63,716 bases of DNA, filler included, from Ministeria vibrans ATCC 50519 (GCA_943704425.1; 8 parts of 8 records of this genome joined end to end with filler, not necessarily neighbours in it), one strand, 5' to 3'; counted from the first letter of the whole stretch, positions 1-63,716 are shown. Translations and numbers: made by a program. Notes: generated from the sequence alone by a model not told the origin.

Positions 1-110
1 GTGCAGTCGTCCCGCCCGCTCGATCGCATCCATTGACATTTCCTTCACACACTTCTCCACTATCTTCCCAATCGTACCCAGCATCGACACCGAGCGCTGA
101 TTTCCCAAAA
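1..110 (-). mobile_element. Non-LTR retrotransposon RT fragment (N-terminal RT motif)
   Basis: Minus strand reads GNQRSVSMLGTIGKIVEKCVKEMSMDAIERAGRLH, matching the LINE RT motif NYRPISLL..xGKxxEK. It runs off the window start. Confidence 0.7.
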
Positions 111-136
111 ACCCTAATCCTAACCCTAACCCTAAA
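111..136 (+). repeat. Telomeric repeat tract (CCCTAA)n, about 4 units, one variant
   Basis: accctaatcctaaccctaaccctaaa. Confidence 0.85.
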
Positions 137-717
137 CCGTGCACATTGAGTTATCGTCGTCCAAGAACACTCCAAGGTGTCGCAGTGTGCGCACCACCCG
201 CATGTCGCACCTCCCTAAGCGCACTTTGCCGAGTCCCTTTTCAAACGACTCCACGTCGGACAGGCGCTCCTCGGCACAGCCAAGCGCCATGAGCGTTTTC
301 CGCGTCTCAGCACTAACTGCACGTTTTACACCTTGCGCGCCTTCGGCGATCTCCACACCATAGACATGCCTTGGCGCAACCATCATTGCTTCACATTTCG
401 CTTCGTTGACCTTAAGACCCACCGCGTCGGTGAAATCCCCCACAATCTTCGCCGCTCGATGCGCCTGCTCAACCGTTGCAACTGTCACTGCAATATCGTC
501 TACAAACGCAGACTGTGGGTCCAGCAATAGGCGATGGCGCGGTGAACAGGGCTGCTCGTCACTCAACGGAACAGCCTCATAAAGCACTCTCTCATACCGC
601 CTCACCACGAGCAGCGTTCTCATTCTGCGTCGCTCCCTCCATTGGCATGCGCAGCTCATCGAGTCTCATCACCATTCCATTGAGCACCGCCGCACACACC
701 AACAGGCCCAGCACCGG
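137..717 (-). mobile_element. Non-LTR retrotransposon RT core fragment (motifs 4-7), frameshifted and truncated at both ends
   Basis: GPVLGLLV (tail of QG..LGP.L), then after a frameshift SAFVDDIAV (YADD), GLKVNEAKC (GL..N..K) and LRHLGVFL (YLGV). The stop codon comes from the telomeric tract. Confidence 0.85.
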
Positions 718-744
718 CCCTAACCCTAACTCTAGCCCTAACCC
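718..744 (+). repeat. Degenerate telomeric repeat tract
   Basis: ccctaaccctaactctagccctaaccc. Confidence 0.8.
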
Positions 745-1264
745 GCAAGTCTCCATGTGAAAATATCGTTATGATGCGCAGCCGCCCCCTGACGTCACCA
801 ACGCAAACCACAGGTACCATCATGTTCCCCGCACCGAATGAGGAGGAAACGAGGAGGGGTCTGTCGAGATATGGCTTAGTTCTGCAGAAATACTCAATAA
901 ACTACGAAACAATGCCCCATTTTCGTGTTTTTGCAAGGGTATCTGTTTCTTAACTTCGATGGCTGTTATCTGAAAACCAAAGGCCTAGATAATTTTTGAA
1001 AGATACATTTTACATCTACTTTTTACGGGCTACAAAAATAAAGTAAGTTTGATGACGTCATAGCTTAACCCAAAGCCAAAGTACTATCACAACCCTTAAT
1101 ATGAATAAACATAATAACAACCAAAAACAAAACAAACACACACACATATTCTAATAACAAACCCACAAAAACAGAGACAAAAACAATAAAACAATCACAA
1201 CATACTCAGCAGGCCAATGTAACCCTAAACCTAGGCTCTCTGTCTTGAGGCGAGTGAAAACGGG

Positions 1265-2748
1265 TCAGGCGATCTCGTGACGCACGACGAGCACGGTGCA
1301 TGTGTTGCTGCCATGGGTAATTGAATCACCGACCACAATGACCGATGTGTCTGTCTTCACAGCGACACAGCGAGAAATTTCAGCTGTCACCGACACGTAT
1401 GCAATTGAGTCTGTCCCGGTCAGGGTGACTTTAGTGCCAACGCTTGTCGGTGCAAAAACAGCCGCATCGATGGAGCAGAAGTACGCATCCGTGGCAAGCT
1501 GTCAGAACAGGCGTGTTAAGAGAGAACGGAACTTCGGGCGGCCGCTTACCATGGAGCACTTTTGGCGATTCATAGTCGTAGCTGTAGATGCATTGGCAGC
1601 CACGACAGAAAAGGCTTGGCCAGTACAGTAAAGGTCGATATTGCAGCGCGAGAGGGTAGCGCTGCACTCGGGGTTTGTCGTGTCAATACGCGCATTGAGG
1701 ACGAGAGTTCTGGTCAATGTCGCCGTCACGGACGCAAACGTGACGCCACAGGCGGTCGTGGTCAAAAACGAGGAGAGGGCTGGAACCTCGTCGCTTGCTG
1801 CAACTTGACCCAAGAAGAACGCGCCAGAAGTCGGTTGTAGGTCGGGGATGTGAAACACAATGGCGACGTGTTCGCCACACAGCCTCGATACGGACTGTGG
1901 TAGAGAGAACGACACATAATTGCCCTGTGAAGTAATGGCAGCCTGCAGCTCTGCCAATGTCACTGTCGCCATGGCCAGTGTCTGGCCAATGTCCGACATG
2001 GTTGGGCTCCCGGTTGCTGGTGGAGTGTACTCGTTGACCGAAAGCGTGATTTCCAGACTCGGGTTCGAGCCAACGGTGAAAGTCTCGACGCCAAACTCGA
2101 TGTGTGTAATCGTCACTGCTGCTGTGCCCGAGTTGCCACTTGCGCTACACACGTCAAAGAGACGATAGAAGGTGTGCTCGGTAGTGAGCCCGCTGCTCGC
2201 ACACATAAGACCGTTAGCTTCAAAAGTAGAAAAGTCCACCGTGGAGCGCCCTGACATGACGGCTGTTGTGGCGCCGTAGCAGTTGGAGCCAGCCGACATA
2301 CACGGAGCCGGCGTGGCTGAGCACGCGCCAATGAAGTCACCGCACGTCTCACCTCCGTAGCCATCGGAGCAGACGCACATGGAGGTGCCCGAGCAGCTGG
2401 CTCCATGGGCGCACGTCATGGAACCGCACGTTACAGCTCGGCGGTGAACGGACTCGCCATGGTAGTGAGGATCAACAGCAAAGCTGAACTCGCATAGAGA
2501 ACCACCGGTTGCTGCCAGCAGAAAACCAATGGTCAGCAACGGCATCACACAAAAACGGCGAAACGTACCAGCTGGGCAGACGCAGATTTCAGAATCACAG
2601 GTCCCCCCGTTCAAGCAGCTGCACTCTGATGAGGTGGTCTGGGGAGAAGGGAGGTGGTAAGAGAAGAGAGGAAAACGCAACAGTGTATTATCGTTACCTG
2701 GCAAGAAACACAAGCGAAAACCGCGGCCAGAAGGAGAAAGCGGAGCAT
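1265..2748 (-). CDS. Secreted EGF-domain protein with an inserted bacterial-like beta domain (4 exons)
   Basis: Signal peptide MLRFLLLAAVFACVSCQ and GT-AG introns near 2697-2639, 2568-2515 and 1549-1499. EGF motifs CSCLNGGTCDSEICVC and CAHGASC...CVCSDGYGGETC. Last exon ends VVRHEIA*. Confidence 0.75.
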
Positions 2749-3779
2749 CTAGCTTGGGGAAGTCAGAAAGCATCAAAGAGCAACCCGTGTATATGTATGT
2801 GAGCACACAGACCCTCCTTGCCAACATGTGGAAGTGCACCCTGTCTCGATTGCAAGGACTACGGACGTCCTGACACGACGTCAAGGCCCCAGCCATCGCC
2901 GAGCATCACAAACAAACACAAACACAACTAAACACCACACATAACTTCTGGAACCATACGCCACTCGAAAATACAGCGATTTCATCTTTATCGTTATCTG
3001 CTCGTTATCTTTTTATATCTCAACATCTTATTTCAGCCATTACAGTCATCGCCGACCATCGCCGTCCCCATTCCCGTCAGGCCGTCACTCAACCACTGCC
3101 CACAACCCCGGTGAGCACACGGCACGCGAAAATACGCCGCCAATTTCGTTTGCGAGCGAAAGATCGGTTGCATGCCGTTTTTTTTCTTCGTCATGATGAG
3201 ACCGTAGGTCCCGCCCGCGCCACGCATCGCCGACCCCCGCAAACGGACACACACAACCCATGTATACATATGTGGCTTACTGTAGCGGTCGCAGTCGTGT
3301 AGAATTTCTTTCAGAGGGAAAAGACGGTATGAAAAAATTATGAAAATATTTAATGAATAATAAATTTATTATTCTGTTTTAATTTTTATTTTTCTGATCT
3401 CATCCTCGAAATATGATCTTTTATTTCGTCTTAATCGGGTCTTTAATACTGGGCTTAAGCCTATTTAATAGGCCCTCGGAATACTAGGTAAAGTATTTCA
3501 GTATTTTTTCATGAAAATACGTACTGAGGGCGGAGTGCGCCGGACTCGGTCCGAACTCTGTCCCACTCCGGTAATAACCAAAATCGATTTGGCCTGGGTA
3601 CCCTGGGTTGAGGAGCAAAAAAAAGCACTTTCCACCCTCATTGGAGGCCTCTACCTCATAACTCATTCATGTAGCCAACGGACGATAGACCCTTTTTAGG
3701 GTGACTTTAGACGTTCGAAATGTCAAAAAAAAAAACCTTTCAAGGGAACTTTCAAGTCGTGTTCGTTTTGACGAGATCA

Positions 3780-4105
3780 TCATCTAACACGTCGATGAGG
3801 TCGTCGGCTTCCTCGGCAGCTGCACGCTGCGCTGCACCGAGTCCAGTATCAGTCTACCGGAGCCCTTCCGGCGAGATGCGCGACTTGGTGGCGCAGGTTC
3901 GGCGACGGGAAGTATATCGCAAAGTTCCGGCCGGATTTGGCGTAAAACTCGGAGTTTGACCTGGCTCCCTGGTCGATCCTGCTAATAGCCATGTCCTGTT
4001 TTGACCAACCTGCGACACCCATATTAGGGAGTCCGGCGCACTCCCTGAGGCGACGGAGTGATCAACAGTACATACTGGCGAGGCCGCTGATCTAAATTTC
4101 CTCAC
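3780..4105 (-). pseudogene. Possible degenerate tyrosine recombinase (DIRS/Crypton-like) C-terminal remnant
   Basis: Across a frameshift: KFRSAAS...ASGSAPDSL / MGVAGWSK...EFYAK, resembling HSxRxAxxS...G...AGWS...FY. Confidence 0.3.
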
Positions 4106-4107
4106 CC

Positions 4108-5030
4108 CTACAACGTGAAGCAGGGCAGCTCGGGCAAGCGCTCCTGAAGCACACGGGCAAACTCGGGATCACCACACGACTCAATGGTATCCACGAGCAG
4201 CCGACGTTGCCAGCGAGCGACTCGGGCCGCACGCATATCCTCTGCCGCCTCCATCACGTCCTCAAGCCGGGCAATATCATCCTCGTCACCCCGCTCCACG
4301 TCCTTGTCGTTCACAGTTTCCTCGCAACGACCACCACCCTGGTGCTGCCTCCGCTTTCTCCCTTCTCCACTGCCACCGCCACCCCCACCGCCATCATCCT
4401 CGACCTCCGAAATGGTCCCGAACGGACCCCGCAGCAAAGACGGCCGCGTCGGTGACGCCAGCCAGTCGTAGAGGGCTTTCTGGAGCTGCTCGGCGCACTT
4501 AAACCGGACCGTTCGCTGCACAAAGCGTTCTCTTCCCTCCATTGCCATCGTCACTTGAAAGAACAGTCGGGGTGTGTACAAAAAGGCGGCGCAGTCATAG
4601 TTGGAGACAAGGTTGGCGCAGACACACTCGCCCTGCACCTGAGGCAAGAACTCGCTGGGATTGGGCAAGTCAACCGCCTTGAGCTCGACGACGGCAACAA
4701 GGTCGGGCCGCGATGGCTCTATGAACCGCTCACCGTGGAGTGTGCGGTTGAAGGCGACGTCGGTGGTGCCGGACAGATGGAGCTGGGGCGCCGAGTCCGC
4801 GCCGAGAGTAGACAGCTCTTACCGGTAGCATCAAAGGGGCCGTTCCACGAAGGGTCACGCGGGATGATCTACACACACAGTATGACAGATAAGGAAAGAA
4901 AAAAGCTCACCTGAGCCTGCAAATGCTCGACAAACATCGGCTGCACGTTTCCTGCACGTCCTTCTCGACGACACCGTTGAAACAATAGGGGATGCCGAGA
5001 CCGCCCAGATCTGGATCGGCGTTCTCAAAG
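4108..5030 (-). pseudogene. Crinkler-like restriction-endonuclease-fold (PD-(D/E)xK) gene, probably disrupted
   Basis: LSGTTDV...VVELK...FLPQVQGECVCANL motif. Intron about 4911-4870; apparent frameshifts near 4950 (short acgtgcag duplication) and near 4800. Confidence 0.55.
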
Positions 5031-5505
5031 CCCGACCGCCCAATCCCGGCACTGAATAAGCGCGAATAAGCACTGAATAATCGTCTCTGCGCAATGAGAA
5101 ACGCAATCTCAACACAGAAAACCCGATATTGACGGACGACAAAACGGTAACGAAACAGCGAAGCATACGACACGCTGCGTGCGGGTGCTCGGATTATTGT
5201 GTGACTTACGGAGTAGAGAAGAAAATACTGTCTTGAATCAGTTGTGACTTGTGAGTTGAGTCTTGAGAGTTGACTCTAAGTCTTGATCTTGAAGGCTTCC
5301 TCGCTTGAATGTCGTGGATATTTCAAGTTCTCATTGGATCATCTTGAAAACGCAGTTAATACACAGCTAACGTTGGTGGTTCGGATTTTCAAGGCGATTT
5401 TGCATAAGAATAAGAATATAAAAATGATTTCTTCGTTGATATAATTCATGAAGTTCACCAGCTTGAAATGCATTTGCTCTTTGTGCATAAACGGCGTGTG
5501 TACTG

Positions 5506-8276
5506 TTACTGAGTTGGAATAGAGTGTGTAGATGACTGTTGAGTGGGGCGTGTCATTGGGGTTCCCTGCGAGGGAGGGTCTCTTGGTGCGGCTCTGTGCC
5601 CAGTCATTACATCTGCGTACTCGTCGTATTCGTCGCCCTCGTCCGCTCCTTCATCGCGCAAAACAAACTCCGTCGTCAGCGCACTACCCAGCTCACTCAG
5701 CACCTCCGGAAGAGGCTCGACGGCAATCCCTGCATACAAACATCAATATATTGGTAATAAATAAGATATTGAGCTGCGCAAATTGTGCGACAATGGCGTA
5801 CCAGCAGGGATGAGCGCACGCACTCCCTCCGCGACATTAGTGCCCTTGAGTCGCACTTGGCAGTGAAACTGCCCTGCGTCGTACGTACCATGAAACTGTG
5901 TAAGAAGCTACAAACGAGGTGTGTGAGAGATTTAAAAAATGAGAGGGAGATGAACGAAACCCAAAGAGTACAAATGAGAGTCAGTGTGAAACCACCATGA
6001 AAGGGAGGAGGGAGAACCAAACCCAAAGAGTACAAATAAGAGTCAGTGTAAAAAGAAGGTGGGCAAACAAAACCCAAAGAGTACAAATAAGAGTCAGTGT
6101 GAAAAGAGGGTAGGTGAACCAAAGCCAAAGAATNNNNNNNNNNNNNNNNNNNNNNNNNNNNNNNNNNNNNNNNNNNNNNNNNNNNNNNNNNNNNNNNNNN
6201 NNNNNNNNNNNNNNNNNNNNNNNNNNNNNNNNNNNNNNNNNNNNNNNNNNNNNNNNNNNNNNNNNNNNNNNNNNNNNNNNNNNNNNNNNNNNNNNNNNNN
6301 NNNNNNNNNNNNNNNNNNNNNNNNNNNNNNNNNNNNNNNNNNNNNNNNNNNNNNNNNNNNNNNNNNNNNNNNNNNNNNNNNNNNNNNNNNNNNNNNNNNN
6401 NNNNNNNNNNNNNNNNNNNNNAATTATCAGTGAGTGTTCGGGCGTGTGGAGAATGACCTTGATCGCTTACTTTGAATGTCACCGTTGTGAGTTTTGGTAG
6501 TGGATTTGTGCCAAGCGTGTCTTCAACGTGTCGCTGTCGCTTTGCTAACTGAGCCGCATCTTCCACCACAATGCCGTCTTTGCCCAACGCACTCCCTACA
6601 CATGCAATCCCCCCGACCGCATAAGTACGATACATCGAGCACGTTCCAGTTTGTTGTATACCAAAGGTGCGCTTCGGGCGCTGCAGTGGCAGGAGTGGAT
6701 TGGCATCGACCTGATTAAGACGGTACTTGCTGACGGCGCCGTTTCCGTCGTGGTGCACAATCAGATCCATGAGCTCGTGCAGTTCAAATCCCTTGAGTTG
6801 AAGCATCTCAATGGCGCTGCAGTCCAGAGCACGCATGAGTGCCTGTGCCATGTACTTTTGCTTGTTGCTTGAAGTAAAGTGGATGAGAAGATGTGGGGAG
6901 TGGGGCAAAAGCGCGACAGTCACAGCCGACTTGCGGACCGAGTGCAGTGTCGCGCGTGCCAGCGTCGATGTCTCATCTGATGCACGCACCCACAGGGCCG
7001 ACTCCGTCTTCGCATAGGCCACATGCTACATGAACAATGTCGATTTCGAATTAGAGGGAGAGAAGACAATATTAAAAGTGCCGGCGAGAAGGAAAGAGAC
7101 AATGGAGAAAGAGACAAATACACACAGAGATAAACAAAGAAAGATCAAAGACAAAGACCAACGTAGAGAGACGGAGAGAAAAAACAGAAAGAGAGTGAGA
7201 CGGAAAGCGACAAAGAGAGACAAATAGAGAGAAAGAAAAGTGAAAAAATACATACAAAGACAGCTCGAGAGAGATAAGGAAGCAAGAAGGAAGAAGAGTG
7301 AAATACTAAAAAAATAAATAATAAAAAAACGTCACAACAGTATCAACACAACCAATTGTTCGAAATATATTATTGCGCCTTTGGGACAGTACGCCATTCG
7401 CGCATTCCTGTCACAAACAAATACACCACAGTGACCAAATGCCGGCCAGTACGTATTAGTATTCAATGGCTACATAGGCCATAGTAGCTGGTGGGTTTTA
7501 GACAGGCAGAATAATTCAAATTTTCGCTTTTTGAGTTTATATACTGTTGTTGTTTAGGATTACCGTCATATTGAAGTCGCTCAGAAAGCCTCGGACCTTC
7601 TTAATGAACGCCTCGAGATCGGTCACGGGAGCAACCATAGAGCGGTCTTCTGCAGCGGCCGGCGTGAGCTTCATGACGCGCCACAGCCAGCGCTTGTTGA
7701 CGGTCGTCTTGCGCCCTGCGCGCCCCACCTTCTGACACACTGCACCAACCAACGCCCCGTCCAGCATTAGCACCCAGGCCCTCTCCCCACTCTCAACCCC
7801 GTTTACGTACACAACAGTTCCAGCGCCGCCATCTGGTCCGCGTCCATCAGAGGTCCGTCTCCTTTGCTATTCTGTCACACACCGAAATAATACATTTTTC
7901 GTCAATGGCGCGCGATTCAAAAAAAAAAAAGACAAATGGCGCAAGAGCGCACTTCAGAGGACTAGCGAGTGCCCCTACTGGAAAGCGACGCTTACTTTGA
8001 GGTTGTGGGCGAGTGTTCTGGCCGCGGCGGCGACGGTGAGGGTCGCAGGAGCGGACTTGTCGCGCTTGTGCCAATTGTAAAACAAGTGCGGGAAGCCAAG
8101 ACGCTCTGCCACTGCGCCTGTCAGCTCGGCCGTCGTAAACGACTCACGCAAGTACTTCTAAGCGAGCAAATGGAGGCGGCTGAGTCCGGCACAGAGCAAT
8201 CGAGAGACAACAGCAACCGATCAAGTTCAATCCACTTCCCTACCGTAATCTTTTCCGCTTCTGTCGACGACGCCAT
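5506..8276 (-). CDS. CENPN: Centromere protein N (Chl4/Mis15), multi-exon, spans an N gap
   Basis: Exon peptides WLWRVMKL, ESALWVR, LPHSPHLL, QVDANPL, EDTLGTNPLPKL and AGIAVEPLPEVL align in order with CENP-N (VWEVFQM, ENAVWIR, ETFGDYPQPQL, AGIADAPLSPLL). Confidence 0.8.
5955..6133 (+). repeat. Intronic minisatellite, about 50-60 bp unit, at least 3.5 copies running into a gap
   Basis: Core ACCCAAAGAGTACAAAT(A/G)AGAGTCAGTGT near 5959, 6021 and 6073. Confidence 0.85.
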
Positions 8277-8506
8277 CACTGTGGTGTTGCACAATGCAAA
8301 ACTGTATCACAAGCAAAAAAGAAAAAGAAAAATAAGGAGCTTAATGCTGATTCAGTATTAATCGGGATTGGTCGTTGTCAACTCTTTGAAGTGATCGAAA
8401 ATGGAGATGGTTCTTTGTTGTGATTATCTCAATTAAATTATCAATATATCTCCCTTTCTTCTCTGGCGAACGTCATATGCCTTGCTGATTGCATGCATAA
8501 CTATCA

Positions 8507-9043
8507 ATGGCTTTGATGACGCCTGAAGACGACGAGCGGTACGGCCGTCTGCAGCGCTTCCGACTCGCCCATCCGCATCTCTGCTTCGCCCCTGCCGCCT
8601 GTGGCCGCCATGACGATGTCCCCGACCGTGATGCTGGCAGCAGGCTATCCGACACCCACCTCACGCTCGACGGCCGCTTGCGAGTCGTCCCCATGGCGCA
8701 GCGCCAGGTCCATTTCTACAAGTCGAGTGCTCTCAGCGCGTTTGCAGACGAACACTCCGACGAAGATCTGTCTACACCCTCGCACGGGTTTGATCCTGAG
8801 CTGAGTGAGCTCCCGATCCGCTGCCACCGGATATCGGTGCCGCACGACGCATTCGTGCGCCACAGCCCAGCGCAGCACTCCTTCTTCTTCCGCCCGTCTG
8901 CGGACGCGCCGTCTCTGTCAATCCGCGCTCACTGTGACCCCCGCCGTCCCGAGTGTCGTGTGCTTGTTCGACGGACACCCGAGTCTGCCAGTATTCACCA
9001 ACATTTGAGCACGTATCATGCACATACGTCAACCCAACCATGA
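8507..9043 (+). CDS. Hypothetical protein, 178 aa, single exon
   Basis: GC-rich ORF flanked by AT-rich intergenic DNA; no motif recognised. Confidence 0.5.
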   Translation: MALMTPEDDERYGRLQRFRLAHPHLCFAPAACGRHDDVPDRDAGSRLSDTHLTLDGRLRVVPMAQRQVHFYKSSALSAFADEHSDEDLSTPSHGFDPELSELPIRCHRISVPHDAFVRHSPAQHSFFFRPSADAPSLSIRAHCDPRRPECRVLVRRTPESASIHQHLSTYHAHTSTQP

Positions 9044-9171
9044 ATAAAATATCGCAACTTTCTAGTTTTTTCAAAATTTCATTATTATTATTTTTACTCT
9101 CGTTCCTTCGCGACTTCTCTTATTTTTCAGCACTCGCGTATACTTCACTTAGTACTACCTTGTGAGACAGT

Positions 9172-10878
9172 ATGGATCCTTCCGCTTCGATCGGTCAGCA
9201 AATGTCGACCATGACAATGAAAGAGAACGCCCCTGCCCCCACGGCCGCCGCCGCCCCCGCCGCCGCCTCCAAATCATTTGCTACGGCAACCTCAGAGCCC
9301 CGTGCACCACTTGGTCAGACAGACAAGTCCAATGTGGGCGCATCCAGCTCCTCAGAGACCGGCAAACAACCGACAATGTCATCGCGAAAACGCTGGCAAC
9401 TCTCCGATTTCGACGTCGGCCGCCCGCTCGGCCGTGGAAAGTTTGGCAACGTCTTTCTTGCACGTGAAAAGGAGAGCAAGTACATCGTCGCACTCAAGGT
9501 ATCAACAAGCGAAAACATTCAAAAAAATATTTCACTTCCTGCGCGCTATGCTTGGAGTATCGCCTTCCCTTTCCCTGCATGTCATTGATGACATAGCTTT
9601 GTGTGCCATGACGTCAATGCTGCACGCTGTTTTATACTGTCCTGTGGCTGTAATCGTCATCTTTTCACATCCTGTTTTTTGAACTCGGCAAACTCTCCCT
9701 TTGCCCTTTTCCTTCGCTCCTTTGCCTCTCCACGTTTGTCATGACACTTAAATTATCAGTTTAAGTGTCATGGCGCCTTGTATCGCTTCGTCCACTAAGC
9801 GTAAACCGTTTCATGGGCATAAAATGACGATTTGTTTGCACCTTTTTTTTTTTTTTTTTTCTCTCTGTTTGTTTTCGACACTCACATTGTGTTGACGTAC
9901 TTTGCAGGTTCTGTTCAAGTCGGAATTACAAAAGGCCAGCGTTGAGCATCAGCTCCGGCGCGAGATTGAGATCCAGTCGCACCTGCGCCACCCCAACATC
10001 CTGCGCCTGTTCGGCTACTTCTACGACAAGACGCGCGTCTACCTCATTCTCGAGTATGCGCCCCGTGGCGAGCTGTACAAGGAATTGACCAAGTGCCATC
10101 GCTTCAGTGAGCAGAGAACCGCCACGTACATTCAACAGGTACTCACCGACAAAGCGAACACCCCTCAATTTGTTCTCATGCTCATCTTTTCATCTGCCAC
10201 AGTTGACCAAAGCGCTAAAGTACTGCCACGAAAAGCATGTGATCCATCGTGACATCAAGCCTGAAAATCTTCTTTTGGGTCTCAAGGTATGTTACCACTC
10301 TATTGTGTCCATTGGAATGCTCACTTGTTGTTTCGTTTTGCAGGGTGAGCTAAAGATTGCTGATTTTGGCTGGAGTGTACACGCGCCCACCAACCGTCGC
10401 ACGACGCTCTGTGGGACACTAGACTACCTGCCGCCGGAGATGATTGAGGGCAAGGAACACGACGACAAGGTACGAGCGACGGGTGCACCGGGTGTATCGT
10501 ATTTACTGATTATCACCCTCTTAGGTTGACCTGTGGTCTCTGGGAGTGCTTTGCTACGAGTTTCTTACGGGCCACCCACCCTTCCTGGCTGACGACCACC
10601 AGAAGGTGAGAAGAAGGAGAGTGACTTTAGGTTTACACAGTGTCAAACTTACGCGCTGTTTTTCTTTTAAGACCTACCGTCGCATCAGCAAAGTCGATCT
10701 CAAGTTTGAGTCGCACATTTCGGAGGGCGCAAAGGACTTCATTTCGAAGCTGCTGCGTCACAGTCCGCGTGATCGCATGACACTGGGCGATGCGCTGGAA
10801 CACGAGTGGCTTGTTGCCATGACAACCGAGGGCGCCTCCGCCGGTGCGTCCAGCGGCGTCACCACGACTGCCTTGTAA
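9172..10878 (+). CDS. AURKA: Aurora kinase (6 exons)
   Basis: [68 protein letters not shown]. Probably the single Aurora ortholog. Confidence 0.97.
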
Positions 10879-11425
10879 ATTTTTTCAATTCTTTTCTATT
10901 ATTTGTGTGTTTGTTTGTTGTGCATCATAGTAAAGAGCACCTTTGCAAGCGTATGCTTGAATAATTATTATCAAAAATAATGTTGGATTGAGTTCTACAT
11001 CAATCATCATAGCAGTCAAAATGCAAAGCGTCTTCAAGGCTGCGCACCACTCACAATATTAATAAAGAGTGACAGTTGAACACACGATAACACAATCAAG
11101 CTATTAAATTTATCTTCATATTGTAGTAGTAAGAGTATTATAACACAAAGTTCCCATAAACTTTACATGGTTGACTAGCCGTTGGTGGGTGACCACTAAA
11201 TACTGATAACTGATCAATGATCTGTGGCTTTACTAGACGGAAATGCGGACCCTCGTCCCTCTGACCTCCGCGGCGTACGCGCCACCTACTTCGTCACGGA
11301 TGACTGATCGTTGACTAATCGATTAATATTCGATTTCATTCTTTTTCATGCTCACCTTTTTAGCAGCTCTTTTTGCACACACTTTCGTTGCAAAACCTCT
11401 TCCCCCACCCCCTAAGAAATCAACC

Positions 11426-12450
11426 ATGTCGACCGAGCGTACCTACATCATGATCAAGCCCGACGGCGTCCAGCGTGGCCTCGTAAGCGCAGCCTGCCCG
11501 TCCCTTCGTCGCCTCGCCCTCCCTCGACTCTCTCTCTCTCTCTCTCCCACCCCCTCCGCTTCCCCTTGGCTTCCCGCCTGTCTGCGCATACACCAGCACA
11601 CCCAGTCCTCTCCATCTCATTCCTTGAATCATCCGCTTCCGCCCTCTTTCTTTCTTTCTTTCTTTCTTTCTTTTTTTTTTTCACTTTACACGTGTCAGCG
11701 TGCATCGCCCTTTTCCTCATCATCATGACTTCAGCGACGCCTCCCCGTGTGATATCCGCTCTATTGCGACGCAAGACACTGAACGTGTCTCCGTCTGCGG
11801 CCTTGTGTCGTGTGCAGTGGGTGCGTTTTGCTTTCCCTTCTCATCCGTCCCGTCCGCCTGTCTCGTCCATCGCTGACCTTGTTCGCCCTTGTTCTGTCTC
11901 GTTAGGTTGGCGAGATCATCAAGCGATTCGAGTCCAAGGGATTCAAGCTTGCTGCGCTCAAGATGACGACAGCGTCGGAGGAGCACCTCAAGAAGCACTA
12001 CGCCGACCTCAGCTCGAAGCCCTTCTTCGCGGGCCTTGTCAAGTACGCTGCGCCACGTCCACACCACTCCCTGCCTCTGACCCTCTCCGTCTCTCCCTTG
12101 TGTTTCTCTTCCGTCCAGGTACATGGCGAGCGGACCCGTCGTCTGCATGGTCTGGGAGGGCAAGAACGCCGTCAAGACTGGACGCGTCATGCTCGGCGAG
12201 ACCAACCCTGCCGACTCTCTGCCCGGCACCATCCGTGGTGACTTCGCCATCGACATTGGCCGGTAACTTCCGAATCAGACCTACCTCCCATTTCGTCGTA
12301 CTCACCCTTGATGTGTTTGTTTGCTTCAGCAACATCTGCCACGGTAGCGACGCTGTCGAGTCCGCCAAACACGAGATCGCTCTCTGGTTCTCCAAGGAGG
12401 AGATCAACTCGTGGGACCTGGTCACCAAGTCGCAGGTGTACGAAAAGTAG
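11426..12450 (+). CDS. NDK1: Nucleoside diphosphate kinase (group I)
   Basis: [35 protein letters not shown] (catalytic His); 4 exons. Confidence 0.97.
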
Positions 12451-12949
12451 ATAATGAACTATACAGTAACCATAATATTTTTAATAATAACAACACGAAT
12501 AATAATGATAATATTTTTTTCATTGATGCACATTGTTACAAGTCAACATGCTGCTCTCGCTCTCATCGGGAGTGTTGCCTAATGTATGTACCAATAACTC
12601 TATCGGCTATCGCGAACTGAGAAGACCCTTGGGCACCCCATCAAAGGTCCAGATAAAAAAGGGCACACACTATGAATACACTATTGGGTTTGGGTCTTGC
12701 ACACTTTCACTCCTCCCTCATTGTGGAACCTAATTCGTCAGAATACGGCATGACTCTTCACTCTTCAGCTCTGAAGTTTGAACCCTCCTTTGACTTTTTA
12801 CTCCCCAGAAGCAGCAGGTCCTGTTTTTTTGTCGGGTACGTTTCGGATGTGCACGATCCAAAATTCCCAAAAATAATAATCATTACAATTTTGTCATCTC
12901 CGTCTGCACTCTGCGTCTTTTCGCTTAATCTATAAACCTATAATACCAT

Positions 12950-14317
12950 ATGTCTGCACACACCATCACGACGCCCGAGGGCGAACCGTGCGACATGCAG
13001 TCGCGACAGGACACCAGCAGTACGACACATCGTCCTCTGAGGCGCCTCCTCCACAAGCCAAGGCCACGCCCCTCTAACCCCTCTTGCAGTTGAAACCCTT
13101 GAAGATATTGCCTTGGACGAGCCAACGCCCGTCAATAGCGAGCTGGAGGCGATCAGCGAAGCGGACGGTGAACTTTCGTCGCGCTCCTCTCCCTCCTGCG
13201 CCCCTGCCGCATCAGAGCGCCCCGTCGTCGTGCTCCCTGCTGCTCCCAACATTGTCACATCACCCACCACAGGCAAGAACCCACAAGCAGAGACACTGCG
13301 AGCGGAAAGTTTTCTTTTCATCATAATCATTTGTTTCACACAGTTTTGTACATTGTCTTGTTTTGACATTGAGTACAGCTCTCGATTCTATATTTATTTT
13401 CCTAATCATCTTTTATGTTGTCTGTTGTAGTGAAGAAGCCGCATCATAGTGTGCCACGACAGAACTCGCTTGTGCGATGTATGATCGAGCACAATCTGCC
13501 ACGATTCACATCGCACGACTTTGACAAGACGGTGCTCATTGAGAAGCGCGGTGGTGCGCGACTGGGTCTCACCCTCAGTCCCACGGGCGTGAATGCTGTT
13601 GTGCCGAGCGTCGTCGTCGCGTCCCTTGCCGAAGGATCGCCTGCAGCCGGAAAGGTACCAGCCGGGTGTTGCTTGTCTCACGGTGACACTCATATTCACC
13701 TTAATAGGTTGTGCCTGGCGATCAAATTTTGTCGGTCAACGGCCAATCGCTGGTGGGCCTTCCCTTTGACGAGGTCCTTGTCGTGTTTACCGGATGCAGT
13801 ATGGGACGTGAGGTCAAATTGGAGGTGAGAGTGGAGCAACTGCGACGACGCAACTGGACAACTAATCGTGTTATGATGATGAGATAGATTGTGGGCACAT
13901 CGGATGTAGTCAGTGTGACCCTGACCAAAACCACAACGGCAACGTCACTGGGCATGGAAATTCTCAGGGTACGTCAACACGATGGGCGGTCGTCGGGTCA
14001 GAGCTAGGGGTGGGGATTGACTTGTGAAGACTGTGTAGGACAAAGTCGTGAGTGTGCGTGAGGGGAGCTTGGCGGAACAGAACGGAATCAAGAAGGGCAG
14101 TCACTTGCTCGAGATCAACGGAAAGGTTGCTCTCCCGCTCCATTGTATGTATATCTTTTCTCACACCACATTTGCCCTTTCTCTTCAGAGCACCGCATCC
14201 ATGAGCCAATCCCAAATAGTCAAGCAGCTCAGCGAATCCGACGTGTGTGTCTTGAAAATTGTTTCGGCTGTTCTCTTTGATGCCATGTACTCCAACAAGG
14301 CAAAAACTGTCGTATAG
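12950..14317 (+). CDS. Mint/X11 (APBA/LIN-10)-like tandem PDZ protein lacking a PTB domain
   Basis: [36 protein letters not shown] and GSLAEQNGIKKGSHLLEINGK parallel Mint PDZ1 and PDZ2. C-terminus ends -TVV. Confidence 0.75.
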
Positions 14318-14506
14318 CTGTATCTCTCGTCCATGATCATTGATCCATCATTAATTAATTCGCATCATCTTCCCATAAACTTGTGCTCCTCAGAGCTTGT
14401 CTCAAAGAAATTGATTATTATGAGAGTCAGATTCAGTCAATGATAAATCGACTCGACTACAGAATTATTTTTTTTTTCATTTTTGACTTTTCACTCTTGT
14501 TCCATA

Positions 14507-15794
14507 ATGAGCATTGAATGGTCCCCCCACAACCCTTCGGAGTTTGTGGTCGCTCACAATAACGAACTTCGTCTCTGTCAAACGGCCGCACACCCCCATG
14601 AGAGCCCCACAGGTAACAAATAAAACAGTCGTCGACATTCTCACTCTCTCTCTCTCTCACTCTCTCTCTCTTTCTCTCTCTCTCCTCTGCCTCTCTCGCC
14701 GCATGCTACTCCTCCACCACCCCCAGTCATTGCCGCCTGCAGCGACATCCCCACTCGAAAGTGCATGGCGTGGTGCCTGGAGCCGACGCCGCGGCCGCTG
14801 CTGGCTGTGGGAAACGCGACGGGGCAAGTGTCGCTGGCGACCATCACCGGCGCCCCCCACTCCTCCGTGAAGACCGCGCCGCCCCACCTTGTCCTGTATG
14901 CGCCCATCCAAGAGCGCATGTGCACCATGGTCGCTTGGAACCCCGCCGCGCCCAGCCGTGTTGCCGCCTCGTACGCCGGTGCGCACAAAAGCTCCAGCAA
15001 CACCTTCTCGCTTCTCCTGTGGGACGTGAGCACCGTCTCGTCGTCCGCACTCTCTCAACGCCCCGTCGTCGAGGCGGTCAAGGGCGACTTGGTCAAGTCC
15101 TTTGCTTGGTTCCGTCACCAGTCACATCAAATGGTGGTGGGCGGCGGCAACAACAAGTGGCTGCGCATCTTCGACTTTCGCTCCATCAACACCCGTCTCG
15201 GCTCGTCCGACACGACCGCCGTCCACGGCGTCTGCGTCGATCCTTTTGACGAAAACTTTGTGTCAGCTTTCTCCTCTGTCGAAAATGCCATTCACACGTA
15301 CGACATGCGTTCCCTCACCAAACCCGTGCTGACCTTTCCGCTCAACACGCCCACCGGCCCCTTCGTCAAACTCGCCTACTCACCACACACTCGCGGCTGC
15401 CTTGCTTCCCTGAGCACAAACGACAATCGTGTGCGCTTCTGGGACTTGCTCTATGGTTCGGTTCTCCAAGGACTCGCCATGTCCCGTGAACAAGAGGAAC
15501 TCCTCCAGCAAGGCCTGCACCTCCAAATGCAGCACGACGGCCAGCACCAGTCTCTTCGACTCGACCTCGACCCCAGTGCATCCTCCATCTCCGCTGCGGC
15601 ACAGCGTCTTGCCGCCTCACACAACGGCGCCACTGCCCATGTCGACCCAACCTCCTCCACTCCTGCGGGTGCCACAGCAGCAGCTGACTCTCTCCTGTCC
15701 GCGTCCACTCTTGCTACCACTGCGCGACACCACCATCCCACCGCTACCAGCAGTTCCCTTCCCGACAATTGTACCAGCAGTGCTACTGCTACTC

Positions 15795-15829
<35 letters not shown>

Positions 15830-18166
15830 GCGTCGTCCTCTGCCTCCGTCCCCGTAGCGTCGCCCTTTGTACCCTCTCGTTCCTCCGCCTCCGCAACCAC
15901 CCCCATGTCGACGTCGCAGCCTCTTCACCACGCTCTCCATTCGCAGCAAGAGCAGCACTTTAGCCACATGCTTCTGGGCTGTAGCTGGGGCGGCCGTCGT
16001 CCCGTCGACGTTGTCTCCTTCGACTGGCACCCCTCCCATCGCGACGGTATTGCCGCACTCGCCTCCGACGGGACTGTCAACGCCATTTGGCGCGCCCATC
16101 GCCCCCCTAGTCTTACCTGGTCCCCCGCCGACGGCGTCATCTTCACTCAGGGCGACTCTCTCGTGCACATCCCCGATATCCAACTCAACTACTCGTACAC
16201 CAGTCTCACCGGTGCACACCACAGCCAGACGCAGTCTCAGGCGCACGACAACAACACGCCCACCGCCCCGCCGCTCAAAGGTGCCGCCGCTGCCCTGGCA
16301 GCCGTCCTCTCCACACAGTCCGACCAACCCACTACCAGCCCTCGTGCACCCCTCCTTCACCAACCCCGCTCGGCTTCAAAGAGCACTTCCTCCTCCGCCC
16401 TGCCCGCCCCGCCTTCGTTTCCTCTCGCTTCCTCGACCCTGGCCACGACCAAGAACCGCCCGCCCATTGTGCACCTTGCTTCCGACGAGCTCACTTCCGT
16501 CCAAGAAGTGCTTGCCGACGATCTGTCCACCGTCATGAAGCAGCGTGCACTCGCTGGCTACGGCCTCAACGTGGAGCGCAACATTCGCGTGCCTTTTCTC
16601 ACGCCGAATTTGCAACAGACGTGGAAGTGGCTGCGCGACGTCTCCGTTCTCAAACTGCCCGCTGCCGTTGTCGAAATTCAGCAGCAGCAAGGCCAGAGCC
16701 AGCAGCGTGCGCTGCACAGCACCGACGGCGTCGCCGCTCTGCTCTCCGCGTCACCCTCCCCCTCCCAGTCCCTAGCCCCGTCCGCCCACAACGTTCTCGC
16801 TTTCCCCCGCTTTGCATCGCCCATGCGCTCACTTCTTGCACACGTCTGCGGTTGGACTTTTATCGATCACCCCAAGCGTGTCTTTGAGGCACACCTCTCG
16901 CGCCTCGAGCATCAAGGTCACTACGCCGAGGCTGCAACACTCGCGCTTTTTCAGCTTGACATGCCACGTGCCCTGCGTTCCCTTGCCGACGGCGCAACCA
17001 AACTACGTCGTGAGAACCTCCCCGACGAAGCCGACATGCTCGCCCTCATGCAATTGGCACTCTCCGGCTTTGTCAATGCAGCCGCACGCGAAGAACTCGA
17101 TCAGCAGCAGCAACAACAGCCGTCGCCACCTCAACCCAAGGGCACAACATCGCACAAGAAGACCAAAAAGGTCCATCCGACGGCAACGTCCATCTGGGCG
17201 GATTCGGTCGCCCACGTCTGCTCCACCGTGCGCGACCCCCATCTGCGAGCGGCTCTTGGGTTCCTGAGCGACCGTGCAGTCGACTCCTCAACGCGCTCGT
17301 ATCGTCTGGTTACGCGTGAGCGCGCTCTGCCTCTTAGCGACCGCATTGCCTTTGCCAGCGTATTCCTCAGCGATTCGTCTCTCTCCATGTTTGTGCGTGA
17401 GCTTGTACACGAAGTGGTTGGTGCAGGCGACCTCAAGGGCATTCTGGTGACGGGGCTGGGTGAGCATCTGGGAGATCTGCTGCAGCGCTACGTGGACCGC
17501 ACAGGCGATTGCCAGACGGCAAGTCTGCTTGTCAGTCTGCGCGAGGTCACGCCCACCGCGCGCGCCGCTCAGTGGGTCTCCACCTACCGCGACCTGCTTG
17601 ACACTTGGCAACTGTGGCACGTGCGCGCTCAGTTTGACATTGCTCGCCGTCGATGTGCCCTCACGCCTCTCACTCGGCCCTCTCCGCAGGTCTTTGTCAA
17701 ATGCAACTTCTGTGGTACCAGCATTACCGCCGTGAGCGCTCCCAAACGCAAGGCAGGTGGACCAGCAGGGCCCAGTAGTGCTGGCGGTGGTGCGCATGGG
17801 GCGGGACCCGCTGTGCGCTCCAACGCCGGTCCGCCAACGGGTGCATCTCTGTCGGCCTGCCGTGGATGCAAGCAAACGGTACCCCGTTGCTCGGTGTGCC
17901 TAATGTTGCTGGGCACGAGCAGTCGGGCGCCCGAGAAGCCTGCTGGCGGCGAGGGTGAAACGGCCGTCGAGAGCGACGAGCACCAGCAAAAGCGCCCGTA
18001 TGCGTCGCTCGAGCGCTGGTTTGCCTGGTGTCAGTCGTGTCGTCACGGAGGCCACGCAGGCCACCTGTCCGAGTGGTTCGCCTCACACTCAGTGTGCCCT
18101 GTTGCAAGCTGCCGTTGCTGCTGTCGCATCGCCAGTCTTGGTGTGGCCACTGCCACTTCCGAGTGA
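14507..18166 (+). CDS. MIOS: GATOR2 subunit MIOS (Mio/Sea4)
   Basis: IEWSPH, SDIPTRKCMAW..LLAVGNATGQV WD40 start, YVDRTGDCQTA, and C-terminal CNFC...PRCSVC...WFAWCQSCRHGGHAGH zinc region. One intron about 14613-14726. Confidence 0.95.
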
Positions 18167-18222
18167 AGTGTCTCTCTCAATTACTTTTTCTAATTTTTCT
18201 CATTTGTAAGTAGTAAACTTTT

Positions 18223-18268
<46 letters not shown>

Positions 18269-18284
18269 TCGACGTGGTGATCGA

Positions 18285-19199
18285 TCAGTAGAGCGACGAC
18301 TTCTTCATGATGCGCAGAAAATCGTCCTCGGTGACCTCTCCGTCGCCATCTCGGTCCGCCTCATCAATCATCTCCTGCAGCTCTTCGTCCGTCAGTGTCT
18401 CACCTACACACACCCGAGATAACGTTGAGATTTCCCACCCTTGATCTTGACCTATACATACCTAGCTCTTTTGCAACCCTTTTGAGGTTCTTAAACGTAA
18501 TGCGTCCCGTCTTGTCGTCGTCAAAGAGCGCAAATGCCTTGAGTATGTCCTCCTTGCTGTCCTTCTCGCTCATTTTCACCGACATGATGTCGAGAAACTC
18601 GTTGAAATCAATCTGACCACTGCCCGTACGATCCACCTCGTCCACCATCCTTTTGAGTTCGTCGCGCTTCGGCTCAAACCCCAAGGCGCGCATCGCCACC
18701 TTGAGCTCCTTCGCGTCAATCGTGCCCGACCCGTCCGTGTCAAACAGATCAAATGCCTCCCGAATCTCCCCCTTCTGCTCTTCCGTCAGCTCGGGCCGCG
18801 AACCTACGAGTTGTTCGGTGCAGTCTCAGCAGAAGGTGTGTGTGTGTGTGTGTGTGTGTGCGTGTGTGTGTGTGGCAACAGCCAAAACAACCAAAACAAT
18901 GACTGTCTCTCTTCTCGCTCTCTTCTCGCTCTCTCTCTCTCGCTCGCTGTCAGTCCATCGCCCAGAAACTCACCTGCTTTCTTCCGCTGTGGCACACTCG
19001 CGGTGCCTTGTGACTTTGCGTGTGACCTGGACTGTAACGAAAGACAACAAGAGAGAAATTTCAAAAAAAAAACATTATTTTGACAGGTTGTCAAATAGTG
19101 AGCAACGCTCATCGAATGAACAGCCACGGGACTTCGAAAAGACTACACAGGTTTCCTCGTGGGCGCCCACACAGGAAGAGCAGCCGCACTGCGTACCAT
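18285..19199 (-). CDS. CETN2: Centrin (caltractin)
   Basis: [42 protein letters not shown]...[11 protein letters not shown]; ATG directly followed by an intron. Confidence 0.93.
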
Positions 19200-19415
19200 T
19201 GAAGTGGAAGAGAGAAATTTGAGAGATTTGGAGCAACAGTGGAGGCGAGACTCGCTTGGGCTTAGTGTCGATAGCACACCGTAGGGTGATTTAGTGGCTC
19301 AAGAATTCGAAGAAGACTGAAGAACTAAGAACTGCCGTACGAAGTCTCATCTCAGAAGTGAAATTTTAATTAGATCAAACAATTGCAGTTTCGCACAGTT
19401 TTATTTTTTTACGTC

Positions 19416-21495
19416 ATGACGACGCTGACGATCTCCTTTGGCTCTGATGTTAGTCATGTACAGTTTATGCTCACGAGAGAAAGCATTGCAGAGCGCGAAC
19501 CGGACTCGATACTGCTCGACGGCGATGCCAACACGCTCTGCTACGATCGGGATCCGCAGTTGTTTGCAGCGCTCTACTTGTACCTCCGCTCTGCCTCGGT
19601 GCCCCTCTCAGAGTCGTCGCACCATCTTGACAACCTCATCAAAGGTGTGTATGTTACTTGCGTGTGGTGTCCTTGTCTGACTTGCACTCCTCCTTTCGCC
19701 TTCGTCGTCCGAAGAAGCCGAGTTCTTCAACATGCGCGTGCTCGCACGCCAGCTCGAGGCACAGCGCCCGGCGCTCACACACATCAGCAACGCCCAACTG
19801 CTGGAGCACATTATGACGTGTCCTATTACAAGACTGCCCAGCTGTGACCTGCGCGCCCTCAAACTCACTTACTTCCGCTTTGGTGACCATTCACAGATGC
19901 CCCTGTGCATTTTCAGTGGCATGGATTTGCGCGGTGTCACTTTGCGCAAATGTTCGCTCCGTGGCGCACGTCTGGACCGCTGTCGTTTGGAAGACGCCTC
20001 ATTTGTCGAGTGTGATCTTCGCGAAGTTCACCTTGAGCACAGTGTGTGTGACGGTGTCAACTTGACTGACTCAACGCTGGATTGCGCTCGCGCGTCATTT
20101 GTCTCCTTCAAACGCGCGACGCTTGATCGCGCGTCGTTTGCGTCGGCCACTTTGAAAGGTGCTTCTTTCGTGGACGCCACTGTGCACAATGCCAATTTCA
20201 CGGATGCTATGCTAGTGTCGAGTATCTGCTCGGCCTCCGACATGGTGGGCAGTCGGTTCGGGGGAGCCGCTCTTGACAACGTGCTCTTTCACCAAACACT
20301 CCTGGACGGGTGCCAGTTCAGCGACACTACCGCACTGGTCGGCGCCGATTTCTTTCATGCATCGCTTTCCCTGGCTACTCTTCCTCTTGATCTGACAACC
20401 GCCAAGCGCTGGTCCGCATCATCTTTTGTCGGAACGTGTCTCCGCGAGCGAAACTGCCAAGGCTGCAATTTTGACGACGCCGACTTTACTGGCGCCGATC
20501 TCACCGAGGCGCGTCTTGGTGAATGTACCCTCACTGGAGCTGTGTTTACCAATGCTGTGCTTGAACGCGCCCTGTTGCCATCTGGTGATGCCCTGGCCAA
20601 AGCGGTAGCATGGACAGGTGCAGTACTTCGCGAATGTGACCTCTCGCGCGTGTCGCTTGCCGAATGCGACATGTCGCACGCAGACTTTTCAAATGCACGC
20701 TTTAGCAATATTGACGACGCGTGCACATGCAACATTGAGCGTACAACGTTTGCTTACGCCATCTTTTGCAACGCTCGCATGCCATTGTCGCTTGCCCCAG
20801 CCGCCTCTTGGGTGCATGCTCAGTTGGCGCATGTTGACCTGAGCAGCCGCGATCTCGCCCACTGTGCGCTCGCCGGAGCACATCTCCAGTGTGCCAACCT
20901 CTTCAATGCGAACATAACAGCGACAGATTTTACCGACGCCAATGTCTCGCAGGCCATCCTGCCGCTTGATTTGTCTCCAGCACAATCGTGGCTCCGCGCC
21001 ACCTTTGACAAGTGTGACTTGACGGGACGCCTCCTGAACGCGATCGATTTTTCACACGCGAGTTTTACAGGTGCCACACTCACACTCGCCTCGGTGGACC
21101 AGGCTACCTTTTTCCAAGCTCGATTTGACACTGCCATCCTTCCGATGGACATGAGCGCAGCGAAGACATGGCAGGGCGCCTCCTTGCGCGCCACCGTGCT
21201 CATCGGTCGCAACCTGTCCCATTGCAACCTGATTGGCGCCGATCTAAGCGACGCTGATCTCACATACGCCATTCTTACAGACTGTTGCATGCGTGACGCC
21301 TGTTTGGACGGTGTGCGCCCGCCATACGCTGTGCCTTGTGTGTGGTGCAAGCGAAACGGCGTCCACCACAAGTACGCCTTGGACACTCTCAAGGCGTCGG
21401 GTACGCCTCGCCATGTCGTCCACGGCTGTCTCTACGGAGCCTGTGAAAAGCACAAAGGGAACACCTTCTTTGGCTACTCTCGAGTCCTTGAGTGA
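19416..21495 (+). CDS. BTB/POZ (T1-type) plus pentapeptide-repeat protein (KCTD9-like)
   Basis: DRDPQLF..LY.YLR...EAEFF BTB motif, then long A(D/N)LxxA-type pentapeptide repeats; one intron. Confidence 0.85.
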
Positions 21496-21901
21496 AAGGG
21501 AGTGGTAAGAGATTATTCATGTAAAATTAAATATTATTATAGTACTATTATTATAAATAATTTTTATTATTTTTTCTCTCTTTCGCTTCTGACTTGCTTT
21601 GTTGTTTTTATTTGCAATTTTGACGACTGACAGCGAGTTGAATCGACGTTAGATTGAACACTTCCGTTTTTATTGCACCCAACTTTAATTTGTTCAGGTG
21701 AGAGACAGCCTCAATTTCTTCACGCAACTGTACTTCATGCGCACTTTTACAAATGAATACGCCTGCAGTGCAGTCCACCACACGTGTTCCGACTCTTTTT
21801 ATTTAAAAAAGAAAAAAAAAAACTCATCACATAGCAACCCAAAAAATAACCTACTCAAATCAACTTCAAAATAGAGACATCTTCGACGCCGGTGCCGTTG
21901 C

Positions 21902-24900
21902 ATGCTACGAAGCCACATTGAATTTACCTCTGGATCGGGTCTCTCGCGATTTGAACATTCCCACGTCGTTCAGGGCACCGGCGGAAGCTTTGAAAGTTCA
22001 ACGCATCGTCGAACCGTCGGAAACGGCCAAGCGCTTGCTGCTACAACCCCAAACGCAGTCAGCATGACCTCTCGATCATCCCTTTCGTCTGCTGTAAGAC
22101 CTTGTTTATCCAGCGACTGTTCCACATATCAACCGTGACACTGATTGACTTTTTGAATTTGATTTGATAATAATATTATTATGTTTTTTTTTTCTTTTCT
22201 GTTTGTAGCGACCCCCCGTTCGCGCTGCCCCGGCAGCACCCGTGGCGCCCCTGCGCCGCACAATGCCTCCAGTCAGTGCACTGGCCCCTTTTGCCACCAG
22301 TCAAGTTGGCATGGGTCACGCGGTGAGTGCTCCACCACCTGTGGCCAGCCTGCCCTCGCGAGACCTCTCCAAAATTTACCATGCTCCTAACGACCCCCAC
22401 CTCAAGGTACGACAGCTTTTATGACGCTACCGCCTTGACCCTTCTAGTTCTTTCGTAGAATTTCTACGCTCGCAAGAGCACAAGTCGCCCAAGTAGTGCC
22501 GCCACTGCTCCACTCGCAGCTCGCACTGCGCCAGGTCCACGCACCACCGGCACCTCCACGTCGAAGCCGACAAATTCTACCTCAACACGGGCCTGCACCG
22601 CCACCACTGCGCCACGACCGACTACTGCGCCTGTAACCAAAAAGACAACAAAGCCGGCCAAGCACACTGACCGCGATCAGCCGTGTGGGTATCGCATCAA
22701 AATCACAACAGGTGAAGTTCACTAATAATATTAATAATAATAATAATAATTATTATTATTATTATTATTATTATTTTATTAATTATTTATTATTCTTATA
22801 ATTATTCTTTTTATTTATATTGTCTAGGTTCCGAGAAAGGACATGGCACCAACGCAACGGTACACTCGACGCTGTTTGGCGACAAAGGCCAGGGTCCACG
22901 GACGTTGCTGAAGAACGAAGACATCAATTTCAAAGAGGGCTCCGTCGACGTTTTCGACTTGGTGGCCCCCAAGGATCTCGGACAGCTGACGAAAGTAAAG
23001 CTGGAGAGCGACGGACTCAAGGCAAGCGACAGCTGGTTTGTCGATGAGATATCTGTCAAGAACTGTGTCGACAAGACTCGCACGGCGTTCACGGCCCAGC
23101 AGTGGCTCAGCACGAGCGAAGGCGACAAGAAGACAACCCGCACTTTTTACGCTCACCGCGAACGCACCACCGCTGAGTATGAAGTCTCGGTGGAGACATC
23201 GGACGTGCGAGGAGCAGGCACAGACGCCAACGTCTTCATGACGCTGGTCTCAGGCGAGACTGGCGAGAGCACAGGCAAGCACCGGCTGCACCGCAGTGGG
23301 GGAAACGCCTTTGAGCGCGGGCGCACGGACGCATTTACGCTCACGCTGCCCGACGTGGGGCCCCTGTTGGGTGGAAAGGGCCTTCTGCGCATCGAACACG
23401 ACGACTCTGGTCCCAACAGTGGATGGCATCTCAATCGTGTCGTCGTTGTCAACAATTCGTCAAGTATGAGAAAATTAATAATTATTAATTTTAATTAGAG
23501 TCAATAACAATAATAATTATTATTATTATTTCAATTGTTATTCAAAGTAAAGAAAGAAAAACAGTGCTTCTAATAAAAAAAAACTCTGCGTAGAGGAACG
23601 AGTGTACTTCAACTGCAACAAGTGGTTGTCACGCACAGACGGGGACCATCAGATTGTGCGTGAGATTGTGGGCACCAAAGATGCCACGACGGTCGTACCC
23701 TCGCACGTCTACACTGTCACCTGCGTCACTGGCAAGAAACGAGGTGCAGGTAAGTGCAGCAGAGAGTTAATCGTGGCACACAAGCGACGGAGCCTAATCA
23801 TGGTCATGTGTCGATGTAGGCACCGACGCAAACGTGTTTATTGAGTTGTTTGGCGAGAAGGGCCGCAGTGGCGAGCGTCAGTTGTCCAAGGCGGGAGCTA
23901 CCAACTGCTTTGAAAAGGGCAATGAGGATGCCTTTGGGGTGGAGTGTGCGCGCTCACTGGGCAAACTCACACAGGTGAAGTTGCGTCACGACAACTCAGG
24001 TGCGGGCAGTGCGTGGTACGTAGAGGAGGTGCGCGTGACAGAGGGTGCGGTCGACGCAGATGGCCCGTCGAAGGGAAAGGGAAGCGCGTCGAAGAAGAAG
24101 AAGACGCACGAGTGGGTATTTGGTTGCCGGTCGTGGCTCGCAACCGACGAAGGAGATGGTCAGATTGCGCGCACGCTCATTGAGGGACAGGAAAGCGCAC
24201 TCACCGTCAAGACACACCCATACCGAGTGCGCACGTACACCAGCGACAAGCGAAACGCAGGCACAGACGCAAATGTATTTGTGGAGTTGATGGGAACTGA
24301 GGTATGCAAAAAAAGTTCTGCAAATCCGATAGAGACAAAGACTCGCTGCTGATCCTCTGCACCATATATTTGAAATATTATATATTAGGGAAATTCGTCG
24401 GGAAAGACGATGCTCAAGAAGAACGAAAAGGGAATGTCAAACAAGTTTGAGCGAGGACACATAGACGAGTTTATTGTCGAGTGTGCGTCGCTAGGCGACG
24501 CTCTGACGGCACTGCGCGTTGGCCACGACGGGCGTCACGTCGGAGCGGGTAATCCATGATACATCTGCACGATTCAATCAAGATCGTCTGACTCTCACTC
24601 TCTATGGTCACTTGCGGCCTCTTCCCTCTCGTGACCTTAGGCTGGCGGTTGGACAAGGTCGAAGTAGACTGTCCCGATATTGGAAAGACGTTTACCTTTC
24701 CCGCAGATCGGGTAAAACAAAACAATAATTAAAGTATTCTTAATTGTTCAGCAAACTCGCTGTTGTTATTGAATGGTAGTGGCTTGACGACGAAAAGGGC
24801 GACGGTCTGATTGAAGTGGAACTGTTTCCCACGAGCGACGTGCGGGAGTTTCGGGCGCGCCTGCCATGGATAGCGACGGTGCACACGGCCGATGAGCGCA

Positions 24901-25572
24901 GTGCAGGGACCGATGCGAACGTGTTCATTAAGCTCTACGGTACCTTCTCATACACTCGATCTGCCTTTTGTTTGTATATTCTCCTTTCCAATTGTTTTTT
25001 TCTTCCGGCTCTTTCTTTCTCTCTCTTTACTCACGATTTTTGTTTGTGCCGTGTCAGGCACCAAGGGACAGAGCGATGAGATTGCGCTGCGGAGCAAGAG
25101 CGATGCCTTTGAGCGCAATGCCATTGACCACGTCAAGTTTGAAAGTGACCCTATTGGACGACCCATCAAACTGCGCGTCTGGCACGACGGAACGGGTCGC
25201 AACGCCGGTTGGAAACTCAGTCGCATTGTGCTAGAAAGTCCCAAGGGAAAGTTGGTATGTTTCCATATATATGTAGTCTCGTCATGTCATGACATCAGCT
25301 ATGGTTTCTTTGAGTGCGTATATGTAAAATAATGATTAATTTAATTATTCTGATGTTTTTCTTTCTATGTGTGTGTCTGTTGTGCAGTATGAATTCCCAT
25401 GCAACGAGTGGCTTGCGCGCTCTGAGGGAGACGGAGAAATTGTGCGGGAGCTACCAGCGGAGGGGGACCATGTCAAGGAAGCGCGCTTGGTCGACACGTA
25501 CAAGGTGTCAGTCGTGACCGGAAAAGAAAAGGGTAATGATGCTCTTCTTCAACGCGCTCAGTTGAAAAACAA

Positions 25573-25617
<45 letters not shown>

Positions 25618-28258
25618 NNNNNNNNNNNNNNNNNNNNNNNNNNNNNNNNNNNNNNNNNNNNNNNNNNNNNNNNNNNNNNNNNNNNNNNNNNNNNNNNNNN
25701 NNNNNNNNNNNNNNNNNNNNNNNNNNNNNNNNNNNNNNNNNNNNNNNNNNNNNNNNNNNNNNNNNNNNNNNNNNNNNNNNNNNNNNNNNNNNNNNNNNNN
25801 NNNNNNNNNNNNNNNNNNNNNNNNNNNNNNNNNNNNNNNNNNNNNNNNNNNNNNNNNNNNNNNNNNNNNNNNNNNNNNNNNNNNNNNNNNNNNNNNNNNN
25901 NNNNNNNNNNNNNNNNNNNNNNNNNNNNNNNNNNNNNNNNNNNNNNNNNNNNNNNNNNNNNNNNNNNNNNNNNNNNNNNNNNNNNNNNNNNNNNNNNNNN
26001 NNNNNNNNNNNNNNNNNNNNNNNNNNNNNNNNNNNNNNNNNNNNNNNNNNNNNNNNNNNNNNNNNNNNNNNNNNNNNNNNNNNNNNNNNNNNNNNNNNNN
26101 NNNNNNNNNNNNNNNNNNNNNNNNNNNNNNNNNNNNNNNNNNNNNNNNNNNNNNNNNNNNNNNNNNNNNNNNNNNNNNNNNNNNNNNNNNNNNNNNNNNN
26201 NNNNNNNNNNNNNNNNNNNNNNNNNNNNNNNNNNNNNNNNNNNNNNNNNNNNNNNNNNNNNNNNNNNNNNNNNNNNNNNNNNNNNNNNNNNNNNNNNNNN
26301 NNNNNNNNNNNNNNNNNNNNNNNNNNNNNNNNNNNNNNNNNNNNNNNNNNNNNNNNNNNNNNNNNNNNNNNNNNNNNNNNNNNNNNNNNNNNNNNNNNNN
26401 NNNNNNNNNNNNNAAAAAAAAAAAAAAAAAAAAAAAACGCAATTGCGGAGAATTTCTTCTTCTAACGTCATTATGTTTTTTTTTGTCGTAGTTTGAACGC
26501 AATCAGACGGATCGATTCGATTTGAAAGCCCTTGATTTGGGCTCGGAGGTGCGGAAAGTGCGACTGTGGCACGATGGTAAGGGAGTGGGCAGTGGCTGGC
26601 ATGTGGCACGACTGGTGCTGCGTGTGCCGTCGCAGGGCAAAGAGTACCTCTTTGACGTGAACCGCTGGCTCGACGAGGGCGAGGCGGACGGTGAGTTAGC
26701 AGTGGAGTTGATGCCGAACGAGGTGCGCGAGACGGAGCGCATGGTGCCATGGGAGATCCGGGTGCAAACGGCGGACGAGCGCACTGCCGGCACCGACAGT
26801 GAGATCACAGCGACGGTGTACGGGCCCAAGGGCCACACCAAGGCCATGTTGCTGGCGACCAAGTCAGACACGTTTGAGCGCAACAGCGAGAGTGTGTTCA
26901 AGGTTGAAGGCAAAGATGTGGGGCGCCCCTTCAAGGTACGCCTTAACATGCGTCCCAAGGGCATCGCGCCTGGCTGGAAGTGCGCCGGTGTACAGCTGGT
27001 CGATCCCAACACGAGCGAGACGCTCGCGTGGGACCCTCATGCTGACGGCGAAACTCGCCATGAGGGTGTTTGGTTCAACGGTGACCGTGGCGACGAGACC
27101 CTTGTGCACGAATTCCCGCTTGCGGCTGCACCGGTACCGGCGTCAGCGAGGACGCCCCAGAGCGCGAAGAAGGGCAAGGGCAAGTCGAAGAGCAGCGAGA
27201 GTTCCGAGACCAGCACCAAGCCACGTCCCATGACCGAGTACGCCGTGCATGTGTTTACGGGAGACAAGAAGCACGCGGGAACGGACAGTCGCATTTCGCT
27301 TGTGCTCTACGGTGCCAAATACGGCGACACAGGCGAGCGTGTGCTGTGCAAGAGCAGCACACACAAAAGCACGTTTCGCCGCAATCAAGAGGACATCTTT
27401 ACTGTGCACGCTGTCAATTTGGGCACGCTAGTGAAAGCGCGCGTGGCGTCGGACGCCTCTGGTCTTGGTGCTGGCTGGTTTTGCGACCGTGTTGAGGTGG
27501 AGGACTTGGCCAAGAAGAAGACGTACACGTTTGCCTGTGGGCGCTGGCTGGACACCGAAGAGGACGATGGTCTGACGGTGCGCGAGCTGGCGGAGGCTGA
27601 TGCACCTGCGGAAGTACGTGGCGGCAGTGTCAAGTATGAGGTGAAGGTGACGACGGGTGATGTAAAACACGCGTCGACGGACGCCAACTGCTTCATCACG
27701 CTTTTTGGCGACAAGGGCGACACGGGTAAACTCAAGCTGCGCGACAGTGGCACACACAAAGACAAGTTTCAGCGAGGACACACCGACGTGTTTATCCTGT
27801 CGGCTATTGACCTGGGAAAACTCACAAAGGTGGAGCTGGGGCATGACAACAAGGGACTTGGCAGGTGAGCAGACGTGTTACACCAGTTTGTTTAATAATT
27901 ATTTTATTTTTTATTATTATTAGTATCATAATTTATTATTATTATTAAATTTTTATTATTATGATTATAGACCATAGCTAGTCTTTCACCTGAATTCATT
28001 TTATAATTTTTATTCCTATTTTGATTCTGATCCTGAGTGGGTTTGTTTTTTGTAGTGATTGGTATGTGGAGTCGCTCGAGATCAACGTACCATCGATGGG
28101 CCACTTGTACAAGTTTCCGGTGGCCAAATGGTTTGCCAAGGGACGCGACGACGGACGATTAGTACGCGAGCTGTTTCCCAGCGAGACGCAAAGCAACGCT
28201 TTTAAGAAGTTTGACGCGTGGCAAGTGCGCGTGTTTACGGGCGGGCAAAGGGGAGCAG
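21902..28258 (+). CDS. LOXHD1: Lipoxygenase homology (multi-PLAT) domain protein, 3' end missing
   Basis: At least 10 PLAT repeats (T.D.RxAGTDANVF..L.G..G, FERG..D.F, HD.SG...GW, F.CxxWL..EGDG). Start codon uncertain; cut at the assembly spacer. Confidence 0.88.
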
Positions 28259-28345
28259 GTGAGTGATTTAGTAATCATGTGAATGTATGTGTGTGTGTAT
28301 GTTTATGTATGTGTGCGTGTATGTATGTGTGTGTGTTTGTGTGTT

Positions 28346-28443
<98 letters not shown>

Positions 28444-28543
28444 NNNNNNNNNNNNNNNNNNNNNNNNNNNNNNNNNNNNNNNNNNNNTTAATTAATTAAN
28501 NNNNNNNNNNNNNNNNNNNNNNNNNNNNNNNNNNNNNNNNNNN
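28444..28543. other. Assembly spacer N-TTAATTAATTAA-N (also 41134-41233, 55063-55162, 57251-57350, 58835-58934, 60524-60623, 62191-62290)
   Basis: Identical six-frame-stop 12-mer centred in 100-bp N blocks; genes are truncated at these points. Confidence 0.95.
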
Positions 28544-28599
28544 CAAACAGTGCGATGAAAAAAAAAAAACACACACACACACTTCAAAAAAAAGACCAC

Positions 28600-28825
28600 T
28601 TGTGGGAACGAGAGACGTGCGCACGTTCAAGTACGCCATAAAAATCCGAATGGAGGACACAGGGAGAGTAGCAGACGAGCCGGAAACAGTTTCGTTTGGT
28701 TCGTATATTACCGACAAAAGGTGAGACATAAACTCACGTTGCTGCTGCGGCGCCAGGGCCACCAGCCACTCTCCGGTCGACCGCGCTTTGTCTTTGTCCT
28801 CCTCCTTGCCTGCGTCCGACGACAT
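28600..28825 (-). CDS. 5' fragment of an unidentified gene
   Basis: ATG, MSSDAGKEEDKDKARSTGEWLVALAPQQQ, then a GTGAG donor; divergent from the RhoGEF and cut by the spacer. Confidence 0.4.
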
Positions 28826-29135
28826 TGCAGGAGAAACGACGGTTAATATAATATATTATTATTAAAATTATTGTTACTAAACTATTATCACTATTGAATA
28901 TCACCAAGCCACTCACAAGCCACTCTAGCCCAAGCCCGAATGCAGTTATTGACAGACTTATTGTAGCCAATATCTGAGTTATCTCATTCAACGCAACTCC
29001 ATACTCGTCTCTTGAAGTAAGTATTCGCCATTTGATTTGATGGGATATGTTGAAGTTCAACAATCAACAATAATAATTATTAGTCATGAGTCAACTCTTA
29101 TGTCTTATCATTATTTTCTTCTGTTATCGATCTCC

Positions 29136-32100
29136 ATGGCAGAGCCAGACGGCCCCGAACTAACTCGTGTTCAGCGAGGAAGTATCGATGGCCTCTGGGC
29201 ACGCTGTGCCACGTGCAGCAGGTAGCAGCGACCGACGAGAAGAGCGCAAGCGATCTTTCTCTCTCTCTGTTTGTCTCTCTCTCTCTCTCTGTCTCTCTCT
29301 GTGTGTCTTCCTGAACCCCGCTTGCCTCTCCTGCTCACAGCCACCCCTCGCCTTCCCAATCCACTCCCCACTCTCCCCCTCATCACTCTCTTCCATGCCT
29401 CTCAGTGCGTTTCTTTCCTGAAATTCCTTTTTTTTTTTGGGTCCTTTTTTTTTTTTTTTTTTCTTATAGCAACATTGTGCTCGAACAGCTCGAAGAACAC
29501 TCAAAGAAATGCGACACGGCCAGCTCGGGGGGCTCGAGTCGACGCAGCAGCCTGGCGCCGCCGACCCCGTCGAGTGCGTCGAAGCGGCACTCGGCCCCGC
29601 CAAGGAGCATCCTCGACGAGCAGGACGAGCTCGCTCCCTCGCAAACCCCCCTCGACGAAACTGCCGCCGCCCGCGCCTGTCCGCCGTCGATGGCGTCGCC
29701 CGCGCCCGCAAAGGCCGCACACGTCCGTGATCCTATCGCCTCGGCATCGACCAACGGCGCAAAGCCGCGGGCCGGCCGATCGCAGTCGGCCCAAGCTACG
29801 TTGCCGCGCAAACGGGCCGTTTTGGGCGACGTCGAAAAGGACAATGCTGTGCTCGTGCGTCAAATCAAGCGCCTCAAGCGACGCAATCAGGAGCTCGAAA
29901 GGCTTCGCGACGAGCTTGAGGAGGCCGCGACGAGCAATGCGCCCATGCTTTTTGTCGCAGGCCAACACGAAATGGTCGCCGCCCTGCACCGTCAAGTCGA
30001 AGCGCTCAACGCGCGCGCCAGCGCAGCCGAGGCGGCCGAAGCTCGTGCCCGCAATCAACTTGCCGCCATTGAAGAGCAAGCGCGTGAACGTGTGCGCGCC
30101 GCCGAGGACGCCGCCGATGCACGGGTCGCCGAGGTACGCCGCGAATTGGCCGAGACGTCAACAGAAAACTTGGCGACGGTACAGGCGCAGCTCGAGACAC
30201 ACAGTGCGGTCGACAGCGAGTTGCGTGTGCAACTGAGCGAGGCACGCACCAATGTTGAACGCCTAGAAGAGACTGTAAAGCTGCACGAGGACCGCGTGTC
30301 GGCGCAGGGCACACAACTCATCACCATGTTTAAGCAAGTGAGCGAACTCAACGATACCAATCACCAATTACGCAGTGAGCTTGCCGACGCCGAGCACGAC
30401 ATTGCGTCGCTCATGGAAGTTGCTCAGCGTCATACCCCTGGCCGTAGTGGTCATCAGCACTCGTTGATCTCGTCGGTCGCCATTGAGGCACGCCTGCGCT
30501 CCTGGTCTGGCACGTCGCTCGGCAGCGCCGATCTCGAAGACATCAATGCCGACCTTGTTCGATCAGAGTCCCTCAAAATTCGCTCACGCAGCAACAGCTT
30601 TACGACTCGCTCCGTCTCGCGCCCGGGCTCCATGTCACCGCCCTCCGAATCGTCGTCGACGCCCCTGCGCAAGACCAGTCTTCTCAGCCGCATCCGTCGC
30701 ATTGGCTCCTTTCGTGGCTCCGACCAGCACAAGGCTGCCAGTGCCGCCGCCTCCAACTCCACCTCCACAGCTCCATCCAAAGTCACTGCCACGTCTCCTG
30801 TGAGTTCTTTGACGTGCGACCACCACCAATCATCGGGCGTGCCACGCTCTCTCTCCTCGCCTGTGCACACACTTCCCTCACAGTTGATCACCGACAGTCC
30901 CCCACCACACTTGTCGCCCATTCGCTCGCCCCTTTCCACCACCACCACCACCAGTACCTCGAATGCAGTCGAGATACCCTCCGCCACAGACGAAGGAGAA
31001 GCCGAAGCTTCCGACAAAATCACCGACATTCCACCTTCCACATCTCCCTCGAACAGACGACTTGCACCTCCCACCACCCCCGGTAATTCTACCACCACGG
31101 GTACCGGCACGAGCCTCACCGTCGCCCGTCGTCGTTCTTCTACGTCGTCAATCACACTACGTCGGTCACACAGCGACCAGTTTCGGCGGTCGCCCTCGAC
31201 ACGCTCAGCGACGGGTAGCAGTGCCAACACGGTGACGCAAGAGCGGCCATCGTCTCCCACATCACCCAATGACGGGCCCGTCATCAATGTTGTCGACCTC
31301 GAACCGGACGTGCCCAGTGACGACGAAGAAGACGAGCTGCTGCGCGAGGCACAAAGTCGTCGTGGCAGCATTTTCGATGTGGTCTCGCGCAACTTGTCGA
31401 GTCTCGACGAGGACGTGGAGCGACGCAGGGCAGCCGCGCGCCTTGTTGAGCGACGGCGTCGTGCCATTCAGATGAATCGTGTTAGCAAAAGCTACGCCGG
31501 CGAACAGCCCGACATGCTGCAGGTGTATGCACTGAGTGATCTAGCTCGCAATGCGGTGGTGTTGCTGCAGGCACACGTTCGCGGTCTCATTGCGCGTCGC
31601 AACCACAAGTTGCGGGTTCGTCGCTCACTCATTGTACGGGAACTGCTCGAGACGGAACGCTCCTATGTGCACACGTTGCGCACGATTGAGAAGTGGTACA
31701 TCAAGCCGTTGTCGTGCCACGCGATGCAGCAGCCCGGCTTTGAGACGGTGATTCTTACGGTGGAAGAGATCGAGCGCGTCTTTGGTACGATTCCCGACAT
31801 TTTGCAGCTGCACTCGACACTGCTGGAGCGTCTTGAGTTGCGCCTGGAACACTGGTCGCACTATCAGTGCATTGGCGATCTCTTTTCCGAGCTTGCTGAC
31901 ACCCACCTTGAGCTGTACACGCGCTACGTCAACTCGTACGAGATGGCCTTGAGCATCATCACGGCGCACCGCAACAACCCCGCCTACCGCAAGTTTGTCG
32001 ACGATCGTCGCGATTTCCACCGGATCAAAGAGGGCCTCGGCGAACTTCTCATTACCCCTGTACAGCGTATTCCGCGCTACGTGCTGCTGCTTGAGCGACT

Positions 32101-33771
32101 CATCAAGAACACGGTGACATCACATCCCGACTGCGAGACGCTCGAGTTGTCGCTCGCGCACATGCGCGACATCACGGCCATGATTGATGACCGCAAGCGC
32201 GCCGCTCAAGAGGTCGAAGTGATTCAGTCCAAGCTGGTCGGTGCCGAGCCCATTGTAGTACCACTGCGACGCTTTGTGCTTGAGGCCGACATTATGGTGG
32301 TCAAGCAGGGCCAACAGCGCCAGAAGCTGCGCCACATTTTCCTCTTCAACGACCTTCTCCTGTGCACGTCGGTGCGGTCGTCGTCATTCCTCTTTGGTCG
32401 CCAGCGCATCTCGGCCAACAGCTTTCCCAACGCACCTTCGTCGGGCGCCTCTGGTCATGACGCCCTTCTGCATAGCGGCGGTATTCAATTCCAGCAAAAG
32501 TGGCGTTTGCCTATCAGCGACTTCAACGTCAAAGAGGCCGACCTTACCGAGCCCCATCATCGTGCCCTCGCCGAATTGATCCATGCGGCTCTCGAACGCA
32601 ATCTATCCGCGGCCACCGACGACCTTGCGAGCGTCGAGCCTACCATCGCAAGTGGTGCATCTCCACAACCCACCAGTACCACCACGACGCCGTCAACTTC
32701 CGCCTCTTCCTTCACCTCCGCAGCGAATACGTCCTCTTCCACCACCACGTCTTCTTCGTCCTTCCTCGTGCCCGTCGAGCTCACTCGCTTGAAGTCCAAT
32801 ACCTCTGAGCGTATTGTCTTTTGCATGAAGGAACGTTCCGCCATGGACAAATTCCTCTCTGTCATTGCAATGCTCAAAGACGAATTCAGAGGTACCTATG
32901 CGCATCAAAGCCAGAGAAAGGACTGTATTTTATTCTTACTTTTATTATTATTTTTGTTTTTTATATTATGGTCTTTAGACGGACAAGCGCGCTCAACTCA
33001 GTTCCGAAACAATGTGATCCGCAAGAAGGATGCTCACTTTGGTCGCAAACACCGCAGTCCCGATGGCGGTCGCAAACATCAAGCCAAAGTACGAAGGAAA
33101 AGGAAAAAAAAAAAAAAGACAGCTGATAGAGAGACACTGAGACACCACACGATCGTTTTCTTGGCTAGGCGGATTGGGCGAGTATTCGAGACTACTTTTC
33201 GTCGCCCACAAATAGCGGTGGGAGTGGGAGTGGGGCGGTTGGGTCGCCGTCGAGCAACCAAGGGGTGAGTCCGCGGTTGCGACGGGGCAGTTCGGCTGGA
33301 GCGGGTCTCAATGTGGCTGGATTGACTGCCGTGCCGCCCGCTGCGGTTGAAGGAGCAGGAGGCGGTAATGGAGGCAGTGGAGGGTCGTTGGGTGGTATTG
33401 CAGGTGGGCCATCGTCAACGTCGTCGGTTGGAGTCACCGAAGAGATTGGTGATGGTGCGAGCAGTAGCGGAGTGGGCGATGGCGAGTCGAATGGCGCTGC
33501 AGACGCGTCGGACATGTCCATTCGCAAGGCAGAGCTGAACGAAGCGATTGAAGTGCGCATGTGCGAGTTGCGTGCACAGATTCTACACGAAGAGAAGTTT
33601 CTTGCGGGCGTGGAGGCCATGAAGCAGGCATACGGTGAGCAAGGGAAGCGCAAGAGCAAGAGCAAGGACGCCATGGAGCTGTCTAAACAGCACACTGCCG
33701 TCAGTGCTCGTCTCCAGCGCCTTCGTGTCGAACTTGCCTCTCTCACTGGCTCCAGCGAGTCAGTTTTGTAA
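29136..33771 (+). CDS. RhoGEF (coiled coil, IQ motif, DH-PH, C-terminal coiled coil)
   Basis: LQAHVRGLIARR (IQ); ELLETERSYV and LLITPVQRIPRYVLLL (DH); RHIFLFNDLLLC (PH). Confidence 0.9.
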
Positions 33772-33964
33772 TCAGTATTATTTTCTCGTAATCAATGTAT
33801 TTTAATAACAATAAAGTATAATTATTATTTAAGAAAAATACCCAAAACCAAAAGTTTAAGAATTCAATTCGATTGCATGAATGTATTCGTTACAAGTTGT
33901 GAGAGGAGTGGGTGCTCGTGGTGTGTACAGGTGCAGTCAGCGACGGGAGGTCCTTTTTTTGCGC

Positions 33965-35542
33965 TTAAGGAATGGGGTAGGAGAAAGGCGCAAAGTCGCG
34001 CTTGGCGGCAATCTCTGAGGCAATAGGGAAGAGACGGCGGCGACGCTTCTCGGTGGGGGCTGCTGCAGTGGCCACGTAGCGTGGGGAGAAAATGCTTCCG
34101 GCGGGGCGAGTTGGAGAACTGCTCTTGACGGGGGCGACGGCGGTGTGCATTTGACGGACACCCTGGAAGGAGCCTGATGAGGTGCTGGGGGCGGAGGCGC
34201 TGGTGGGAGGCGCTGAGGCGGCAGTGCCATCCTTGCGGTTGAGAAGCATGTGTGCGCGCACGAGGGAACCTTCTGTGAGGGCAGACATGAGAGAGAGTTC
34301 GCCAGCAAGGACGGTGGAGCAGATGAGACCCGCGAGGAAGTTTGCACGAAGACCAGGTGTGAGGGGAAGGTCCATCATGTCGAGACAGGCACGCTGAGAA
34401 GGAAGAGAGGTACCACCGCCGATGGTGCCAAGTTCGAGGCATGGCATGGTAACGGAGGCGTACAGTTCCTGGGTCGAGTCGTCGCATCGCAGCTGGGTGA
34501 TGGCCATGCTGCTTGAGACGACCTGAGCGGGGTCCTGGCCGGTGGCGAGGTACGTGGCCGCGACAATGTTGGCCGAGTGCGCGTTGTTACCGCCAATGGT
34601 GCCGGCCATGGCGCTGCCAATGTAGTTCTTGGCAACGTGGGTGGTGACGAGAGCATGCGGGTCGACCTTGAGCACCTTGCGCACAGTGTCGTACGAGATG
34701 CGGGCCTCCGCGCTGGCACGACGGCCGCGACCGCCAATCCAGTTGACTGCGGCCGCCTTCTTGTCGCTACAGACGTTGCCCGAGAGTGCCAGAAGACGCA
34801 TGTGGGGGAAGTGTTCTTGAATCTTGCTCATGACAGCCTCGGTGCCCTTGGAGACCATGTTCATCCCCATGGCGTCGGCGGTGGTGGCGCGGAAGCGCAG
34901 GTAGCAGTAGGTGCCGACGGTGTGGGCGGCCACTTCGGCAAGACGTCCAAAGCGTGTGGTGGCGTTAAAAGCCGAGTGCACTTGGTCGCGGTTCTCGGTA
35001 AGCCAGGCTTCGAGGCGCTCGCACTCGGCGAGAGAGCCCAGATCGACGACGGGCGAGCGGGTCATGCCGACCTCCTTGACGAAGGTGCGCACGCCGCCGC
35101 TGCGGGACATGGCGGTGGCGCCACGCTGGGTGGAGGCGAGAAGAGCGCCTTCTGTTGTTGCCATGGGCACAAAGTGCTCCTTGCCATTGATGAGGAAAGG
35201 TCCAACAACACCAACTGTGATAAATTTAAAAGAAAAAAAGTCCAAGTGTGAGATTTTTTTTTTTTACGTTTTCTATTCTGCTTTCTTACCTGGCAAGTGA
35301 AGGGTACCCACGACGTTTTCGCAGTTGGTGCCGCGGATGGCATCGTAATAGGAGGGCTCGGCGTCGGGAAGAGAGGCGACGCTCTTGAGACCGCGCTCCT
35401 CAGTCAGGAAGCGACGACGGATGCTGACGCACTCGGCGGCCGACAGACCCGCCGACTTCTCAAGGACATGGTGACGGATCTGGCCCGAGGTGAGTTGGCG
35501 CCATGCCAGTGCCATTGCTGATTCTGCCTTTGCTGCAGCCAT
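33965..35542 (-). CDS. HMGCR: HMG-CoA reductase class I, no membrane domain
   Basis: CENVVG, MATTEGALLAS, DAMGMNM, GNVCSDKK, GQDPAQ, GTIGGGT, LVRAHMLLNR; one intron. Confidence 0.97.
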
Positions 35543-36594
35543 TATGAATATTCTTTTGGTGTTTTTTTGTGATCACGCTCAAGTGAATCTAGAAAACGGG
35601 AAGAAGAAGAAGAAAAAGAGCAGGGATGAGTCAAGTAAAGATGATGTGTTGATTTTCAGGGGAGAGCACAAGCAAAAGAACGTTTGCTTTTTTTTTTTCC
35701 TTATGGAGTTTGGGATGAGCACCAAAAGAAGAGTTTGCAGTGCTGGACAGATCTGGGGGAAACGAGGCGCATGGGCGCGTTCTCGAGTGCGCGATGGATG
35801 ATATATAGGTGTTATGAAGGTGCTGTGGCAGGGGGAGCGAGGGCGAGGACGAATGGAGCGTTGAGTAGACAGATGCGTGACTAAAAAAAACACCATTGTT
35901 GGCGGGAGGCAAATAGGGAGATGTGTGGGCGCAGCCAAGGGCGCGATGCCACACAGGCTAGTCATATTAAGGTAATGGGAGCAAGCGCGCGCGCATTGCA
36001 AGGCCCAATGTGCGAGCATGGAAAAGTGGTCTGCTGGATAAATGATGCGCGCCGGCCAATAGGAAGCGAGCACTGTCGCAGCGACGCATAGACCACAAAC
36101 ACCCACGGCGCCGCTCGTGGGGCGGGTCGGGGCCGTCCATGGCATACACCATCGACCTATTTGATCGCCCATATCGCGTGTGGCGACTGTCTCTTCTTTC
36201 TTTTCCTTTTTGTCGTTTTTTTTCTTTTTCTCTTTTTTTTTTGGAAGATAGATGCAGCGAGTGTGTCGAATGGGGATATGTTTTGCATACCAAAAGTTTA
36301 GAAGGTGCTCAGGGGGCACAATCAAAAGTTGGAAAGTGAACAAAAAAGTGAATACTGAATATTGAATGATTAATTCATATTGAATAATTTGAATTGGTCG
36401 AAAGACGTAAGTATCAACTCAGACTGACAAAAGACACAGTGGAGGCGTGGAATAGCCTGGTGGAATTAAAGTTAAAATGAGAAAAGAAGAGAGCGACTGG
36501 CAAGAACTGTTGTACACGATTGATTTTTTGTTTGCATTATGGGATACACTTGTTATTAGTTCGGCTAAGCTTGCACAGAGTGAAGTAATAAGCC

Positions 36595-37517
36595 TTACTC
36601 ACTCTCGGTTTGCTTCCGCTTGAGCTTGTCGATGAGCTCTGTGGCGGGCGCAAACATTCCGTGGGTCTGAGCGCCACAGACGTGGCACTTGGTGCTCTTC
36701 TTGTGGTGGCGCAGCGCACACCGTTCGCAAAAATAATGTTTGCAGCGCGTGACGACGGGACGTTGGAAGGGGCTGCGGCAGATGAAACAAGCAAAAGGAA
36801 TGCCGTCGTCGTCGTCATCGTCGTCCGAGCCGTCGCCGTCACCGCCGCGGCCTTCTTCGCCCACGAGAGCCTCGCGACGCTTCTTGCGCTGCTCCTCCTC
36901 CCATTCGCGCTCGAGCATCCACCCGCTCTTGTAGTCCGATCGGTCGTGCAAGTAGATACAGCTGTCGCCGTATGAGCACACGCCCGTCTCTTTGTAATCC
37001 TTGCAAATTTCTACCAAAAGAAATGAGACGATTGATGTTAAAAAGCGAGCGAATTAGCATGTGTCGTACCTGGGTTGAAATCAAAGCGGGACGTGACACG
37101 CACATTGGACGCGGCTCGCACGGGACCGGGGCGCAACGAGAGAGCATTAGACTGACTAGAACTACTCACGCGACCCGTGTTGTCGTCGACACTCGACGTG
37201 GCGGTCGCTCCGCCGTCGGCTGGGCCCGACGTCGTCGTGGTGCGTGCCGAGGCGAAGCTGTGCAAAGCGCCGCGTCGCTCGTCGTCCACGTCGTCCTCAT
37301 CGCCGTCTCCGTCGCCCTTGGGTGCCTCGCCATGGTCCTCGGCGTGCATGGCCCGGGCAGCCTTGAGTGCCTTGCTCGATGAATTCGCCGCAATCGGTGC
37401 GTGTTTCGACCTGCGCACTCGACGTTTCACAGCCGATTCTGGAGGCAAACAGCAAAGGAGGTGAGTGTCGTGCGTCAAGGTAGGCATGTCTGAGACCATA
37501 TACCATCATCATCATCA

Positions 37518-37557
<40 letters not shown>

Positions 37558-37690
37558 TGTCGTTGATACGGTCATTGTCGACTAAGTCGCGCTTTGCCTT
37601 CTTTCGTGCCGCCTCTGCCTTTCGCTTTCTGCCTCGCTTGAACAGCACTACAGGAGGATTTGCCGTGGCTTCTGAAGCGTTGGTTTCCAT
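36595..37690 (-). CDS. RNF113A: Spliceosomal CCCH/RING protein RNF113A (Cwc24)
   Basis: [50 protein letters not shown]; IPFACFICR...CKHYFCERC. Confidence 0.95.
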
Positions 37691-37819
37691 TGAAAATGAA
37701 ACGAAGTGATCACAGATCAGCAATGAGCAAACCACAGATGAATCCACCAATCCCATTTCAAATTTGAAATTTCGTATTAGTTATATTTTCATTATTTTTT
37801 CTTTTGGCTCACATCAAAT

Positions 37820-40024
<2,205 letters not shown>

Positions 40025-40133
40025 GCCCAAGAGACAATCAAATCTACCCTGTCTTTTTTTAAAAAAAAAACAAAATACAAAAAAAAACCAACTTTTTTTC
40101 GTTTCGAAATTTTTCTTCCTCTTTCAATTTTTA

Positions 40134-41021
40134 TTAGACCGAAAAGCCAAAATTGCGAGGAGAATCGGGCAAGTTGATGCGATAGGTGTTTGAGGGCTTG
40201 CCCTGAGAGAGAGCCTCGAGACCGAGCATAAGCGAACCGACGCCAGAGGCACCCTACAGTAAAAGAGAAGGAAAAGGTTAAGCAAACCGTAGGTGGGGAA
40301 AGGAACTTACTTGCATGTAGCCCACCTGGGGCGCAGTCGTCTACGAACGGAAACGGGGCGAGGAAGGGATGTGTTAGTACAGTGGACATCTATCATACCA
40401 CTCGCTTGCTGTGTTACCGAGGACATGCGGGTACGCCACTCGGTCGTCACCCAGTACGTCTCGTCGCCCTTGGTCGTGCCCACATCAATCATGTTCTGCG
40501 CCACCATCTGTCCATAGCTCCAATTGTCCGGAAACAGTGTTCCGTTCACTTCGTGCATCAACATCGACAGCTAAACAGACACCAGCACAGTCAGAACACA
40601 CATCCTTATACAAAATACACCACACACTAAGCACACTAAACACACTAAGCACACACACTCTGCTCTATTACGTTGTTTCTTTCGTCCCTCTCTCTCTATC
40701 CCTATTTCCCTCGATCTATCACTTTCGCTCTTTCTCCCTCCACTCTCTATCACTTTGTTTCTTTCTCCCTCCTCTCTCTATATCGCTTTTGCTTCTCTCT
40801 ATTGTTCTTTCTTCCTCGTTTATCTCTCTTTCTGTGTTTTACCTCGACCACAGCAGCAGAGCCATCGCACTGTCCCACGTTGCCTAAACAAACGGAAGCG
40901 TGTCAAATTACTTGCACATTGCAGAAAAAATCTTACTCCAAATGGGCGAGTCGCTCTTTCCAATGTAGTAGTACCAGCTGAATGGTGGTGCAGGCTGATG
41001 GTCACGGATGGTCTTTGCCGA
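40134..41021 (-). CDS. Lanthionine synthetase C-like protein, bacterial type, 3' part only
   Basis: Spliced exons give IWSNVGQCDGSAAVVEL...YWVTTEWR...QVGYMQGASGVGSLML...RINLPDSP; 5' part lost at the spacer. Confidence 0.7.
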
Positions 41022-41079
41022 CTGCTCAATAAAAGTGAGTGCGTGAGACTCTCTCGTACTTTCTCAATCCCTTTGATTC

Positions 41080-41133
<54 letters not shown>

Positions 41134-41270
41134 NNNNNNNNNNNNNNNNNNNNNNNNNNNNNNNNNNNNNNNNNNNNTTAATTAATTAANNNNNNNNNNN
41201 NNNNNNNNNNNNNNNNNNNNNNNNNNNNNNNNNTTTTTTTTTTTTTTTTTTTTTTTTTTTTTGGACTTAC

Positions 41271-41788
41271 TCGACACACTTTGCGCATCTTCTCAATCTC
41301 AACGGGCGTCAGCACCTTGATGGCGTCATTGCGCGCCGCCTGTTCACTTGTCGGAATCGATGAGTCTGCGTAGTCGGGCCTGGCAATGGTGGCGGGCACA
41401 ACGCGCGTCGGCGAGTACGGATACGGACGAAGATCGCCGGTGAACTGAAACCAGGGCCAAGGATTCACTTTGGACGGATCGATTACTGCAACACAGAGTG
41501 GTTTTCGGGCACATGAGCACTCATACAACACCAACAACGTGTCCCGCCAACACCCTACCTGGTTGTTTGTGCTTCAACTTGTGCGCATGCTGAAATACAC
41601 AGAAAAGCAAAAAGAGGGTCAGAACACACGTTTTCTTTCTTGTACTCGTCTCTTGCCCAGTTCTTTTTGAAGCACGTCTGATCGCAGAAGAATGTAGAGG
41701 GCAGGCCTTGCTTGATGCATGTGGGGCACTGCATCTTGGCAGGCTTTTCGCACTCGTCCCCAGCGCAAATTCGCGTTGGTTTGCTCAT
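41271..41788 (-). CDS. METAP1: Methionine aminopeptidase 1, 5' part
   Basis: zf-C6H2 CAGDECEKPAKMQCPTC...FFCDQTCFKKNWHAHK; FTGDLRPYP, IARPDYA, IEKMRKVCR. Confidence 0.93.
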
Positions 41789-42338
41789 CTTTTCTGAGTT
41801 GAAGACGAAAAAAAGTGAAAGATGAAAAATGGAAAATACTCAAAAGTCAAAATGTATAGTCAATACAAATTACAATTGCCAATTAATCTATACATAATAC
41901 AAAGTAGAATAGTGTTTTGTGGCACATTGCGCTTGGTTGGGACACTGAAGGGACACTTGGGGGGTGATAGTAGACGGTAGTAAGTTATTGTATGTAGTAC
42001 CATTGGTGATTTAGTAAGATATGCGTGATACAGGTAACAGGTGCTAGACTGCTAAGTGCCAACTGTGTTTATGATGGAATACGTTGAACTAATACTGTAT
42101 GACTACTTTTTAAATTACAATTTACGATCACTCCCCAAGGCAGTCAAGTGGACTGCCCAATGAGTATCGAGTGGCAGACTGGTGTTGACAGGCTATGGTA
42201 GAGAGGGGCGAAGGTCAGAGGGAGACCTGCTTTTCTCCCTTGCAAGGGTTTGATAAGTTTGATTTCGGTTTGATCGTTTATAATTATATGCTATTCATTT
42301 TCAAAATAATTCTTAGTCATTTTATTTTCTTCTTTGAT

Positions 42339-45300
42339 ATGTCCCACTTCGAACTTGACTTTGAGGAGTTTATGGCACATACTGAGCCCGAATCCGAGCT
42401 TGGTGCGCCTCTCCCTGAGCGGTATTCCAGTCACAACAAAAAATATACATATTTCCTCCTCTCACCCTTCTTGCAACAATTTGATCTGTGACTGCTCAAC
42501 GAACACACCAATACACTAGTGTTTATCATTCTTCCACACGAGCTCGACTCAATTTCGACGAGGGCAACGCTCATTTCGATGACCTGGACATGTTCGAAGA
42601 GCTTCCTCCCCTACCGCCGCCTCTCACACCGCCCCCAATCAATCTTGTCGGTTTCCGTACGTCCCATACCCATTTGATGCTTGTTATGTATCCTGTCCAC
42701 ACCGCGCCGCACTCGAAACCAAGTCGGATGCGTCACGCTGAGAGTTTTGCGCCAAGTTTCTCAGGAAAAAAAAATTATATCTCTCCCTCAGGCACCAATG
42801 CTCAGCTACCGGCCCCAGCGCTCACCAAAGACTCTTTTCCAGTCCCGCGTACATAATCTTTATGGCTTGTTTGTCGTTCTGCTCACCATTTCTTTAGGCA
42901 AAGCGATTTCGTCGCCTCTTGTGCCATCGACTTTCCATTCGGAAAAGGCACAGCCTCCGGTGCAGCAAGACTTGCGCTCCGTCTCCAGCATACGTAAAAG
43001 AGAAAAACTAGCTCTCTCAATGTTTGACATCTAACACAACGACTAAGTAGCAAAACCGTACGACAGAATTTTCTCTGCCTTTCCCTTCTTCAACCGCATT
43101 CAGTCGGCTTGCTTTGACGAAGTACATAAAAAACCCCCCACATTCAACAAGAACAGGACAGTGTTAACGTCGCGTCTCCACTCAATGCAATACGTAGATC
43201 TTTACTCGACGTGCTCCACTTGTTCTGGGAGCCCCAACAGGCGCTGGAAAAACCGTCATCTTTGAACTGGCTATTCTCAATCAACTGATTCAGTCAGGAG
43301 GACGACCCGATTTCATCGGTTAACAAACAAATTTCTTACGTTTGTCATAAATAATTGTTGATATAATAATGGTCTTCGATACATTCTTATTATACATAGC
43401 TGTCTATGTCGCACCCATTCGAGCACTGTGCTCGGAACGCATGGAAGACTGGAATCGTCGCTTTGGTCAGCTCGGTCTGGTGTGCCAGGAGCTCACGGGT
43501 GACTCGGACATTGAAGATTATCACCTGCTGAAGCGCTCCAACATCATCTTGACAACGCCCGAAAAGTGGGACTCTATGTCACGCAAGTGGCGCGACAACC
43601 TCTCTCTGATGTACCTTGTGCGCCTCTTTATGATTGATGAAGTCCACCTGCTCAACGATCGCTCACGAGGACCCACCTTGGAGGTACTGAGAAAAAGCCA
43701 CAAAGAAGAAAACAAGCTTGGATTTTGGGGCGACGTACACTCTGACGTTATTTTCGGCTTTCTATTTTCGGCTTTCTTGCGATATTTTAGGCCATTGTGT
43801 CCCGTATGAAGACGGTTCAAAACTCCAACACATCAGCGTCGGCGCTGCTACGCTTTGTTGCCGTTTCAGCCACCATGCCGAACATCAAAGACGTAAAAAA
43901 AAACAATTAATAGAGTATTGCTTTGTTCTTTCTTGATTGGCTAGCATAACAACTTGTAGGTTGCAGAGTGGCTCGGAGTCAATTCTAGTGAACCTGCCGT
44001 TTACTTTGAGTAACAACATTAATTTTTTAGTCAACTTTGCAGGGGAACGAGCGGAAGTAATTTCAAAGACGTCATCCACTGTTTATAATGCTCTGCAGAT
44101 TTGGTGACGCCTACCGTCCTGTGACTCTCGCCACCGAGGTGTATGGCTACAATGAATCCGACGGTACGCACTACACGTTAACTACGTGTGCATCTCCACA
44201 AATTGTATTCGCCGAACTCTGATAATATACTCCGTATATACACAGACCGAAATCATTTCAAGTTTGACTCTAACCTCAATTACCGTCTAATGGACGTCAT
44301 TCTGCGACACAACGACGGAAAGCCAACACTTGTTGTAAGAAAAAAAATCTAATCGTGTTTATGCGAAATGGGTAATTGGCTCATTCATCTCTTTCAGTTC
44401 TGCTCTACTCGCAAGTCGACGCAGCAAGCCGCGTTTCGGCTCATTCAAGGTAACAATAATATTATTCTTATTAAAATTAATAATAATAATAATTGGAATC
44501 CCTTTATAGATATTCAAGGACGCCGTGAGATAGCCATGGCCATTTCAGGCTCTGTCACCGTTCGAGCAAAGTACCACGCTCTATGACAGCGCACACTCTG
44601 CAAAAAAATACTAACCTCTTTATGTACAGACGCCGAGGCTCTTCGGATGCCTTCAAAGACAAAACACTGCGCACGTATGTTGCCGACGGTGTTGCTTTTC
44701 ACCATGCTGGTCTCTCGTTTGAAGACAGACGTTTGCTCGAGACACTCTTTCGCAACGGCGACATTCCCATCCTCTGTACGACCTTTGCATCAACAATAAT
44801 AATAATAATTATTATTATTATTAATTTATTCCGCTTTTTATTTGTTTGTATCATTTTTTTGCAGGCTGCACGTCCACTCTTGCCATGGGAGTTAATCTCC
44901 CTGCCCACTTGGTTGTCATCAAGGGCACTATGGGCTACGAAGATGGCCAGGCATGCTTACAAACTTCATGAGAGACAACAACAAGACTCGTAAAATATAA
45001 TAATAATTCATATATTGTTTTGTGTTGCAGACCCAAGAATACGAACATCACAAAGTGCTTCAAATGATGGGACGTGCTGGGCGTCCACAGGTACGCTGAA
45101 TCAATGACGCAAATTAATATAAAATACCGTCATAATTCATTTTATTATTATTGTTTGGTGATATTATTCGTATTTATTATATTTTTGTTATTGTTCCCCT
45201 ACGTATAAATCCTAAACGACTCTACTAATTATATTTCTACTCAAGACTTCCTTTTCATTTTTCCTAGTTATAAGAACAATATTAATTTTTAATAATTATA

Positions 45301-46123
45301 TTAATTGCATTATCATTAAACTTTGATGCTTCTTGTCTTTAGTACGACACAACAGCCACGGCTGTGATAATGACAAGTCGTAACACTCGTCAAGAGTACG
45401 AGACGCTTGCCGCTGGTCAGCTGTCGCTCGAGAGTCAGTAAGACGAGAAGAATTTTGACACAATCTACGTATTACCACTTTGGCCTTACCGGTGTATTAA
45501 TTATTGAATTTTATCTCTCTCTCTATCACTTTGTTTCTTTCTCCCTCCTCTCTCTCTCTCTATCACTTTGTTTCTTTCTCCCTCCTCTCTCTCTCTGTCT
45601 TTTTCTCTCTCCTTACGTTTCACTGCAATGAATTGTAGCCTTCGCTCCAATCTTGTTGAGGTGAGAGAAAACACCCGAAAATAATTATACTAAGTATATT
45701 TCGTCCCAGCATCTCAACGCTGAAGTTGTTTTGGGCACCATCACGGACGTGACCATTGCTCTCGAATGGATCAAAACTACCTTTTTCTATCAGCGAGTCA
45801 AAAGTGACCCCAGTACGTCGGGTTTTTTCTGTCGTTGTGAAGATGCCAAAAAAAAAAAACGCTGCTCTTTGAACGCTGTAGAAACCTATGGTCTCCAACC
45901 TGGCCTGTCTCAACGGGAACTTGAACATCGCTTGCAAGATTTGTGCATGAAGAACATCAACGTAAAAATAGGAAATAATTATTATAATAATAAATAATTA
46001 TAAAATTAAACTGATGTACATGACGTAGGAACTTTGCGCCATTGAATTGATCAAAATGGACGAAGAAATTTTGTCGCTCGAGTCCACTGGTATCAAAAAA
46101 TATTATATCGATAATGCCAATAG

Positions 46124-46162
<39 letters not shown>

Positions 46163-47562
46163 AATAATTATTATTATTATTATTTCTATCATTGATCTTA
46201 ATTATTGTACAATATTACCCCTCGACGTCGACGTTGTAGACTCGGGCCGCTTGATGGCACGCCACCTCGTTAAGTTTGAAACCATGAAGAGGTTTGCTGA
46301 AGAAGTCTCTCCGACCATGTCATGCCCAGAACTCGTAAGTCGAATCGGAAGTATTCTATTTTGATATGGAAGAAATGATTTTCTATAATGATGTGCACTC
46401 AGCTTGCCATGGTGAGCAAATGCAAAGAGTTCGACGACCTTCGCCCGCGCATGAACGAACGAAAAACTCTCAATACCTTGAACAACTCCAAAGAGATGCA
46501 CGTCAGGTAGAGGAAGAGCAATCGTTGTCAACAGATCAAACAAAAACACTAACGCTATTAACATTAATTTTATTATAATAATATTATTATTATTAATAAT
46601 CCTTTTTTATCTTAATAATTAGATACCCACTTAAAGGAAAAATCACCACAAGTGAGGCAAAAATTAATTGCCTTGTCCAAGCAACGTTGGGTGCGCTTCC
46701 TCTCGAGGACTTCACGCTGGCCAACGACCGTGACCGTGTCTTTCGCGTCGGTACCCGTCTCACAAAGTGCCTTGCGGAGTACATGGTCCAGCGAAGTGCT
46801 CCTTGCTCGGTTCTCCTTGCCGCCGTTGTTCTTGCCAAGTGCTTTCGCGCCCGTCTCTGGGAAAACAGCGTCTTTGTCAGTCGTCAGCTGGAGCGCATTG
46901 GTAAACAAAAAAAAGTGTTTAGAAATGCGCGTTTTCTTATCGACTGCTGTATTTAGGTGAGCGCCTCAGTGGCCAGCTGGTTGCTGGTCAAATGACATCA
47001 CTACAGAGCATTTTGGATGCTCAGCCTTCCACGCTTGATCTCGTACGTATACGAACAAACAACTTTCGTGTTCCAAAGCAAAAGCAAGACCACCCTCAAA
47101 TTAAATACTGACATTCTTGTTCAGATTTGCTCCCGCAACCCACCATTTGGAATCAACCTCAAAGCTTCCGCCGCCAAGATTCCGCACTGTGTTCTCACCG
47201 TGTCACAGGTAAATTTAATAATAATAAAATAATAATAATAATAATAATAATAATAATTATTATTATTATTAATATTATTAAAAATAATATTAACGATCTA
47301 TCGCAATCTTTGCCCAGTGCTTTGGACGCACCGAACACCTCAGCGAAATTCTAATCAAGGTCTCGCTGGCTCCTGGCCCTCATCGAATTGATCCCTCCCA
47401 AATGACAGCCAAGTGGTTCACCTTACTTGTCGGTGACAAACGCAACAACGTCCTGTTCTTCAAACATATCAAGTAACAAAATACTGTGTACTGACTAGAA
47501 GAACAATAATAATAACAATAACAATAACAACAACAACAATAATAATAATAATAATAAAATAA

Positions 47563-47599
<37 letters not shown>

Positions 47600-48634
47600 T
47601 TATTATAATAATTATTATTTTTTTAATATTATAGTACAATTCCTCCACAATTCTTAATTCAATTTTTATGGCATTGTAGTGTCACCTACAACCCGGAAGG
47701 CTGGACCAAGCGCCTCGAAGTGAACCAAACAAAAACAGATTCAGACGTTGCCATTTACCTCATCAACGGCTCTGTGGGTATGATAATTTCCAGCCCAAGA
47801 GCCAGTCTTCATCTTAATTATTAACTATTCTTTTTTTTTTTGGTTTTAGTCGGAGTTGACTTGTTTACGTCCGTGAGCGTGCGCTACGCGGCTGCTTCCT
47901 CGTCGGGCTCTGGCTCAACGTCGTCAATTGTAACCGGTCGAAAGTTCTCGCTGACGACAGACGTGTGGGACTCCGGCAAAGACGACCAGAGTGCGCCATC
48001 TTCATCTCAGACGCGTGCCAAAAAGGTCACCAAGAAAAAGGAGCGCAAGACGTCAGACGCAGCTTCCACCTCTACCGCCAACGTTAAGTCCACTGTCGCG
48101 TCGTTAACTGCACGCTCGTCGGCTGCTCCAACCAAGTCTACAAGTGCAACACCCTCTCGTAAACGACCCGCCGCTCTCGATGAAATGCAAGACCGCATGC
48201 GTCCCCTTCAGTCGGCGACGGATCATGTCAAGCGAATTAGGTACGAGCCAACTGCAATCAAAATAATAATAATAAGAAGAAGAAGAAGAATATAATAATA
48301 ATAATAATAATAAGAAGAAGAATAATAATATAAATTATTAGTAATAATTATTATTATTATTATTATTATAATTATTTTATTATATTTTTAATTCTTCCCT
48401 GTTTCTTCCTTGGTATATATGTAGGCCCACCATAGACTCACCTGTGACACAGTCCTATCAAGACATGAGTAGAAGCTACGGTACGGGTGCTCCGGTGCCG
48501 TCATCGTCGTCGGCCGCTCCATTTGGCGAGTCTCTGCAGCAATTCACCTACGACCGTCGTATGTCGCCCGCAACACCATACTCGTCCTTTACCACCACCA
48601 CCACCGACACTACCACCACGGCAGCAGCAGCAGC

Positions 48635-48680
<46 letters not shown>

Positions 48681-49035
48681 GCAAGTTCACCTTGCGGCAA
48701 CATCGCTTTGCTCCAGAGCCCCTCTCCGAACTCGGTGGTGCCCGACCTGTCTCTCACCATGTCGGCTCCCCCAGCGTCTGCTCCTCCTCCCACTCAACCT
48801 TCAATGCGTGTTGTTCCCACCACCTCTCATGATCAATTGCCCATTGCAGGTCGTTCGCGCTCTTACAACGCTGTCCACCTCCAACCGCAAATCAAACCAA
48901 AAATGGTGCCCATTTTCGGGTATTAAAATTACAATTAGAGTGCTTCTTTTTCCTTCTGATATTTGTTTTGCATGTAGCGCAAACGACAACAGTGACGTCT
49001 TCATGTCCCTCGACAACATTTTTTCTTCTCTCTAA
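42339..49035 (+). CDS. HFM1: Meiotic DExH helicase MER3/HFM1 (about 30 small exons)
   Basis: FNRIQS, APTGAGKT, TTPEKWDSMSRKWRDN, IDEVHLL, GVAFHHAGL, GVNLPAHLVVIKGT, QMMGRAGRPQ, plus a Sec63 region. Confidence 0.9.
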
Positions 49036-49080
49036 TACAATATCAAAAAGAGTCTACTCTGTGTGTGTGTGTGTGTGTGG

Positions 49081-50718
<1,638 letters not shown>

Positions 50719-50802
50719 CTAGAAAATTCAGGACTAAATCACAAAGAATTTTTTTACTTTTCAAAGTTCAAACAAACTAACTTTCTTTTATCAATCTTGT
50801 GA

Positions 50803-54907
<4,105 letters not shown>

Positions 54908-55532
54908 TCGCATTTCCTCTTCTCTTTTTGTACATAGTTTCTACTACAATATTGGTATCAAGCCGCTGGTACCTTTGGAAATAAGAGTGTTTGGATGTCA
55001 TTGGAATGTCATTTTCTATCATTGTTCATTCGTCAAATACCCAAGACATTTTAAGCCCCCCCNNNNNNNNNNNNNNNNNNNNNNNNNNNNNNNNNNNNNN
55101 NNNNNNTTAATTAATTAANNNNNNNNNNNNNNNNNNNNNNNNNNNNNNNNNNNNNNNNNNNNAGAGCAAAAAAAAAAAAAAAAAAAACATGCCGTACCGT
55201 CCCGCAGGGACTTTAGCGTCTTCATCCTGCTGTTATTATGTCCCTAACTTAAAAGGCGACTAGTGAAGAAATAAAAAAATATTTGAAATAATAATAATTT
55301 TGATATTTTGATTACATTTTTGATTAATTATGGTACTCTCCGGCACTCTCCGACTCTCCGTAGTCCGTTATTGACTTATTGTTTGTAACTCGTAGGAATA
55401 GTGGAGCGTGGACGACTGTTCTCGTTGACGTAAATGTGTATGTGTGAAATATTTTGATCAGTGGCCTGTTTGAAACTTTGAGTAAAAACTAAAATGAAAT
55501 CAAAAAAAAAATCACTTCTTTCTTCACAAACC

Positions 55533-56752
55533 ATGAGTGAACTACCCGACTTGGGAAAACACTGCGGTGTTGCGTCGTGCAACCAGTTGGATTTCCTGCC
55601 GATGCGATGTGACATTTGCTGTGCGAACTTTTGTGCCACACATCATCCTGTGGGCGTCCACGCCTGCCCTGGCCAGTCCACAGCAACCACCGACGTCCGT
55701 GTGCCAGTTTGTCCAGTCTGCGACCAGCCTGTGCCGGTAAATCGAGGCGAGGATCCCAACAGAAAGGTAAAATGCGAACCTTCGCGATTGTCGTTTGCGC
55801 CGTCTTCTTTTGAGCGTTCTGCACACCGTCCATCGCCCACCCCCCGCCCCACCTGGTGTCTGTGTGCATTGTGCATACGTGTCTGAGAATACCCGCTTGC
55901 CGTGCGCTCGTGGCGTTGCCTTTCACGGCTTTGTGTCTGGGTCGACTGAGTCTTGTACATCTCGGCCGAACTTCTCTTGCCATTTTCCGCGTTTCACACA
56001 GGTTTCGCGGGTTTCATATGTTCGACGCATCCGCACCGCACCACGCACACCAAGGGGGAGGGATGCGCGTACTACCTGCTAGTACGCCACGGCTGCAGTT
56101 GTCATTTTTGTTTGACTCTATTGCACCTCTATTGCACTCACACGCTCCTTCTTATTGTTATTATTGTTAGATGGATGAGCACATTTCGTCGGGATGCGTC
56201 TCACCAAAGGCCGCCAGAACGTATGAAAATGCATGCTCCAAGCCAAAGTGCAAGAATCGCGAAGCCATTCGTATCAATTGTCCCACTTGCAAGCAACAGT
56301 TTTGTCTCACACATCGATTCGAGTCGGCACATGCGTGTCCCGGCAAAGCCAATGCTGCCGCTGCTGCAGCACAACGAAGACAACAACAGCAACGTGTGGA
56401 CCGTGAACGACAATTAGAGCGCCAGGCAAAGCTGAGACAACAACAACAGCAACAACAACAGAGACAGTCTCGCGGTCCAACCCGGCCCCAACAGACGCAT
56501 TTGTCGCATGTGGGTCGTGATTTGAATGCAGAAAGGGCCACACGTGTACAACAACAACAACAACAACAACAACAGCAGCGGAGCGTGCCAGTGGCAACCT
56601 CTGGTGCCGTGCCACCACCCGAGGCGACGCCAGGTCACCCCCACTACAACGAAGACGCTGCTCTTGCATGGGCTCTGCAGCAGTCTGTCGACATGACACG
56701 ACCCCATCGAACAGAACCCCAACCGGAGCAGCAGAGTTGCGATGTGATGTAA
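55533..56752 (+). CDS. ZFAND2B: AN1-type zinc finger protein 2 (AIRAP-like) with UIM and CaaX
   Basis: ELPDLGKHC...CNQLDFLP, VRVPVCPVC, QFCLTHRFESAHAC, EDAALAWALQQS (UIM), ends CDVM. Confidence 0.92.
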
Positions 56753-56881
56753 TCAAGCGAAGAGAAGAGAAGAGAGTGAGAAAGAGACGCTGTAAAAAAA
56801 CCCCCATATAATATTGTTTTGGTTTCTTCAAAAATACAACACACCGGTGCACCAAGCCACTCGCAGAAGATTCCGTTTGAC

Positions 56882-57185
56882 TTAAGAGATCATAGAAATG
56901 ACGGCGGGTGCTAGAGGAAGAGGGAGGGTGAGCGAAATTCACAGTTGAAAAAAATGACAGGAATGAGCAAAGCGCACGAGATTTCAAAAAGAGAGCGTAT
57001 GGGGTTGATTGCGAAGGACGCGGTGGCAAGGCAGGTGCCACGGTGGACACAGGTGGAGAGATCGAAGGCGACGGGGGCGGCGTACCGAGACGAAGGACGG
57101 CACAGAAGACGACATAGAGACGAATGTTCGAATGGACGTCCTCACGGCGGAGGGCGATTTCCTCGGGGCTCACATCGGGCATCAT
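56882..57185 (-). CDS. TOMM5: Mitochondrial import receptor subunit TOM5 (2 exons)
   Basis: MMPDVSPEEIALRREDVHSNIRLYVVFCAVLRLAPAVISMIS, matching PEE...REDV.S.IR.F.....LLR..P. Confidence 0.8.
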
Positions 57186-57350
57186 ATTGAACTGTGAAGT
57201 GTGTTACAGTGACTAGTGAGTAAGATTGAAATTATGAAATAAATTATAAANNNNNNNNNNNNNNNNNNNNNNNNNNNNNNNNNNNNNNNNNNNNTTAATT
57301 AATTAANNNNNNNNNNNNNNNNNNNNNNNNNNNNNNNNNNNNNNNNNNNN

Positions 57351-57383
<33 letters not shown>

Positions 57384-57387
57384 GAAC

Positions 57388-57579
57388 CTTCAATTGTGAG
57401 CCCTTGCCGGCCCTAGCGGCTTTCTCGGCGTTCTTCTGTCTTGCCATCTACGAGCGTGTGGAGTACCATAGAGTTGAGGGGGGTATTGAGGGCAAACGGG
57501 ACGAGAGGGAGGGTGTTTGCGAGGCGAGAAGAGTGACATGAGCTCTTACCGCAGATTTCTGTGCATTGCCGCCACCCAT
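57388..57579 (-). CDS. Small 4F5/zf-met2 family protein (ZNF706/At2g23090-like), 5' part
   Basis: MGGGNAQKSA-MARQKNAEKAARAGKGSQLK. Confidence 0.8.
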
Positions 57580-57765
57580 TGTTGATGATGATACTGTGAG
57601 AGTGGGAGAGGAATATGGGACAAAGAAAAAAAAAGTTAAAAGTGGTGGCGAGTGGCGAGCGCAGTGAGTGCCACACTGTTTTCCCAAGAGCGAGTGATCT
57701 TTGATTTTCCAATTTGACAATAATAATCATACTTGTTCTGACTTCTCTCCAAAAGCGTTTCGTCA

Positions 57766-58682
57766 TGGCTAGCCTCACCTCCGGTGCCATTATGGTATGT
57801 ATGCGTGTGTCACTACACTACTGCTGCGCCCACCGCCCTCATCTTTTCATTTGTTGGTTTTGTCTTTCATTTTTCGTTTTGGCGCGAAACACGAATCGAA
57901 CGAAACTTGCAAATGCGCTGACCAGCCGCTCGCGGGCCTTGTTGCGCTACCCCACCTCTATATACCTAAGACATGTGTTCCGTCTGCACCTTTTCCGTCT
58001 TCTTTGCACGCTTGACATTCGTGTGGCGACCAAAAAACCGTTCTTGCAACAATTCCTTCTGTCTTTTTCTCTCAATCTCTCTCTCTCTCTCTCTCTCCCT
58101 CTCTTTTTCTGATCTTTCCATGTATTGCCAGGCTATGATTAGGAAGGAAGACGTCACGGACCCCGTCCTGCAAGTGATTGGGTAAGACAGAGTATTGCAA
58201 GAGAGAGAGAGAACAATCCAATCTTCTCACTATTCGCTTACTTTCCCTATTCGCCACTTTCCAGAATGCGTCGAATTCCTAACACTGCCGCTGGCCAAAG
58301 CGATCGCTGGAGGTACGCCTTGGTGACTCTTTCTCCATCCTGCTGCTCTTCAACGCCCTTTTATTTGTTTGTGTTCTGTCTTTTCTTTTTTAGACTGCTT
58401 GTCTCTGATGGCGAGGTCATTCAGCCTTCAGCCATGCTCACTACACAGTTGAACCCCATTGTGGACGAAGGAGAGATTGTCAAGGTTCGTATTAATTTCT
58501 TCCGTTTTTTTCGTCTTTTTTTTGCACTGCTAAACGTGTCTCATTCGCGTTTTAGAACTCAATTGTTCGCCTAAAGAAATTCTTTGTCAACCAAGTGTCG
58601 GATCGTCCCGTGTTTATCATCCTTGCTCTGGAGGTCGTTCAAAAGGAAGCCTCCAAGATTGGCAACCCGGTCGAGTTCAAGA
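57766..58682 (+). CDS. RPA1: Replication protein A 70 kDa subunit, N-terminal OB fold (partial)
   Basis: LTSGAI, PVLQVI, DRWRLLVSDG, AMLTTQLN, IILALEVV...KIGNP. Confidence 0.92.
57878..57889. promoter_or_regulatory. E2F-type site TTTGGCGCGAAA in RPA1 intron 1
   Basis: Exact reverse complement of the classical TTTCGCGCCAAA site, in an S-phase gene. Confidence 0.45.
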
Positions 58683-58733
58683 GTACGTTTCTGTCTTTTA
58701 TAGTAATAATAATAATTTTAATAATAATAATAA

Positions 58734-58834
<101 letters not shown>

Positions 58835-58934
58835 NNNNNNNNNNNNNNNNNNNNNNNNNNNNNNNNNNNNNNNNNNNNTTAATTAATTAANNNNNNNNNN
58901 NNNNNNNNNNNNNNNNNNNNNNNNNNNNNNNNNN

Positions 58935-60481
58935 CCGTCGCCGCAGCAGCAGCCGCTGCCCCCGCGGGGGGTTCTGGTGTAAAAAGTGAAGCGATAGAGC
59001 GGAAGAATGAACGAAACAAAACAAAAAAATCATCAGAGGTCTTACGTGAATACGGCGCTGCAGTCGTTCGTTGAGTTCAAGCAGTTCGCGATTCATGTCC
59101 GACAATTGCATCAGTTTGGTACTAAACTGGTCCAGTTGGCGACGGTCCTCTTCGTTGTCCACCTCGGTCCCGTCGCCCGCCAGAGCGGCCGTGAGACTCT
59201 TGCGCCCACCGCCATCCATGGACGCCGTACTTCCTTCCCTGGCACCCAAATCATTGAGACGACTCTGCAGACGATACGATTCGGCCTTAAGACGGTCTAC
59301 TTCGGCGCGCAACCGGGAGTTCTCGTCGGCGACACGCTCAGCGGACGCCGTCTCCTCCTCAAGACGCTGCTGTGTCTCCTGGTAGTGCTCCTCAAGGCTG
59401 TTCTTGCGTCTTGTCACCGCCATGACCACTTGGCGCAGGTCATCGGCCGACATGCTGGTGCCACCGGCCGCAGCGCCCGCTGGCAACAGCGACGACACAC
59501 TCGACGACGACGCCTGACGCGAGTGTCCGCGACTCGCAATACCCGACCGCATAAACGCGGGTCGTTCGCCATTGCTGCGCACTCCACCACTCACAGTAAT
59601 GTCCTGAATAGAATGGGGCCGCTGGTAGGTGCCCAGACGAGCCGCATTGATTGCTACACTAGCAGCCGCAGCTGCACCGCGTGTTTGTTGCAGAATCGAT
59701 GCAAAGTCAACGTCGGAGGAGGCAACTGGCTCGGCCGTTGCTGACGCAGTCGTCGTCGTTGTAGTCGTAGTCGAGGTGGTGGTGGCGGCGGCGGCGGCGA
59801 TGGGAGCGCCGGAGGGTATGACGTCTGTGGTTGTGTAGGATGACGATGATGAGCGAGAGGACGCGGACGATTTGGCCGAGGGTCCCCAGGAAGACGATGA
59901 CGCAAAGGACGGCTCGGGAGACGAGATGGCAACTGAATCGGGCGACGCAGGTTCGACAAAGTCCCCTGTCGTCTCGGGCAAGTCTGCCTCCGTGATGGTT
60001 CGTGCGTGCTCTCGAATAACCGATAAGTCATTAGAGCGCCCGTCTTGTTCTTCTGCCCCTTCCCCTTCTTGCTCTTCCTCCATCTCTTCATTCTCATCCG
60101 CGTCCTCTTCTCCTCCCACTGCCGTCTCTTTCATCGCAACAGCACAGGGCTCTCCATCACCAACTACAGACGCACCAGTAAGACCAACCTCGGGGGAAGT
60201 TGCCTGCACAGAAGTAGAGGCGCGTTCATCACCACTGGCATCGTCGTCAGCCTCGTCGTCGAGGGTCCCATCAAAGTCAGCACTGAGGGAAGAACGCATG
60301 CGCCCTACGCCCATGTCGATGGTGGACGCAGGACGCCCACGGCTGCCCATGGCCCCACCACCACCCAGAGACGACGATGACGAGGACGGGCGCGAGCGCG
60401 GTGGAGCACTCAGACGAGACCCAGCTGGCATTGGTAGGTCACTGTCGTCCTCGGAAAGAACCATCAGAGGACGAGTCGATC
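58935..60481 (-). CDS. SNX29: Sorting nexin 29 (RUNDC2)-like, internal fragment
   Basis: MSADDLRQVVMAVTRRKNSLEE and KLMQLSDMNRELLELNERLQR match the SNX29 coiled-coil signatures. Confidence 0.7.
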
Positions 60482-60623
60482 CTGAGAAGAAAAAAAAAAA
60501 AAAAACAACAAAAAAAAAACACANNNNNNNNNNNNNNNNNNNNNNNNNNNNNNNNNNNNNNNNNNNNTTAATTAATTAANNNNNNNNNNNNNNNNNNNNN
60601 NNNNNNNNNNNNNNNNNNNNNNN

Positions 60624-60731
<108 letters not shown>

Positions 60732-60786
60732 GAATCAATTTATTGCATTAACTTCGTTTTCTTCTCTTTGTTTTCTACTGCTTAGG

Positions 60787-61562
60787 CTGGTCGTCTGCCA
60801 CCCAAACAGCCCTCGGAGAAGCAACGCGAGTCACTGTTGCGTCGTCAGCAATATAACGCGCCGCGTGTAGGACTCGGTGGCGGACGCACCGCGACAACAC
60901 CTTCATCAGCATCACGCACAAGCACGACACCGCTTGCGGCGCGTCGCTTGAGTAGCAGCGGAACCGGTGGCTACAACACACAGCCATCGACACCATCCTC
61001 ACTACGACCGCCACAGCCACGTATGAGTGGCAGCAGCAGCAGCAGCAGGGGCGGCGGCGGCACCAGTGGCAACGAGGGCTACGGTTCTTCCCGCACTATC
61101 TCAACGCCATCACGTCCAACCTCCTCCCGCTTCACCACCAACACCATTTCTACCACAACCACCGGTCGCAAACCGCCCGTGCAGAGCAGTGGCTATGGCC
61201 GACCCTCCCCGTCGACCCTCCGCCGCACAACCACCCGCACCAGAGCGCCCCCATCATCCTCCGACCCCCGTCCCGCCGTCGCGTCCGGCCGCTACAACAT
61301 TGACAGTGTCGTCTCGTCCGCCATGGCCGACAGTGCCGTCGACTCCTTGAGCTCCCACACACACAGCTCCCACCCACACAGTACTCAACCCCCCCGCAGT
61401 GCCTCCCGTGACCGCTACTCTCGCTCCACTGCTCAAGTTGTCCATTCCACGAGCACCTCGTCGGCACAGCAATTCAAATATCCCTTTTGCTACGAATGTG
61501 GCTCAAAATTTCCAGTTTCTGCCGCAAAATTTTGTGGCGATTGTGGTACAAAGAGATTGTGA
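60787..61562 (+). CDS. ZC2HC1A: ZC2HC1 (FAM164)-like, last exon
   Basis: Low-complexity region ending FCYECGSKFPVSAAKFCGDCGTKRL. Confidence 0.75.
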
Positions 61563-61828
61563 CACTTTTTTTCTTCATCTTGTTTGTTTGCTTTAAGACA
61601 TTTGAGAATGAGACTGTCTGTGGAGTGCAAACTAACAACTGTGTATCGCCATTACCTTGTGAAATGTACAAGTGAGTTCCACACACATGTGCATTCAATT
61701 GATTGATCGAAAATTCGAATTTTTAGCAAAGTTCAAATTTGAATAAGACGCGTATGGTAGATGATCTCACTCCAGACTCCAGTCTTCTCTTCAATTGGGG
61801 AATTTCAGTATTTATATAAGCTCTACCA

Positions 61829-62145
61829 ATGGACCGCGAGCAGGCACTCACCAAGGCTGTCTGTGTCGCGTGTCTCGATGGCGACGTCGAGCGACTGCAC
61901 AGTCTGCTTGCGTACTCGCCCAACCTGGCCGTCCGCGACCCCAAAGGTACGCCCGCCCGCGCCCCTCCTCCTCCCCCCGCCCCCTGACCCATCGGCATGC
62001 AGGGCGGACGGCCATGCACGCCGCTGCGTTCGGTGGAAACCCAGACTGTATTTTGCCACTTGTCCGTCTCCACATTCCTGTCGACGCCGCCGATTCCGAG
62101 GACGCCGCAACCCCTTTACACTATGCCTGCGCCGCCGGCCAACAG
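61829..62145 (+). CDS. Ankyrin-repeat protein, 5' fragment
   Basis: GRTAMHAAAFGGNPDCI, ATPLHYACAAGQ. Confidence 0.8.
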
Positions 62146-62157
62146 GTGCGCCTTAAA

Positions 62158-62190
<33 letters not shown>

Positions 62191-62290
62191 NNNNNNNNNN
62201 NNNNNNNNNNNNNNNNNNNNNNNNNNNNNNNNNNTTAATTAATTAANNNNNNNNNNNNNNNNNNNNNNNNNNNNNNNNNNNNNNNNNNNN

Positions 62291-62348
<58 letters not shown>

Positions 62349-63665
62349 GAGTATTCGTGAGTGTCTAAAGCTTGACCAGAGCCACCCTCAGTGCAAGCCC
62401 GTCTATACAGTACGTCACAGACATGGCCTGTAACTTGTATCATTTTGGTTTATATAATACCTTCAACTTTGTCATCTGCAGAAACTGAAAAAGCTGTCTA
62501 AAGCACTAAACAAGGCGGAAGAAAAGCGAGCGGGTGGAGACCACCATGGGGCAGTGGAGCGCCTGAAGGATGCACTCAAGGCGGAGCGAGAACACCCTCA
62601 CTATTTGGTGCGCACGCACAAGCTCATCTGCAACTCACTGCTCAAAGTACGTCAAATCATTTTTCTTACTGTCTCTCTATCATTTTTTTTCTCTTTTCTC
62701 TTTCTTCTTTCCCCCGTTACTTTGTTTCTCTTGTTTCTCTCTTAAGCTCTATTTTATTGTCTTTCTCTCTCTTTCACTACTCTTATTTTGTGTCTGTGTA
62801 GTTGCGACGCGCACAGGATGCTATTGCTGCGTGCAACGAGGCACTCAAACACGAACCGGAAGATTCAGAGTATGCAAAAACCCGGAATGCAAATTAATCA
62901 GGTATCACCGCTGACACAAGGCTCTGTCTCGCCCATGTCACAGGGCGCTTTGTGATACAGGCGAAGCACATCTCTTGCTTGAGCTGTTTCAAGAAGGTAC
63001 ACGGTTCAGAGAGACATAAAGATAGAAGTGACAAAGATAGAGCGTGAAAATAGATAAAGAGAAGGAGAAAAAAGTGAGAGAACAGCGCAAGGGGAAAAAC
63101 AATAATAATTATTAGTATTATTATTATTAATGTTTATATTTTGGCGGTAGCGTTGAATTTTTTCCAGCGCGCAAAGCAGAGTGATTCAGGCAGCCATCAC
63201 GTAAGTATCTCGCTGGCTTATTCTCCACTGAAACCCTTTGCTTCTGTTTGCCTGTACTTTGTGTAGATCCAGCAGCTGTTGGAACGTACTCAGCGACTGA
63301 TCAAACAGGCGTCTAGACGCGACTATTACAAGGTACGCACTCAAAGGTTCTCTTTCTTCTCCCTCCCGACACTAATGCGTTTTGTTTCTCCCACACAATA
63401 TTCACCAGATTTTGGGATTGTCGCGCGGATGTACAAAGCGCGAAGTCACCAAGGCATACCGTTCGCTTGCCCGTACGTGCCCCGAATTGCTCTTGCTTCA
63501 TCCATTTGACACATTTGACACTTTCTGCTTGTGTATTGATTTTTTATTATTATTTTTTTGCAGTGCAATGGCATCCAGACAAGTTTGACGGCGAAGCAGA
63601 AAAGAAAGAGGCCGAAAAAAGGTTTATGGACATTGCAGCGGCAAAGGAAGTGCTCTCCGACGATG
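62349..63665 (+). CDS. DNAJC3: DnaJ C3 (P58IPK) TPR plus J-domain co-chaperone, internal/3' fragment
   Basis: RDYYKILG...KAYRSLA.QWHPDKF...AEKRFMDIAAAKEVLSD, preceded by TPR-like helices. Confidence 0.9.
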
Positions 63666-63716
63666 GTATATTATCAGGGTATTGCTTGATCGTACCCATA
63701 ACGCACTTTTTTTTTT

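Follow-up and report, generated by a model that had tools for sequence, protein, structure and literature searches.

The window, a stretch of 63,716 nucleotides of DNA from Ministeria vibrans including filler, carries two telomeric tracts and two fragments of reverse transcriptase (RT) coding sequence at its left end, and the minus strand is the G-rich strand (Table 1). This strand runs toward the left end of the contig, as expected for a left chromosome end, and along it unique DNA (...acttgc) is followed by a first telomeric tract (744-718), an RT fragment designated piece A, a second telomeric tract (137-110) and a second RT fragment designated piece B. Repeat finding and translation thereby confirmed the order that a sequence-only reading of this DNA had described, namely a tract, RT motifs 4-7, a further tract and an earlier RT motif. 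Tandem Repeats Finder reported two arrays of the CCCTAA type, one of 4.3 copies at 110-135 (90% matches) and one of 4.5 copies at 718-744 (80%). Both are the only runs of at least two CCCTAA/TTAGGG units within the 28.4 kb covered, and the chance expectation for a given 12-mer is about 0.003 by our own arithmetic. The proximal tract contains two variant positions in 27 nt, which would fit the age suggested below for piece A. Host genes nearly reach the telomere, as an open reading frame for an EGF-like cysteine-rich protein lies about 760 bp from the first tract. The host assembly is gene-dense and comprises 29.7 Mb in 2860 contigs; a search of the genome for light-harvesting-complex genes found none, a result that carries a caveat on its control. 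With introns present and light-harvesting genes missing, a kinetoplastid and a photosynthetic alga were both rejected as hosts. The contig is also not of human origin; its genes (Table 1) are of ordinary eukaryotic kinds, and exact look-ups of two proteins encoded in the window gave no match. Proximal to pieces A and B, a further stretch resembles the 3' UTR of the element described below (72% identity over 152 nt, obtained with lenient scoring in low-complexity sequence). It may represent a much older, decayed insertion and is regarded as a lead.

Table 1. Features at the left end and elsewhere in the window, and related sites in the same genome. Positions without a contig or locus name refer to the window.
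Feature	Position	Strand	Remarks
Piece B, second 5'-truncated copy of the same LINE	1..109	-	element coordinates 1191-1299, early RT motif
Second telomeric tract	110..137	-	gt-TTAGGG-TTAGGG-TTAGGA-TTAGGG-TT; caps the truncated 3' side of piece A
Piece A, internal fragment of a telomere-targeting LINE	138..717	-	RT motifs 4-7, element coordinates ~1634-2214
Proximal telomeric tract	718..744	-	GGG-TTAGGG-CTAGAG-TTAGGG-TTAGGG; directly abuts unique DNA (...acttgc)
Possible much older LINE relic	1060..1235	-	TTTAGGGTTA, then a GT-rich stretch, weakly like the element 3' UTR
EGF-like cysteine-rich ORF	1502-2896	-	
MIOS/GATOR2 homologue	14765-18163	+	single 1133-aa frame
Pentapeptide-repeat protein	19732-21492	+	587 aa
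(TG)n run	28284-28443		right end of the piece
Subtelomeric unit of ~480 bp	L054 (C2371:117293-120044); L028 (C2565)		
GTTC-TTAGGG tract-start examples	L047:1848-1870; L071:1860-1915; L089:1470-1490		
Candidate telomerase RNA template sites	C1579:16068-16082; C2426:8166-8180		template sequence outside a longer C-strand repeat
RVT_1 matches, among them other LINE families	C2515:3400-4155; C2581:227-1036; C2679:15043-15681; C1645:3524-5968		
Second element with the LINE 3' tail	L054:2263-2645; L033:919-1267; L107		

Translation of the minus strand of piece A (716-138) gives GPVLGLLV...FVDD...GLKVNEAKCE...LRHLGVFLDDD, which matches Pfam RVT_1 with an E-value of 1.5e-6 and 28.5 bits, just below the cut-off of 29.6 bits, and piece B (109-1) encodes ...SMLGTIGKIVEKCV..., an earlier RT motif. 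When mapped onto the tiling frame of the element, piece A corresponds to ~1634-2214 and piece B to 1191-1299, and the pieces are therefore out of their native order. Neither end of the element is present in piece A, from which at least 1.6 kb is missing on the 5' side and about 3.0 kb on the 3' side. Mapping to natural copies thereby substantiated two earlier statements, the non-native order of the pieces and the loss of both element ends from piece A. Piece A is 94.7% identical to the copy on contig C1813 and 96.4% identical to that on C1787, which extends beyond the break point of piece A, and it carries a frameshift near 620-660 and is therefore a dead copy. Piece B is 100% identical to the copy on C2679 and runs off the end of the contig, which breaks inside the repeat.

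The junctions of the two pieces differ in their relation to the telomeric repeat. At the 5' junction of piece A, the tract overlaps the parent sequence by GGG, or by GGGT if position 717 represents a later T-to-C change; this position may be either a filler base or a mutated base. The 3' break of piece A lies after ...gtgcacg, where the parent continues with caagttg, and is followed by gt and then by TTAGGG, with at most 1 nt of homology. This junction (...cacg-gt-TTAGGG) is an exact fit to neither of the two common tract-start signatures described below. Piece B starts exactly at TTTGGGAAATC with a microhomology of 0 (parent upstream ...AATGA). The junctions accordingly agree only in part with the statement that each of them overlaps telomere-like sequence. 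In addition, the reading LGPVL across the 5' junction turned out to be coincidental, as the parent encodes GSVLGPLV. Both tracts beside piece A are degenerate.

When the genome from which the window derives was searched at the DNA and protein level, the same LINE was found at many contig ends. The coordinate frame of the element spans at least 5252 nt and was obtained by tiling natural copies that overlap one another (on C2679, C1813, C1787, C1131, C277, C100, C2693 and C1583), not by building a consensus. Its reading frame extends over at least about 1590 aa and comprises 330 aa, the RT, a linker, an RNase H-like domain (...VTDASF...TDN...HVTD...NERADGIARGG) and a CCHC knuckle; the 3' UTR of ~475 nt ends with ...AAGTTCATGTCTCGG and is devoid of poly(A), and the constant 3' end of the element reads ...CATGTCTCGG. 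For the 330 aa upstream of the RT, no Pfam match was obtained in the one copy reaching that far, and an Atlas search with this N-terminal region matched only unnamed clusters. The RT is of the LINE type, its best match among solved structures being LINE-1 ORF2p (E 1.3e-4). A 534-aa RT-bearing fragment gave no match in a word-indexed protein search, and the best match to the RT in an exhaustive search of 1.84 billion representative proteins had 28% identity (E 4e-14), with no closer relative detected in this set. The relatives recovered are LINE proteins that contain RVT_1 and in several cases an Exo_endo_phos (apurinic-type endonuclease) domain as well, and the nearest named ones are arthropod R1-type elements with an identity of only about 25%. 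An RNase H-like domain seems atypical for R1.

At its other end, the element probably begins with the constant start TCAGTTTTATTC..., which directly follows TTAGGG tracts in at least 14 loci (L098 (C2288:1-1700), L094, L096, L097, L099 and others) and opens an ORF1-like frame for which no Pfam match was found. No assembled contig joins this candidate full-length 5' end to the RT part: a walk from the 5' part toward the RT part fails because the sole contig with that stretch, C2288, ends there. As to the proposed genome-wide collection of TTAGGG-adjacent sequence, segmentation of 56 contig regions of the 29.7 Mb genome gave 81 element pieces. The proposed rebuilding of the element stopped short of a full-length copy, as the assembly lacks the sequence that would connect the ORF1-like 5' part with the RT. 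No endonuclease domain was found in the assembled element parts, from which the middle of the element is missing. For PF14529, the whole assembly yielded a single weak sub-threshold match of 20 bits on C1435, and in our own reading of the translations the C-terminus contained the RNase H-like and CCHC motifs and no recognisable restriction-like nuclease. RVT_1 matches number only about ten in the whole genome, including other LINE families (Table 1), and the LINE on C1645 possesses an Exo_endo_phos domain upstream of its RT.

The genome-wide segmentation revealed a regular anatomy of the arrays. All element pieces but one (80/81) adjoin TTAGGG tracts in one orientation, the sense strand coinciding with the G strand. 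Canonical 3' ends were found 22 times, and in 18 of these TTAGGG follows directly in the same phase (...CTCGG/TTAGGG). More than 40 distinct start points occur after TTAGGG tracts on the 5' side, and the copy number increases from 5' to 3', the number of matches being 6 in the RT region, 24 in the RNase H/zinc-knuckle region and no fewer than 48 in the 3' UTR. The tract ends exactly with ...GGGTT in half of the filler-free 5' junctions (15/30, p = 2.6e-5), and microhomology, which ranges from 0 to 4 nt, amounts to at least 1 nt in 19 of the 26 scorable ones (p = 4e-7). TSDs of 13-15 bp, each at GGG^TT(AG), flank copies on C713, C1788, C1856 and C2390; these were scored on interstitial copies, since TSDs are not scorable for copies inside telomeric repeats. 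Within adjacent pairs, the distal piece is closer to the reference copies in 19 of 22 cases (p = 9e-4), identity to the chosen reference copies being only a rough proxy for age. On C1583, C2145 and C2326, the contig terminates in 72-145 nt of TTAGGG located after the element 3' end, and the copy-bearing contig C2693 ends in 94 nt of TTAGGG; all of these ends look like true termini. The telomeric tracts have a median length of 24 nt, which is partly an ascertainment effect as internal tracts longer than ~75 nt are not assemblable.

We consider it probable that the left end of the window represents a subterminal array of a site-specific, TTAGGG-targeting non-LTR (LINE-type) retrotransposon that was later cut back and re-capped. 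The constant 3' end and its phase, the variable 5' starts, the phase of the 5' junctions, the TSDs and the orientation argue that the copies arose by ordinary target-primed reverse transcription, with staggered nicks made within duplex telomeric repeats and with the orientation known from SART1. The element RNA would be transcribed toward the chromosome end and read into the telomeric repeats. Nicking of the C-rich strand at GGG^TTAG would then prime reverse transcription from the fixed 3' end (...CATGTCTC-GG), the second strand would be cut ~14-15 nt downstream, and the cDNA, often incomplete, would be joined at its 5' end to ...GGGTT(A) via 0-4 nt of microhomology. From the position of the first nick and the distance to the second one, the ...GGGTT(A) phase is predicted, as seen at the 5' junctions, and microhomology of 1-4 nt at such junctions is a usual feature of 5'-truncated LINE insertions. 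The absence of poly(A) and the direct ...CGG/TTAGGG junction suggest a template RNA that continues into the distal repeats and pairs with the nicked C strand. The resulting picture corresponds to the arrays, in which copies are bounded on both sides by TTAGGG tracts, their sense sequence lies on the G strand and new copies are distal to old ones. The nicking enzyme is a postulated component of this model, given the lack of an endonuclease domain in the assembled parts. A wider reading, which we regard as unlikely, is that the element possesses no endonuclease and uses natural C-strand 3'-OH ends, so that telomerase and the LINE would jointly build and repair nearly every chromosome end and GTTC-TTAGGG would mark healing genome-wide; the 3'-OH ends may then be provided by lagging-strand or fill-in intermediates or by R-loops of the element's own TERRA-like read-through RNA.

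The sequence-only reading had instead proposed that the chromosome 3' end was repeatedly extended by microhomology-primed copying of retroelement sequence and re-capped by telomerase. In such a model, the 3' end of the G strand would anneal by microhomology to retroelement RNA or to free antisense cDNA and be extended independently of an endonuclease, re-capping would follow, and the cycle would be repeated. Endonuclease-independent L1 insertion occurs at uncapped telomeres, and both the microhomology at most scorable 5' junctions and the missing endonuclease domain in the assembled parts would be compatible with such an extension; free antisense cDNA starting with CCCTAA repeats would give the orientation seen as well as a telomeric distal cap. 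With an RNA template, however, the G strand would be antisense, yet almost all pieces are sense on this strand, which excludes simple priming of the G-strand 3' end on element RNA. Furthermore, TSDs of 13-15 bp at GGG^TT require that duplex DNA be nicked in a staggered manner, the 3' junction varies neither in position nor in phase, the 5' junctions favour a phase of their own, and piece B was joined without any microhomology. Microhomology-primed copying onto the chromosome 3' end therefore appears quite improbable. What stands of the proposed repeated extension is its succession of steps and, plausibly, the re-capping. Since the same layering is present at dozens of contig ends and represents a known kind of telomere architecture, a new mechanism of end healing, as had been envisaged, was likewise not borne out. 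Two further candidates were rejected: an end-primed terminal retroelement in the orientation of HeT-A/TART, Athena or MoTeR, as the orientation is opposite in 80 of the 81 pieces, and interstitial telomeric sequence arising from break repair, as the flanks of the tract at 110-137 are non-contiguous in the element (2214 and 1191).

Under the favoured reading of target-primed insertion, the history of the left end would comprise four steps. Copy A would have been inserted into the original telomere, the chromosome end would have been cut back into A to a point ~3 kb short of its 3' end, new TTAGGG repeats would have been added, most likely by telomerase, and, after ~5% divergence, copy B would have been inserted into the new tract. 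The difference in identity between piece A (94.7%) and piece B (100%), the degenerate tracts beside A and the gradient across adjacent pairs argue for a stepwise distal growth of the array, and indicate that piece A is the older and piece B the younger of the two. The notion of a telomere/retroelement mosaic at an apparent chromosome end with the older piece in the proximal position was thus upheld. Piece A was most likely cut back and re-capped, and telomerase is the best reading for the re-capping agent rather than a proven one, as telomerase healing is indistinguishable from an internal deletion joining A to a distal tract. A search for TERT, suggested along with the sequence-only reading, found the gene in the genome, with an apparently intact exon for the RNA-binding domain.

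Other 3'-truncated pieces capped by TTAGGG occur at about eight loci (C1735 (two), C2249, C1168, C1813, C1167, C1856 and C2326). Two tract-start signatures are common to junctions between unique DNA and telomere and to truncated pieces, N/GGGTTAGGG, which by chance is extended to AGGG or TAGGG, and GTTC/TTAGGG. In three cases with a known parent (C1856, C1168 and C1167), GTT derives from the parent and the added sequence opens with C-TTAGGG. The 14-mer GTTCTTAGGGTTAG (motif GTTC-TTAGGGTTAG) is present 25 times in the genome, compared to 0 for a reversed control. The recurrence of GTTC-TTAGGG starts (examples in Table 1) suggests synthesis on a fixed telomerase RNA template, 5'-CUAACCCUAAGAAC. 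A preceding C is absent from just two copies of CTAACCCTAAGAAC, which hence lie outside longer C-strand arrays; these are the candidate template sites in Table 1.

The state of the window could also be explained without any healing, if a complete copy A with its tract had suffered an internal deletion, by tract breakage and end joining or by replication slippage, that removed the 3' 3 kb. Interstitial TTAGGG tracts of at least three repeats are break-prone in MoTeR arrays and yield deletions and relics (PMC7367193), and the ...cacg-gt-TTAGGG junction of piece A, matching neither common telomere-start signature, would agree with this. The GTT supplied by the parent at the three loci above and the excess of GTTC-TTAGGGTTAG over the reversed control point to templated addition rather than to random joins, although at other loci and not at the window junction, and a loss by deletion alone appears doubtful to us. 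Very improbable is an origin of the whole arrangement in a single event, in which one run of reverse transcription switched between element RNAs and telomeric-repeat RNA or DNA and gave rise to a chimeric B-tract-A cDNA. Direct piece-to-piece chimeras without telomeric repeats do occur, on C2679 (element 4198 joined to position 1), C1887, C1262 and C1856, and the 5' junction on C1982 contains a 16-nt filler originating elsewhere in the element, from which it follows that the RT does switch templates. The ages of A and B, however, differ sharply as judged by their identities and by the degeneration of the tracts beside A, and the gradient of identity from proximal to distal pieces argues for successive events. 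Misjoined short reads of telomeric and retroelement repeats are an extremely unlikely source of the arrangement. The contig does end inside a repeat of 100% identity, the assembly is fragmented and some related loci border scaffold gaps, but private variants in piece A and in both tracts make the path unique, more than 50 regions share this architecture while differing in their junctions, and neither the regular phase nor the orientation or the age gradient would be expected from random chimeras.

Comparison with known systems places the element closest to SART1 and MoTeR in different respects. SART1 of Bombyx mori inserts with its sense strand on the G-rich strand, starting from a C-strand nick, requires a minimum of three repeats and can use short telomere-like sites elsewhere (PMC7265360). 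As in SART1 and TRAS1 (R1 clade), insertion takes place inside duplex telomeric repeats at a fixed nucleotide and in fixed orientation, and 5'-truncated copies are stacked between short telomeric tracts; the position of the sense strand on the G-rich strand is that of SART1. In contrast to both, it is TTAGGG and not TTAGG that is targeted, the 3' end lacks a poly(A) tail and is joined immediately to the repeat, the RT is succeeded by an RNase H-like domain and a CCHC knuckle and is at most 28% identical to anything known, the assembled parts lack an endonuclease domain, and the host possesses TERT and TTAGGG runs of up to 145 nt at contig ends. MoTeR1/2 (Pyricularia/Magnaporthe oryzae) and the FoTeRs (Fusarium) similarly form LINE arrays split by short interstitial TTAGGG tracts, with re-capped truncated copies, internalised relics and highly dynamic ends (PMC7367193; PMC12857005). 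In MoTeR arrays, truncation is followed by de novo telomere addition, and deletion is an outcome as well; the MoTeR 5' end is always nearest to the chromosome end and erosion removes 5' sequence (PMC7367193), whereas in M. vibrans the 3' end is distal and the 3' side is eroded. The RT of the present element is nearest to LINEs with an apurinic-type endonuclease. LINEs of the CRE clade, by contrast, carry a restriction-like endonuclease. MoTeR1 belongs to this clade (PMC10088271).

HeT-A/TART/TAHRE of Drosophila and Athena-type elements are likewise part of the chromosome end, with distal growth and erosion. HeT-A/TART/TAHRE and the endonuclease-lacking Athena elements attach their 3' end to the free chromosome end, so that the 3' end is proximal. 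The orientation in M. vibrans is opposite, the TSDs indicate insertion into duplex DNA, and the RT is of the LINE type and not of the Penelope type as in Athena-type endonuclease-lacking Penelope-like elements (PMC8557442). Further telomere-associated LINEs are Zepp (Chlorella), GilM/GilT (Giardia) and Tx1-1_ACar (anole) (PMC10088271); these resemble the present element as LINEs in or near telomerase-made repeats of non-insect hosts. Telomere-specific LINEs are known from few lineages: insects, a few fungi, Giardia, Chlorella and an anole lizard (PMC10088271). The element of M. vibrans is a new, previously undescribed and very divergent member of this known class of telomeric-repeat-specific LINEs, with an orientation matching SART1 and array dynamics resembling MoTeR. 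This family is present at dozens of contig ends (56 contig regions examined) of a host that retains telomerase, and thereby offers a natural case of a retrotransposon and telomerase operating side by side. Its age-ordered, layered arrays would preserve the traces of insertion, terminal loss and re-capping in repeated cycles. In addition, the frequent GTTC-TTAGGG start may point directly to the telomerase RNA template and, if true, de novo telomere addition in this organism becomes testable.

Several arrangements outside the window were observed in addition. On C2679 (L052/L008, C2679:1583-1590), an RNase H-region fragment ending at 4198 is joined at ...cataATG/GAAATT... to the most 5' part of the RT-bearing frame; this joint looks like a template-switch chimera, and the apparent start codon at this position is therefore unreliable. 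On C1494 (L005, L099), a telomere/LINE mosaic is separated from a second TTAGGG tract, which carries a full-length 5' end, by ~6 kb of apparently non-element sequence; the minor part read of these 6 kb starts with an apparent host gene. On C1443 (L097), a 5' fragment of ~430 nt is joined to a protein-kinase-like gene, and the arrangements on C1494 and C1443 appear to be internalised relics. Inverted junctions are rare: a sense element piece meets (CCCTAA)4 head-on in L046 (C2059:1-140), and inverted element pieces lie beside a C-strand tract in L049 (C2290). Both could be end-to-end fusions or assembly chimeras. A subtelomeric unit of ~480 bp (ataatagaatgaagcc...gacgtagac) alternates in tandem with TTAGGG tracts and LINE tails. 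Finally, the similarity of a second element to the LINE is limited to the last ~80 nt of the LINE 3' end (...gagtgggcc.cataagctgc...catgtctcgg), and its upstream part is unrelated; this second element may be a non-autonomous partner that borrows the 3' recognition tail of the LINE.
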